Source: Eledone cirrhosa
Taxonomy: Eukaryota
NCBI GenBank assembly: GCA_964016885.1
Contig: OZ024755.1
Coordinates: forward strand, 22,878,001 to 22,942,000
Length of the DNA stretch: 64,000 bases
Direction of reading: 5' to 3'
Shown here piece by piece: positions 1-64,000 of the stretch. Within the stretch, counting starts at the first letter, position 1. Each line of letters opens with the position of its first letter. The notes under the pieces are model-generated. The model did no database searches, had not been told where the DNA came from, and saw only the letters and a list, made by a program, of their open reading frames with translations. The translations under genes were made by a program, and so were the position numbers.

Positions 1-83
1 TATATATATATATATATATATATGTACACACATCATCATCATCATCATTTTATGTCAGCTTTTCCCTGCATGCAAGAGTACAC

Positions 84-159
<76 letters not shown>

Positions 160-239
160 GCATATATATATGTATATATATATGTATATATATGTATATA
201 TATATGTATATATACATACATGTATATATATATACATAC

Positions 240-279
<40 letters not shown>

Positions 280-509
280 GCATATATATATGTATATATA
301 TATGTGTATATATATATATATATATATACACATGCATATATATATGTATATATATATGTGTATATATATATATACACATGCATATATATATGTATATATA
401 TATGTGTATATATATATATATACACATGCATATATATATGTATATATGTGTATATATATATATATGTATTATATATATACATACATGTATATATATATAT
501 ACATACATG

Positions 510-572
<63 letters not shown>

Positions 573-602
573 CATACATGTATATATATATATACATACA
601 TG

Positions 603-690
<88 letters not shown>

Positions 691-702
691 CACATATATA
701 TA
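1..702. repeat. (TA)n / (TACA) compound microsatellite
   Basis: Near-continuous TA dinucleotide runs with TACACATG/TACATG variants; the supplied YIYI ORFs are artefacts. Confidence 0.97.
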
Positions 703-1432
703 TGAGAGAGAGAGTCTGTATGCATGTATGTATGTATCTATATTTTTATTTTCATTTTAGTGCTCTGTGTGTATGTGTATGTGTATGTGTGTGTGTATGT
801 GTATGTATGCGTGTGTGTGTATATGCAGAAGAGTCTGTATGTTTGAAGTTTCGTAAGTTAATTTTTGAGGGTGGCATGCAATGGGTGGTGGTTAAAAAGA
901 AACATCTAAGAGAGATTTGGTGGTGTGGTGAGGTGGGATATTTTGCACAAATAATTAATTGAATAAAAAAAATAAAAAATAAAATAATTGGAATTTAAGA
1001 TAGAAAACAAGATACATATATATATATATGTATATATACATATGTCTGCATATATATATATGCATGTATGTATGTATTTATATATATGCATGTATGTGTA
1101 TATGTCTGTATTTATATATATGCATGTATGTATGTATTTATCTATATATGCATGTATGTGTATATATACACATACATGCATATATATAAATACAGACATA
1201 TGTATATATACATATATATAAATGTATTTTGTTTTCTATCTTAAATTCCAATTATTTTATTTTTTATTTTTTTTATTCAATTAATTATTTGTGCAAAATA
1301 TCCCACCTCACCACACCACCAAATCTCTCTTAGTTGTTTCTTTTTAACCACCACCCACTGCATGCCACCCTCAAAAATTAACTTACGAAACTTCAAACAT
1401 ACAGACTCTTCTGCATATACACACACACACAT

Positions 1433-1463
<31 letters not shown>

Positions 1464-1556
1464 TACACATACACACACACAGAGCACTAAAATGAAAATA
1501 AAAATATAGATACATACATACATGCATACAGACTCTCTCTCTCATATATATATGTG

Positions 1557-1615
<59 letters not shown>

Positions 1616-1675
1616 ATATATATAATACATATATATATATATACAGATATATACATATATATATGCATGTGTATA
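420..1675. repeat. Long inverted repeat (arms ~420-1017 and ~1222-1675, spacer ~200 bp)
   Basis: Unique sequence 703-1017 (GAGAGTCTGTATGC...GATAGAAAACAAGATACAT) is the near-perfect reverse complement of 1222-1545. The flanking TA/TACATG tracts also mirror. 1676-1900 is a further direct copy of ~1388-1560. Confidence 0.9.
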
Positions 1676-1739
1676 AACTTCAAACATACAGACTCTTTTG
1701 CATATACACACACACATACACACAGACACACACATATAT

Positions 1740-1803
<64 letters not shown>

Positions 1804-1906
1804 ACACACATACACATACACACAGAGCACTAAAATGAAAATAAAAATATAGATACATACATGCATACAGACATATACTCTCTCTCTCATATATATATGT
1901 GTATAT

Positions 1907-2093
1907 ATAGGAACCAGTAAGACCCCGACAGCTGAGCTCAAGCCGTTTCGACGGCTAATTCGAATTAGCCGTCGAAACGGCTTGAGCTCAGCTGTCGGGG
2001 TCTTACTGGTTCCTATTACCCACTCTACTACCTCAAGTATTGAGTACTTTGGTGCGTTATGGTCCACCTGGTTCCTTACCACATTTCCTTCGT

Positions 2094-2096
<3 letters not shown>
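1907..2096 (+). mobile_element. Palindrome-headed short element, copy 1 (110-bp perfect palindrome + ~80-bp tail)
   Basis: 1907-2016 is a perfect palindrome centred on TTCGAA (1961/1962), followed by the tail TACCCACTCTAC...GGTCCACCTGGTTCCTTACCAC. It is flanked by TA repeats and homologous to 2241-2447 and 25268-25402. Confidence 0.8.
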
Positions 2097-2177
<81 letters not shown>

Positions 2178-2240
2178 CAGAGGCATAGATATACAGACAC
2201 ATGCATATGTACATACACACACACACAGATATATATATAT

Positions 2241-2447
2241 ATAGGAAAATAGTCAGAACCCCGACGGCAGAGCTCAAGCTGTTTCGACAGCTATTTCTGG
2301 ACTAGTAGTCCAAAAATAGCTGTCGAAACGGCTTGAGCTCTGCCGTCAGGGTTCTGATACTTTTCCTATTACCCACTCTATTACCCTAAGTATTGAGTAC
2401 TCTGGTGCGTTATGGTCCACCTGGTTCCTTACCACACTTCCTTCATT
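2241..2447 (+). mobile_element. Palindrome-headed short element, copy 2 (129-bp imperfect palindrome + tail)
   Basis: ATAGGAAAA...GGACTAGTAGTCC...TTTTCCTAT (2241-2369) folds back on itself. The tail is nearly identical to that of copy 1, and the element sits within TA repeats. Confidence 0.8.
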
Positions 2448-3446
<999 letters not shown>

Positions 3447-3617
3447 GCAGCAGCAGCAGCAGTAGTAGTTACTTGCAGTAGTAGCAGTCAATATAGCAGT
3501 AGATATAACAGTCCCCTACGCCAAACCCCTTATCTAACTAAATATGCAGTCAGATCACTGACATCATCGATGATGTTGTTATCTGTTATCACACAATGCA
3601 ATGTGATGTAATACCAC

Positions 3618-3805
3618 TCGCTCTCCGACAGGTCTGCGGTCGTACCCCTGGCAGTGGAGACTTCTGGTGTCCTCGGCCCCAGGGCTACCTCCTTACTCAC
3701 AACCATAGGCGCTGAGGTGTGACCCCGCGAGTTGGAGTGGCTTTTCCAGCGTGTCTCCCTTGCCGTCCTCCGGGGAAACGCCTTCTCCATTCTGTCCGCT
3801 GGGGC
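3618..3805 (+). mobile_element. Fragment of a CRE/R2-group non-LTR retrotransposon restriction-like endonuclease C-terminus
   Basis: Reads YHSLSDRSAVVPLAVETSGVLGPRATSLLTTIG...WLFQRVSLAVLRGNAFSILS with one stop. This matches the recalled PxAVETxGxxG...FQRxSxAxxRGNA motif of CRE-like RLE domains. It is a GC-rich island. Confidence 0.65.
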
Positions 3806-3860
3806 GGGGCTGTGGCTGGGCCCTATCGTGTGCCGTTGCAGTTGTTGTATACAGATATTA

Positions 3861-4045
3861 TGGTGGATTGGCAGTATCGGTAGAGAGTCGGACGCCATGC
3901 TTTCTAGCATAGTTACATCCCTTTACGGTCTGAGTTCAAATCCCGCCGAGGTTAACTTTGCCTTTCATCCTTACGGGGTCGATAAAATAAAGTACCAGTA
4001 ATGTACTGGGTAATTGCTGTCCTTGTGCCTAAAGTAGAAACAATT
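3861..4045 (+). mobile_element. tRNA-derived SINE family A (Meta-like core)
   Basis: A-box-like TGGCAGTATCGG, B-box GAGTTCAAATCC, core ACTTTGCCTTTCATCCTTACGGGGTCGATAAAATAAAGTACCAG and AAACAATTA tail. More than 15 copies lie in the window. Confidence 0.88.
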
Positions 4046-4502
4046 ATATATAATCGCGCCAAGCTTAACTTTGCCTTTCATCCTTACGGGGCCGATAAAA
4101 TAAAGTACCAGTAAAGTACTGGGTTATTGCTGGCCTTGTGCCTAAAGTAGAAACAATTATATATAATCGCGCCAAGCTTAACTTTGCCTTTCATCCTTAC
4201 GGGGCCGATAAAATAAAGTACCAGTAAAGTACTGGGTTATTGCTGGCCTTGTGCCTAAAGTAGAAACAATTATATATAATCGCGCCAAGCTTAACTTTGC
4301 CTTTCATCCTTACGGGGGCCGATAAAATAAAGTATGAGTAATGCACTGGGATAATTGCTGGCCTTGTGCCTAAAGTAGAAACAATTATATATAATCGCGC
4401 CAAGCTTAACTTTGCCTTTCATCCTTACGGGGGCCGATAAAATAAAGTATGAGTAATGCACTGGGATAATTGCTGGCCTTGTACCAGAAGTAGAAACAAT
4501 TA
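3950..4502 (+). repeat. ~106-bp tandem array of the SINE A 3' half (5 units including the parent copy)
   Basis: The unit ...TAATCGCGCCAAGCTTAACTTTGCCTTTCATCC...GTAGAAACAATTA is repeated head-to-tail. Confidence 0.9.
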
Positions 4503-4777
4503 TATATATATATATATATATATCTGTCACAGTCACTCCTCTCTTTATATACTCATACATACAATCTCTCTTTCTCGCTCTAGCAATTTTATGAAATCAA
4601 AGAACAACAACACACACACAAGCTCATAAGCTACTGTTGGCTCTTGTATATATATATTACAAAAATACTCTCTTAGATCACATTAACCTATTCCTTACCA
4701 GATTCCTAAACACACATACTGCCTTGGATTTTTCAAGTCATTTTGAAAATAAGTAATTAAGATTTTGGAGGGATTCA

Positions 4778-4882
4778 ATAATTGTTTCTACTTTTGGCAC
4801 AAGGCCAGCAATCATTCCAGTGTATTACTGGTACTTTATTTTATCGACCCCGTAAGGATGAAAGGCAAAGTTAACCTCAGCA
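4778..4882 (-). mobile_element. SINE family A, 5'-truncated
   Basis: Reverse complement of the core and tail. Confidence 0.85.
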
Positions 4883-4966
4883 TAACTAACTTTCTTGTTA
4901 TGAAGTTGGTGTTTGTTGCAGGAAGGTTTTTATATAAAATTATGTTAGAAAGGTTTTAGATAAATA

Positions 4967-5164
4967 TGAGGGTCAGCTGAAATGTTCATAGGCTGACTAT
5001 GAAGGAGTGATGCTAGAGCTGTGAAATCTGGCAAGCATTAATTTCAACTCTTCTTATTAATAACTCCATTGTTTCTTTCCAGGGACTATGTTAAAAAATA
5101 AACCTCATTTGGTCATTTCATGAGAGTATCTGGGTCAACCTATGAACTTTTCAGTTGACCCTCT
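4967..5164. mobile_element. Tc1/mariner-type MITE
   Basis: 31-bp TIRs TGAGGGTCAGCTGAAATGTTCATAGGCTGAC / GTCAACCTATGAACTTTTCAGTTGACCCTCT, with TA on both sides (4965-66, 5165-66). It is inserted into an older TTAA-MITE sequence. Confidence 0.85.
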
Positions 5165-5259
5165 TATAAATGCTTTAAAACTTACCATATTTCTCATAAA
5201 AGACTACTTGAGATTTAGAAATTATTTTTAAAATAAACAATCAAGAATTTCAAGGGATT

Positions 5260-5480
5260 TAATAATGGTTTCTTATATAGGCACAAGGCCAGCAATTTGG
5301 GGGGAGGGGTAAGTCGATTAAATCAGCTCCAGTACATGACTGGTACTTTATTTTATCGACCCCGTAAGGATGAAAGGCAAAGTTAACCTCAGCGGGATTT
5401 GAACTCGGATCATAAAGGGTCGTAACTCTATGCTGCAAAGCATGGCGTCCGACCCGCAACCGATACTGCCAATTCACCAC
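5260..5480 (-). mobile_element. SINE family A (long-tail variant)
   Basis: Full head, core and tail in reverse orientation. Confidence 0.85.
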
Positions 5481-5921
5481 CCTCAAGGGATTTAATAATA
5501 TAAATGACTTTCTCATTATTAAGCTGGTGTTTGGTGCAGAAAGGTTCTTACATAAAAATTATGTGAGAAGGCTTTTAGATAAATATTATACGCTTTGACT
5601 GATTCTTTACCACATTTCTAATGAAAGACAGCCTCTGATTTTCTAATCATTTTAAAAATAAAAAATGAAAAATTTGGAAAAAATGGGCTAATGATGATTT
5701 TTTTTCTGTTCTAGAGGCTTATACACTCTGTCATTGTTAGAATATTTCTATACTCAACAAATACAGTAAAGTTATTAATTCAATTCAATTTTCAAATTCC
5801 ACTGCTACTTTCTAATCATGTGATGTTTACATATATATATTGACCTTTTTACAGTGAATTGAAATCAAGATGTTTTTATTTCAATTTATTTTTGCTTGTT
5901 TATATATATATATATATATAT

Positions 5922-6250
5922 ATCATCATAACTGTTTAATGTCCATTTTCCATGCTTGCATGGGTTAGACGAGTCATCCACAACATGAGATATGTCTGGC
6001 CAGATTGGCTGCGCCGTACCTTGCTAGGACGGAACTGTAAAATTTGGTGGGATTTTTACAGCTGGATGTTCTTCCTAACACTGACCACTACAGTGTGGAA
6101 CTGGATGGAACCCTTATGAGGTGGGACAGGTCAGTTGACTGTGTTGTACCCTGCTCATAGCAAAGCCATAGTTTGGGAGCCGTACCCACATTTACAGTGT
6201 GGAACTGGATGGCACCCTTATGAGGAGGGACAGGTCAATTGGTTGCCCCA
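5922..6250 (-). mobile_element. RTE-type 3' UTR fragment
   Basis: CATCAT...TTTAATGTCCATTTTCCATGCTTGCATGGGTTAGAC...CAGCTGGATG is the reverse complement of the 3' end of the RTE at 47340-47500. Confidence 0.7.
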
Positions 6251-6293
6251 TATGTATGTGTGTGTGTGTGTGTATATATTTATATATATATAT

Positions 6294-6686
6294 GGAGGCA
6301 CATGGCTTAGTGGTTAGAGCATTGGCCTTGCAATCGAAAGGTTGTGAGTTCAATTCTCAGACCGGGTGATGTGTTGTTTCCTTGAGCAAGACACTTTATT
6401 TCACATTGCTCCAGTTTACTCAGCTGTAGAAATGAGATGATAGGGACTGGGGTCCCTATCATTCCACTGCAAAGTGGTCGTGGAGGTGCCATGGCAAAAA
6501 AGCACCCAGACCACACTGTAAAGTGGACCTGTAGGCGCTATGGAAAAAAAAGCACCCAGTACTCACTGTAAATGAGGTTGGTGTTAGGAAGGGCATCCAG
6601 CTATAGAAATCAAGCCAGAATCAGTTCCCGTCCCACCCTTGCAATCAGGGAAAAGTGGACGTAAAATGAAATGATGATGATGATGA
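6294..6686 (+). mobile_element. tRNA-derived CORE-type SINE family B with RTE-derived tail
   Basis: Head GGAGGCACATGGCTTAGTGG...GAGTTCAATTC, CORE-like GTTTCCTTGAGCAAGACACTT, tail GTTGGTGTTAGGAAGGGCATCCAGC...GGACGTAAAATGA(TGA)n. Confidence 0.88.
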
Positions 6687-6964
6687 GTCTCTTGTTCCAC
6701 AAATAAAAGTAAAAACTTTATTGGATCGTCATCGACTCTCCTGAGTATCTCAAGCATACTTTTACAATCATGTAAATAATTCACAAAATATAACATACAC
6801 ACATACACATGCATACATTGATTTGATAAATGAAGGCTCATAAATGTACACACACATCTACAAATGTATAATATAAGGATCGATCAACTTTCGTCAAATC
6901 GGACTGAGGAAACAATGTTTTCGTCAGTCTTTCCAGTTGCTAGTACTATCTATCGGTTGCAGCT

Positions 6965-7093
6965 CCAGGTAGAAGGAGCAACGAGAAATAAAGTGTCTTG
7001 CTCAAGGACATAATGCATCGCCCGGTCCAGGAATCAAACTCACAACCTCACGATAGTGAATCCAATTCTCTAACCACTCAGCTACACGCCTTC
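6965..7093 (-). mobile_element. Diverged CORE-type SINE head
   Basis: AAATAAAGTGTCTTGCTCAAGGA...CTAACCACTCAGCTACACGCC is the reverse complement of a tRNA head plus CORE. Confidence 0.7.
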
Positions 7094-7979
7094 ACAATGT
7101 ATATAGAATGTATATACATATATTTTAAATATGCAATGTATATACAATGTATATACAAATGTATATACATATATTTTAAATATGCTTTTACATCCATACA
7201 CATAATTCACAAAAAATATAATACACATACACACACAAACACAAGCCTACACATACACACACATTCATTTGATAAAAGAAGGCTCATAAATGCACATATA
7301 CATATACACATATATACAAATGCATCCTTAAGATTTTCTGAACAAGCTGAGAATTCATATGAGAATTGCAGCTATTATATAACATTTGTAAAAGAAAAGC
7401 TAGAAGTATTGTTAGATCTATCTCTGTTAACAGATTTTGCTTTTGTCCCCTTTACTTTTTTCTCTTTCCTTTTTGGTGAATTTGATGCAGTCTTCATGGG
7501 AAAAAATTAATAGTACCTTTCTTCAGCTTTTAGTCATTATTATTGAATCAGCTATATAGTTGTATTTATATTATAAGTATGGTCTATTGAAAAAAAACCT
7601 GTCTAAATCCACCAAGTCCTTTTGTTCTCTTGTCACTATTCTTTTCTTTGTTGCTTTCTTTTTTCGTATTTTTTTTTCCATTGCCCATTCTTTACTTTCC
7701 AATGTCATCAAGAGGAGAAATTACCATCAAACTAGAAACCTGATCTGAATGCTTTCAACAGAGTGAATTTTACTAAAAGCATCCAAGAAGCAGATGGAGG
7801 TATTAAATTGGGCAACAGATTAAGTCTACCATACAATTGAGCCACAGTAGAATTTAAACTCAGAATGCTTAAATAAAGCCATTCTAACAATTCTGATAAT
7901 CCACCATACTGGACTGGCTTTGCAAAGCAAATTCCTTAATATTTTGGTTATGCTGCATCATGCAACTAATTCAAATCTT

Positions 7980-8340
7980 ACTTCTCTTCTTCACCCACTT
8001 ATTCCTGGCAGGGTCATGGGTGTAGAGACCTTAAACACTCCTTCCAGCAGATTCTGTCAGGAGCAACTGTTTCCAATTGATTCGGCTACATCCCTCAAGT
8101 GTGACCAGCTGAACTCATGGATATTATCCAATCGACTTGCTTGGGGTCTTCTGCTGGTTGATTTTTGCCCCTAAAATCTGTCTAACACTTCTTTCCAGAG
8201 ACATTCTAACCACATGTCCATAATATTGGTGCTGTGATCTCTCAATTCGGAGAAGCAGTATCTTTACTTGGAGTAACTCTCCAATGTGTAGATTCCCAAG
8301 CTACACAATCATAATATATATCATTCAGAATTAATGTCTT
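7980..8340 (-). mobile_element. Decayed RTE-like LINE 3' fragment
   Basis: Minus-strand GRPRxxWxDxI-like remnant (…RRPQASRLDNIHE…) and a short CTT-repeat end; heavily decayed. Confidence 0.4.
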
Positions 8341-8501
8341 CTGTCACACACTCATGACATAATCATTGTTTTTTTGGATAGAGACTTTGACACTTAATAA
8401 TATATAATATTACCATTTTTTTTTTTTCACTTTTTATCCCATCATGTCACAAATATCCTCTGGTGACTTCTTTAAAAAAAAATGCTATTATCTCTGTGCT
8501 A

Positions 8502-8783
8502 CACATTCTATTGAGTAACATTACTCCAAAGACCCTTTGGAGGAACCCCACATTCTATTGAGTAACATTACTCCAAAGATCCTTTGGAGGAACCCCACAT
8601 TCTATTGAGTAACATTACTCCAAAGACCCTTTGGAGGAACCCCACATTCTATTGAGTAACATTACTCCAAAGACCCTTTGGAGGAACCCCACATTCTATT
8701 GAGTAACATTACTCCAAAGACCCTTTGGAGGAACCCCACATTCTATTGAGTAACATTACTCCAAAGACCCTTTGGAGGAACCC
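8502..8783. repeat. 47-bp minisatellite, 6 near-identical copies, each with an 8-bp hairpin
   Basis: Unit CACATTCTATTGAGTAACATTACTCCAAAGACCCTTTGGAGGAACCC; stem CTCCAAAG/CTTTGGAG; no spacers. Confidence 0.95.
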
Positions 8784-8984
8784 CATTTTGGCCAATTGTA
8801 TTTGCGATTGTATTGAACTCTTTCGGTCATTACCCAACATTCATGACCATAGGTAAGTGTTGGCACAAATACCAAATTGAATATAAAAACATACCAGATA
8901 ATGTAGTGTTAGATTATCCTGCTATCGCTAACAATAGTCTCCCTACCAATTAAAAAAAAAAAAAATATATATATATATGACCTC

Positions 8985-9360
8985 TGGCGTCACACAGTAA
9001 TGCAGGAGACCCGACCCCCTCCCCTCCATGGGTACAAGCTGAAGCTGAAGCATATAGACAATATGCCCCACACCCTCCCACTGCAAAGTGGTCGTGGAGG
9101 TGCCACGGCAAAAAAGCACCCAGCCCACACTGTAAAGTGGACGTGTAGGCGCCACAGAAAGAAAAAGCACCCAGCACTCACTGTAAATGAGGTTGGTGTT
9201 AGGAAGGGCATCCAGCTGTAGAAATGGAGCCAGAATCAGTTCCCGTATGAGCAAGGCATGGTCAACCGACCGGACACTGCCCACAACAGGACAACCCGTC
9301 TAACCCATGCTAGCGTGGAAGAACGGACATAAAACGGTGATGATGATGATGATGATGATA
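8985..9360 (+). mobile_element. RTE 3' UTR / SINE B-related 3' fragment
   Basis: Shares CCACTGCAAAGTGGTCGTGG...GTTAGGAAGGGCATCCAG with SINE B and ACCCATGCTAGCGTGG...(TGA)n with the RTE 3' end. Confidence 0.75.
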
Positions 9361-10189
9361 TCTATATGTGTGTGTGTGTTGTCATGCATCGATGGGAAAA
9401 ACCTGATACCATAGGTTTATTCAATTATGTTTTACCTGATGCTTAACAACAACATCAACTAAATTTACTCAATCAATCAATACATGTGTTGGACTGCTAA
9501 ATATCTAGCACACGATATTTTATGAGTGAATAGCATTTTTTTTCCTTAACCTCCTTGTTGGTAAGCAAGTTAAATGGTGACAAAGGAAATGGTTTTAACT
9601 ACAGACTACTGAATGAATGAGAGCTCCTTCCTGTATTAGTCTCTACTTTCACATTGTATGAATAAGTAGTTATTAAAGGAAATGTATTCTTTTAAATATG
9701 TGTGTGTGTGAGTGTGTGTATCAAAATATCATCATCATCATCATAATCTCAATATATATGTATCATCACCGTTTTATGTCCATTTTCCACACTAGCATGG
9801 GTTCAACGAGTATGTATGTATATGTATATATATATATATATATGTAGATAAATCTACCAAGAGTTTACGGTAGTGTCCAATCCGTATGAAGAACTCAATG
9901 TAATCCGGATATCATGGAAAGAAGAGATGCAATGAAAAATCACTTTCGGTGAAAGATAAACGGAATACAGAGTCAAGATAAAATATTAAAAAAATAATGA
10001 ATAAAACAATGAAACAGTTCCTTATATTAAACAAAAAAAGTTCATTATTTAACGATCGTTTCTCATCACATTAATAATTGAAGTCGTTATAATACTACAA
10101 ATTTTACAATGATCTGTTCACTAGTAAAAATGCTATAAACATTTCAATTAATTCAGGTGTGATAGTTTGCTTGAAGCATTGTGGAATAT

Positions 10190-10545
10190 GAAACTGAAAA
10201 GGTACGTATGTTGAGAAAGCCATCCAATGCAAGTGGGTTAGAATTATCAACATAAGAAGCCAGAAGGGAACGGAAGTAGAAAGTAAAAGTGGGAGAAGGA
10301 AAATAAAAGGAAAGGAAGGAAATCTCTGATTTCTTTGAAGCACCCCCTATGGAACTCGCCTTGATAATCCGAAGAATTTTGCAACTATTAAATTGCTAAG
10401 GTAACTTCCAGTCATTCTCCTTTTTCTTTAATTTCCCATCTCCCACTTTTTCTTTCCACCTCAATTTTCTTCTGACGTGTTACCTTCGTAATCTAACCCA
10501 CTTGCATTGGACGGCTTTCTAAACATATGTACAACTTCAGTTTTA
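10190..10545. repeat. Imperfect inverted repeat
   Basis: GAAAGCCATCCAATGCAAGTGGGTTAGA (~10215-10242) is mirrored by TCTAACCCACTTGCATTGGACGGCTTTC (~10492-10519). Inner purine-rich and pyrimidine-rich tracts also mirror loosely. Confidence 0.75.
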
Positions 10546-10849
10546 TTTTAATATATTTTCTACGCAATCATTACCGGATGTTAAGAGTTGAATATACATT
10601 GTCCTACTTTATATATTCAGTTCAAAGGATGCCAATAATCTAAACTATAATAAAGGAAGGTCTGCGGGACTGCGTACGGTTTATTTTTTTTTTATCCCGT
10701 TAGTAAAATAAGTTGGATTACTTTGAATAAATAATGAATGAATAATACATAATTTATCTACTAAATTTCGTAAACAAAAATAATTTCGTAAAAATCAATA
10801 ATTTATAAAGTGATTTCTTTTCAAAGTTGCACTTCCAGTATATCGTTGC

Positions 10850-11824
10850 CACCACCACCACCACTTCAACTACCATATAGAAAGAGAGAGTGTGTTATCA
10901 TCATCATCACTACAGCCATACCCAACACTTCTATTGCTGCTACCACCACCACCACCACCACCACCACCAGTAGCAGCAACAGCACCACCACCACCACCAG
11001 ACCCACCACCACCACCACCAGCAGCAGCAGCACCAGCAGCACCACCACCAGCAGCAGCAGCACCACTACCACCACCAGCAACACCACCACCACCAGACCC
11101 ACCACCACCACCACCATCAGCACCACCACCATCATCAGCAGCAGCACCACCACCACCACCATCAGCACCACCACCATCATCAGCAGCAGCACCACCACCA
11201 CCACCATCAGCACCACCACCACCAGACCCACCACCACCACCATCAGCACCACCACCATCATCAGCACCACCACCATCATCATCAGCAGCACCACCACCAC
11301 CACCACCATCAGCACCACCACCATCATCATCAGCAGCACCACCACCACCACCATCAGCACCACCTCCACCACACTTAAACACATATAGACAAACATACAC
11401 ACAGAAACTTATGATGATGATGATCGTCATCATTATCATCATCACCAACACCACCACCAGTCACAACCAAAACCATTATCATCATCATCAACATCATAAC
11501 AATCATTACCACTGTTATAATCAGCTACATGTACCACACATATCACCCCCACCCCACTACTGCTATATCATCACAAACACCACCACCACCACCACCAGCA
11601 GCACTACCACCACCAGCACCACCACCACCACCACTACCACCACCACCAGCACCACCACCAGCACTACCACCACCGCCAGCACCACCACCAGCACCACCAC
11701 CAGCACTATCACCACCACCACCACCACCACCAGCACCACCACCACCAGCACCACCACCACCAGCACTACCACCACCACCAGCACCACCACCACCAGCACT
11801 ATCACCACCACCACCAGCACCACC

Positions 11825-11855
<31 letters not shown>

Positions 11856-11875
11856 CCAGCAGCATCACCATCACT
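10850..11875. repeat. (CAC/CAG/CAT)n trinucleotide low-complexity tract
   Basis: Direct reading; the poly-T/P/H/V/G ORFs are artefacts. Confidence 0.93.
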
Positions 11876-11909
11876 GATAAAAGGCTCAATTAACTTTTAA
11901 GTATGAGGT

Positions 11910-12368
11910 AACACACGCACAGACATACACACAAGCACACACTCGCACACACATAAACACACCCACACACACATACACATACACACAAATACATAAACAC
12001 ATATACAAAAACACACAGAAATACGCAAACACAAATAGGAAAACACGTGCGCACATGCAATGAAACACACACATAAATGCATACAAAACATACAGAAAGA
12101 TATACACACAACACGCATGCAGAGATACATCCATATACACATTTACACTAACAGACAAACACACACATACACATGCTCACAGAGAGAGAGACACATACAC
12201 ACATGTACTTAAACACACACACACACATACATAAACACAGACACACTTAAACACATATGCATACACACATAAACATACACACACATAAACACACAGACAT
12301 AAACACATACACACACAGACATAATCACACACGCACACAAATAACCTCACAGACATACACACACACAG
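11910..12368. repeat. Degenerate (CA)n tract
   Basis: Direct reading. Confidence 0.9.
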
Positions 12369-12459
12369 ATCTATGTATTACAGTTTCCGGTGACAAAATA
12401 GCAACTGAAGTCTTTTTCCGTTTTAACCCAACAAGGAATGGAGGAAATGACTTATGAAT

Positions 12460-14175
12460 AGGTCAACCTACTTCTAATTAATTAATGATAGAGGTATGTA
12501 GTGGTAGTATGGCCATAGTATGGTGTTACTGTGGACATAGTATAGTAGTGGTGGTGTTATGGACATAGTATAGTGGTGGTGGTGGTGGTGTAGACATAGT
12601 ATATTGGTTGAGGTGGTGGTGGTGGTGGTGTGAAAGGGTCAACCTACTTCTAATTAATGTTAGAGGTCTGTAGTGGTAGTATGGCCATAGTATGGTGTTA
12701 CTGTGGACATAGTATAGTGGTGGTGGTGTTATGGACATAGTATAGTGGTGGTGGTGGTGGTGTAGACATAGTATATTGGTTGAGGTGGTGGTGGTGGTGT
12801 GAAAGGGTCAACCTACTTCTAATTAATGTTAGAGGTCTGTAGTGGTAGTATGGCCATAGTATGGTGTTACTGTGGACATAGTATAGTGGTGGTGGTGTTA
12901 TGGACATAGTATAGTGGTGGTGGTGGTGGTGTAGACATAGTATATTGGTTGAGGTGGTGGTGGTGGTGTGAAAGGGTCAACCTACTTCTAATTAATGTTA
13001 GAGGTCTGTAGTGGTAGTATGGCCATAGTATGGTGTTACTGTGGACATAGTATAGTGGTGGTGGTGTTATGGACATAGTATAGTGGTGGTGGTGGTGGTG
13101 TGGACATAGTATATTGGTTGAGGTGGTGGTGTGAAAGGGTCAACCTACTTCTAATTAATGTTAGAGGTCTGTAGTGGTAGTATGGCCATAGTATGGTGTT
13201 ACTGTGAACATAGTATAGTGGTGATGGTGGTGGTGGTATGGACATAGTATATTGGTTGAGGTGGTGGTGGTGGTGTGAAAAGGTCAACCTACTTCTAATT
13301 AATGTTAGAGGTCTGTAGTGGTAGTATGGCCATAGTATGGTGTTACTGTGGACATAGTATAGTGGTGATAGTGGTGGTGGTATGGACATAGTATATTGGT
13401 TGAGGTGGTGGTGTGAAAGGGTCAACCTACTTTTAATTAATGTTAGAGGCCTGTAGTGGTATTATGGCCATAGTATGGTGATACTGTGGATATAGTATAG
13501 TGGTATGGTGGTATGGACATAGTATATTGGTTGAGGTGGTGGTGGTGGTGTGAAAGGGTCAACCTACTTCTATTTAATGTTAGAGGCTTGTAGTGGTAGT
13601 ATGGCCATAGTATGGTGTTACTGTGGACATAGTATAGTGGTGGTGGTGGTATGAACATAGTATAGTGGTGGCAGTGGTATGGATATAGTATATTGGTTGA
13701 GGTGGTGGTGGTGGTGTGAAAGGGTCAACCTACTTCTATTTAATGTTAGAGGCTTGTAGTGGTAGTATGGCCATAGTATGGTGTTACTGTGGACATAGTA
13801 TAGTGGTGGTGGTGGTATGAACATAGTATAGTGGTGGCAGTGGTATGGATATAGTATATTGGTTGTGGTGGTGGTGTGAAAGGGTCAACCTACTTCTAAT
13901 TAATGATAGAGGTCTGTAGTGGTAGTATGGCCATAGTATGGTGTTACTGTGTACATAGTATAGTGGTGGTGGTGGTATGGACATAGTATAGTGGTTGAGG
14001 TGGTAGTGGTGGTGTGAAAGGGTCAACCTACTTCTAATTAATGTTAGAGGCCTGTAGTGGTAGTATGGCCATAGTATGGTGATACTGTGGACATAGTATA
14101 GTGGTGGTGGTGGTATGGACATAGTATAGTGGTGGCGGTGGTATGGACATAGTATATTGGTTGAGGTGGTGGTGG
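12460..14175. repeat. ~169-bp (135-172 bp) GT-rich tandem satellite, about 11 units
   Basis: Recurrent anchor GGTCAACCTACTTCTAATTAATG with internal GGACATAGTATAGTGGTGG sub-repeats. Confidence 0.93.
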
Positions 14176-15016
14176 TGGTGGTGGTGATGGTAGTGTGGAA
14201 TTAATATAGTGGTGGTGGTAGTAGTAGTGTGGACAACATGGTGGTGGGGGTGGTATGGACATAATATACTTGGACATAAAAGCCAATAAAATATTCTTGG
14301 TAATTCAAAATGGCCGGCCTTGTCACATACTGTGTCATGCTGAATCTCCCTGAGAATTACGTTATGGATTCATATGTCTGTGGAATGTTGAACTATAGAA
14401 CCCCCCCCCCCCCCACACACACACACACACTAATGTTTACACAGACTGGCACTTGCAATGGTGCAATGACTCTGCCTATGTAAGCTACCTACCTACATAA
14501 AATTGTAGAATGAGTCACAAAACACAGAGAGAGATGAACTGCTGCCAACAAACAGTATGTACGCCATTGTTCTACATGTTCAAAGTTGCCAAAATGGTAG
14601 CTAGTTATTTGTTTGTGGGGAATCTCTGAATCTCTGCTGATGATGTTTTTACGTCAACAGTATTTCCCAAAGAAACATTTAATCAGATCTAAAGATATCA
14701 TGCAGACAACAATAATACTACAGAGGGCAACATCTATAATATTTCACCTTCACCTACACCACCACCACCATCACCCCCACCATGAGCAACATCATCACCA
14801 CCATCGCCACTACCCCCCCCCCCCTCACCCCCACCACCACCATCATAATGATGATTACACACACTCCGTATGTTAATATATAATGCAAATGTTTTTACTT
14901 AACTCTCTGCACTTAACTTTTTTCTACCTATCTAGATTTTACACATATATATCACCATCATCCTTATCATATTTATGGTTTTTTTCTTCCATACTTACAT
15001 GGATATATATATATAT

Positions 15017-15710
15017 GTAACAGTAATATACGTGAACGGCAAAGCATAAACGAACTAAGGAAAAAATTAGAGATAAGAGGGATCAGATGTTGTTTACTCG
15101 AGAGAAGGCTACGTTGGTATGGACACGTGATGCGCATGAAAGTCGATAGCTGTATAACAAAGTGCAGGGCAATAAAGATAGACGGTAGTCACGGAATAGG
15201 CAGACCTAGAAAAACCTGGGACGAGCTGATAAACTCCGACATCACACACTTACACCTCTCCAAGACAATGTCACTGGACCGAGATCTTTGGCGGTACTCA
15301 GTAACAGAGAAGACCCGCCTTACCTAAATATATAGTAAAACCTACTCCAGCCAGTAGGCATCTCTAACAAAATACACCCCGTCCCACCCCCACCCCATCC
15401 ACACCACCCCGTTCTATGTAAAGTTATGTTGGTGCCGCGCCATCGAGGCCGAAACAAATGAGATCGTGTAGGTGTCACGACAAAAAACACACAGTCCACG
15501 CTGTAATGTGGCCGTGTAGGCAACACGGTAAAAACCTCCCAGACACACACTGTAAATGTGGTTGGTGTTAGGAAGGGCATCCAACTGTAGAAAACCTGCC
15601 AGACAGTCCTATGCGAGCAAGACAATCACTCTTGCCTCAAGTGGGACTACCCCCGTCCAAACCCATGCAAGCGTGGAACACGGACGTTAAACGTTGATGA
15701 TGATTGATGA

Positions 15711-15715
<5 letters not shown>
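15017..15715 (+). mobile_element. 5'-truncated RTE LINE (same family as 44742-47503)
   Basis: ORF end ...RLRWYGHVMRMKVDSCITKCRAIKIDGSHGIGRPRKTW...RDLWR plus a 3' UTR ending in (TGA)n; nearly collinear with 46775-47503. Confidence 0.9.
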
Positions 15716-15748
<33 letters not shown>

Positions 15749-15888
15749 AACTGATGTTGTTACATTGAGCTATTTATCTTACTGGTAATAAGGTAGTAAT
15801 AAATTACTGTCTTTCACTATTTAGGGTTTAAAATATATATAACTATAAAAGGTTTTAGTATATACATAACCATAAATAGTATCCTTAA

Positions 15889-15939
<51 letters not shown>

Positions 15940-16001
15940 TATCATGCTATTAAGTTTGATATAGTCTGGGCTAACACTGGCTACAATCTATCAAAGTTAT
16001 A

Positions 16002-16080
<79 letters not shown>

Positions 16081-16446
16081 CAGATAATAAGGAATTTTAT
16101 CCATCGAGGTTATGTTGTACCTCCGAGAGGTTAAACCGGTTTAAGCAATCCAAAAGCACTTCATGTCAGTAGTGTATCCCCAGCTAAGTGTTGGTGGTAA
16201 GGTGTGATGGAGTTTCCTTTTATGAAATGTTGTTCAAACAGGGTTACTTTCACATAATTGTTTTATTGCATAATATACATTTCAATGGCATGCTTATGCA
16301 ATGGTCATATCATTGACAGTCTCCCCATGTAATATCATCAGATGCTCATACAATTATGAGGTGTAGTTATGCAAGTGTGCTGATATGCCGCATGCAATGT
16401 ATTACAATCTTGGTGAAATGTGAGTGAAAATATGCGATACTGAGTC

Positions 16447-16651
16447 TCATTTCTTATTAATTGTTTCTACTTTAGGCACAAGGCCAGCAATTACCCAGTG
16501 CATTACTGGTACTTTATTTTATCGACCCCGTAAGGATGAAAGGCAAAGTCAACCTCGGCGGGATTTGAACTCAGATCGTAAAGGGACGTAACTATGCTGG
16601 AAAGCATGGCGTCCGACCCTCTACTGATACTGCCAATCATTTCTTATTAAT
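16447..16651 (-). mobile_element. SINE family A with 15-bp TSD
   Basis: TSD TCATTTCTTATTAAT at 16447-16461 and 16637-16651. Confidence 0.9.
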
Positions 16652-16735
16652 GTCTGGTGGCAGATGTATCTGCCTTTTGATTGGTGGACTTTCTAGGCTC
16701 TGAGAAAAGTTCCTTAATGCTATTGTTGATAAATT

Positions 16736-16822
16736 TATTCCTTCTAGCTCGGCGAATAAAAAGATAACATTCGTCTATATATATATACGAATCTTATCTT
16801 TTTATTCACCGAGCTAGAAGGA

Positions 16823-16824
<2 letters not shown>
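16736..16824. repeat. Inverted repeat with ~40-bp arms around a TA spacer
   Basis: TATTCCTTCTAGCTCGGCGAATAAAAAGATAACATTCGT / ACGAATCTTATCTTTTTATTCACCGAGCTAGAAGGAATA. Confidence 0.85.
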
Positions 16825-16853
<29 letters not shown>

Positions 16854-16854
<1 letters not shown>

Positions 16855-17554
16855 TGAAGAGGTTGGCGCGGGTGGTCTTGTCCAACCTCCCCTTGAGCAC
16901 ATCCCTTATGCCGTTGAACGCCTTCCATCCAGCCCTTACTTTCCGCGAGATCTCCCTCTCAATGTCTCGGCGCATGTTCCCTTCTTGTCCCAGGTAGACG
17001 TATTCCTTCACCTCCTCTATTTCATCACCGCCAACCACCATTCGACCTGTTGGTATGTTGTCGGACCGCATGAACTTCGTTTTCATGCGGTTCATCTTGA
17101 GGCCTACTGCAGAGCTTTACCTGCAATGTTATATGGCAGTGAAACTTGGGCTACAACGAAGAGAGAAGAGCAGAGGCTGGTAATGGCTCAAAGAGCCATG
17201 GAGAGATCAATGTTAGGAATCTCATTGAGAGAGCATATCAGGAGCGAAGTCATCAGACAGAAATCCGGCGTGAGGGATGTCATCACGGAATATATGCGCA
17301 GCAAGTTCAGATGGGCTGGACACGCCGTCCGGTTCACTGATAATCGGTGGACCCGAGCAGTTGCCGAGTGGTACCCACGCGAGCAAAAACTACCACTTGG
17401 AAGGCCTCCACGAGGGTGGAGTTACGATTTTAAGAATACGATTGGGAATACATGGATGAGGAAAGCACGATCCAGGGAGGAATGGACGGCGTGCTGTGAC
17501 CAGCGGCGCTGAATGGACGCCCAACAGACTGGTCGGTCAAGGTGATCAAGGTGA
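16854..17554 (+). mobile_element. RTE (BovB-like) LINE 3' fragment with an inverted 5' segment
   Basis: The minus segment 16854-17102 encodes ...KTKFM...EYVYLGQ...EISRKVRAGWKAF...RANLFN. The plus segment 17103-17512 continues LPAMLYGSETW...KFRWAGH...PLGRPPRGW. The 3' end is (TCAAGGTGA)x2. Confidence 0.88.
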
Positions 17555-17559
17555 TATAT

Positions 17560-17598
<39 letters not shown>

Positions 17599-18370
17599 CA
17601 TGCTAGCGTGAAATATGGATGTTAAACGATAAATACACACATATTTTCAATCAGAAACATATATATAAGTGAAAATATACAGTTATAAGCACATACATTG
17701 CATCCATTAATGCATCGCTATAGAAATCTCTATTCAAAGATATTTCCAGAGATAAGTGAATCCTCATGAGGAAATGCTAAATACTATTAAAAATCTCAAA
17801 GGTCCATCTACCATATAGAGAATTGGTGAGATTTGTAATGTAACTTTCTCATTATTTAGTTGGTGTTTGGAATATAACTTAACAAAGGTTCTTACATAAA
17901 ATTATGATGAAAGGGTTTTAGATAAATATCTATGTATGTATGTGTAGACCCATAACTCCTGAGGATGTCAACGGGGTGCTATTGACATACTTTATTTCTA
18001 GAGCATTTTAAAACCTGGCGGAGCCCGGTACTAGATAGGTACTTGACCCCAGTACTAGATAGGTACTTTTTTATCGACCTTGATTGGATGAAAGGCAAAG
18101 TTGACCTCGGCAGTATTTAAACTCAGAGATCCGGAATGAATACTGCAAAGCATTCTATCTGACATTCTAACGATTGCTAATTAATTGCCTTTTAAATGAA
18201 TATAAAGTTAAAAACTACTAATTACATGCTTTAGAATTACACCCCAAACACACACTACTATATAACAATAACCAAATGTACACTAATTACTCGTATGTGG
18301 CAGGGTGGGTGGGGTCGATAGATGACATCAAGCTACAGCCATTATACTATGTGTATTTTTTAAAATATAT

Positions 18371-18713
18371 GCAGGCACATGGCTTAGTGGTTAGAGCATT
18401 GGCCTTGCAATCGAAAGGTTGTGAGTTCAATTCTCAGACCGGGTGATGTGTTGTTTCCTTGAGCAAGACACTTTATTTCACATTGCTCCAGTTCACTCAG
18501 CTGTAGAAATGAGATGATAGGGATCCCAGTCCCTATCACTCCACTGCAAAGTGATCGTGGAGGTGCCACGGCAAAAAAGCACCCAGCACTCACTGTAAAT
18601 GAGGTTGGCGTTAGGAAGGGCATCCAGCTGTAGAAATCAAGCCAGAATCAGTTCCCGTCCCACCCTTGCAAGCAGGGAAAAGTGGACGTAAATTGAAATG
18701 AAATTGAAATGAT
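18371..18713 (+). mobile_element. SINE family B
   Basis: Near-identical to 6294-6686. Confidence 0.88.
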
Positions 18714-18855
18714 ATATCTATACATATATGTGTTTGATGTGTCTGTATGTATGCATGTATATTTTGATTTCCATGTGTCTAACACACATGGACATGCCCA
18801 CAAAGTCAGAAAACAGCACAGTTCCCATGACTTTCGGAAACAGTTGTTAGCTGTC

Positions 18856-19075
18856 GAGACACTGCATCCTTTAAAACCTCCATGCTTCCCGAGACTCGCC
18901 AACACTACACCTAATGTTCCCCCTCCATACACATACACACATGTATATCATGACTCATACACTATTCACTTCCCTGACATTTGTGCATTATTCTATGTAC
19001 TATACATGCACCTTTGACGAGTTGTAGTGCACCTGAGCACTGTACACAATAATTTCATTATTATATTATTATTAT
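18856..19075 (+). mobile_element. LINE-like 3' end (CR1/L2-type tail with (ATT)n); second copy at 58272-58478
   Basis: Two ~200-bp homologous copies ending GCACTGTACACAATAATTTCATTATTAT. The clade assignment is inferred. Confidence 0.55.
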
Positions 19076-19077
19076 TT

Positions 19078-19258
19078 ATTGGCAGTATCGGTAGAGGGTT
19101 GGACGCCATGCTTTCCAGCATAGTTACGTCCCTTTACGATCTGAGTTCAAATCCCGCCGAGGTTGACTTTGCCTTTCATCCTTACGGGGTTGATAAAATA
19201 AAGTACCAGTAATGCACTGGGTAATTGCTGGCCTTGTGCCTAAAGTAGAAACAATTAT
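19078..19258 (+). mobile_element. SINE family A
   Basis: Head, core and tail; inserted in the ATT tail of the previous element. Confidence 0.88.
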
Positions 19259-19729
19259 TATTTATACACAAAGAAACACACACACACTCATTTTGTATCT
19301 GCAGCACTTGATTGGACAATATCCAGGAGATACAAAATAGAAACTCTCCACCCTTGCCAATCAGATAATATCATTTCTTACATTTTATTTGCCTAACTCT
19401 ATGCCATTTATTATTATTATTATTATTATTATTATCATTTCTGTAAACAAATCTGTTTTATCTGAAACATCATATACCCTAACTCCTACTGCTCCCCATG
19501 ATATCTCACCACAAGCCTCTTGCTGTCACTCTGTCTAGCAAGATGAAGACACACACACACACACACACACACTTATTTAACCGCCAACCCACCCCCGCAT
19601 ACATACATTGAGATGCTTGCCCATAGACATTACGTAAAAACAACAAATACACAAGTACAAATATCCATGCACACACATATACTAACAGGCACACACACAC
19701 ACACACACACATACATACACACACACACA

Positions 19730-22700
19730 TACACATACTAACATATATATACACACTAAAAATACACAGCACACATACTGACAGGCATACACACATACTA
19801 ACATATATATACACACTAAAAATACACAGCACACACATACTGACAGGCATACATACATACTAACATATATATATATACACACTAAAAATACACAGCACAC
19901 ATACTGACAGGCATACACACATACTAACATATATATACACACTAAAAATACACAGCACACACATACTGACAGGCATACATACATACTAACATATATATAC
20001 ACACTAAAAATACACAGCACACACATACTGACAGGCATACATACATACTAACATATATATATATACACACTAAAAATACACAGCACACATACTGACAGGC
20101 ATACATACATACTAACATATATATATATACACACTAAAAATACACAGCACACATACTGACAAGCATACATACATACTAACATATATATATATACACACTA
20201 AAAATACACAGCACACACATACTGACAAGCATACATACATACTAACATATGTATACACACTAAAAATACACAGCACACACATACTGACAAGCATACATAC
20301 ATACTAACATATATATATATACACACTAAAAATACACAGCACACACATACTGACAAGCATACATACATACTAACATATATATATATACACACTAAAAATA
20401 CACAGCACACACATACTGACAAGCATACATACATACTAACATATATATATATACACACTAAAAATACACAGCACACATACTGACAAGCATACATACATAC
20501 TAACATATATATATATACACACTAAAAATACACAGCACACACATACTGACAGGCATACATACATACTAACATATGTATACACACTAAAAATACACAGCAC
20601 ACACATACTGACAAGCATACATACATACTAACATATATATACACACTAAAAATACACAGCACACACATACTGACAAGCATACATACATACTAACATATAT
20701 ATACACACTAAAAATACACAGCACACACATACTGACAAGCATACATACATACTAACATATATATATATACACACTAAAAATACACAGCACACACATACTG
20801 ACAAGCATACACACATACTAACATATATATACACACTAAAAATACACAGCACACACATACTGACAGGCATACATACATACTAACATATATATACACACTA
20901 AAAATACACAGCACACACATACTGACAGGCATACACACATACTAACATATATATACACACTAAAAATACACAGCACACACATACTGACAGGCATACACAC
21001 ATACTAACATATATATACACACTAAAAATACACAGCACACATACTGACAGGCATACATACATACTAACATATATATATATACACACTAAAAATACACAGC
21101 ACACATACTGACAGGCATACATACATACTAACATATATATATATACACACTAAAAATACACAGCACACATACTGACAGGCATACATACATACTAACATAT
21201 ATATATATACACACTAAAAATACACAGCACACACATACTGACAAGCATACACACATACTAACATATATATACACACTAAAAATACACAGCACACATACTG
21301 ACAAGCATACATACATACTAACATATATATACACACTAAAAATACACAGCACACACATACTGACAGGCATACACACATACTAACATATATATACACACTA
21401 AAAATACACAGCACACACATACTGACAAGCATACATACATACTAACATATATATACACACTAAAAATACACAGCACACACATACTGACAAGCATACACAC
21501 ATACTAACATATATATATATACACACTAAAAATACACAGCACACATACTGACAGGCATACATACATACTAACATATGTATATATACACACTAAAAATACA
21601 CAGCACACACATACTGACAAGCATACATACATACTAACATATATATATATACACACTAAAAATACACAGCACACACATACTGACAGGCATACACACATAC
21701 TAACATATATATATATACACACTAAAAATACACAGCACACACATACTGACAAGCATACACACATACTAACATATATATATATACACACTAAAAATACACA
21801 GCACACACATACTGACAAGCATACACACATACTAACATATATATATATACACACTAAAAATACACAGCACACACATACTGACAAGCATACACACATACTA
21901 ACATATATATACACACTAAAAATACACAGCACACACATACTGACAGGCATACACACATACTAACATATATATATATACACACTAAAAATACACAGCACAC
22001 ACATACTGACAAGCATACATACATACTAACATATATATACACACTAAAAATACACAGCACACACATACTGACAGGCATACATACATACTAACATATATAT
22101 ACACACTAAAAATACACAGCACACACATACTGACAGGCATACACACATACTAACATATGTATACACACTAAAAATACACAGCACACACATACTGACAGGC
22201 ATACACACATACTAACATATATATATATACACACTAAAAATACACAGCACACATACTGACAGGCATACATACATACTAACATATATATACACACTAAAAA
22301 TACACAGCACACACATACTGACAGGCATACATACATACTAACATATATATACACACTAAAAATACACAGCACACACATACTGACAGGCATACATACATAC
22401 TAACATATATATATATACACACTAAAAATACACAGCACACATACTGACAAGCATACATACATACTAACATATATATATATACACACTAAAAATACACAGC
22501 ACACACATACTGACAAGCATACATACATACTAACATATATATACACACTAAAAATACACAGCACACACATACTGACAGGCATACATACATACTAACATAT
22601 ATATATATACACACTAAAAATACACAGCACACATACTGACAAGCATACATACATACTAACATATATATATATACACACTAAAAATACACAGCACACACAT

Positions 22701-24095
22701 ACTGACAAGCATACATACATACTAACATATATATACACACTAAAAATACACAGCACACACATACTGACAGGCATACACACATACTAACATATATATATAT
22801 ACACACTAAAAATACACAGCACACACATACTGACAAGCATACACACATACTAACATATATATACACACTAAAAATACACAGCACACATACTGACAAGCAT
22901 ACATACATACTAACATATATATATATACACACTAAAAATACACAGCACACACATACTGACAAGCATACATACATACTAACATATATATACACACTAAAAA
23001 TACACAGCACACATACTGACAAGCATACATACATACTAACATATATATATATACACACTAAAAATACACAGCACACACATACTGACAAGCATACATACAT
23101 ACTAACATATGTATACACACTAAAAATACACAGCACACACATACTGACAGGCATACATACATACTAACATATATATATATACACACTAAAAATACACAGC
23201 ACACATACTGACAAGCATACATACATACTAACATATATATATATACACACTAAAAATACACAGCACACATACTGACAAGCATACATACATACTAACATAT
23301 ATATATATACACACTAAAAATACACAGCACACACATACTGACAGGCATACATACATACTAACATATATATATATACACACTAAAAATACACAGCACACAT
23401 ACTGACAAGCATACATACATACTAACATATATATATATACACACTAAAAATACACAGCACACACATACTGACAGGCATACATACATACTAACATATATAT
23501 ACACACTAAAAATACACAGCACACACATACTGACAGGCATACACACATACTAACATATATATATATACACACTAAAAATACACAGCACACACATACTGAC
23601 AGGCATACACACATACTAACATATATATATATACACACTAAAAATACACAGCACACATACTGACAGGCATACATACATACTAACATATATATATATACAC
23701 ACTAAAAATACACAGCACACATACTGACAGGCATACATACATACTAACATATATATATATACACACTAAAAATACACAGCACACACATACTGACAAGCAT
23801 ACATACATACTAACATATATATACACACTAAAAATACACAGCACACACATACTGACAAGCATACATACATACTAACATATATATACACACTAAAAATACA
23901 CAGCACACATACTGACAAGCATACATACATACTAACATATATATATATACACACTAAAAATACACAGCACACACATACTGACAGGCATACACACATACTA
24001 ACATATATATACACACTAAAAATACACAGCACACACATACTGACAGGCATACATACATATATATACTAAAAATACACAGCACACACATACTAACA
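19730..24095. repeat. ~60-66-bp satellite array (~4.4 kb)
   Basis: Unit CATACTAACA(TA)nCACACTAAAAATACACAGCAC(AC)nATACTGACA(G/A)GCATAC; variation is confined to dinucleotide counts and a few SNPs. Confidence 0.97.
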
Positions 24096-24449
24096 GAAGC
24101 ACACACACATACTGAATGGCACATACATACTATAAATACACAACACTCTCAGACAATATATACCACAACAAACCTTTACAGAAATGCATACAATTAGGTA
24201 TGCATTAACTTATAAGTTATATATGCATATAATATGCAACATCATCATCATCACTGTTTAATGTTTATTTTTCCTTGCTTTTATGGGTTAGACAGGTCGT
24301 CCACACTGAGAAAAGTCTGGCCAGTTGGCTGTGCCATACCTTGCCAAAATGGAACTTTATTTTGACTGTTTTTTTTACAGCTGGATATCCTTCTTAATGT
24401 ACATATAGTATATATATTATATATAATATATATAAATAAAATATATATA

Positions 24450-24845
24450 TCGCCTTGCCTATGTACAAAGCGAAACCTACAGTCAGTAGGCACCTCTTAA
24501 CCAAATATATACCCCATTCCACTACCCCTACTCCCACCAACACCACCCTTTCTCTGTAGAGTTATGTTGGTACCACAACATCCAGTTCAAAATAAATGAG
24601 GTCGTGTAGCTGTCACGACAAAAAGAACACAGTCCACACTGTAATGTGGCCGTGTAGGTAACACGGTAAAAACCTCCCAGTCCACACTGTAAACGTGGTT
24701 GGTGTTAGGAAGGGCATCCAGCCGTAGAAAACCTGCCAGACAGTCCTATACGAGCAAGACAACCATTCTTGCCTCAAGTAGGACAACTCCCGTCTAAACC
24801 CATGCTAGTGTGGAAGATAGACGTTGAACGATGATGATGATGATG
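24450..24845 (+). mobile_element. RTE LINE 3' UTR copy
   Basis: Collinear with 47073-47503; (TGA)n tail. Confidence 0.85.
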
Positions 24846-25202
24846 GTGGATGGGTGCTACACGAGAATGCTGAGGATGGCTCTGAACATTAATCAGTATA
24901 CACTGAGGATGAAAAACTCAGAGCTGTATGGGAGCCCCCCAAAAGTCAGCTCAAAAGTGACACAGAGGAGACTGAGGTTAGCCGGACATGCTCACCGACA
25001 TCCAGAGTTGACACTGCACTCAGTGCTCCTGTGGGAGCCCCTGCAAGGACACACTGGAAGAGGAAGACCAAGGTTAACGTATGTTGATGCCCTAAGGACA
25101 GACACTGGTCTGTTGGAGACGCAGGACATGGCAGCGATAATGAGGGACAGAGACTGCTGGAGAGAACTCGTCCATGGATCTTGGGAATTTTACCCGCCCT
25201 AG
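24846..25202 (+). mobile_element. RTE/RTEX-like LINE ORF2 C-terminal fragment (distinct family)
   Basis: DGCYTRMLRMALN...RRLRLAGHAHRH...LLWEP...GRGRPRLTYVD...MRDRDCWR motifs. Confidence 0.8.
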
Positions 25203-25267
25203 AATATATAATATATAAATTATATATCATATATATATTTATATATATATGTGTGTATGTATATATA

Positions 25268-25402
25268 TCAGATTGGAGGCAGTAAAAACCAGTTAGACCA
25301 TTACTCACCAGAGTACTTGATGATACTAGGGGTGGCAGAGTGCATAATATTAAAAAAATTCAGGTCACCCCGATGGCTGAGCTACGGCCGTTTCAACTGC
25401 TG
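25268..25402 (-). mobile_element. Diverged third copy of the palindrome-headed element (tail + one arm)
   Basis: CCAGTTAGACCATTACTCACCAGAGTACTTGA...CACCCCGATGGCTGAGCTACGGCCGTTTCAAC matches the reverse complement of the tail and right arm of 1962-2080 / 2310-2430. Confidence 0.7.
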
Positions 25403-25599
25403 TTTTTATATATATATATATATAATATAATATATATGTACAGATATATGTATGCATATAATATATATGTACAGATATATGTATGCATATAATATATATG
25501 TACAAATATATATGTACATATAGTATATGTGTACACATATATGATTTGAGGGAGGATGGTGTATCATCTATTTGAGTGTGGATGGTATATCTTCACTAC

Positions 25600-26085
25600 C
25601 CTCACCATCACCATCATCACTACCACCACACACACACACTCCACCACCACCACCACCACCACCATCATCACACACACACTCCACCACCACCACCACCACC
25701 ACCACACACTCCACCACCACCACCACCACCACCACACACTCCACCACCACCACCACCACCACACACTCCACCACCACCACCACCACCACCACCACCACCA
25801 CACACTCCACCACCACCACCACCACCACCACCACACACTCCACCACCACCACCACCACCACACACTCCACCACCACCACCACCACCACCACACACTCCAC
25901 CACCACCACCACCACACACTCCACCACCACACACTCCACCACCACCACCACCACCACACACTCCACCACCACCATCACCACCACCACCACACACTCCACC
26001 ACCACCATCACCACCACCACCACACACTCCACCACCACCACCACCACCACCACCACACACTCCACCACCACCACCACCACCTCCA
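25600..26085. repeat. (CAC)n with periodic CACACT
   Basis: Direct reading. Confidence 0.93.
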
Positions 26086-26405
26086 TAAAGTTTCCATACA
26101 AAGTATCATTTCATAAGCATCCTGGAATGTTTTGGCAGACATTTCCAACTATCATTTCAAGTGAAAAGTTCAAAACAACAAAGTTTTGTTTTAATAACTG
26201 CTGGTAATATGGAACCCCGACCAATATCTTGGAATTAGAAATTTAACAGGCGGAACCTCTTTCAAATGCCAGGCTGCCAAAATAAACAGACAGTGACAAA
26301 ATATGTTTAAAACTTTATACACCAATAGATTTCAAATATTTTCCATAATGACACATATCCTAAACATAACTCCCCCGCCCCTCTCTCTCTCTCTCTGCAT
26401 GTATG

Positions 26406-26445
<40 letters not shown>

Positions 26446-26498
26446 TGTTTAATGTCCATCTTCCACTCTAGCAAATATATATACATATATATATATAT

Positions 26499-26530
<32 letters not shown>

Positions 26531-26627
26531 GTGTGTGTATACAAAATGTAAATGGAAACAACAAAGCAAACAGCACAGTACAATGAAGAAATATATTAGT
26601 TTAACGCTTGATATAGCAAGAAAAGTG

Positions 26628-26663
26628 TCTTTACATTTCGGACACTAAGCCTTCATCAGAAGA
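26628..26663 (-). ncRNA. Degenerate minimal type I hammerhead ribozyme motif
   Basis: Minus strand: TCTT-CTGATGA-AGGCTTAGTGTCC-GAAA-TG-TA-AAGA. Stem I is TCTT/AAGA and the triplet is GUA; stems II and III are weakened. Confidence 0.5.
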
Positions 26664-27341
26664 TAGAATGAGGAATAAAAGATGAAATATGAACTTTTCA
26701 GAACAAAGGGTGTTGGACTTAGAATCATTATGTCATGGGTTCGATTCCTGGATTGAGTTATATGTTGTGTTCTTGAGCAAAACACTTCATTTCACGTTGC
26801 CCCAGTATACTCAGCTAAAAATGACTATCAGCAATAGCCGAGGATGTAATAACTCTGCGACGGACTGGTGTCTTGTATTCTCAGTGGCTTATCACCATGG
26901 AAACTGGGAGAAGAGCCAACCTGATAAGCCTCCAGGCTTGAAGGCACAACACAGCACCAGCGACTGAATATTAATTGCTCACCCTGTTGCTGGGTGTCAG
27001 GCAACTTACTAACTCAATCATTTACACTCTTAGTTAATCTTAATTCTTAACACCCAGTAATGATTCAGCAAAAAATATCTAAAAACGGGGGGATTTGTTA
27101 ACTTCAAATGTTTATATTATCTTTACCAGTGGACAGATCATTGTGAAAATGTGTAACATTAAGTGAAAGACTTTAATGTGATGCTGCTGTAGTGTTCTTT
27201 GGTACATTTGAAGAATATCTTGCTAATGTGGTTTCATATGGTACAGAATATTAAGAGTTAAATTCAAATAAATTATGGAAATAGAATTTTGTTACCAGAA
27301 ATATAGAATTACTGTATTTAATCAAGTATAATCAAGTATAT

Positions 27342-27675
27342 GGAGGCACATGGCTTAGTGGTTAGAGCATTGGCCTTTCAATCGAAAGGTTGTGAGTTCA
27401 ATTCTCAGACCAGGTGATGTGTTGTTTCCTTGAGCAAGACACTTTATTTCACATTGCTCCAGTTTACTCAGCTGTAGAAATGAGATGATAGGGACTGGGG
27501 TCCATATCATTCCACTGCAAAGTGGTCGTAGAGGTGCCATGGCAAAAAAGCACCCAGCACTCACTGTAAATGAGGTTGGTGTTAGGAAGGGCATCCACCT
27601 GTAGAGATCAAGCCAGAATTAGTTCCCGTCCCACCCTTGCAAGCAGGGAGAAAGCGGACGTAAAATGATGATGAT
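27342..27675 (+). mobile_element. SINE family B
   Basis: Near-identical to other B copies. Confidence 0.88.
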
Positions 27676-28003
27676 AATTTGAAAAATTTAATATGCAAAA
27701 CTCGAGTCAAAACTGGGGATAACATTACATATAAATGTAACAACACAAAGACACTGAAGGCAATAACCCTGAAATGTCTAACAACTAATATATTCACTTC
27801 ATTGCCTGCAGCTATGAAACACTTTATGCATGGGAAATACATCCAGTGGCAATAATTAATTCTGTTAGTCTGTCAGTGGTGCATGTGATGAAACAATCTA
27901 TTATTTAAAAATGATGACTTAATTTAAAAGTTTACAGCTTAAAGCTACATTAAAGCTACATTATTGACATATGTTAGCAATGTAAGGAATACGTAGTATC
28001 ATC

Positions 28004-28225
28004 ATTATCATAGATTCCCATGGGCGGTGAATTGGCAGTATTGGTAGCGGGTCGGATGCCATGCTTTGACGCATAGAGTTACGGCCCTTGCCATTCTGAG
28101 TTCAAATCCCGCCGAGGTTAACTTTGCCTTTCATCCTTACGGGGTCGATAAAATAAAGTACCAGTAATGTACTGGGTAATTGCTGGCCTTGTGCCAAAAG
28201 TAGAAACAATTATCATAGATTCCCA
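28004..28225 (+). mobile_element. SINE family A with 17-bp TSD
   Basis: TSD ATTATCATAGATTCCCA on both sides. Confidence 0.9.
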
Positions 28226-29030
28226 AGGGTCTGTGGATGTCTTCTGAAATTTCCTCCAAGCAGTTCCATCCTCCTTCATTCTGATAGCTTCCCAGGGATT
28301 TCTGTCAGTCCATATGCAGATGTTGCTCATCCAGCACATTCTTGGCCACCCTCTTTCCCCTGCTACCTGGTACATGTCCATATATTACACTGCTCATCTA
28401 TCTGAAGTCCTTGGAGTCCCTCTTTCCCCTGCTACCTGGTACATGTCCATATATTACACTGCTCATCTATCTGAAGTCCTTGGAGTCCCTCTTTCCCCTG
28501 CTACCTGGTACATGTCCATATATTACACTGCTCATCTATCTGAAGTCCTTGGAGTCCCTCTTTCCCCTGCTACCTGGTACATGTCCATATATTACACTGC
28601 TCATCTATCTGAAGTCCTTGGAGTCCCTCTTTCCCCTGCTACCTGGTACATGTCCATATATTACACTGCTCATCTATCTGAAGTCCTTGGAGTCCCTCTT
28701 CCCCTGCTACCTGGTACATGTCCATATATTACACTGCTCATCTATCTGAAGTCCTTGGAGTCCCTCTTCCCCTGCTACCTGGTACATGTCCATATATTAC
28801 ACTGCTCATCTATCTGAAGTCCTTGGAGTCCCTCTTTCCCCTGCTACCTGGTACATGTCCATATATTACACTGCTCATCTATCTGAAGTCCTTGGAGTCC
28901 CTCTTTCCCCTGCTACCTGGCACACTTCATGTATTACAGTGCTCGCCAGTCTCAAATACTTGGGGTATCTCAGTACATGTCCAAAATACTTGAGCTTGCC
29001 ATCTTGTGCTATCTATAGCATGGATTTCTG
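28226..29030 (-). mobile_element. Decayed RTE-like LINE 3' fragment interrupted by a 69-bp tandem array
   Basis: The minus strand shows RYFGHVLR- and GHVPGSRG...WPRMCW-like remnants. Confidence 0.55.
28349..28920. repeat. 69-bp minisatellite, ~8.3 near-identical copies
   Basis: Unit CCCTCTTTCCCCTGCTACCTGGTACATGTCC...GAAGTCCTTGGAGT; two units are 68 bp. Confidence 0.95.
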
Positions 29031-29922
29031 TGCTGCATCAGTTTTTTTCCTTCACTTGTTTCTGAACTCACTCTAACCACTAAGCCACGACCAACAAGAT
29101 GATAAGATAATAGGATGGAACATTGATGAAAAGCTTAAATAAGTGAAATAGCTGGAAGTGTTTTGAGAATCAGATGGTGAATCAGAAGTTGATGGTTTTT
29201 AAGTGATAAACTCATTTTATGAACCTACGCTACAGATTTTGTTTTGTTAATAAAAGATACAGATAGAATTTATTTTAAAGAAATTTAAGAACTGCATAAA
29301 TCTTTTAGGTAGTTGCCAAGATCTAATATTTAATGTTCTCTGAGTCTGAGAAGCATTTGTAATGGTTATTTTTAACATTTTATGTTTTAACTCCTTTAAC
29401 TATCTTTTACACTGCAAGCACACATAGTATTTGACAGAAAATGTAAACTTACTGCACAATCTTAAATTTAGAACTACACAAACAATGTTCAGTTACATAT
29501 TAAAATAATCACTGGTTACTAAGCAAAAACATCAACCACATCAATTTTTATGTTAGCATCTATACTATGCTGGTTTCTTATAAAAATATAAAGAACTTTA
29601 CTTGGGGGACATATGATAGGTTAAAATATATTATTGATTTTTAGCTAAAAGAAGTAAGGGTTGCATAATATATGGGATTGCAAACAATTATGATGACTGA
29701 AGAAGAATATTTACCTGAATGAAGAACTGAAGTGTTTTTACTTGAAATCATCCTTGGACACCCCATTATTTAAGTACTGGTTTTAATCCCTTTACCCTTT
29801 CCTTACCATAATTCTAATGAATTTATGGTTTCCAAATAATTTTGAAAATAATAAAGAATTTCGAAAGATTTAGTAATGTAACTAACAGCTTTTTTTTTTT
29901 AAGATGGTGTTTGGAGCATAAC

Positions 29923-30244
29923 TTAACCCTTTAGCATTTGCATTACTCTACTATTATAGTTTCATGGTAAAGGCTTTATCTCACATAATATGGAATCTAC
30001 GAAATTTTGATATTATTATTTATTTTGAGAGGTTAACTTTGCCTTTCATCCTTACGGGGTCGATAAAATAAAGTACCAGTAATGTACTGGGTAATTGCTG
30101 GCCTTGTGCCAAAAGTAGAAACAATTATTTATTTTGAGAACAAAACCTTAATGTCAGTATGATTGGCTGGTTATGGCCAGTTTAAACAGAAAGAGGTGAG
30201 AGAATTCTGGCCAGATATGGTCAGTTTAAATGCTAAAGGGTTAA
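29923..30244. mobile_element. piggyBac-like TTAA MITE family 1, carrying a nested truncated SINE A (30030-30128)
   Basis: TTAA-CCCTTTAGCATTT ... AAATGCTAAAGGG-TTAA. The SINE is flanked by the TSD ATTATTTATTTTGAGA. Confidence 0.85.
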
Positions 30245-30426
30245 AGGTACTTCCATAAAATTGTGATAGAAAGTTTTTAGAGGTTGTGAAGACTGATGTT
30301 AAAAAGCTAAACTTTACCTAAAGATCACGAGGAGTGGCGCTATGCAGTGCTGAAGAAGACCCGACCTGCAGTATACAATATGACCTGACCAACCTGCCCG
30401 TTCCACTAGCACTCCCTAACAACATC

Positions 30427-30646
30427 ATTATTTCAACCACCCCAGGGCGGTGGATTGGCAGTATCGGTAGAGAGTCGGACGCCATGCTTTCCAGCATCGT
30501 TACGTCCCTTTACGTTCTGAGTTCAAATCCCCCCGAGGTTTACTTTGCCTTTCATCCTTACGGGGTCGATAAAATAAAGTACCAGTAATGCACTGGGTAA
30601 TTGCTGGCCATGTGCCTAAAGTAGAAACAATTATTTCAACCACCCC
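30427..30646 (+). mobile_element. SINE family A with 17-bp TSD
   Basis: TSD ATTATTTCAACCACCCC on both sides. Confidence 0.9.
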
Positions 30647-30837
30647 TGCATGCCCCCCTCCTCATTCCTTGCAGCTGCCACCGTGCCCACCCTGAGAAGA
30701 GGCTGGTGATGGGAAGGGCATTCAGCCATGGAGGGTTTGCCAAACAAAGGATCAGGAGTACCCTACAGTCATGTCAAGGACATGAGCCTCCCTAGTGTTG
30801 GTGATCTCCATGATAAATAAACCCAGTAAGTGATGTA

Positions 30838-30881
<44 letters not shown>

Positions 30882-31030
30882 CATGTGAGGCTTATTTATG
30901 CTTGCTTGATGCCAAACACTACTACTTCTACCACTATGACCACAACCACCACTACCACTGATACTACTACTATTACTATGACCACCATCACCACCACCAC
31001 CACCATCATTGCTGTCGCAGCTGCTGATAT

Positions 31031-31069
<39 letters not shown>

Positions 31070-31268
31070 AACAATTGTTACTATGAGTAGGAGAAGGTGT
31101 TGGTGTTGCGGCAGTAGTAGTGATTGCAGTGTGTGGGATGATGTGGCAAGGAGGGAGGGTGAGGCTGTGTATGCAAAGACAAGAGAATGTTGAGTGAATG
31201 TGGGGGAGGAACAGGTGCAACTGGATTTGAAAGCCTAGAGGAAGACGAGCACTGAGGTTTTGATTCAA

Positions 31269-31311
<43 letters not shown>

Positions 31312-31337
31312 CACCACCACCACCACTACTACTACTA

Positions 31338-31374
<37 letters not shown>

Positions 31375-32806
31375 CAATAATAATAGTTGCTTATTTAGGC
31401 ACAAGGCAACAATCTTTTGAGGAGAGGAAAGCCTATTAAATCAACCCCAGTGCGTTACTGGTACTTTATTTTATTAACCCCGTAAGGATGAAATGCAAAG
31501 CTAACCTCTGCAGGTTTTGAATAACAATAATAATAAGATAATGGCCTCTTTAATTGCAAATACATATACATACATATATGTGTGTGTGTGTGTGTGTGAG
31601 GGGGGGGGGGGTTGCCATCTGAAGAGCTCAGGCTCTCATAACTGATAGTCCTCAGTGAAATGTATATACAGGTGTTTTAAATAAATCTGAATCAACTGAA
31701 TATGGCCTCCGATCTTTTATTAATATATATATATATCAGTTCCCGTCCCACCCTTGCAAGCAGGGAAAAAGTGGACGTTAAATGAAATGATGAAAATGAT
31801 GAAATATATATATATGCACATGCACACACAAAAACCTACATAAAAATTTCACAGACACATGCAGGCACACACACATCCACTTCCATCAATGATACACCAA
31901 CCACACACACAGTGAGAAGCAATAATGCACACCCATGAAATGCACCCCATCTGTGCATAGATAGCAACACCCATATCACACATGGACTCTCCAAAGTGAA
32001 AAAAAAAGTGAATTTCATCACTTTGAAAGTAGCATCCATGGAACAGCCAATTTCATAAATTCAACCTAAAAATATACTTTAAAAAATTCGACCTTTGCAC
32101 TAGTGTATGCAGTATCTTTTGAGAATGCCCCCTCAGGCATTTTCCCAGCGGCCTGGAGGCAATCCATAATACTACAAATGATACCTCAGTCTGGCTCACC
32201 AATCCCGATTTTTTTCTCTAACCATTGTGCATATGTTATACAAGAAGAGCATCTTTTGTCATAAGCCTCATATAAGTTTCTTATTTGAATCATCCCAGGT
32301 ATTTCATCCTGTCCCCAGCCACTTGAATATGCCCCAGATTTTTACATCTTTAGCTTCCTTCAGTCAATGACTCAGACATTTAATTTGCAGGAAAAGAGTT
32401 CAGTTCTTAATGTTCAAAATGTTGTGAAAAAAAGAAAGAAAAAAAGAAAGAAAAAAAAAAAAAAAACAATAAAGACTTTGAAAAAAAAAGGTTCTTTTAA
32501 AAGGAAGAAAAGAAAAAAAAGAAATCAAATATATAAATAACAACAATGAAAGAAATAAATTCATCACCTGATGTTAACATCACCACCCCCATCACTCCAT
32601 CCTTACCACCACCATCACCGACACCATGACCAACATAACCATCATGATCATCATTATAAATTTCCCATTTTCTTGTTTTTTTTTAATATACCTTTTAACA
32701 ACTGAACTGAACAACAAAATATTGATTACTTTACTACATGGCAGAAATAGGGGAGGGGGAGCGAGTAAGGGAATGGAACCCAGAAAAAAAAGAAAGAATA
32801 TACAAC

Positions 32807-32842
<36 letters not shown>

Positions 32843-33539
32843 GTGAATAAATGAATAAATAAATAAATAAATAAATAAATGAATAGAAATGATGATAATA
32901 GTGGTAATAATAGGATGAATAATAACAAAAACGCGGGAAATAAACGGATGCAAAAACGATAATGATGATGATAGTTATGAAAGTAAGGAAAAAGAGGAGA
33001 GAAACCCCCCTCCATAAAGAAATACAACATATTTCATTAAATGATCAATTCTACTAGTCTCGAATTCCAATCAGCCAATTATTTAATTCAGGTCTAGAAT
33101 AAATTTAAAAAAAAATATATATGTATAAAAGTTGAAATTAAAATCTTTATCAGTCTATGTTTTTTTAAACATTACTTTTTTCGTTGTTTGTTTTGGTTTC
33201 TTCAATGTATTAAACAATTTTTTCTAACCTCTGTTTGAACTGGCATTCAACATATTTGTGGGCCTTTACATTCTTTAAGAAACATTCCAACATCTCTTTG
33301 AGATAACTCAAATAAGTGATGTAGTTGTACACTTGTACACTCCCAATCAAATGCAGTTATTTCTTTTCTACCCATTTAACTTCACCATTCATTCTTTGGA
33401 GGCAGGATAGGATTGATAAAATAAACTACCAGTCCAGGACAGTTAATAAAATAAAATAAAGTATCATCCAGGATAGCTAACAAAATAAAGTGGAAAGAGT
33501 GTTGGACTTATGATCATAATGTTGTACTGTTCAGCTGTC

Positions 33540-33756
33540 ATTATTCTTTCAAGTTTTCAGGTGAATTGGCAGTATCGGTAGAGGGTCGGACATGCTTTCC
33601 AGCATAGTTACGTGCCTTTACAATCTGAGTTCAAATCCCACCAAGGTTAACTTTGCCTTTCATCCATACGGGGTCGATAAAATAAAGTACCAGTAATGTA
33701 CTGGGTAATTGCTGGCCTTATGCCAAAAGTAGAAACAATTATTCTTTCAAGTTTTC
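33540..33756 (+). mobile_element. SINE family A with 19-bp TSD
   Basis: TSD ATTATTCTTTCAAGTTTTC on both sides. Confidence 0.9.
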
Positions 33757-34034
33757 TGAACTACCAGATGTCTTGATGTTCATCTTCCAAGCTAAATGTT
33801 CATTCACCAGTTGTTTGGGTGTCAGTTTTCTTCCAGATGTCTGGATTTCAGTAATTCTTCAGTAAAGGTGCCAACAGACAACTGTATTTGTTTGGCATAT
33901 CTGAACTCAATTCTACCTGTTTACTTAATTTACATGAACATAAAACCCTAGCACTGACTACCTGTTTAGATTCATGTGTGCCAATCTAATACATACATAC
34001 AAACACAAATACATATATATATATATATATATAT

Positions 34035-34590
34035 GGTGGCTGCCAACTCGTTTTCGAGTACAGCCACTACTTTATATCCATGTAGGAGAACCCCTACCGA
34101 TGCACTGAACAAGTGTGACTTTTTAGTCCAGCCAGCGACTTGAAAACTCTGGTACAAACACTACACTTGTGACAATTATTGACACATAGTGCTGGGCCCA
34201 TGGTACCATGTGACGACAAGTGCAGAGAGATCTCCAGATATAAAGCAATGCCTGTGCCGTGAAGCTTTTATAGTGAGCAAAGGCACTGCACAAAGCCAGT
34301 CCCACTCTCTTAACCAAGATGATATTTACCAAAAAAGAAGAACAAGTCAACATCATTGGATACCATCAGGGTTGCAGGTGTTATATCAGAGTTTTCCTTC
34401 TCCTAGAATTCTGCCTTGACAAAGGCTAAGGGGTCATCTCTCCCGGTGATTTTGAATGGCCATTGACTCTTAAGAGCTCCTTTGCCCTTTGACAGGTTTT
34501 GTTTTTAGTCCTGTAGGATGTCCAAAGTCACCCTCCTCACCAAGAAACCTTGGTGGGGTTGCCAGTTTAGTCGCCAACGACCCGACCATG

Positions 34591-34593
<3 letters not shown>
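34035..34593 (-). mobile_element. Probable RTE LINE 5' UTR fragment between TA tracts
   Basis: Contains CAGAGTTTTCCTTCTCCTAG...AAGGCTAAG and CCAGTTTAGTCGCC motifs that I recall from RTE 5' UTRs. The assignment is inferred. Confidence 0.45.
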
Positions 34594-34665
<72 letters not shown>

Positions 34666-34734
34666 CATACATACATACATAAACACATGCATACTTACAT
34701 GTAAGAAATGTCTAGTTTACGGTATACATATTCA

Positions 34735-35104
34735 AACACACACACAGAGACAGAGACACACACACACAGACACACATGCACACACACAGACACACACAGA
34801 CACACATGCACACACACAGAGACACACATGCACACACACAGACACACACAGACACACATGCACACACACAGAGACACTCATGCACACACACAGACACACG
34901 TGAACATGCACACACACACACACACATGCACACACTCAGACACACATGCACACGCAGACACACATGCACACAGACACACATGCACACACTCAGACACACA
35001 CATGCAGACACACACATACACATGCATACACACAGACATACACAGACACACATGCATACACACAGACACACATGCACACACACACACACATGCACACACA
35101 TGCA

Positions 35105-35182
<78 letters not shown>

Positions 35183-35190
35183 CACACACA
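34735..35190. repeat. (CA)n compound microsatellite
   Basis: Direct reading. Confidence 0.93.
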
Positions 35191-35843
35191 GATGCAACAG
35201 GTTGGTGTTTGTTATTGACATTTAGAAATAAAATCATTTTTTTTTTTTGACATTTCTCAACCATTTCCAAAGAACACTCCAGATAGAAGTGGTACAATGA
35301 AACTGTCATTAAGTAATACTTTCTAAATACTGTCTCTGTTGAACACAACTGACCTTTACAAGAAATTCTTCTCACAGTGTGGCCATTTATGTCTTTTCAA
35401 CATTTGGACATGTTATAAGTATTATTAAACACATATGTCTGTCTGTCTGTCAACAATCTATGTGTGTGTATGTTTGTGACTGTGTGTGGTATATAGTTTA
35501 ATACATTTACAAGTAGGGCATAAAACAAAAAACAAAAAAAACAAAAAAAAAAACAAAACAAAACAAAACAAAACAGAGCAGAACTCCTTATGAGGGTCAA
35601 ACCATATATCTGTGATATACCGGGTGACCGAGTTACCAGTTAAACCAAAGTGCTTCTGTGTGATTTAACACTTTTGCTATCATATTTCTAATATTTCAAA
35701 AACACTGCCTATGATTTTTTTAATTGTTTTGAAAATAATCAAAAATTTGGTGGGATTTAGTAATATACTATCATTATCATCATCATCATCATCATCATCA
35801 CCACTGTTTAACATCAATTTTTCCACGCTAGCATGGGTTAGAC

Positions 35844-36030
35844 GACTGTATAAACTCGAATATAAGCAGATATAGATATAAGCTGATCCTACTATTTTAT
35901 GTCTGAGAAATGGGTAAAAATCCAAACCTTCTTTACATAGAATTTGAAGTTGGTGAAAATCTTCAAAATATTGACCACACTGATTTTTTTGGTAACATAT
36001 TTTTCGGCTTATATTTGAGTATATAAGGTA
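35844..36030. mobile_element. pogo/Tigger-like MITE (related decayed copy at ~39560-39761)
   Basis: Imperfect TIRs CTGTATAAACTCGAATATAAGCAGA / TCGGCTTATATTTGAGTATATAAGG-TA. Confidence 0.6.
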
Positions 36031-36037
36031 ACTAAAT

Positions 36038-37210
36038 TTCTCATTATTGATTTCTAATTCAAGCACAAGGCCAGCAAATTTTGGGGGTGGGGGGTGGAGA
36101 GCAAAGTTGATTAAATCAACCCAAGTACTTGACTGGTACTTTATTTTATCGATTCCCTGTGGGTTGGAAGGCAAAGTGGTACTTGGTGAGATTTGAACTG
36201 AGAATCTAGAGTCAGAACAAATGACACTCTACTGATTCTACCAATCCACCGCCCTCTAACTTCTCATTATTAAGCTGGTGTCGGGGTGGTGGATTGGCAG
36301 TTTCGATAGAGGGTTGGACGCCATGCTTTGGGGCATAGAGTATGACCCTTTATGATCTGAGTTCAAATCCCGCCGAAGTTAACTTTGCCTTTCATCCTTA
36401 CGGGGTCGATAAAATAAAGTACCAGTCACGCACCGGGGTCGATTTAATTGACTTTCCCCTCCCCCATAATTGCTGGCCTTGTGCCTATATAAGAAACCAT
36501 TATTAAGCTGGTGTCAAGGGGAGTGCATTGGCAGTACCAGTAGAGTGTTAAACAACATGTTTTGTGGCATAGAGTTACATCTCTTTACGTTCTGAGTTCA
36601 AATCCCACCAAGTTTAGCTTTGCCTTTCATTCTTATGTGGTCAATAAAATAAAGTACCAGTAAGGCACTGGCATCGATTGTATCAAATTTCTTCTACCCT
36701 AAAATTGTTGGCCTTGTCCCTAAATCAGAAACCATTATTTGTTGTATAAATAGAGCAGTAGATTGGCAATATCGGTAGAGCGTCAGACAACATGACTTGC
36801 ATCATATAGTTATGGCCCTTTACATTCTGAGTTCAAATACCGCCGGGATAGCTTTGCCTTTCATCCTTACAGGGTCGATAAAATAAAGTACCAGTAATGC
36901 ACTGAGGTAAATTTAATTGAATTTCCCCTTCCCCAAAAATTGTTGGCATTGTGCCTAAATCAGAAGCCAATATTAAGTTGGTGTCAAGGGTGGTGGGTTG
37001 GTAGGATCGGTAGAGCATTGGACAAAATGTTTTGCAGTGTTTACTTATGACTTTCTACATTCTGAGTTCAAAACCTGCTGAAGTAAATTTAACTTTCATC
37101 CTTCCATGGTCGAAAAATAAAGTATAGATGTTGATAAATTTGACTTTTCCCTTTCACCAAATTTCTAACTCTTGTGTCAATGTTAGAAAGAGTTTATTAA
37201 GCTGGTGTTT
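36038..37210. mobile_element. Stack of five SINE family A copies (one minus, four plus) inside a TTAA MITE
   Basis: Copies at ~36048-36255(-), 36283-36500, 36518-36737, 36755-36972 and 36988-37195(+). The target ATTAAGCTGGTGT recurs at ~36268, 36502, 36972 and 37196. Confidence 0.85.
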
Positions 37211-38025
37211 GGAGTATAACTGAATAAAATGTATTTACATAAAATTACAATGGAAAATCTTTAGATAAATATAAACACTTTAAAACACAGAGCTTTGTAT
37301 CATAAAACTAGGGACAGTTTCCTGTGGTTTGGTATTAAAAAGGTAAACCATCAAATTAATACTTATAAATGCTTTACTTGTTAAGCTAGCATTGTTTGAC
37401 TTAATTTATCTCAAAGTATTAATTATATGAGTTAAGTACTAATTACATGGTTAATGTCGTTTTCTGCTGTACGATAAATATACGGTTTGATTTCCATAGA
37501 CAGTTCTGTTTCACTTCTTAATTTGTTATTTTTTCTGTTTGAAACTGAGTGTCTGAGACGGAATATTCTTGTAGAATGTTCTTTTTGGAGTCATATTCCA
37601 ATTCTGCGTTCACTTACAGTAAAACAAAATTTGGCTTGATAAACACATAGACACATAGCTGATAGTATTGAAGGGATGGGTTTAAAATAAACTGACTGAT
37701 ACACCAGTCAAAAAAGTAAAAAAAAATGGAAGTAAAAATAAAATCAACAGATATGAACATAACAGCTGGAAAACAGATATTGTTAATCAAAAAGAAGAAC
37801 AAATTCTTAAGCCAATATAAACAAAAAAATTACTCCTAAGTTCTTGTTTACTTTATTTGGAAACCTTTCTACACCTAGGTCAGTTTATAAATCAACAAAA
37901 AGTTAAAGGACATAATAATTCCTGAGGGAAGCCTTACACACGTCTTGGTCTTGGGCGTTATAAGCCTGGTGGAGCCCATCCCTCTCCAGGCTGGGACGCA
38001 GCTCATTTCTTCAACAGAGAGAGAG

Positions 38026-38081
<56 letters not shown>

Positions 38082-38112
38082 TAGAGAGAGAGAGGGAGGT
38101 GGGATACAGAGA

Positions 38113-38184
<72 letters not shown>

Positions 38185-38505
38185 TGGAAGAAATGGTTAG
38201 GGAAGGGGAGGAAGAGAGAGAGAGAGAGAGAAATTAGCGAAATAATATATATGTGTATGTAGACTTATCTGCAGATGAAGATTTCAAAGTTGGTAAGGAA
38301 TATGATTTATATCTTACCTGGAAAAGAAAGAAAAATGACAATAAATAAATGACAAATGTCAATAAAAGAGAGAGAAAATGAACTTCAGTACTATATTGAT
38401 ACTTTTTTAATCTCAAAAGGCTGGGATGCAAAGTTGATTACTGCAGGATCAAATACCAAGACATTTTTTTATCTGACACTCTTAGCGTTCTGCAAATTCG
38501 TCACC

Positions 38506-38999
38506 TTAACCCTTTAGCATTTACATTACTCTATATATACTATTATATTTTCATGGTAAAGGCTTTACCTCGCATAATTATCTCACATTATATCGAATCT
38601 ATGAGATTTTGAAAGTATTTATTTTGAGAACAATACCTTAACATCAGTTTCAATAGAAAGAGGTAGAGAATTCTGGCCGGTTTGAACATTAAAGGATTAA
38701 CCCTTTAGTATTTACATTACTGTGTGTTTACTATTGTATTTTCACATACCAAGACATTTTTTTTATCTGACACTCTTACCACTCTGCAAATTCATCACCT
38801 TAACCCTTTAGCATTTACATTACTCTATATATACTATTATATTTTCACAGTAACGGCTTTACTCACAAAATTATCTGACATAATCTCGAAGCTAAGAGAT
38901 TTTGATGATATTATTTTGAGAACAATACCTTAAAGTCAGTCTGAGCAGCCAGGTTTGAACAAAATGAGGATATGACCAGTTTAAGTGCTAAAGGGTTAA
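38506..38999. mobile_element. piggyBac-like TTAA MITE family 1: two copies plus a stub
   Basis: 38506-38700 and 38800-38999 each have TTAA-CCCTTTAGCATTT...AAAGG(G/A)TTAA. A third stub starts on the shared TTAA at 38697. Confidence 0.8.
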
Positions 39000-40223
39000 G
39001 TCAGTTCATACTATAGTGTAAAGTTAAGTAAATCAGTCAAAACCAACTATATGAAATTGTAAAAGCTAACTATAATAAATATTTTATATATATATATATG
39101 TGTGTATATATATATATATACACACATATGTACACCTACACACATACATAAATGTATGTGTGTAGGTGTGTGTAAAGGATTAAAAGAAAATTTCATCCAT
39201 TTCCTCTAATGGCCACACCTTAGCAGTAAGTTACAAGAAAAAAAGAGTACATGAATGTTATTCCTTGGCTAGATGTTACTTTACTTAGATAAGTGGTTAG
39301 TTCACACCCAGAATAACACTTGTGAGAAAACAGGGGTGAGGGGAACAAAAACATGGTATTGCATAAGAGGTGTAAATTCTGAATGACTATATCATGTAGA
39401 CAAACTAATCAAACATAATTTAGGCTCTTGACTTCAGATGACTAAAAGAAAAGTAAGTATTCAGATCTTGGGGTGAAAGCAATTACATATCAACTGACAT
39501 TATACTAGTTTCAATGACTATATATAATAGTTTCAATTAGTCACACAAGATAGACTGATATCATATATCTATAAACAAATATAAGCCGAGGAATATTTGA
39601 CCCCAAAAAATCAATGGTAAAATGGAGAGGAGGTGGTCAACTTATATTCAGCATCTAAACATAATGTTGATTAGTTGCCTCGGCTTATAAATGGTTTTGG
39701 ATTTTTGTCAGGCATAAAATAGGCAGTGGGGAATCAGCTTATATTCATGTATATATGGTATATAACTGCAATTACAAACGTTATCCAAACTTATAAATTC
39801 TCGTTTGTAATCTTTATGTTTATATATCATCATGGACTCTATTTCGAAGTCAGTGCAGTTGTTAGAACATTTTTGATCCAGCTGTCTGTATATTTTATTT
39901 AAAACCTGTTGATATTAACTTTGGTTTTCATCCTTTCAAGGTTGATAAACAAAATACCAGTCCTTGGTGATATTTGTTCTGGCTTTGTGTATTTTCAGTT
40001 CAAATACCACCTCTTGACACCAGAGAAATAATAACATGATGGGGTTCCTATCATTGAAACGCCCAAGAAACTTCATATATGATGCAACCTCTAAGGAGAC
40101 TGGTTGAACCTAAGCTGGTGTGAGCTGTAACAATAGCAACAACAATAAATTATGGATTTGTGCCATGGAGAAGTTTTGATGTGCCAATTAACTTCGATCA
40201 GAGAAGCATAACATAGTCTAAAT

Positions 40224-40376
40224 CAGTCATGGATAAAGTGTGGCCCATTTGGCTTTCTCAATGGTGGACCTAATTTCAGTATTGCCTTGAATTTTTTAAA
40301 AATATATTGCAGCCAACCTTATGATGAGCCACATCCTATGTGGCCCATTGCTTGAAAAAGGTTGCCAGTGCCTCTG
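40224..40376. mobile_element. Decayed hAT/Charlie-like MITE
   Basis: CAGTCATGGATAAAGTGTGGCCC start and GTGGCCC...GAAAAAGGTTGCC...CTG end resemble Charlie-type MITE ends. Confidence 0.4.
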
Positions 40377-40378
40377 GT

Positions 40379-40590
40379 TTAACCCTCTTAGCATTTACAT
40401 TACTCTATATATACTATTGTATTTTCACTGTAAAGGCTTTACCTCACATAATTCTCACATAATATCGAATCTATGAGATTTTGATATTATTTATTTTGAG
40501 AACAATTCCTTAATATCAGTATGAATGGTTGGTTGGTTACTGCCAGTTTGAACAGAAAGAGGTGAGAGATTTCTGGTCGGATACAACCGA
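40379..40590. mobile_element. TTAA MITE family 1, right end missing
   Basis: Homologous to 43355-43570. Confidence 0.75.
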
Positions 40591-40892
40591 AGATGGGCCA
40601 TGATGAGTTTTATAAATCCAAAGAAGTCACTAATGTTTTTTTTACACAAGACAATCTAGAATGTAAAACAAAATATAGTAAATTTACAATTATCCTTTTG
40701 CTTAGTTTGTTATATAAGGTTCAGCTATAAAAGAACTGGTTGTTGTTGCTGTTGTTTATTCCGAAGTCAGGATTTATCAAGAAAACCTATGACTAGAGGT
40801 ATATAAACTGTGATCATACTGTCTTTTACTGAATGTGTGGCCTTGTGCCAAAGTTAGAAATACTTGTAGCTTTTTTCTTCAGAAGAATCAGT

Positions 40893-40971
<79 letters not shown>

Positions 40972-41656
40972 GATTAAGAAGTGACAAAGTATGGAATTAA
41001 CTCAGAACCAAAGAGTTAATGCTGATGGTGGAAAGGAAATTAAAGAATTCCAAGTTGTTAGAAGGAAGGAAATTAATACATTCCTGACATATCAGAGGAA
41101 AAATAATAATACCAATATCAAAATAAAAGAACACGCAGGAGGAAATATTTGTGCTGTTAAGTATAAAAAAAACCAACAGTTCATTCAATGGACAAATGTT
41201 GCACTGATACTTATATTGCACTAAAGAACATCACATATGACATCCTGTTACATCAATGGGAGCCTCTGTTTAGTTATTCAACCTACTAGAAATAGCAGCC
41301 CTTACAATCAGGCAAAAATGAAGCATTTGATAATGTAGTACAGGGTAAATGAACAAAAATATTGTAAAAGAAGGTTGGGCAGAATTGGTGGAGTCGTATT
41401 TTTTTATAGTTCTTTCCATTCTGAGTTCAAAACTCATCAAGGTCAACTTTGCTTTTCATCCTCCCGAGGTTGATAAAATAAAGTACCGGTCAAGTACTGG
41501 GGTGGATTTATTAACTTTGCCCTGCCCCGAAATTTGCTAGCTTTGTGCCTAAAATCATTATTTTGCAAAAACAAAATAATAAATTATCTGGTGTTTTTTT
41601 TTTTTAATATAAAAATGAGTGATTTTTACAACTTGCTCAACAAAAAGAACAATGGT

Positions 41657-41690
<34 letters not shown>

Positions 41691-41897
41691 CACACACACA
41701 CCTTTCTATGCATATTTTTAGAAATGTCACATCAAATAAAGAAATTTTAGACACAAACAATACCCAGCAGCTTAAAAAACAATTTTGGAAGAATTGTCAT
41801 TAGAAACTTTTGCTTCTTGTCCAAGGAATCATTCAAAGAGAAAGTTGCCTATCTTTCTTTCTTTATTTGTTTATTCTTTATTCCTTATGCTTACCAG

Positions 41898-41951
41898 ATA
41901 GCAAGCAGCAAGGCCCTTTTTGTTGGGGAAGAACATACATATGTTATTCCA
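41898..41951 (+). CDS. Candidate 54-bp internal exon (IASSKALFVGEEHTYVIP in phase 0)
   Basis: Polypyrimidine tract plus CAG acceptor and GTAAGT donor; open, length divisible by 3, non-repetitive. No homology recognised. Confidence 0.35.
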
Positions 41952-42055
41952 GTAAGTTTAGTTTTGTAAAATTATATTGCTAATCTCTATTTCCATTTTT
42001 TAATCTTATTTGTGCATTTACATTCGTGTGTGTATTTATATATATATATATATAT

Positions 42056-42602
42056 ATATTATATTTTTTAATGTATTTTGAAAAATTGATTGAATTTTAC
42101 TTGTTCTGCTTATCTTAATATTAAAGTTCTGGTGTATCAAATTAACACCATTGAACAACCTTGAATCATAGACAACCTATGTATTTCTAGGGGTACCTAG
42201 TATCCCTGGACATATTAACTTCTACCTTTTTCTCCGTCCGTTGAGAACAAATCTGTTGCTCTACTTGGCTGCTATTTTTTTAGTAGTAATTGTAGACAGC
42301 AAGTCTTTGATTTTCCCGCTTTTACTTCGGTCCAGTTTACATACGGGTCAATTTTACGACCTTTCAGACCTTTATTAGCTGGCAGGAGGTTGTATATTTT
42401 GTCGTTCCTGGGACGTTTAGCCCTAGGATGGGAAAATGCTTCTCTGATGAGCTTTGGTTTTCCATCATAAATCCATCGGATTTATGAGGTTTTACAAAGC
42501 GAAACTGATCAGTAAGGGCCACTAGGAGAGGTAAATATTTATATTATATTTTTTAATGTATTTTGAAAAATTGATTGAATTTTACTTGTTCTGCTTATCT
42601 TA

Positions 42603-42606
<4 letters not shown>
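42056..42606 (+). mobile_element. ~485-bp hammerhead-containing unit with 66-bp terminal direct repeat (retrozyme / Penelope pLTR-like)
   Basis: 42056-42121 is identical to 42541-42606 (offset 485). It is flanked on both sides by (TA)n and contains a hammerhead at 42440-42518. Confidence 0.75.
42440..42518 (+). ncRNA. Type I hammerhead ribozyme
   Basis: Stem I TTCT(42440-43)/AGGG(42515-18). Core CTGATGA 42444-50. Stem II GCTTTG/CAAAGC, extended by TCATAAATCC/GGATTTATGA. GAAA 42501-04. Palindromic stem III ACTGATCAGT. Cleavage triplet GUA, cut after 42514. Confidence 0.82.
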
Positions 42607-42641
<35 letters not shown>

Positions 42642-42712
42642 TAGTGGTAGAACACTGGAAGGTAATATCCGTAGTGGTAGAGCACTCAGTCCATGGGACG
42701 AGTTTGGTAGAA

Positions 42713-42799
42713 GTAGTTCCACAACAGTTAGTTCACCGCTATGGTGAACTAACTGTTGTGGAACTACCTGAAGTGGTTACACAACAGTTAGTTCACCAT
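42713..42799. repeat. 25-bp perfect hairpin plus a third arm copy
   Basis: GTAGTTCCACAACAGTTAGTTCACC-GCTAT-GGTGAACTAACTGTTGTGGAACTAC; CACAACAGTTAGTTCACCAT occurs again at 42780-42799. Confidence 0.85.
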
Positions 42800-43139
42800 A
42801 CCGAGAACAATTGTTTCACCTTAGCGGATCCTCAGCTCATAATGGACATGGTTATATGGAACAGGAAGGACAACCGTACAAACGTGGATGCGCAGAAACG
42901 ATCACTTCACTGGGAATCGAAATCTTGACCTTATGATCAGAAGCCAAACACCCTAACCAGGAGGCTATGAATTTTCACATATACAATATATATATATGGG
43001 AGTGGGGAATATATTACATATATATATCTATATTTATATGTGCAATTTACTTCATATATATATATATATATATATGCAATATATTCCCGATATATCATCA
43101 TCATCATCATTGTTTAGCATCTGTTTTCCTTGTTAGCAA

Positions 43140-43290
43140 GCGACGCATAGAGTTACGGCCTTTGTCATTCTGAGTTCAAATCCCACCGAGGTTAACTTTG
43201 CCTTTCATCCTTACGGGGGTCGATAAAATAAAGTACCAGTAATGTACTAGGATAATTGCTGGCCTTGTGCTAAAAGTAGAAACCATTATA
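43140..43290 (+). mobile_element. SINE family A, 5'-truncated
   Basis: B box, core and tail. Confidence 0.85.
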
Positions 43291-43354
43291 TCTACCTTCT
43301 TTTCCTACTGGTATTTTCATTGTATGAAAAAAACAGGTGAAAGCATTTTAGAGT

Positions 43355-43570
43355 TTAACCCTTTAGTATTCACATTTCTCTATATTTACTATTGTATTTT
43401 CACATAAAAGGCTTTATCTCACATAATATTGAATCTACGAGATTTTGATGTTATTTATTTTGAGAACAATACCTTAACCTCGGTATAAGCAGCCAGTTAC
43501 GACCGGTTTGAACAGAAGGAGGCGAGAGAATTCTGGCCAGATATGGCCAGTTTAAATGCTAAAGGGTTAA
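43355..43570. mobile_element. piggyBac-like TTAA MITE family 1
   Basis: TTAA-CCCTTTAG(T)ATT...AAATGCTAAAGGG-TTAA. Confidence 0.85.
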
Positions 43571-43792
43571 ACTTGTTCTGTAAAGAATATGCTTTCTGTA
43601 TTGTATTAAGATAATAATACAATCTAATATAAAACAGAGATTGTAAACCTTGCCCCTACCCTTTCACTCCTATGAATGACAGAACTAGCTGTTAACTTTC
43701 CTGCAAGTCAGCTCTCATAAAATGTAATTTCACAGCATATGACCATCTTCAAAGCAGACTGTGAAACACCTCAGGTATTCTGCTATGAATAT

Positions 43793-43837
<45 letters not shown>

Positions 43838-44006
43838 CATAGAGAATTCACTAATTAATGCACCAGACAATCATTCTGCTACACTGCAGAAACAAAAAAA
43901 AAGATGAATAGTTCTAAAATAAATAAAATCTCTATCCATAGTAGTCTTTAGATTACTAAAATAATAGTAATAATAATAACAATAATAATAATAATAATAA
44001 TAATAA

Positions 44007-44273
44007 TAATTGTTTCTACTTTAGGCACAAGGCCAGCAATTACCCAGTGCATTACTGGTACTTTATTTTAATAATAATAATAATAATTGTTTCTACTTTA
44101 GGCACAAGGCCAGCAATTAACCAGTGCATTACTGGTACTTTTATTTTATCGACCCCGTAAGGATGAAAGGCAAAGTCAACCTCGGCGGGATTTGAACTCA
44201 GATCGTAAAGGGACGTAACTATGCTGGAAAGCATGGCGTCCGACCCTCTACTGATACTGCCAATTCACCGCCC
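44007..44273 (-). mobile_element. SINE family A with duplicated 3' end, in (AAT)n
   Basis: Full copy at ~44085-44273 plus an extra tail copy at ~44007-44070. Confidence 0.88.
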
Positions 44274-44276
44274 TAG

Positions 44277-44326
<50 letters not shown>

Positions 44327-44741
44327 GATAATAATAATGTAGATCTTTGATCTTTACCAATTAACTATCTCATGTTAATGACTATTGTGAACAGCACCAA
44401 TTATAATGCAATAAAGTTTGATATGAGCTAATAAAAAAAATATTGAGAAAACATGAAACTATGAGATATTACAGAACTATGAGATAGTACAGAAAGATGA
44501 AGGTGTGGGAGGTGTATTAAGGATTTATTTTTCTTCACTAGAATAGCTTTACCAGTGCATCTCTCTTGCAATCCTCTGGGGAGTAATACTTTTCTAATTC
44601 TGTCCACTGGGAGCTTCAGGTAATATCCGAACATGCACCTGAGGTTCTGTATGTCAGAGGGGTAGATAACTTTTCATTTGTTCGTTTGAACTGTTAAAAT
44701 TGGTCACAGCCTACATGCATATGTATATATACACATACATA

Positions 44742-47503
44742 GAGCAGGGGAACACGCCAGCCAGATAGATTATATCCTTACGAGAAGAAGGGACAAAGTG
44801 TCTGTTGTAAACATTAAATCCCTACCCCGTGAAGTATGCACCTCCCAACATAGCCTAGTAGTTAGTGACCTCATAGTCAGGAATAGACGTACTCGACGAC
44901 AGAAGAGGCCTACCTTGAGGAGAAGAATATGGAAGTTGAAGGACCCCATAGCCAGTGACAAATTTAAAAACTTATTACTTGATGCCTTTGACAATAAGGA
45001 AGAGCAATTAGAGACATGCGATATAGAGGAACAGTGGCAATTCTTGAAAGTGAACCTGCTGAAAGCAACGGATGAAGTCTGTGGCTGGAGCAGACCTATT
45101 GGCAGGAGAAGAGTAACTTGGTGGTGGAACAGTAAGGTGGAAGAGACAACCAAGGCCAAAAAGCAGGCTTGGAAAGTATGGCAGCATGGGGGAAGTAGAG
45201 AGCACTATCAAGTGGCCAGGAGAGAAGCTAGGAGACAAGTGTACCTTGCAAAAAGGGTAGCAGAGGATAGAAAGTTCAAGCATGTTCTACAACGTGAGGA
45301 CCAAAAACGTGAGGTGTTCAGGATTGCTAGACAATGTGTCAAGGAAAACCGTGATATTGTCGGGGAGAAGTGTGTCCGTAATGATAACGGTGTACTTGCG
45401 CTCACTGATACTGATAAGAAGATAGTGTCACTACAAGAGACTATTAAATGAGGAGAATAAATGGGAAAAAGATAGTCTGCCCCAAATCGATCCAATAGAA
45501 GGACCAGCGGTGCAAGTTAAAGGTAGTATAATAAGTAAGGCAATCAAAGATATGAAGACAGGCAAGGCAGCTGAGCCTTCGGAGATAGTTGCTGAGATGT
45601 TGAAGCATCTGGTATGGTGGGACACACTATGGTCACCCGTATAGTTAACCAAGTAATACAGAATGGGGTCATACCGAAAGACTGGAGTAGCAGCATCATC
45701 ATTAACTGCTACAAAGGTAAAGGGGATGCTCTAGATTGGGGAAATTATAGAGGCATTAAGTTAGTTGACCAGGTCATGAAGGTCACAGAAAGAGTTATAG
45801 CGCAACTAATCAGAGAGCGAATTGATTTAGATGAAATGCAGTTTGGGTTTGTGTCAGGTAAAAGTACCGGAGAAAGCCTTTGACAGAGTCCCCCATTCCA
45901 TTATCTAGTGGGCTCTTAGAAAACTAGGTGTAGATGAATGGCTTGTGAGAGCTATACAAGCTATATATAATGAAACAGTCAGTAAGGTTAGAATTAACAA
46001 TGAATATTGTGAAGAATTTAGTGTAAAAGTTGGCGTTCATCAAGGCTCTGTCCTTAGCCCCCTCCTATTTATTATTGCCCTTCAGGCTATAACAGAGGAG
46101 TTCAAGACGGGCTGCCCATGACAACTCCTATACGCAGATGATCTAACGCTCATAGCTGAATCAATGGCTGAACTAGAGAAGAAATTCCAAACATGGAAGC
46201 ATGGCCTAGAATCAAAAGGCCTTAAAGTTAACTTGTCTAAGACTAAAGTTCTAGTTTGTAGAAAGGAAAATAGGGCACAGATGCCCTCAGGGAAATGGCC
46301 ATGCTCAGTGTGTAGGAAAGGAGTAGGCAGAAATTCCATTTTATGTCCCAAATGCAAAGTATGGGTACATAAAAGATGTAGTGGGATCACAGGTAAACTA
46401 TCTAAGAACGTAGATTTTATATGTGGCCGATGCTCAGGTGCAATAAGTAGCAAGTGTCCACAGGATACTAGCTCCTTCTATTGCCCAGATGGTTCAATAG
46501 AAATAGTAGACACTTTTCGTTACCAGGGTGACGATATCAGCAGTGGAGGAGGGTGTTCTGAAAGTACAGTAGCCAGAGTCAGAACGGGATGGAAAAAGTT
46601 CAGAGAGCTTATACTGCTGTTGGCCACAAAAGGTTTCTCTCTAAAAATGAAAGGCAGATTGTATGATGTTTGTATACGAACAGCAATGCTACATAGCAGT
46701 GAGACATGGGCATTACGTGCAGAGGACCTGCGCAGATGGGAAAGGAACGAAGCATGCATGCTCCGTTGGATGTGTAATAGTAATATACGTGAACGGCAAA
46801 ACATAAATGAACTAAGTGAGAAATTAGGAATAAGAGGGATCAGATGCTGTTTATTTGAGAGAAGACTATGTTGGTATGGCCACGTGATACGCATGAAAGA
46901 CGACAGCTGTATAAAAAAGTGCAGGGCGATCAAAATTGATGGTAGTTACAGAGTAGGTAGACCCAGAAAAACCTGGGAGGATCTAATAAATTCCGACCTT
47001 ACACACTTGCACCTCTCTAAGACAATGTCACTGGACCGAGATCTTTGGCGCTATGCAGTAATACAGAAGACCTGCCTTGCCTATGTACTAAGCGAAACCT
47101 ACAGTCAGTAGGCACCTCTTAAACCAAATATACACCACAATCCACTACCCCTACCCTATCCTCCCACTCCCACCAACACCAACCTCTCTCTGTAAAGTTG
47201 GTACCACAACATCCAGTCCAAATAAATGAGATAATGAGATTGAGATCGTGTAGGTGTCACGACAAAACAGACACAGTCGACGCTGTAATGTGGCCGTGTA
47301 TGTAACACGGTAAAAAGTTCCCAGTTCCACACTGTAAATGTGGTTGGTGTTAGGAAGGGCATCCAGCCATAGAAAACTTGCCAGATAGTCCTATATGAGC
47401 GAGACACGGTCACCCAACCAACCTTGATTCAAATTGGGACAACTCCCACCTAACCCATGCTAGCGTGGAAAATGGACGTTAAACGAAGATGATGATGATG
47501 ATG
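44742..47503 (+). mobile_element. 5'-truncated, decayed RTE-clade LINE (APE C-terminus, RT, Cys/His finger, 3' UTR)
   Basis: QIDYIL...SQHSLV (APE end), WWN, YKGKGD...NYRGIKL, QFGF, KAFD, GVHQGSVLSPLLF, LYADD (YADD 46131-46142), WYGHV..R, GRPRKTW and a (TGA)n tail. It has several frameshifts and stops. Confidence 0.93.
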
Positions 47504-47723
47504 ACATACATGCATGTATATGTCGATACATACACACTCAGACACACATACATATGTATATACATACATATACATGTATACATATATATGTGCATACATG
47601 CATACACACATATACTTGCTTATATACATACATATACACACATACACTCATACATAAATTCATACATGCATACATACATATGTGCATACATACATACGCA
47701 TTTACATACATATATACATATGT

Positions 47724-48070
47724 GGAGGCACATGGCTTAGTGGTTAGAGCATTGGTCTTGCAATCGACAGGTTGTGAGTTCAATTCTCAGACCGGGTGAT
47801 GTGTTGTTTCCTTGAGCAAGACACTTTATTTCACATTGCTCCAGTTTACTCAGCTGTAGAAATGAGATGATAGGCACTGGGGTCCATATCATTCCACTGC
47901 AAAGTGGTCGTGGAGGTGTCACGGCAAAAAAGCACCCAGCACTCACTGTAAATGAGGTTGGTGTTAGGAAGGGCATCCAGCTGTAGAAATCAAGCCAGAA
48001 TCAGTTCCCGTCCCACCCTTGCAAGCAGGGAAAAAGCGACGTAAAATGAAATGATGATGATGATGATGAT
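47724..48070 (+). mobile_element. SINE family B
   Basis: Near-identical to other B copies. Confidence 0.88.
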
Positions 48071-49213
48071 ATGTGCATATATACATATGTATATACATAC
48101 ATATATACATATGTGTATGTATACATACTCACACATATATATACAAATAGCTGTTTGTCTTATGAAGGAATAAATAATATATTATTTATTTTTACAGAAT
48201 TGGTAACATATTTTTTTAATTCTAAGCCTTAAGAAACTGTGTTTTTGCAACAAATGTAAACAAATGTCTTTTATGTAAAATAATGTAAACAACAAAGATA
48301 AGAAGAAATTCTTCATGTTTAAAAACAATTACCTTATCTATCAGGAAAGAAGTTTATGTCTATGTAAAATAAACAGTAGCAACAACAAAAATTTAAGGTA
48401 GTGCTGTGTTTATTTAAGATACAATTTGTTTTAAAAATTATAATGTAGCAATCAAACTATTAACCTAATTTTTATGTTTATATCTACACTAATCAGTAGA
48501 GCCTTGTTTCACAAAATTAATTCATTCCTGAAGGCCAATAGTTACCCCATACAAAATCTTGAGGGAGAAATGCAGTGAGAGAGACTGTGTGTGTAAGGCA
48601 AATAGGTATCATCATAAGTAAATGTGGTTGGTGTTAGGAAGGGAACCCAGCTGTAAACTACCCGGCCATATTTATAGTCCTTGCCGGAGCAATGTGTGAC
48701 ATGGCCAACCATAGCCAGAATTGCCTCCTGGCATGGACAACATGTCTAACCTATGCAATCATGGAAGAATTGATGCTAAATGGAAATGATGATAGTAACT
48801 AACTACACAACAAGTGATGCTTTCCTGCCAATACTCCCAGCTTGTTGCCAACCAATGTTGCCAGCTTGTGTGTTCATTACCTGAGACACTGTTCATGAAC
48901 CGAGACGTTTTATGTTCAGAAAAAGTGTTTCTTAACTGTTCATGATGAGAGGCATTTGGGAACCAAATTCCGCTGTATTTTCATTTGCCTTGGACCCTTG
49001 TGAGCTCAAATTCTGCCAAGGACCAAGGCAAATAAGGTCATTGATAAAAATCTGAGGCAGTGGATTGGTGGAATTTTTAGAGTGTCACATATTTTGTTTT
49101 AGTTTCCTAAATTTTCCAATAAATTTTCCTAATAATCATACCTATCCAATATATGAATCAATTTACAAATAATACATCAACCAAGAAATTTTATCTCTAC
49201 AACCAACTCATTA

Positions 49214-49437
49214 TTAACCCATTACCATTTACATTATAGATGCTATTGTATTTTCACAGTAAAAACTTTACCTTGCATAACTATTTCACATAATATTGAA
49301 TCTATGAGATTTTGATATTATTTATTTTGACAACAATTTCTTAACATCAGTATATGTGGTTAGTTATGGCCAGTTTGAACAGTAAGGGGTGAGAGAATTC
49401 TGGCCGGATATGGCTAGTTTAAACGCTAAAGGGTTAA
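49214..49437. mobile_element. TTAA MITE family 1
   Basis: TTAA ends and a homologous interior. Confidence 0.8.
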
Positions 49438-49626
49438 CATATTTGGTAACATTAATTCCAAGAATCCAGCTTAGATGAAAAAACTTAAGATAAAAAAAGA
49501 AAATCACACACACAAATATTCACATAAGCTATTCATTCTATTAAAATCCTGAAATAAAATTAAAATAATTCTCACAGCACATTGTATTCATTGCTAACAA
49601 CTAATTTAACAAGAAGGTAGTTTTAT

Positions 49627-50383
49627 AATAATGGTTTCTGATTTAGTCACAAGTTCAGCAATTTTGGTGGAGGGAAAGTCAATTAAATCAACCCCAGTGC
49701 ATTACTGGTACTGCGGGTTGATTTAACCTCCAGTGCATTACTACTACCACTACTACTACTACTATGAGTACTACTACTAGTAATAATTGTTTCTACTTTT
49801 GGCACAAGGCCAGCAATTACCCAGTACATTACTGGTACTTTATTTTATCGACCCCGTAAGGATGAAAGGCAAAGTCAACCTCGGTGGGATTTGAACTCAG
49901 AATGACAAGGGCCGTAACTCTTTGTGTCAAAGCATGGCGTCCGACCCTCTACCGATACTGCCAATCCACTGGTTTCAGATTTAGGCACAAGGCCAACAAT
50001 CTTTTGGTAAAGGGAAAGTCAATTAAATCGACTCCAGTGGTTTATTTTATCAACACCATAAGGATGAAAGGCAAAGCTAACCTCAGTGGGATTTGAACTC
50101 AGAACTTAAAGGACATAACTCTATGTCACAATGCAGGGTGTCCAACGCTCTACCGATACTGCCAGTTATAATAATTGTTTCTACTTTTGGCACAAGGCCA
50201 GCAATTATCCAGTACATTACTGGTACTTTATTTTATCGACCCCGTAAGGATGAAAGGCAAAGTTAACCTCGGCGGGATTTGAACTCAGACCATAAAGGGA
50301 CATAACTATGCTACAAAGCATGGTGTCCAACCCTCTACCGATACTGCCAATCCACCGCCAATCCACTGCCAGTTATAATAATG
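49627..50383 (-). mobile_element. Cluster of 3-4 SINE family A copies, all minus strand
   Basis: Copies at ~49627-49720 (partial), 49782-49968, 49970-50165 and 50170-50360. The last has the TSD ACTGCCAGTTATAATAAT. Confidence 0.85.
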
Positions 50384-50670
50384 ATTTCATTTATTTGCCA
50401 TGCAGACATCAAATAGAGGAGACAATACAAAGAGGAAGTTACAACATTAACATGGGGGTTTACATAAAGAATGAGTAATACCCCCCCCCCCCCCCACACA
50501 CACACACAACATGTGATGCTTAGCTGTGCATGCATGAAGTGCCCCACCCCCTCGCAGTCATGACATTGCTGTTGCTACAATCTCCTTTCAAGGTGACAAT
50601 TAACAAACACTGTATATTGAGTTATATCACTGTCATATCATTGTCATCAACATCATCATCATAAGAAGAA

Positions 50671-50768
<98 letters not shown>

Positions 50769-50828
50769 GATTTCCATGGTTGGATGGGTTGTAACAGTCT
50801 GAACCAAATAGGTTGAGGCAACCTTATC

Positions 50829-50989
50829 TTGCTTATATGTACCATATTTGGCACGGTTTCTATGACTGGTTGCTTATATGTACCATATTTGGCATGGTTT
50901 CTATGACTGGTTGCTTATATGTACCATATTTGGCATGGTTTCTATGACTGGTTGCTTATATGTACCATATTTGGCATGGTCTATGACTG
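50829..50989. repeat. 41-bp minisatellite, ~4 copies
   Basis: Unit TTGCTTATATGTACCATATTTGGCATGGTTTCTATGACTGG. Confidence 0.9.
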
Positions 50990-53087
50990 CCCTTCCTAAT
51001 GCAAACTACCTTACAGGATATATGGGTGCATTTTTTTCATGGCACCACCACTACCATTTTACAGAATATACTGGGTGCATTTTATCATAGTACCAGCACT
51101 AGAGAGATTGTCATAGGCTCCTCCAGATTTAAAAGTCCTCTCAAACTCTGTTTTTTTTTATTTTTTTTTTGGTATGGTATGGTCTTGTAACTCCTGATGG
51201 AATCGTAGGAGCACCATAATGGCATATGGCGTTTCTAAAGCATTTTTTAAAGCATGGTGGAGCCTATCCCCTCTCCAGGCCTGAATTCAGCAGATTTCTT
51301 CCAGAGAAAGATCGAAGGTGAGAAAGAGGAAGTGAAAAAGAGATATAGAGGAAGAATCGACTCCAGTACTTGACTGGTATTTCTTTTATTGACCTCGAAT
51401 GGATGAAAAGAAAAATTGATCTCAACGGGATTTGAAATGGATTATAAAAACTTTTTTAAAAAACCCTCTTCACAATAAAGCTAAACATGTTTAGATATAG
51501 TCACACTACAACACATACACACATACATTGGCACACACTAACACATTAACACTCACATACAAGGTTATGTCATGTTTAGATACAGACACACTATAACATA
51601 AACTAACATACAGATATTAGCACCCACTAACATGCAAACATAAAGTTATGTCATATTAGTCACAGACACACTATAACACACACACACACATACATACATT
51701 AGCACAAACTAACACACTCTAGCACATACTAACAAGGTTATGTCATATGTTCTATGATGTAATATATAATTAACTTCAGTAGAACATTGTCAGAAGTGAT
51801 CACTAATTGTCGTGTTGTGCCTCAACATACCATACACTGCTGTAAAAACAACCATTCAGTCATAGTCTACACACCAAGTTTAAAGTTTGCTTGATTTGTT
51901 TATTTATTTATTTATTTTTCAGAGTATAACTATTTATATAAAGTGGTGAATTGGCAGAGTAATTAGGTTAAACATGTCTTGGTGTTTGTTCTGGTTCACT
52001 GTGTTATGAGTTCAAATCCAGTCAAGGTCAACTTTGACTTTCATCTTTTTGAGGTCAATAAACAAAAGCGGCGCCTGTCCAATACTAGGGTTGGTTCATC
52101 CTCTATTTCTCTCTCTCTATGTCAAGAAGTAATTGGCTGTGCTCCAATCTGAAACAGAATGGGCTGCACTAGATTTAAAATGCCCAAAACAGCAGTGTAT
52201 CCTCAAAATACTGATCTGGCCTAAATGTTTACAACAGAATGGACTCTGGTGAAGACACCCAAGAGTGAAATGGTGGTGTAAAACTAGGCAATGAATTAAG
52301 TCTATCGAAGTAGGCCACAGGAGGATTTGAAGTTAGAATGTAAAAAGCTGAAATAAATACTGCAAGGCCTTTTGTCTGATGTTCTAACAATCCTGCTAGA
52401 TCACCACCATGGGCTGGTATTTTATTAACTTTGATAGGATGAAAGGCAAAGTTTACCTCAATTGGGCTTAAACTGAGAATTTGTTTTGGGTTTTAGCAGA
52501 GTACTCTCTGTTGAAAACAATTCTGGCTCCTTTCTTTACTATATTTCTAATAAAAAAGCATTGCTTATAATTTTCAAATTTTGAAAATAATCAAGAATTT
52601 GTAAGGAATTAGTAAAACTTTCTGATTATTAACCTGCAATTGTAGCATAACTTAATATATTGTTTTCACATAACATCATGATGGAAGATTTTGAAATAAA
52701 TATAAACACTGTAAAACAGTTTGGCATCATAGAATTTAGTAATATAACTAACTTTTTCAATATTCAAAGTTTCTTACATAAAATTATGATGGAAGGATTT
52801 TAGTTAAATAAAATTCTTTTAAAATAAACAGCACAATATCATCGAACTAGGGGTGGTTTCAGGTGGTTTCAGATAGTTTCAAAGGGTTTAAAAAAGATTT
52901 TCAGAACTTTACTGTTTTTCCAATAAAAAATCTAGAAATCCCATTACCAGTAATATAATGGATACTATTCAATTAATAAGACAACTTCTTTTTTTATTAA
53001 TATAGCTTTGTACCAAGACAAAACATAGCAGTTTTTTTTTATTTGTTTTTTTACTTTTTAATGTTATTATTATTATTTTTACTTCAG

Positions 53088-53124
53088 AACAACGCATGGC
53101 ACTGACATTGAAGATCCTGAATTT
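53088..53124 (+). CDS. Candidate 37-bp internal exon (TTHGTDIEDPEF)
   Basis: Long T-rich tract plus TTCAG acceptor and GTAAGA donor. It is an open frame in a locally higher-GC patch. No homology recognised. Confidence 0.35.
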
Positions 53125-55229
53125 GTAAGATCAAATAAAACATTTTACAAATTTTACTAATGTACCAAAGATTTGTACTACCAAATCTTCAGTTTTCTTT
53201 CCTGTAGAGAATATTCATAAGATTTCTGCCCTTTTCAGTTACAGGCAGTCTCTACAACAATCTTTTACGGTGACTAATCCATTAATACATCAATTGCCTT
53301 ACCCTTGTTACTTCATGTAAGTTAGGAATTACATTTTCTGCTCAGCTGAACAATGCCAATTTTCATTCTCTTGCTTTTTTTTGTTTTTTTTTTATTTTTT
53401 CTATTATTTTTGTTTTCTTCCTTTGCATATGTTATTTTTTCCTTCCTTCCTTAAATATGCATGTTAAATATCGACAAACTGTTTTATAATACATGCCTGT
53501 AGCTTTTATATAATGTTCCTTATACATCAATGCATATATTCTTTTCCTTATGGACCTGAGTAGTAGGAGTGCTGTCATTGCATACTTGGGCATATTAAAC
53601 CTAGTGGAACCCATCTCCTCTTCAGGTCGAAACAACTGAGTACAGCGTGCAGGAACAAATACCACAAAGCATTCCATCTAATGCTCTAATTCTTCCAATT
53701 CTCCACATATGAAAACATATTAGGAACATTATACTGCGTGGTTTGTGTTAACACACTTCATCCATCTCACAAGTCTGGAACATTCAGCAATGGCCATAGG
53801 CACTGGTCTTAATCCTCTTTTAATCCCTTTCATAGCAAATTACCCATAAATACCTCTGGTTCTAATTAATAAAACCAACCGTTTTAAAGGGCTCCTATTT
53901 AAATTAAAATGTTTAAACATAAAAGAAGATGTAGGAAGCTCAGACAGAAAATAACTGTAATTACAATCAGTTGTTATAAAACAGTTTCTAAAAATTTGGT
54001 AAAGATCCCTAGAAATGGAAAAATGTTGGCAGCATCTGAGCTTTCAATATCAGCATCACCATTTAATGTCCATTTTTCTACTCTAGCATGGGTTATGGGT
54101 TAGATGAGTTGTCTTGTGAGAAATACTGGGTCAGGTGACCATGTCTTGCTCATACAGAACTGATTTTGGCTTTGTTTCTACAGTTGGATGCCTTCCCTAA
54201 CACCAACCACATTTACAGTGGGTACTGGGTGTTTTTTGTATGACACCTACACAACCACTTGGCAGTGTAGGCTGGATGCTTTTTGTTGTGATACCAACAT
54301 AACTTTACAGTGTAAAGGGTGGGGTGGAGAGTAGTGGGTTGTATAGGGCATGTATGGAAGATCTCACACAAATTACACTTTACCAACTTTAACCGATTCG
54401 TGGCCATATTCCTAATGAGACACTGTATTCCTATTGATAAATTTGGAGGGATTTACTAAAATTATTCCTTCATTCTATTTTAGATGGTATTTGTCACAAA
54501 AAAGGTTCTAATGATGGAAAGTTTCAATTTAAATAGAAATGCTTTAAAATGAGCTGGTTTTGATTGGATTGATATCAAAAGGGTTAAGTGTTTGAAAAAT
54601 AATAGCTTTTTTTTTATTATTTTATTCTTGATAATAAAATCCTATTAGAATCGGATTCAAGTGATTTTTTTTGTAAATTTTTTTCAAAAAGGATTTTATT
54701 CAGATTGCATCTGATTTGAGATTTGAATTATTTCTATGAATGAAAAGATTTACTATGAACGTACTTATTATAGATTAGAACAAACTACTTGTTCTGCCAG
54801 GTATTCTTTGTAGGCTTGGTCATGCTATTATTCTTGGCTTTCTTCTCAAATTCCTCCCACAAATGTTACATTTAAGTTTAATCACCTCTTCTTTCTTCTC
54901 CTTGGTCTAAAATATCTTTTCAGACTTATCTCATAATTCAGAGTGGCAAACCTGCTGAAATAGGTGGTAGTTATATATTTAACTAACAGCTTTACAAATC
55001 ACTCCATTCATCATCATCATTGTTTTAACATCTGCTTTCTCTGCTAGCTAAGGTTGGACAGGTTTACATAGATCAAGTCAGTACTGAAACGGGGCTACTG
55101 ATCGCCCAGACAGGACAGGGATCTGTGTCTCACTTATAAATTCTTTAACAGTTGACAATGTCTTTTAAAGACATCTCTTCAAGGTTGATAGAATAAATAA
55201 TGTTGTTGCTCGACCTCTGGCAATAGGTG

Positions 55230-55525
55230 TGTCAGTTGATTCAAACAATGGAACTGCCTGCTCGTGAAATTAACGTGTAAGTGGCTGAGCATTCCACAAA
55301 CAAGTGTACTCTTAATGTAGTTCTCAGGAAGATTCTGCATGACACAATGTGTGACAAGACTGGCCCTTTGAATTACAGGTACAACTCATTTTTTAAGCTA
55401 GTGGGCTGAAGAAACAAGAAGTAAAGTATCTTGCTCAACGACTCAACACACTGCCTGGTCTGGGAATCAAACTCATGACCTTACAGTTGTGAACCTAACA
55501 CCATATACACTAAGCTACATGCCTT
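55230..55525 (-). mobile_element. Diverged CORE-type SINE with a different body (related fragment at 14305-14395, plus strand)
   Basis: The tRNA head plus AAGTATCTTGCTCAA CORE is reversed. The body GCATGACACAATGTGTGACAAGACTGGCC is the reverse complement of ~14311-14340. Confidence 0.6.
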
Positions 55526-56387
55526 AAAAAATAATGATATATCTTTTATTTTGAACATGCAGAAAATAAAAGAAGCATAACAAGCTTTTTAAGGCCATTT
55601 TCTCTCCCAAAGCAAGAGTTAGGCTTGCAAGGCCTCATAATATGAGGTCCTTTCTGAGGCAATGTTTTACTGCCAGATGTCCTTCCTGACACCGACTCTT
55701 TTAGGTGCCTCTTGTGATATACAGGGATACAGTATACCTATTCTAAACTGGATATATACACAGTAAAAATAAGAACGACAATAAGACAAAGGTTTGTTTT
55801 TCATTTGGTAGGCAGTACCCATGGCCTTCACAGGACTCTAAAACAGGAGGGATCAATGTTGTTAATATTCAGCTTAAACTATGGAAAGCCCATATCTTTC
55901 AGAAATGAGTGTAGTGGTTAGTGCAAGGTTGGGGGGGGGGGGGGTGAGGGAACTGAACAGACTATGGAGGATGAGAGGAGGTGAAACAAATGAGATGAGA
56001 GTGCCTAAGTAGAGGTGGTATGACATCAGATAAGAGATGAGTTATATATGAGCTATTTCTAGTATCATTTTATACTCATTACATTGTCAGTGATATACAA
56101 ATATTTACTTTGTAGATCTATGTATGCATGTAATTTTTACACTACACTGGATTGGTAAGGATTTATTCCATTCCATTTACTAAAAAGTAAATATTAATTT
56201 ATAATTTCAAAGAAAGCTTTCTGAAGAGATTGTATTCTTCAGCATTGTCTCTTGCAGATTCTTGACAATTGAAACCAAAGTAATGGTGAGATTATTGCCT
56301 TATTTAAGGTTGCTTTACTAGGAATCTACCCCTCACTAACATTGTAATGTTACACACACTCTCTCTCTCAATATATATATATATATA

Positions 56388-56780
56388 TCATTTCATCATT
56401 TCATTTCATTTTACGTTCACTTTTCCCTGCTTGCAAGGGTGGGATGGGAACAGATTCTGGCTTGATTTCTACAGCTGGATGCCCTTCCTAACACCAACCT
56501 CATTTACAGTGAGTGCTGGGTGCTTTTTTTCTGTGACGCCTACATGTCCACTTTACAGTGTGGGCTGGGTGCTTTTTTGCCGTGGCACCTCCACAACCAT
56601 TTTGCAGTGGAATGATAGGGACCCCAGTCCCTATCATCTCATTTCTACAGCTGAGTAAACTGGAGCAATGTGAAATAAAGTGTCTTGCTCAAGGAAACAA
56701 CACATCACCCGGTCTGAGAATTGAACTCACAACCTTTCAATTGCAAGGCCAATGCTCTAACCACTAAGCCATGTGCCTCC
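56388..56780 (-). mobile_element. SINE family B
   Basis: Reverse complement of 6294-6686. Confidence 0.88.
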
Positions 56781-56872
56781 ATATATGTATATATATATTT
56801 ACCATCTAACTTATGCTAGCGTGGAAGAAGGACGTTAAACGATGATGATAATGATGATGATGATGATGATGA

Positions 56873-56987
<115 letters not shown>

Positions 56988-57294
56988 CATTGAATCATGC
57001 ATACAACAATTTATTGCTCCATCCATTCTTCTATTTGACAATTGGTATTTAATGTCATTTTACTGACATGAATAGATTTAAGTCTTCTAATTATTGCATG
57101 AAATGTTCTCCCAATTTTATTAGAGCTTAATACACACACAAACATACTCTCTCTCTCTCTCAAACACACATATGCTCACATGTATATGTGTGTATATATA
57201 TATATATATGATGATGATGATGATGATACACACATGTGTATATATATATATATACACACATACTCTCTCATACACACAGACACATGTAAGTGTG

Positions 57295-57337
<43 letters not shown>

Positions 57338-57560
57338 GTATATAATGGCAAATTCAATTTAGTCAGGTGATCTGACTGGCGAATCAAAGAAACATCTAAC
57401 TTCACATCACAAACCTGTATTCAATTGTTTGCAATTGTCTCTAAATAGAGTTTTGCAGAAGATAAGGCAACACTTGTGACTTCTCATCTAGATGAAGTAT
57501 TATGAAGTGTCACACACAATAACAGTCATTGTAAAATCTCTTTTCTTTCAATATCTGCTT

Positions 57561-58009
57561 TTAACCCATCTGTTACTATATTTCTAATGAAATACATTAC
57601 ATTTGGATTATTTAACCCTTTACTATTTACATAACTCTAAATATACTATTGTATTTTCATAGTAAAGGATTTTCTCACATAATATCCATTCTATGAGATT
57701 TTGATATTATTTATTTTGAGAACAATACCGTAACATCAGTATGAGTAGCTCATTACGGCCGGTTTGAAAAGAAAGAGGTGAGAGAATTCTGGCCGGATAC
57801 AGCCAGTTTAAATGCTAAAGGGTTCACGAAGAAGCTGGAAGGAATTATTAAATCAATATTAAGATAGCATTTGTAATGTAATTTGATGAAAGGTTCTTAT
57901 ATTAAATTACTTTGGAAGATTTTAATTTACAGAAAAACCCTTTAAAATAGGTGGTTTTGTTTTATAGAACCAGAGGCTGTTTTGGGCAAGTTGAAATCAA
58001 AAGAGTTAA
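57561..58009. mobile_element. TTAA MITE family 2 with family 1 nested at 57612-57826
   Basis: Outer TTAACCCATCTGTTAC...ATCAAAAGAGTTAA; inner TTAACCCTTT...GCTAAAGGGTTCA. A similar outer element lies at 54389-54587. Confidence 0.7.
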
Positions 58010-59025
58010 TATCGATAATTGTTCCTTCCTATAGTATATAAACAAAATAACTGTTGGTGTGATGAAAATTTCAATATTATAACAATTATAAAAACAAATA
58101 GCATATTACTGTGGTTTAATTCTTGATTAATAAAGAAAAAAAAGGAGGTGAGAAGACATGTACACACCACAAGAGGTGCTGGGGCCTCCTTCTAATAATT
58201 TTTTAAGCAAGCCAACACACTTTTTTTTGGTGATGGTGAGGTTAAGGTGCTGGAATAACTAAGCATCCTGGGACACTGCATCCTTTAAAACTTCTAATCT
58301 TCCTGAAATTCGCCAACACTACACCTGATATTCCCCCACCATATACACATGTATGTCATGACTAATACACTGTTCACTTTCCTGACATTTGCACATTATT
58401 CTATGTACTATATATGCACCTTTGACGAGTGTTAGTGCACCTAAGCACTGTACACAATAATTTCATTATTATTATTATATATATTGCATGGCATCGTCCC
58501 CTAATGGTATTTCTAGGGCATTCTTAAACCTGGCAGAGCCCATCCCTTTCATTTCTCCCAGAGAATGGAAGAGAGAAAGAGATATAGAGGAAGAATCAAC
58601 TGCAGTACTAGACTGGTACTTTTTTATTGGCCTCAAAAGCACGAAAGGCAAAGTTAACCTTCATATCTCATATAATTCATATCTCAAGGTGTGTGTATTT
58701 AATATGTATGTGTATATAAATATTTGAGCATATATAACTATATGTATATATGTGGGGGTGTAAAGGCAGACAGTGTGTGAAAATAAAACATTTCTGGAAT
58801 AACTAGCATTCTACTTTATTATATTCTATTTTAACAAATGAGTCTTTCTTTCATAAGTTTTCTAAAAACACTATTGAAACTTAATGAGTTGGCATGCACA
58901 CCTCGCAAACACACACATCAATGAGTGGGTGTAAATCTGTGTATGCAGGTTCACTCACATGACATGGTTACAGGTCAACCTCAGGGAATGGTAAATGATT
59001 CTTGTAATCAATATCCATTCACACA

Positions 59026-59127
<102 letters not shown>

Positions 59128-59162
59128 CATCATCTTCATCATATATATATATATATATATAT

Positions 59163-59474
59163 GGAGGCACATGGCTTAGTGGTTAGCATTGGGCCTTGCA
59201 ACCGAAAGGTTGTGAGTTCAATTCTCAGACCGGGTGATGTGTTGTTTCCTTGAGCAAGACACTTTATTTCACATTCCTCCAGTTTACTCAGCTGTAGAAA
59301 TGAACGTAAAAGTGGACATGTAGGCACCATGGAAAAAAAGCACCCAGCACTCACTGTAAATGAGGTTGGTGTTAGGAAGGGCATCCATCTGTAGAAATCA
59401 AGCCAGAATCAGTTCCCGTCCCACCCTTGCAAGCAGGGAAAAGCGGACATAAAAGGATGATGATGATGATGATG
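59163..59474 (+). mobile_element. SINE family B (internally deleted)
   Basis: Head, CORE and RTE tail. Confidence 0.85.
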
Positions 59475-59496
59475 TTATATATATATAACATCTAGT

Positions 59497-59770
59497 TCAC
59501 ACTGAAGTGGTCGTGTAGGTGTCACAACAAAAAGCAGCCAGTCCACACTGTAAAAAGGTTGTGTAGGAGACATGGTAAAAATGCTCCCAGTCCACACTGT
59601 AAATGTGGTTAGCATTAGGAAGGTCTTCCAGCCGTAGAAAACCAGCCAGAAATAGTTCTATATGAGCGAGACACGGTCCCCCGACCAATCTTGTCTCAAG
59701 TGGAACAAACCCATCTAACCCATGCTACAGTGGAAGATAGACGTTAACAGATGATGATGATAATGATGAT
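59497..59770 (+). mobile_element. RTE 3' UTR fragment
   Basis: Collinear with 47245-47503. Confidence 0.75.
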
Positions 59771-59849
59771 ATATATATAATAAATTGAAGTGAAAACCAA
59801 CAGGTGTGTGTGTGTTTTTATTGGCAGCATGACCCTCCAAAATTACAAC

Positions 59850-61430
59850 TATATATATAATATAATATATATATATATATATATATAATATAATATATAT
59901 ATATAATATAATATAATATAATATAATATATATATATATATATACATACATATATATAATATATATATACATATAATATAATATATACATAATATAATAT
60001 AATATATATATAATATAATATATATATAATATAATATATTATATTATATATACATATATATAATATAATATAATATATATATATAATATAATATAATATA
60101 TATATAATATAATATAATATATATATAATATAATATAATAAATATATAATATAATATAATATAATATATATATAATATAATATAATATAATATATATATA
60201 TACATATATATAATATAATATAATATATATATACATATAATATAATATAATATAATATTACTTCAAAATATTAATAAATATAGACATTCATGTGATCAAA
60301 TATATTTTATTATACATATTTCAGAGGTACTGAGCTATTTCAACAGTATGTCCTCATCAGATAAAATAAGTTGATGCCTGACATACCTTGACTATGTTGA
60401 TGGTTATAATTTAGTCATATAATATAATATAATATATATATATATATATACATATAATATAATATATATATACATATAATATAATATATATATATACATA
60501 TAATATAATATATATATATATACATATAATATAATATATATATATATACATATAATATAATATATATATATACATATAATATAATATATATATATACATA
60601 TAATATAATATATATACATATAATATAATATATATTATACATATAATATAATATATATTATACATATAATATAATATATATATATACATATAATATAATA
60701 TATATATAATATAATATAATATATATATATACATATATATAATATATATATATAATACATATATATATACATATACATATATATATACACATATATATAC
60801 ATATATATAATATAATATATATATACATATATATAATATAATATATATATACATATATATAATATAATATATATATACATATATATAATATAATATATAT
60901 ATATACATATATATACATATATATAATATAATATATATATACATATATATAATATAATATATATATATACATATATATAATATAATATATATATATACAT
61001 ATATATAATATATATATACATATATATAATATATATATATACATATATATAATATATATATACATATATATAATATAATATATATATACATATATATAAT
61101 ATAATATATATATACATATATATAATATAATATATATATACTTATATATAATATAATATATATATACATATAATATATATATATAATATAATATATATAT
61201 AGATATATAATATAATATATATATACATATATAATATAATATATATATACATATATATATAATATAATATATATATACATATATATAATATAATATATAT
61301 ATACATATATATAATATAATATATATATACATATATATAATATAATATATATATATATATAATATATATATATATACATATATATAATATAATATATATA
61401 TATATATATATAATATACATATAATATATA
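59850..61430. repeat. (TATAA)n/(TA)n AT-rich satellite, interrupted at ~60260-60415
   Basis: Direct reading. Confidence 0.93.
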
Positions 61431-61564
61431 GAAAGAATCATGCCAAGATTGTTTAAAGATTGATTCTTTCTATGAGCGAGTACATTTATTATTTACCATT
61501 ATATGTCTGTACATGATACTAGTTGTTTCTAAATTAGATATATGGAAGAGACTCTTTGTATATC

Positions 61565-61614
<50 letters not shown>

Positions 61615-62302
61615 AGGATTTATATCGATTGAATGCTAAAAGCATAGAAGCCATCTCAGTAATTCCGACCTTGCATCCTGGAGAACGGCTCAATGATAAC
61701 ACGAATGAAGATAACTTATTACAGAGCAAACTCAGTGCTAGATATTCTCAGGAAAGCAATACCTGAATAGAACATATTAAAGCTGATGACAATCAAAGAA
61801 ATCTAGGAAATTTAACAATTTAACCAAAAAAAAAAAAAAAAAATGCTAGCGCCTGGACCGTTTGGTTTCGACCCATGAAAAAAAATTCACTAATTACGAG
61901 TATTAGAAATTAATTATCAGAAAATCAAAACGGGGTTCTTATGAACAGGTCATCATAATAATAGCCAAAAATTCTTATGTCTAGATCAACGTTTCTCAAC
62001 CTTTTTACCCTTGCATAACCCTTAAAATAAATTACATGTCTCAAGGAACCCCTGCGCAAAAACATAATTATATACCATATCTTTCTCATTTTATTTTCAT
62101 CGTAGTTCACGTGCACAGCCTCTATCTAGACTCTAGATAGAAGGCTGTGCGCCTGTGTTTTTAGAAGGATGGTATTATACATATATTATTATCACGGTTT
62201 TGGTAGTCTGGAAAATATGTTTTGTTCTATTTTTGACTTCCACGAAGTAAACCTCTCTACAAAAAAGTGAATCAGCCTTTTATGTTATTTCCAAAACTAT
62301 TC

Positions 62303-62356
<54 letters not shown>

Positions 62357-62372
62357 TATTTATATATATAAA

Positions 62373-62420
<48 letters not shown>

Positions 62421-62464
62421 CGTGTTTTGCAACGGGTGTGGCTCAATGAAAAGTTAATAAATTA

Positions 62465-62645
62465 AATAATTGTTTCTACTTTTGGCACAAGGCCAGCAAT
62501 TACTCAGTGCATTACTGGTCCTTTATTTTATCGATCCCGTAAGGATGAAAGGCAAAGTTAACTCCGGCGGGATTTGAACTCAGAATGGCAAGGGCCGTAA
62601 CTCTATGCGTCAAAGCATGGCGTACGACCCTCTATCGATAAATAA
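62465..62645 (-). mobile_element. SINE family A
   Basis: Core and tail reversed, with AAATAAT on both sides. Confidence 0.85.
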
Positions 62646-63249
62646 TCAGAGCTATATATCATAAAACATGTCTATAGAATCACCAGATAAAATATCTTAA
62701 AATGCGGACGAAACCATGGACGAGGTAAATAAATGTATTCTCTTTTCTTCTAGTTTATTTTACACCTAATTCTGTTTAATTGACTGTATATCTGGGCGAT
62801 TACGCTGTCGAAATATTCGATAAATATTCCGTCGCAGCCAGCGCGAAGTGTTACACCTCTATTCTTTTAAATATATATATATATATACATATTTGGGAAA
62901 TAGGAATTACAGGAGCGGACTTGATTATTTGTTAAATGTTTTAAGTTTTACCTAATTTGTTTCGAGTTGAAATTCTATGCGGTTAAACATCCATGACATA
63001 GATTTTAGCTGCTTTTTTAAAGCAACTAACATCATGTTTTTATCTAATATTATAATTTAATTAAAGCAATAGATGTTGATTTACTATTCAAGTTTTTTAA
63101 AATATAAAAATATAGTATTCATCAGTTCTCGATTTTTCTTGTCTTCGACAGACCAAAGTTATGCAATGTAGTGTTAGTTTTTATATGTATTGCGTCATAT
63201 AGCAGACGATAAGCATGACTTTACAATATTTAGTGTTATTCTACAATCG

Positions 63250-63467
63250 ATAATGGTTTCTGATTTAGGCACAAAACCAACAATTTTTGGAGAAGGGTAT
63301 GAGGAAAATCAATTAAATCGAACCAGTACGTTACTGGTACTTTATTTTATCGATCTTGTAAGGATGAAAGGCAAAGCTAACCTCGGTGGGACTTGAACTC
63401 AAAATATAAAAGGACGTAACTATATGCGCAAAGCATGTTGTCTGACGATGCTGCCAATCCACCGCCA
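63250..63467 (-). mobile_element. SINE family A (long-tail variant)
   Basis: Head, core and tail in reverse orientation. Confidence 0.8.
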
Positions 63468-64000
63468 TATTTATAGAAATAGACAATAAAAAGTATTATA
63501 CAATATTTACTATTATCATTCAGCAGACGATAAACAGGATACTACATCATTTAGTAGACAAGTGTCAATACAATTCATGTTGATGGTGTAATCGTTGCAA
63601 TAAATATTGACTAAAAGATTCAGTCTTGGATGCTAGTTGCATATGAGAACTAGCTATGTACATCTAAATGCCTCATAGAGTTTAATCCAAAGCAGACAGA
63701 ACATTTTGCCTGATACATTCATGACCTAAATTGAAATTATTTATCTAACAGGCGAAGCGAGAAATAAAGTCAATTTATCTTCGCACGATTTAGCCTAGGC
63801 TTCTTGTGTACATTCAGTTTGAGTTTTGTTCTACCTTTTTTTTTTTCACAACTCTTCAGCAAAGCCAGTTCACATTCTGAACTTCTTATAAGCTTTTAAA
63901 TTGGTCAGTCCACAAGTCAGTCTGGATTAGCGAAAATTTCATTTAGACATTAACTCTTAATTACGATACCCATTACATGTTTTTAGATTTATCTATTTAA

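Follow-up and report, generated by a model that had tools for sequence, protein, structure and literature searches.

Endonuclease-bearing Penelope-like elements are known for (TA)n targets and for units in which a 5'-truncated copy is inverted and just one end has a tail (PMC8557442, in its available part; PMC3846280), and a preference for (TA)n is recorded in the accessible source text for Neptune, Hydra and Naiad. The origin of the inverted ends is stated as an open question in PMC3846280 and in the available part of PMC8557442, and the former interpreted palindromic junctions as self-priming. According to the accessible sections of PMC11167929, a Penelope-like protein, purified and predicted to dimerize, cuts both strands of the target and extends them, with reverse transcription starting at two internal sites bounding the tail. 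Penelope-like elements have also been described as having a palindromic helix III and pairs of minimal hammerheads on the two strands (PMC4209133, in the part available).

The repeat family studied here lies in animal DNA rich in microsatellites; "the window" below means the whole 64-kb stretch analysed. With the Penelope/Poseidon, Neptune, Hydra and Naiad units (PMC8557442, available part; PMC3846280) the family shares the head-to-head inverted 5'-truncated copy, and also the one-end tail, the target duplication, the (TA)n surroundings and, here only as a half, a hammerhead-type motif near the 3' end. It differs from the published units, to the extent that the available parts of these sources describe them, in that no coding frame was seen, the stubs measure 140–210 bp and, of the ribozyme, only the GAAA and cleavage-site strands are present; the tail of 80 nt, in comparison with the published 30–40, speaks against a Penelope-like origin. 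The preliminary description had proposed a link to Penelope-like elements, and the insertion footprint, rather than a protein, makes a Penelope-type assignment likely. We further consider copies 1 and 2 to be likely stubs of such an element, with the mirror half made at insertion. The architecture had also been thought undescribed, but the inverted 5'-truncated copy, one-end tail and (TA)n target are already published (PMC8557442, available part; PMC3846280), and the locus adds a case, not a kind. What the family offers is its thousands of short copies, with fixed 3' ends and variable junctions, in which counting can separate self-priming from double priming.

Three copies and a target-site duplication

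The perfect 110-bp palindrome of copy 1, the 129-bp near-palindrome of copy 2 and the tail of about 80 bp common to the two, all noted in the preliminary description, were borne out by the sequence (Table 1). The palindrome at 1907–2016 is the only perfect one of at least 24 bp with a GC content above 25% in the 64-kb window, and its folding z is −23. That of copy 2 (2241–2369) is centered on the single base 2305 and contains six mismatched pairs (2250–2252, 2262/2348, 2280/2330 and 2297/2313), two of them of CpG type. The tails 2017–2096 and 2370–2449 differ at 6 of 80 positions, and the arms of the two copies at 15 of 58 columns. The further claim that most such differences are mirrored in both arms held for 11 of these 15, but one of the examples given for it, CCAGTAAGAC/ATAGTCAGAAC, is not fully mirrored, with three mismatches in copy 2. 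The start of copy 3 lies about 13 nt upstream of GAAA; the copy was found by nhmmer with a profile that itself includes copy 3, and a BLAST search from copy 2 recovered it with an E value of 2e-12. All three copies are surrounded by (TA)n, which is also seen in the loose ends of the family.

Table 1. Positions of the element copies and associated features in the window
Feature	Position	Strand	Remark
Target-site duplication, left	1896..1909	+	14 bp; last 3 bases common to palindrome end
Target-site duplication, right	2094..2107	+	14 bp
Empty paralogous site	1525..1580	+	Local tandem duplicate; duplicated word once (1551–1564)
Copy 1, inverted 5'-truncated piece	1907..1961	-	Tail-less
Copy 1, direct piece, arm part	1962..2016	+	2016 is the second, internal 3' end of the family
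Hammerhead-like half, copy 1	1971..2001	+	GAAA, stem III with 9-nt loop, GUC, G-rich stem I strand
Copy 1, tail	2017..2096	+	One end only
Copy 2, inverted 5'-truncated piece	2241..2304	-	
Copy 2, direct piece, arm part	2306..2369	+	Includes hammerhead-like half 2322–2352
Copy 2, tail	2370..2449	+	
Copy 3, diverged	25265..25407	-	Direct piece and tail in (TA)n; without inverted arm or CUGANGA

The duplication around copy 1 encloses the palindrome and the tail as one unit. The 14-bp word is of low complexity, occurring eight times on the plus strand of the window, yet it is located exactly at both element ends, and because of its low complexity it is the empty paralogous site that carries the case for insertion. 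Copy 2 is flanked by a possible 10-bp duplication of pure TA (2234–2243 / 2447–2456); copies 2 and 3 are both in pure TA, where target duplications are uninformative. Copies 1 and 2 are real, separate insertions of a high-copy short repeat.

MITEs and foldback DNA transposons have inverted repeats at both termini and a short fixed duplication directly outside these. Terminal inverted repeats of this kind could explain the symmetry of a short, non-coding unit with an inverted repeat in a TA-rich target. Here, the 14-bp duplication lies outside the palindrome and the tail together, on which ground we rejected this candidate as extremely improbable; in addition, the two element ends are not inverted repeats of one another and the copies are 5'-truncated. 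We give hardly any weight, either, to a fold-back chimera formed in the assembly or library: the palindromes are read-supported at the family level, with no listed read or contig reaching across the whole of either locus, but a chimera would have to arise at two loci with unlike centers, the arms of copy 2 are separated by CpG-type decay, the target duplication has an empty paralogue, and junctions are present in raw reads as well as in independent contigs.

The window contains further inverted repeats. One of 1.1 kb at 569–1675 is 91% self-complementary and consists mostly of microsatellite, its right end adjoining the tandem duplicate that contains copy 1. At 16729–16832, a near-palindrome of 104 bp (90%) has a short (TA)n stretch as its center; it is followed by (TA)n and is unrelated to the studied element. 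Older inverted repeats, 67–70% self-complementary, are found at 10185–10549 and 36045–36502, the latter involving a dispersed repeat of the window. A dispersed short repeat is present in five tandem copies at 3939–4508, spaced by 113–115 bp, and in inverted copies at 4723–5393.

Two 3' ends and head-to-head junctions

We matched public sequencing runs, consisting of one raw RAD run and contig sets, to the element at 80% likeness. The first query matched 21,296 of 12,467,656 raw RAD reads and 12,154 of 16,285,364 contigs, and the second 22,701 raw RAD reads and 16,403 of 16,517,967 contigs; these read and contig totals are not copy numbers. The family is abundant. It ends at two fixed 3' positions separated by about 80 nt, one at the end of the tail and one internal at 2016/2369, and 3442 and 3456 raw reads for the two queries pass from the internal end into (TA)n, the read-derived loose ends being viewed to 30 letters outside the query. 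RAD read ends also pile up at 1963, which likely reflects a restriction cut, not biology. The arm of copy 1 was found unchanged in a contig of depth 59.6, several other matching contigs of the same run having depths of 2–6, and it is therefore simply a young subfamily. Among 24 run rows, 9, filed under 7 organism codes, contained at least half of 12 element words; sister runs often had none, and we therefore make no claim about the species range. None of the runs listed with element words was an RNA run, a result with no bearing on expression. Exact-pattern scans of metagenome, viral and prokaryote genome collections returned no relatives and did not reveal a parent element bearing a reverse transcriptase/GIY-YIG frame. 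The family was unmatched in short-motif searches of the available part of the PMC8557442 supplement, where sequences are line-wrapped and partly cut such that a match could be missed, and the open-access literature yielded no paper on the family or on any stub family without CUGANGA.

To describe the junctions we queried with the right half of copy 2, which is not palindromic, and considered the best 15 of 23 joints. Thirteen of these connect opposite strands in a head-to-head geometry. Of their inverted arms, 11 end at 2306–2322, while the other piece may start anywhere between 2310 and 2413; for 8 of these 13 joints the direct piece begins at 2378–2413, past the arm end at 2369. As the joints are a selected top slice, 8/13 is not a frequency, and contigs break at true palindromes, leaving palindromic and overlapping junctions under-represented there. 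Each side of the eight non-overlapping joints has at least 33 letters, and three of them come from raw reads (53 reads with 1 start, 9 with 2 and 17 with 4). With the other query, the downstream side is past 2016 in 11 of the best 15 of 23 joints, although most of these sides are shorter than 30 letters and one is perhaps a plain deletion.

The preliminary description had suggested that the end of a cDNA (or antisense RNA) folds on itself and is copied back into the mirror arm, a proposal that nearly coincides with self-priming as modelled by Arkhipova et al. 2013. Such folding agrees with the perfectly symmetric center of copy 1, the one-base center of copy 2 and one near-symmetric raw-read junction at 2309/2310 (62 reads, 1 start), as well as with the interpretation of palindromic junctions in PMC3846280. 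A strand cannot, however, copy sequence absent from itself, and fold-back therefore does not account for the 8 of 13 joints (among the best 15 of 23) whose inverted arm comes from sequence missing in the direct piece. The stop of the arm at the fixed position 2016 is likewise not explained by fold-back but is explained by a second priming site (PMC11167929, available part). Self-priming may fit copies as symmetric as copy 1, whereas it does not fit the non-overlapping ones, and as a general mechanism for the family we consider it unlikely; the non-overlapping junctions favor double priming over self-priming.

We think it probable that, at each insertion, a Penelope-like enzyme copied one RNA from two starts onto two cut DNA ends. 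A GIY-YIG endonuclease would cut (TA)n with a stagger, one cut end would prime reverse transcription at the end of the tail (2096) and the other at the internal position 2016, both cDNAs would extend toward the 5' end of the RNA with most stopping about 10–35 nt upstream of GAAA, and the two cDNA ends would then be joined. Two cDNAs running through the same stretch would produce a palindrome, a tail-primed cDNA stopping early an inversion without overlap, and a single cDNA a plain stub such as copy 3. With a shared template the arms would match at insertion and drift later, and the likely reason for the missing CUGANGA is that the copied RNA starts, or copying halts, downstream of it. Later loss of one arm could also give non-overlapping junctions, tail-less direct copies could also yield the reads ending at 2016, and the symmetric center of copy 1 is equally compatible with fold-back. 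Among the closest described systems is the Anolis PAc Poseidon in vitro (PMC11167929, available part), which has two reverse transcription starts bounding the tail and an AT-rich target and, as a further likeness, cuts and extends both target strands; it differs from our family in having a full hammerhead and a protein, and the available part shows no inverted products.

The arms of copy 2 share letters that are in the minority in the family, with a naive product of family frequencies of 0.005 (0.066 for copy 1), a product that ignores linkage and includes one shared letter (2321) that is a CpG-type change. One template therefore fits both arms of copy 2. The same arms carry separate private changes, two of them of CpG type, that were never repaired, and because the arms mutated separately, ongoing conversion is not supported. 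This bears on the idea, also raised in the preliminary description, that symmetry is maintained by gene conversion or hairpin replication, in which case the whole palindrome would be mobile and copied from palindromic masters. The 11 inter-copy differences mirrored in both arms are in line with such masters, but the centers vary between copies and reads, copy 3 is without a mirror and six mismatches stand unrepaired in copy 2, two being CpG-type, and we regard this origin as very improbable.

The hammerhead-like half and the missing CUGANGA

The right arms had been parsed as stem II, GAAA, stem III, GUC and stem I of a hammerhead without a CUGANGA core, and this parse (1971–2000 and 2322–2351) is correct as written, the exact motif being missing from all three copies on either strand. 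GAAA, stem III and an NUH site are features of type I hammerheads, and the half motif is situated about 100 nt before the 3' end, where Penelope-like elements carry hammerheads. The strict half motif appeared in 38 and 47 of 20,000 shuffles and a loose form in 475 and 684 (0.2–3%); the half motif is rarer than chance. CUGANGA flanked by the 5' strands of stems I and II is likewise missing in the three copies on both strands, no fitting CUGANGA block with a stem I or stem II partner was found within the window, and there was no CUGANGA in the loose ends listed (17 of 300 rows and 16 of 365 rows). Rfam gave no match at all within the window at the gathering level and, at E values up to 10, generic hairpin and repeat matches only, among 72 and 67 rows; this silence is weak, two intact-core motifs in the window having likewise been missed.

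The copies carry only half of what is probably a self-cutting RNA. The mirror arm had been placed where CUGANGA should be; as the core is missing with or without the mirror, both being lacking in copy 3 and in the upstream loose ends, the mirror is not a replacement for it, and CUGANGA is either outside the copied sequence or lost. Three readings of its absence remain. We consider it most likely that the core is located further upstream and was never copied. The template of one subfamily extends to some 32 nt before GAAA, and in another the upstream stretch is related but different, both without CUGANGA in the rows listed. Contigs from two low-coverage runs have about 20 letters in common upstream of 1962 and diverge beyond, which we read, from the agreement values of three or four contigs, as the 5' limit of the template. 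A second reading is that the core was deleted in the ancestor of the family. Consistent with a deletion are an 8-nt A-rich stretch at the 5' limit that, in some subfamilies, is complementary to the stretch after stem I, and a 6-bp hairpin just before the stem II strand, both noticed by eye and post hoc.

The third reading, that the half motif is no hammerhead remnant and either resembles one by chance or is a hairpin that serves the enzyme, appears doubtful to us. In its favor are the lack of CUGANGA and of any stem I or stem II partner, the lack of an Rfam hammerhead match even at E values up to 10, and the predicted best fold of the stub, in which the stem III strand pairs with an upstream hexamer and GAAA is buried in a loop. 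The rarity of the strict motif in the shuffles, its position relative to the 3' end and the weakness of the Rfam result stand against it. Conservation is cited on both sides. Copy 3 retains 20 of the 22 core letters, both changes being of CpG type, compared with 81 of 113 letters elsewhere (P = 0.064), which argues against a look-alike. Family-wide, non-CpG variants affect 0 of 22 core positions and 25 of 110 outside (P = 0.014), a difference obtained only with five rows private to copy 2 and five CpG rows dropped; it disappears with the CpG rows kept (3/22 vs. 27/110, P = 0.40) and with all rows (P = 0.44), and the tail holds a 17-nt invariant run as long as that of the core, both of which agree with a look-alike. 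The case for selection on the half motif, as judged from these patterns, is weak.

The hexamer before GAAA is, in the family, the same as the 3' strand of stem III (1967–1982, 1991–1997), and the 5' strand of stem III therefore has two possible partners. Two junctions end 1–3 nt past GUC, a contig at 2349 and a joint at 2350, and could be taken as a faint hint of cleavage. It is conceivable that, as the preliminary description suggested as an alternative, the element presents a trans-cleavable substrate half on both strands. We see little probability in a natural split hammerhead, in which an RNA starting about 32 nt before GAAA would have selected GAAA and cleavage strands and receive CUGANGA from elsewhere. 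The latter would come from another transcript or from a remote region of the parent RNA that is never copied, and the repeated hexamer upstream of GAAA would maintain an off fold until the CUGANGA strand binds. If true, this would be a high-copy animal retroelement with cutting switched on in trans; the missing strand matters only if the parent RNA is also without the core and the remainder is conserved and cleavable.

Related ribozymes and other repeats

The family has GAAA, a helix III with a palindromic loop, and a UH site with a stem I strand after it in common with the type I and minimal hammerheads that Penelope-like elements carry (PMC4209133, available part). It differs from those described there in the longer helix III, with five pairs and a 9-nt loop, and in being without CUGANGA or a 5' strand for either helix I or helix II. 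The 3' ends of Naiad_Obim and Naiad_Ovul, as given in the available part of the PMC8557442 supplement, come from the same kind of host and have a (TA)n target, and a comparison of order made by eye shows GUCGAAAC followed by a G-rich strand at similar spacing. Several subfamilies of our family have, again by eye, CUGA directly after the G-rich strand. Unlike in our family, the Naiad ends in that part of the supplement place the cleavage strand upstream and a complete CUGAUGA downstream, whereas the downstream CUGA of the family is never followed by NGA and there is no upstream stem I partner. We therefore rejected a hammerhead of scrambled order, of the SGC/Naiad type (PMC10085705, available part), as there is no downstream CUGANGA and no upstream cleavage strand.

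Animal non-LTR retrozymes (10.64898/2026.07.22.740005, in the part available) are likewise short, non-coding and likely mobilized by a Penelope-like enzyme. The copied sequence of our family apparently ends at a 5' limit instead of continuing round a circle; a retrozyme of this kind, as described there, was rejected on account of three dispersed, non-tandem copies with different flanks and no complete hammerhead.

Other hammerhead-like motifs are also present in the window. At 26625–26670, on the minus strand, there is a minimal type I hammerhead with an intact core (CUGAUGA, a short stem II, GAAA and a 4-bp stem I) that Rfam did not report; it leads into a tail and (TA)n and likely represents another Penelope-type family. 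The minus strand of 42640–42850 carries an intact-core hammerhead resembling the Hydra-clade rows in the available part of the PMC8557442 supplement, after which come a hairpin unit repeated three times in direct and inverted order, an AC-rich end and (TA)n. A second GAAA/stem III/GUC half motif, unrelated in sequence, lies on the minus strand at 61845–61880 with no fitting CUGANGA close upstream; there is a CUGAUGA at 61783, on the strand opposite to this half motif.

Of retroelement coding sequence, the window contains a broken non-LTR retrotransposon frame at 44690–47111, where the domain scan gave matches in one of five frames: the last piece matches the PHD finger and, weakly (E = 4e-6, short of the Pfam cut-off), reverse transcriptase. 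The translation of a fragment at 3620–3800 resembles what we take to be the restriction-like endonuclease end of CRE/NeSL-type retroelements.
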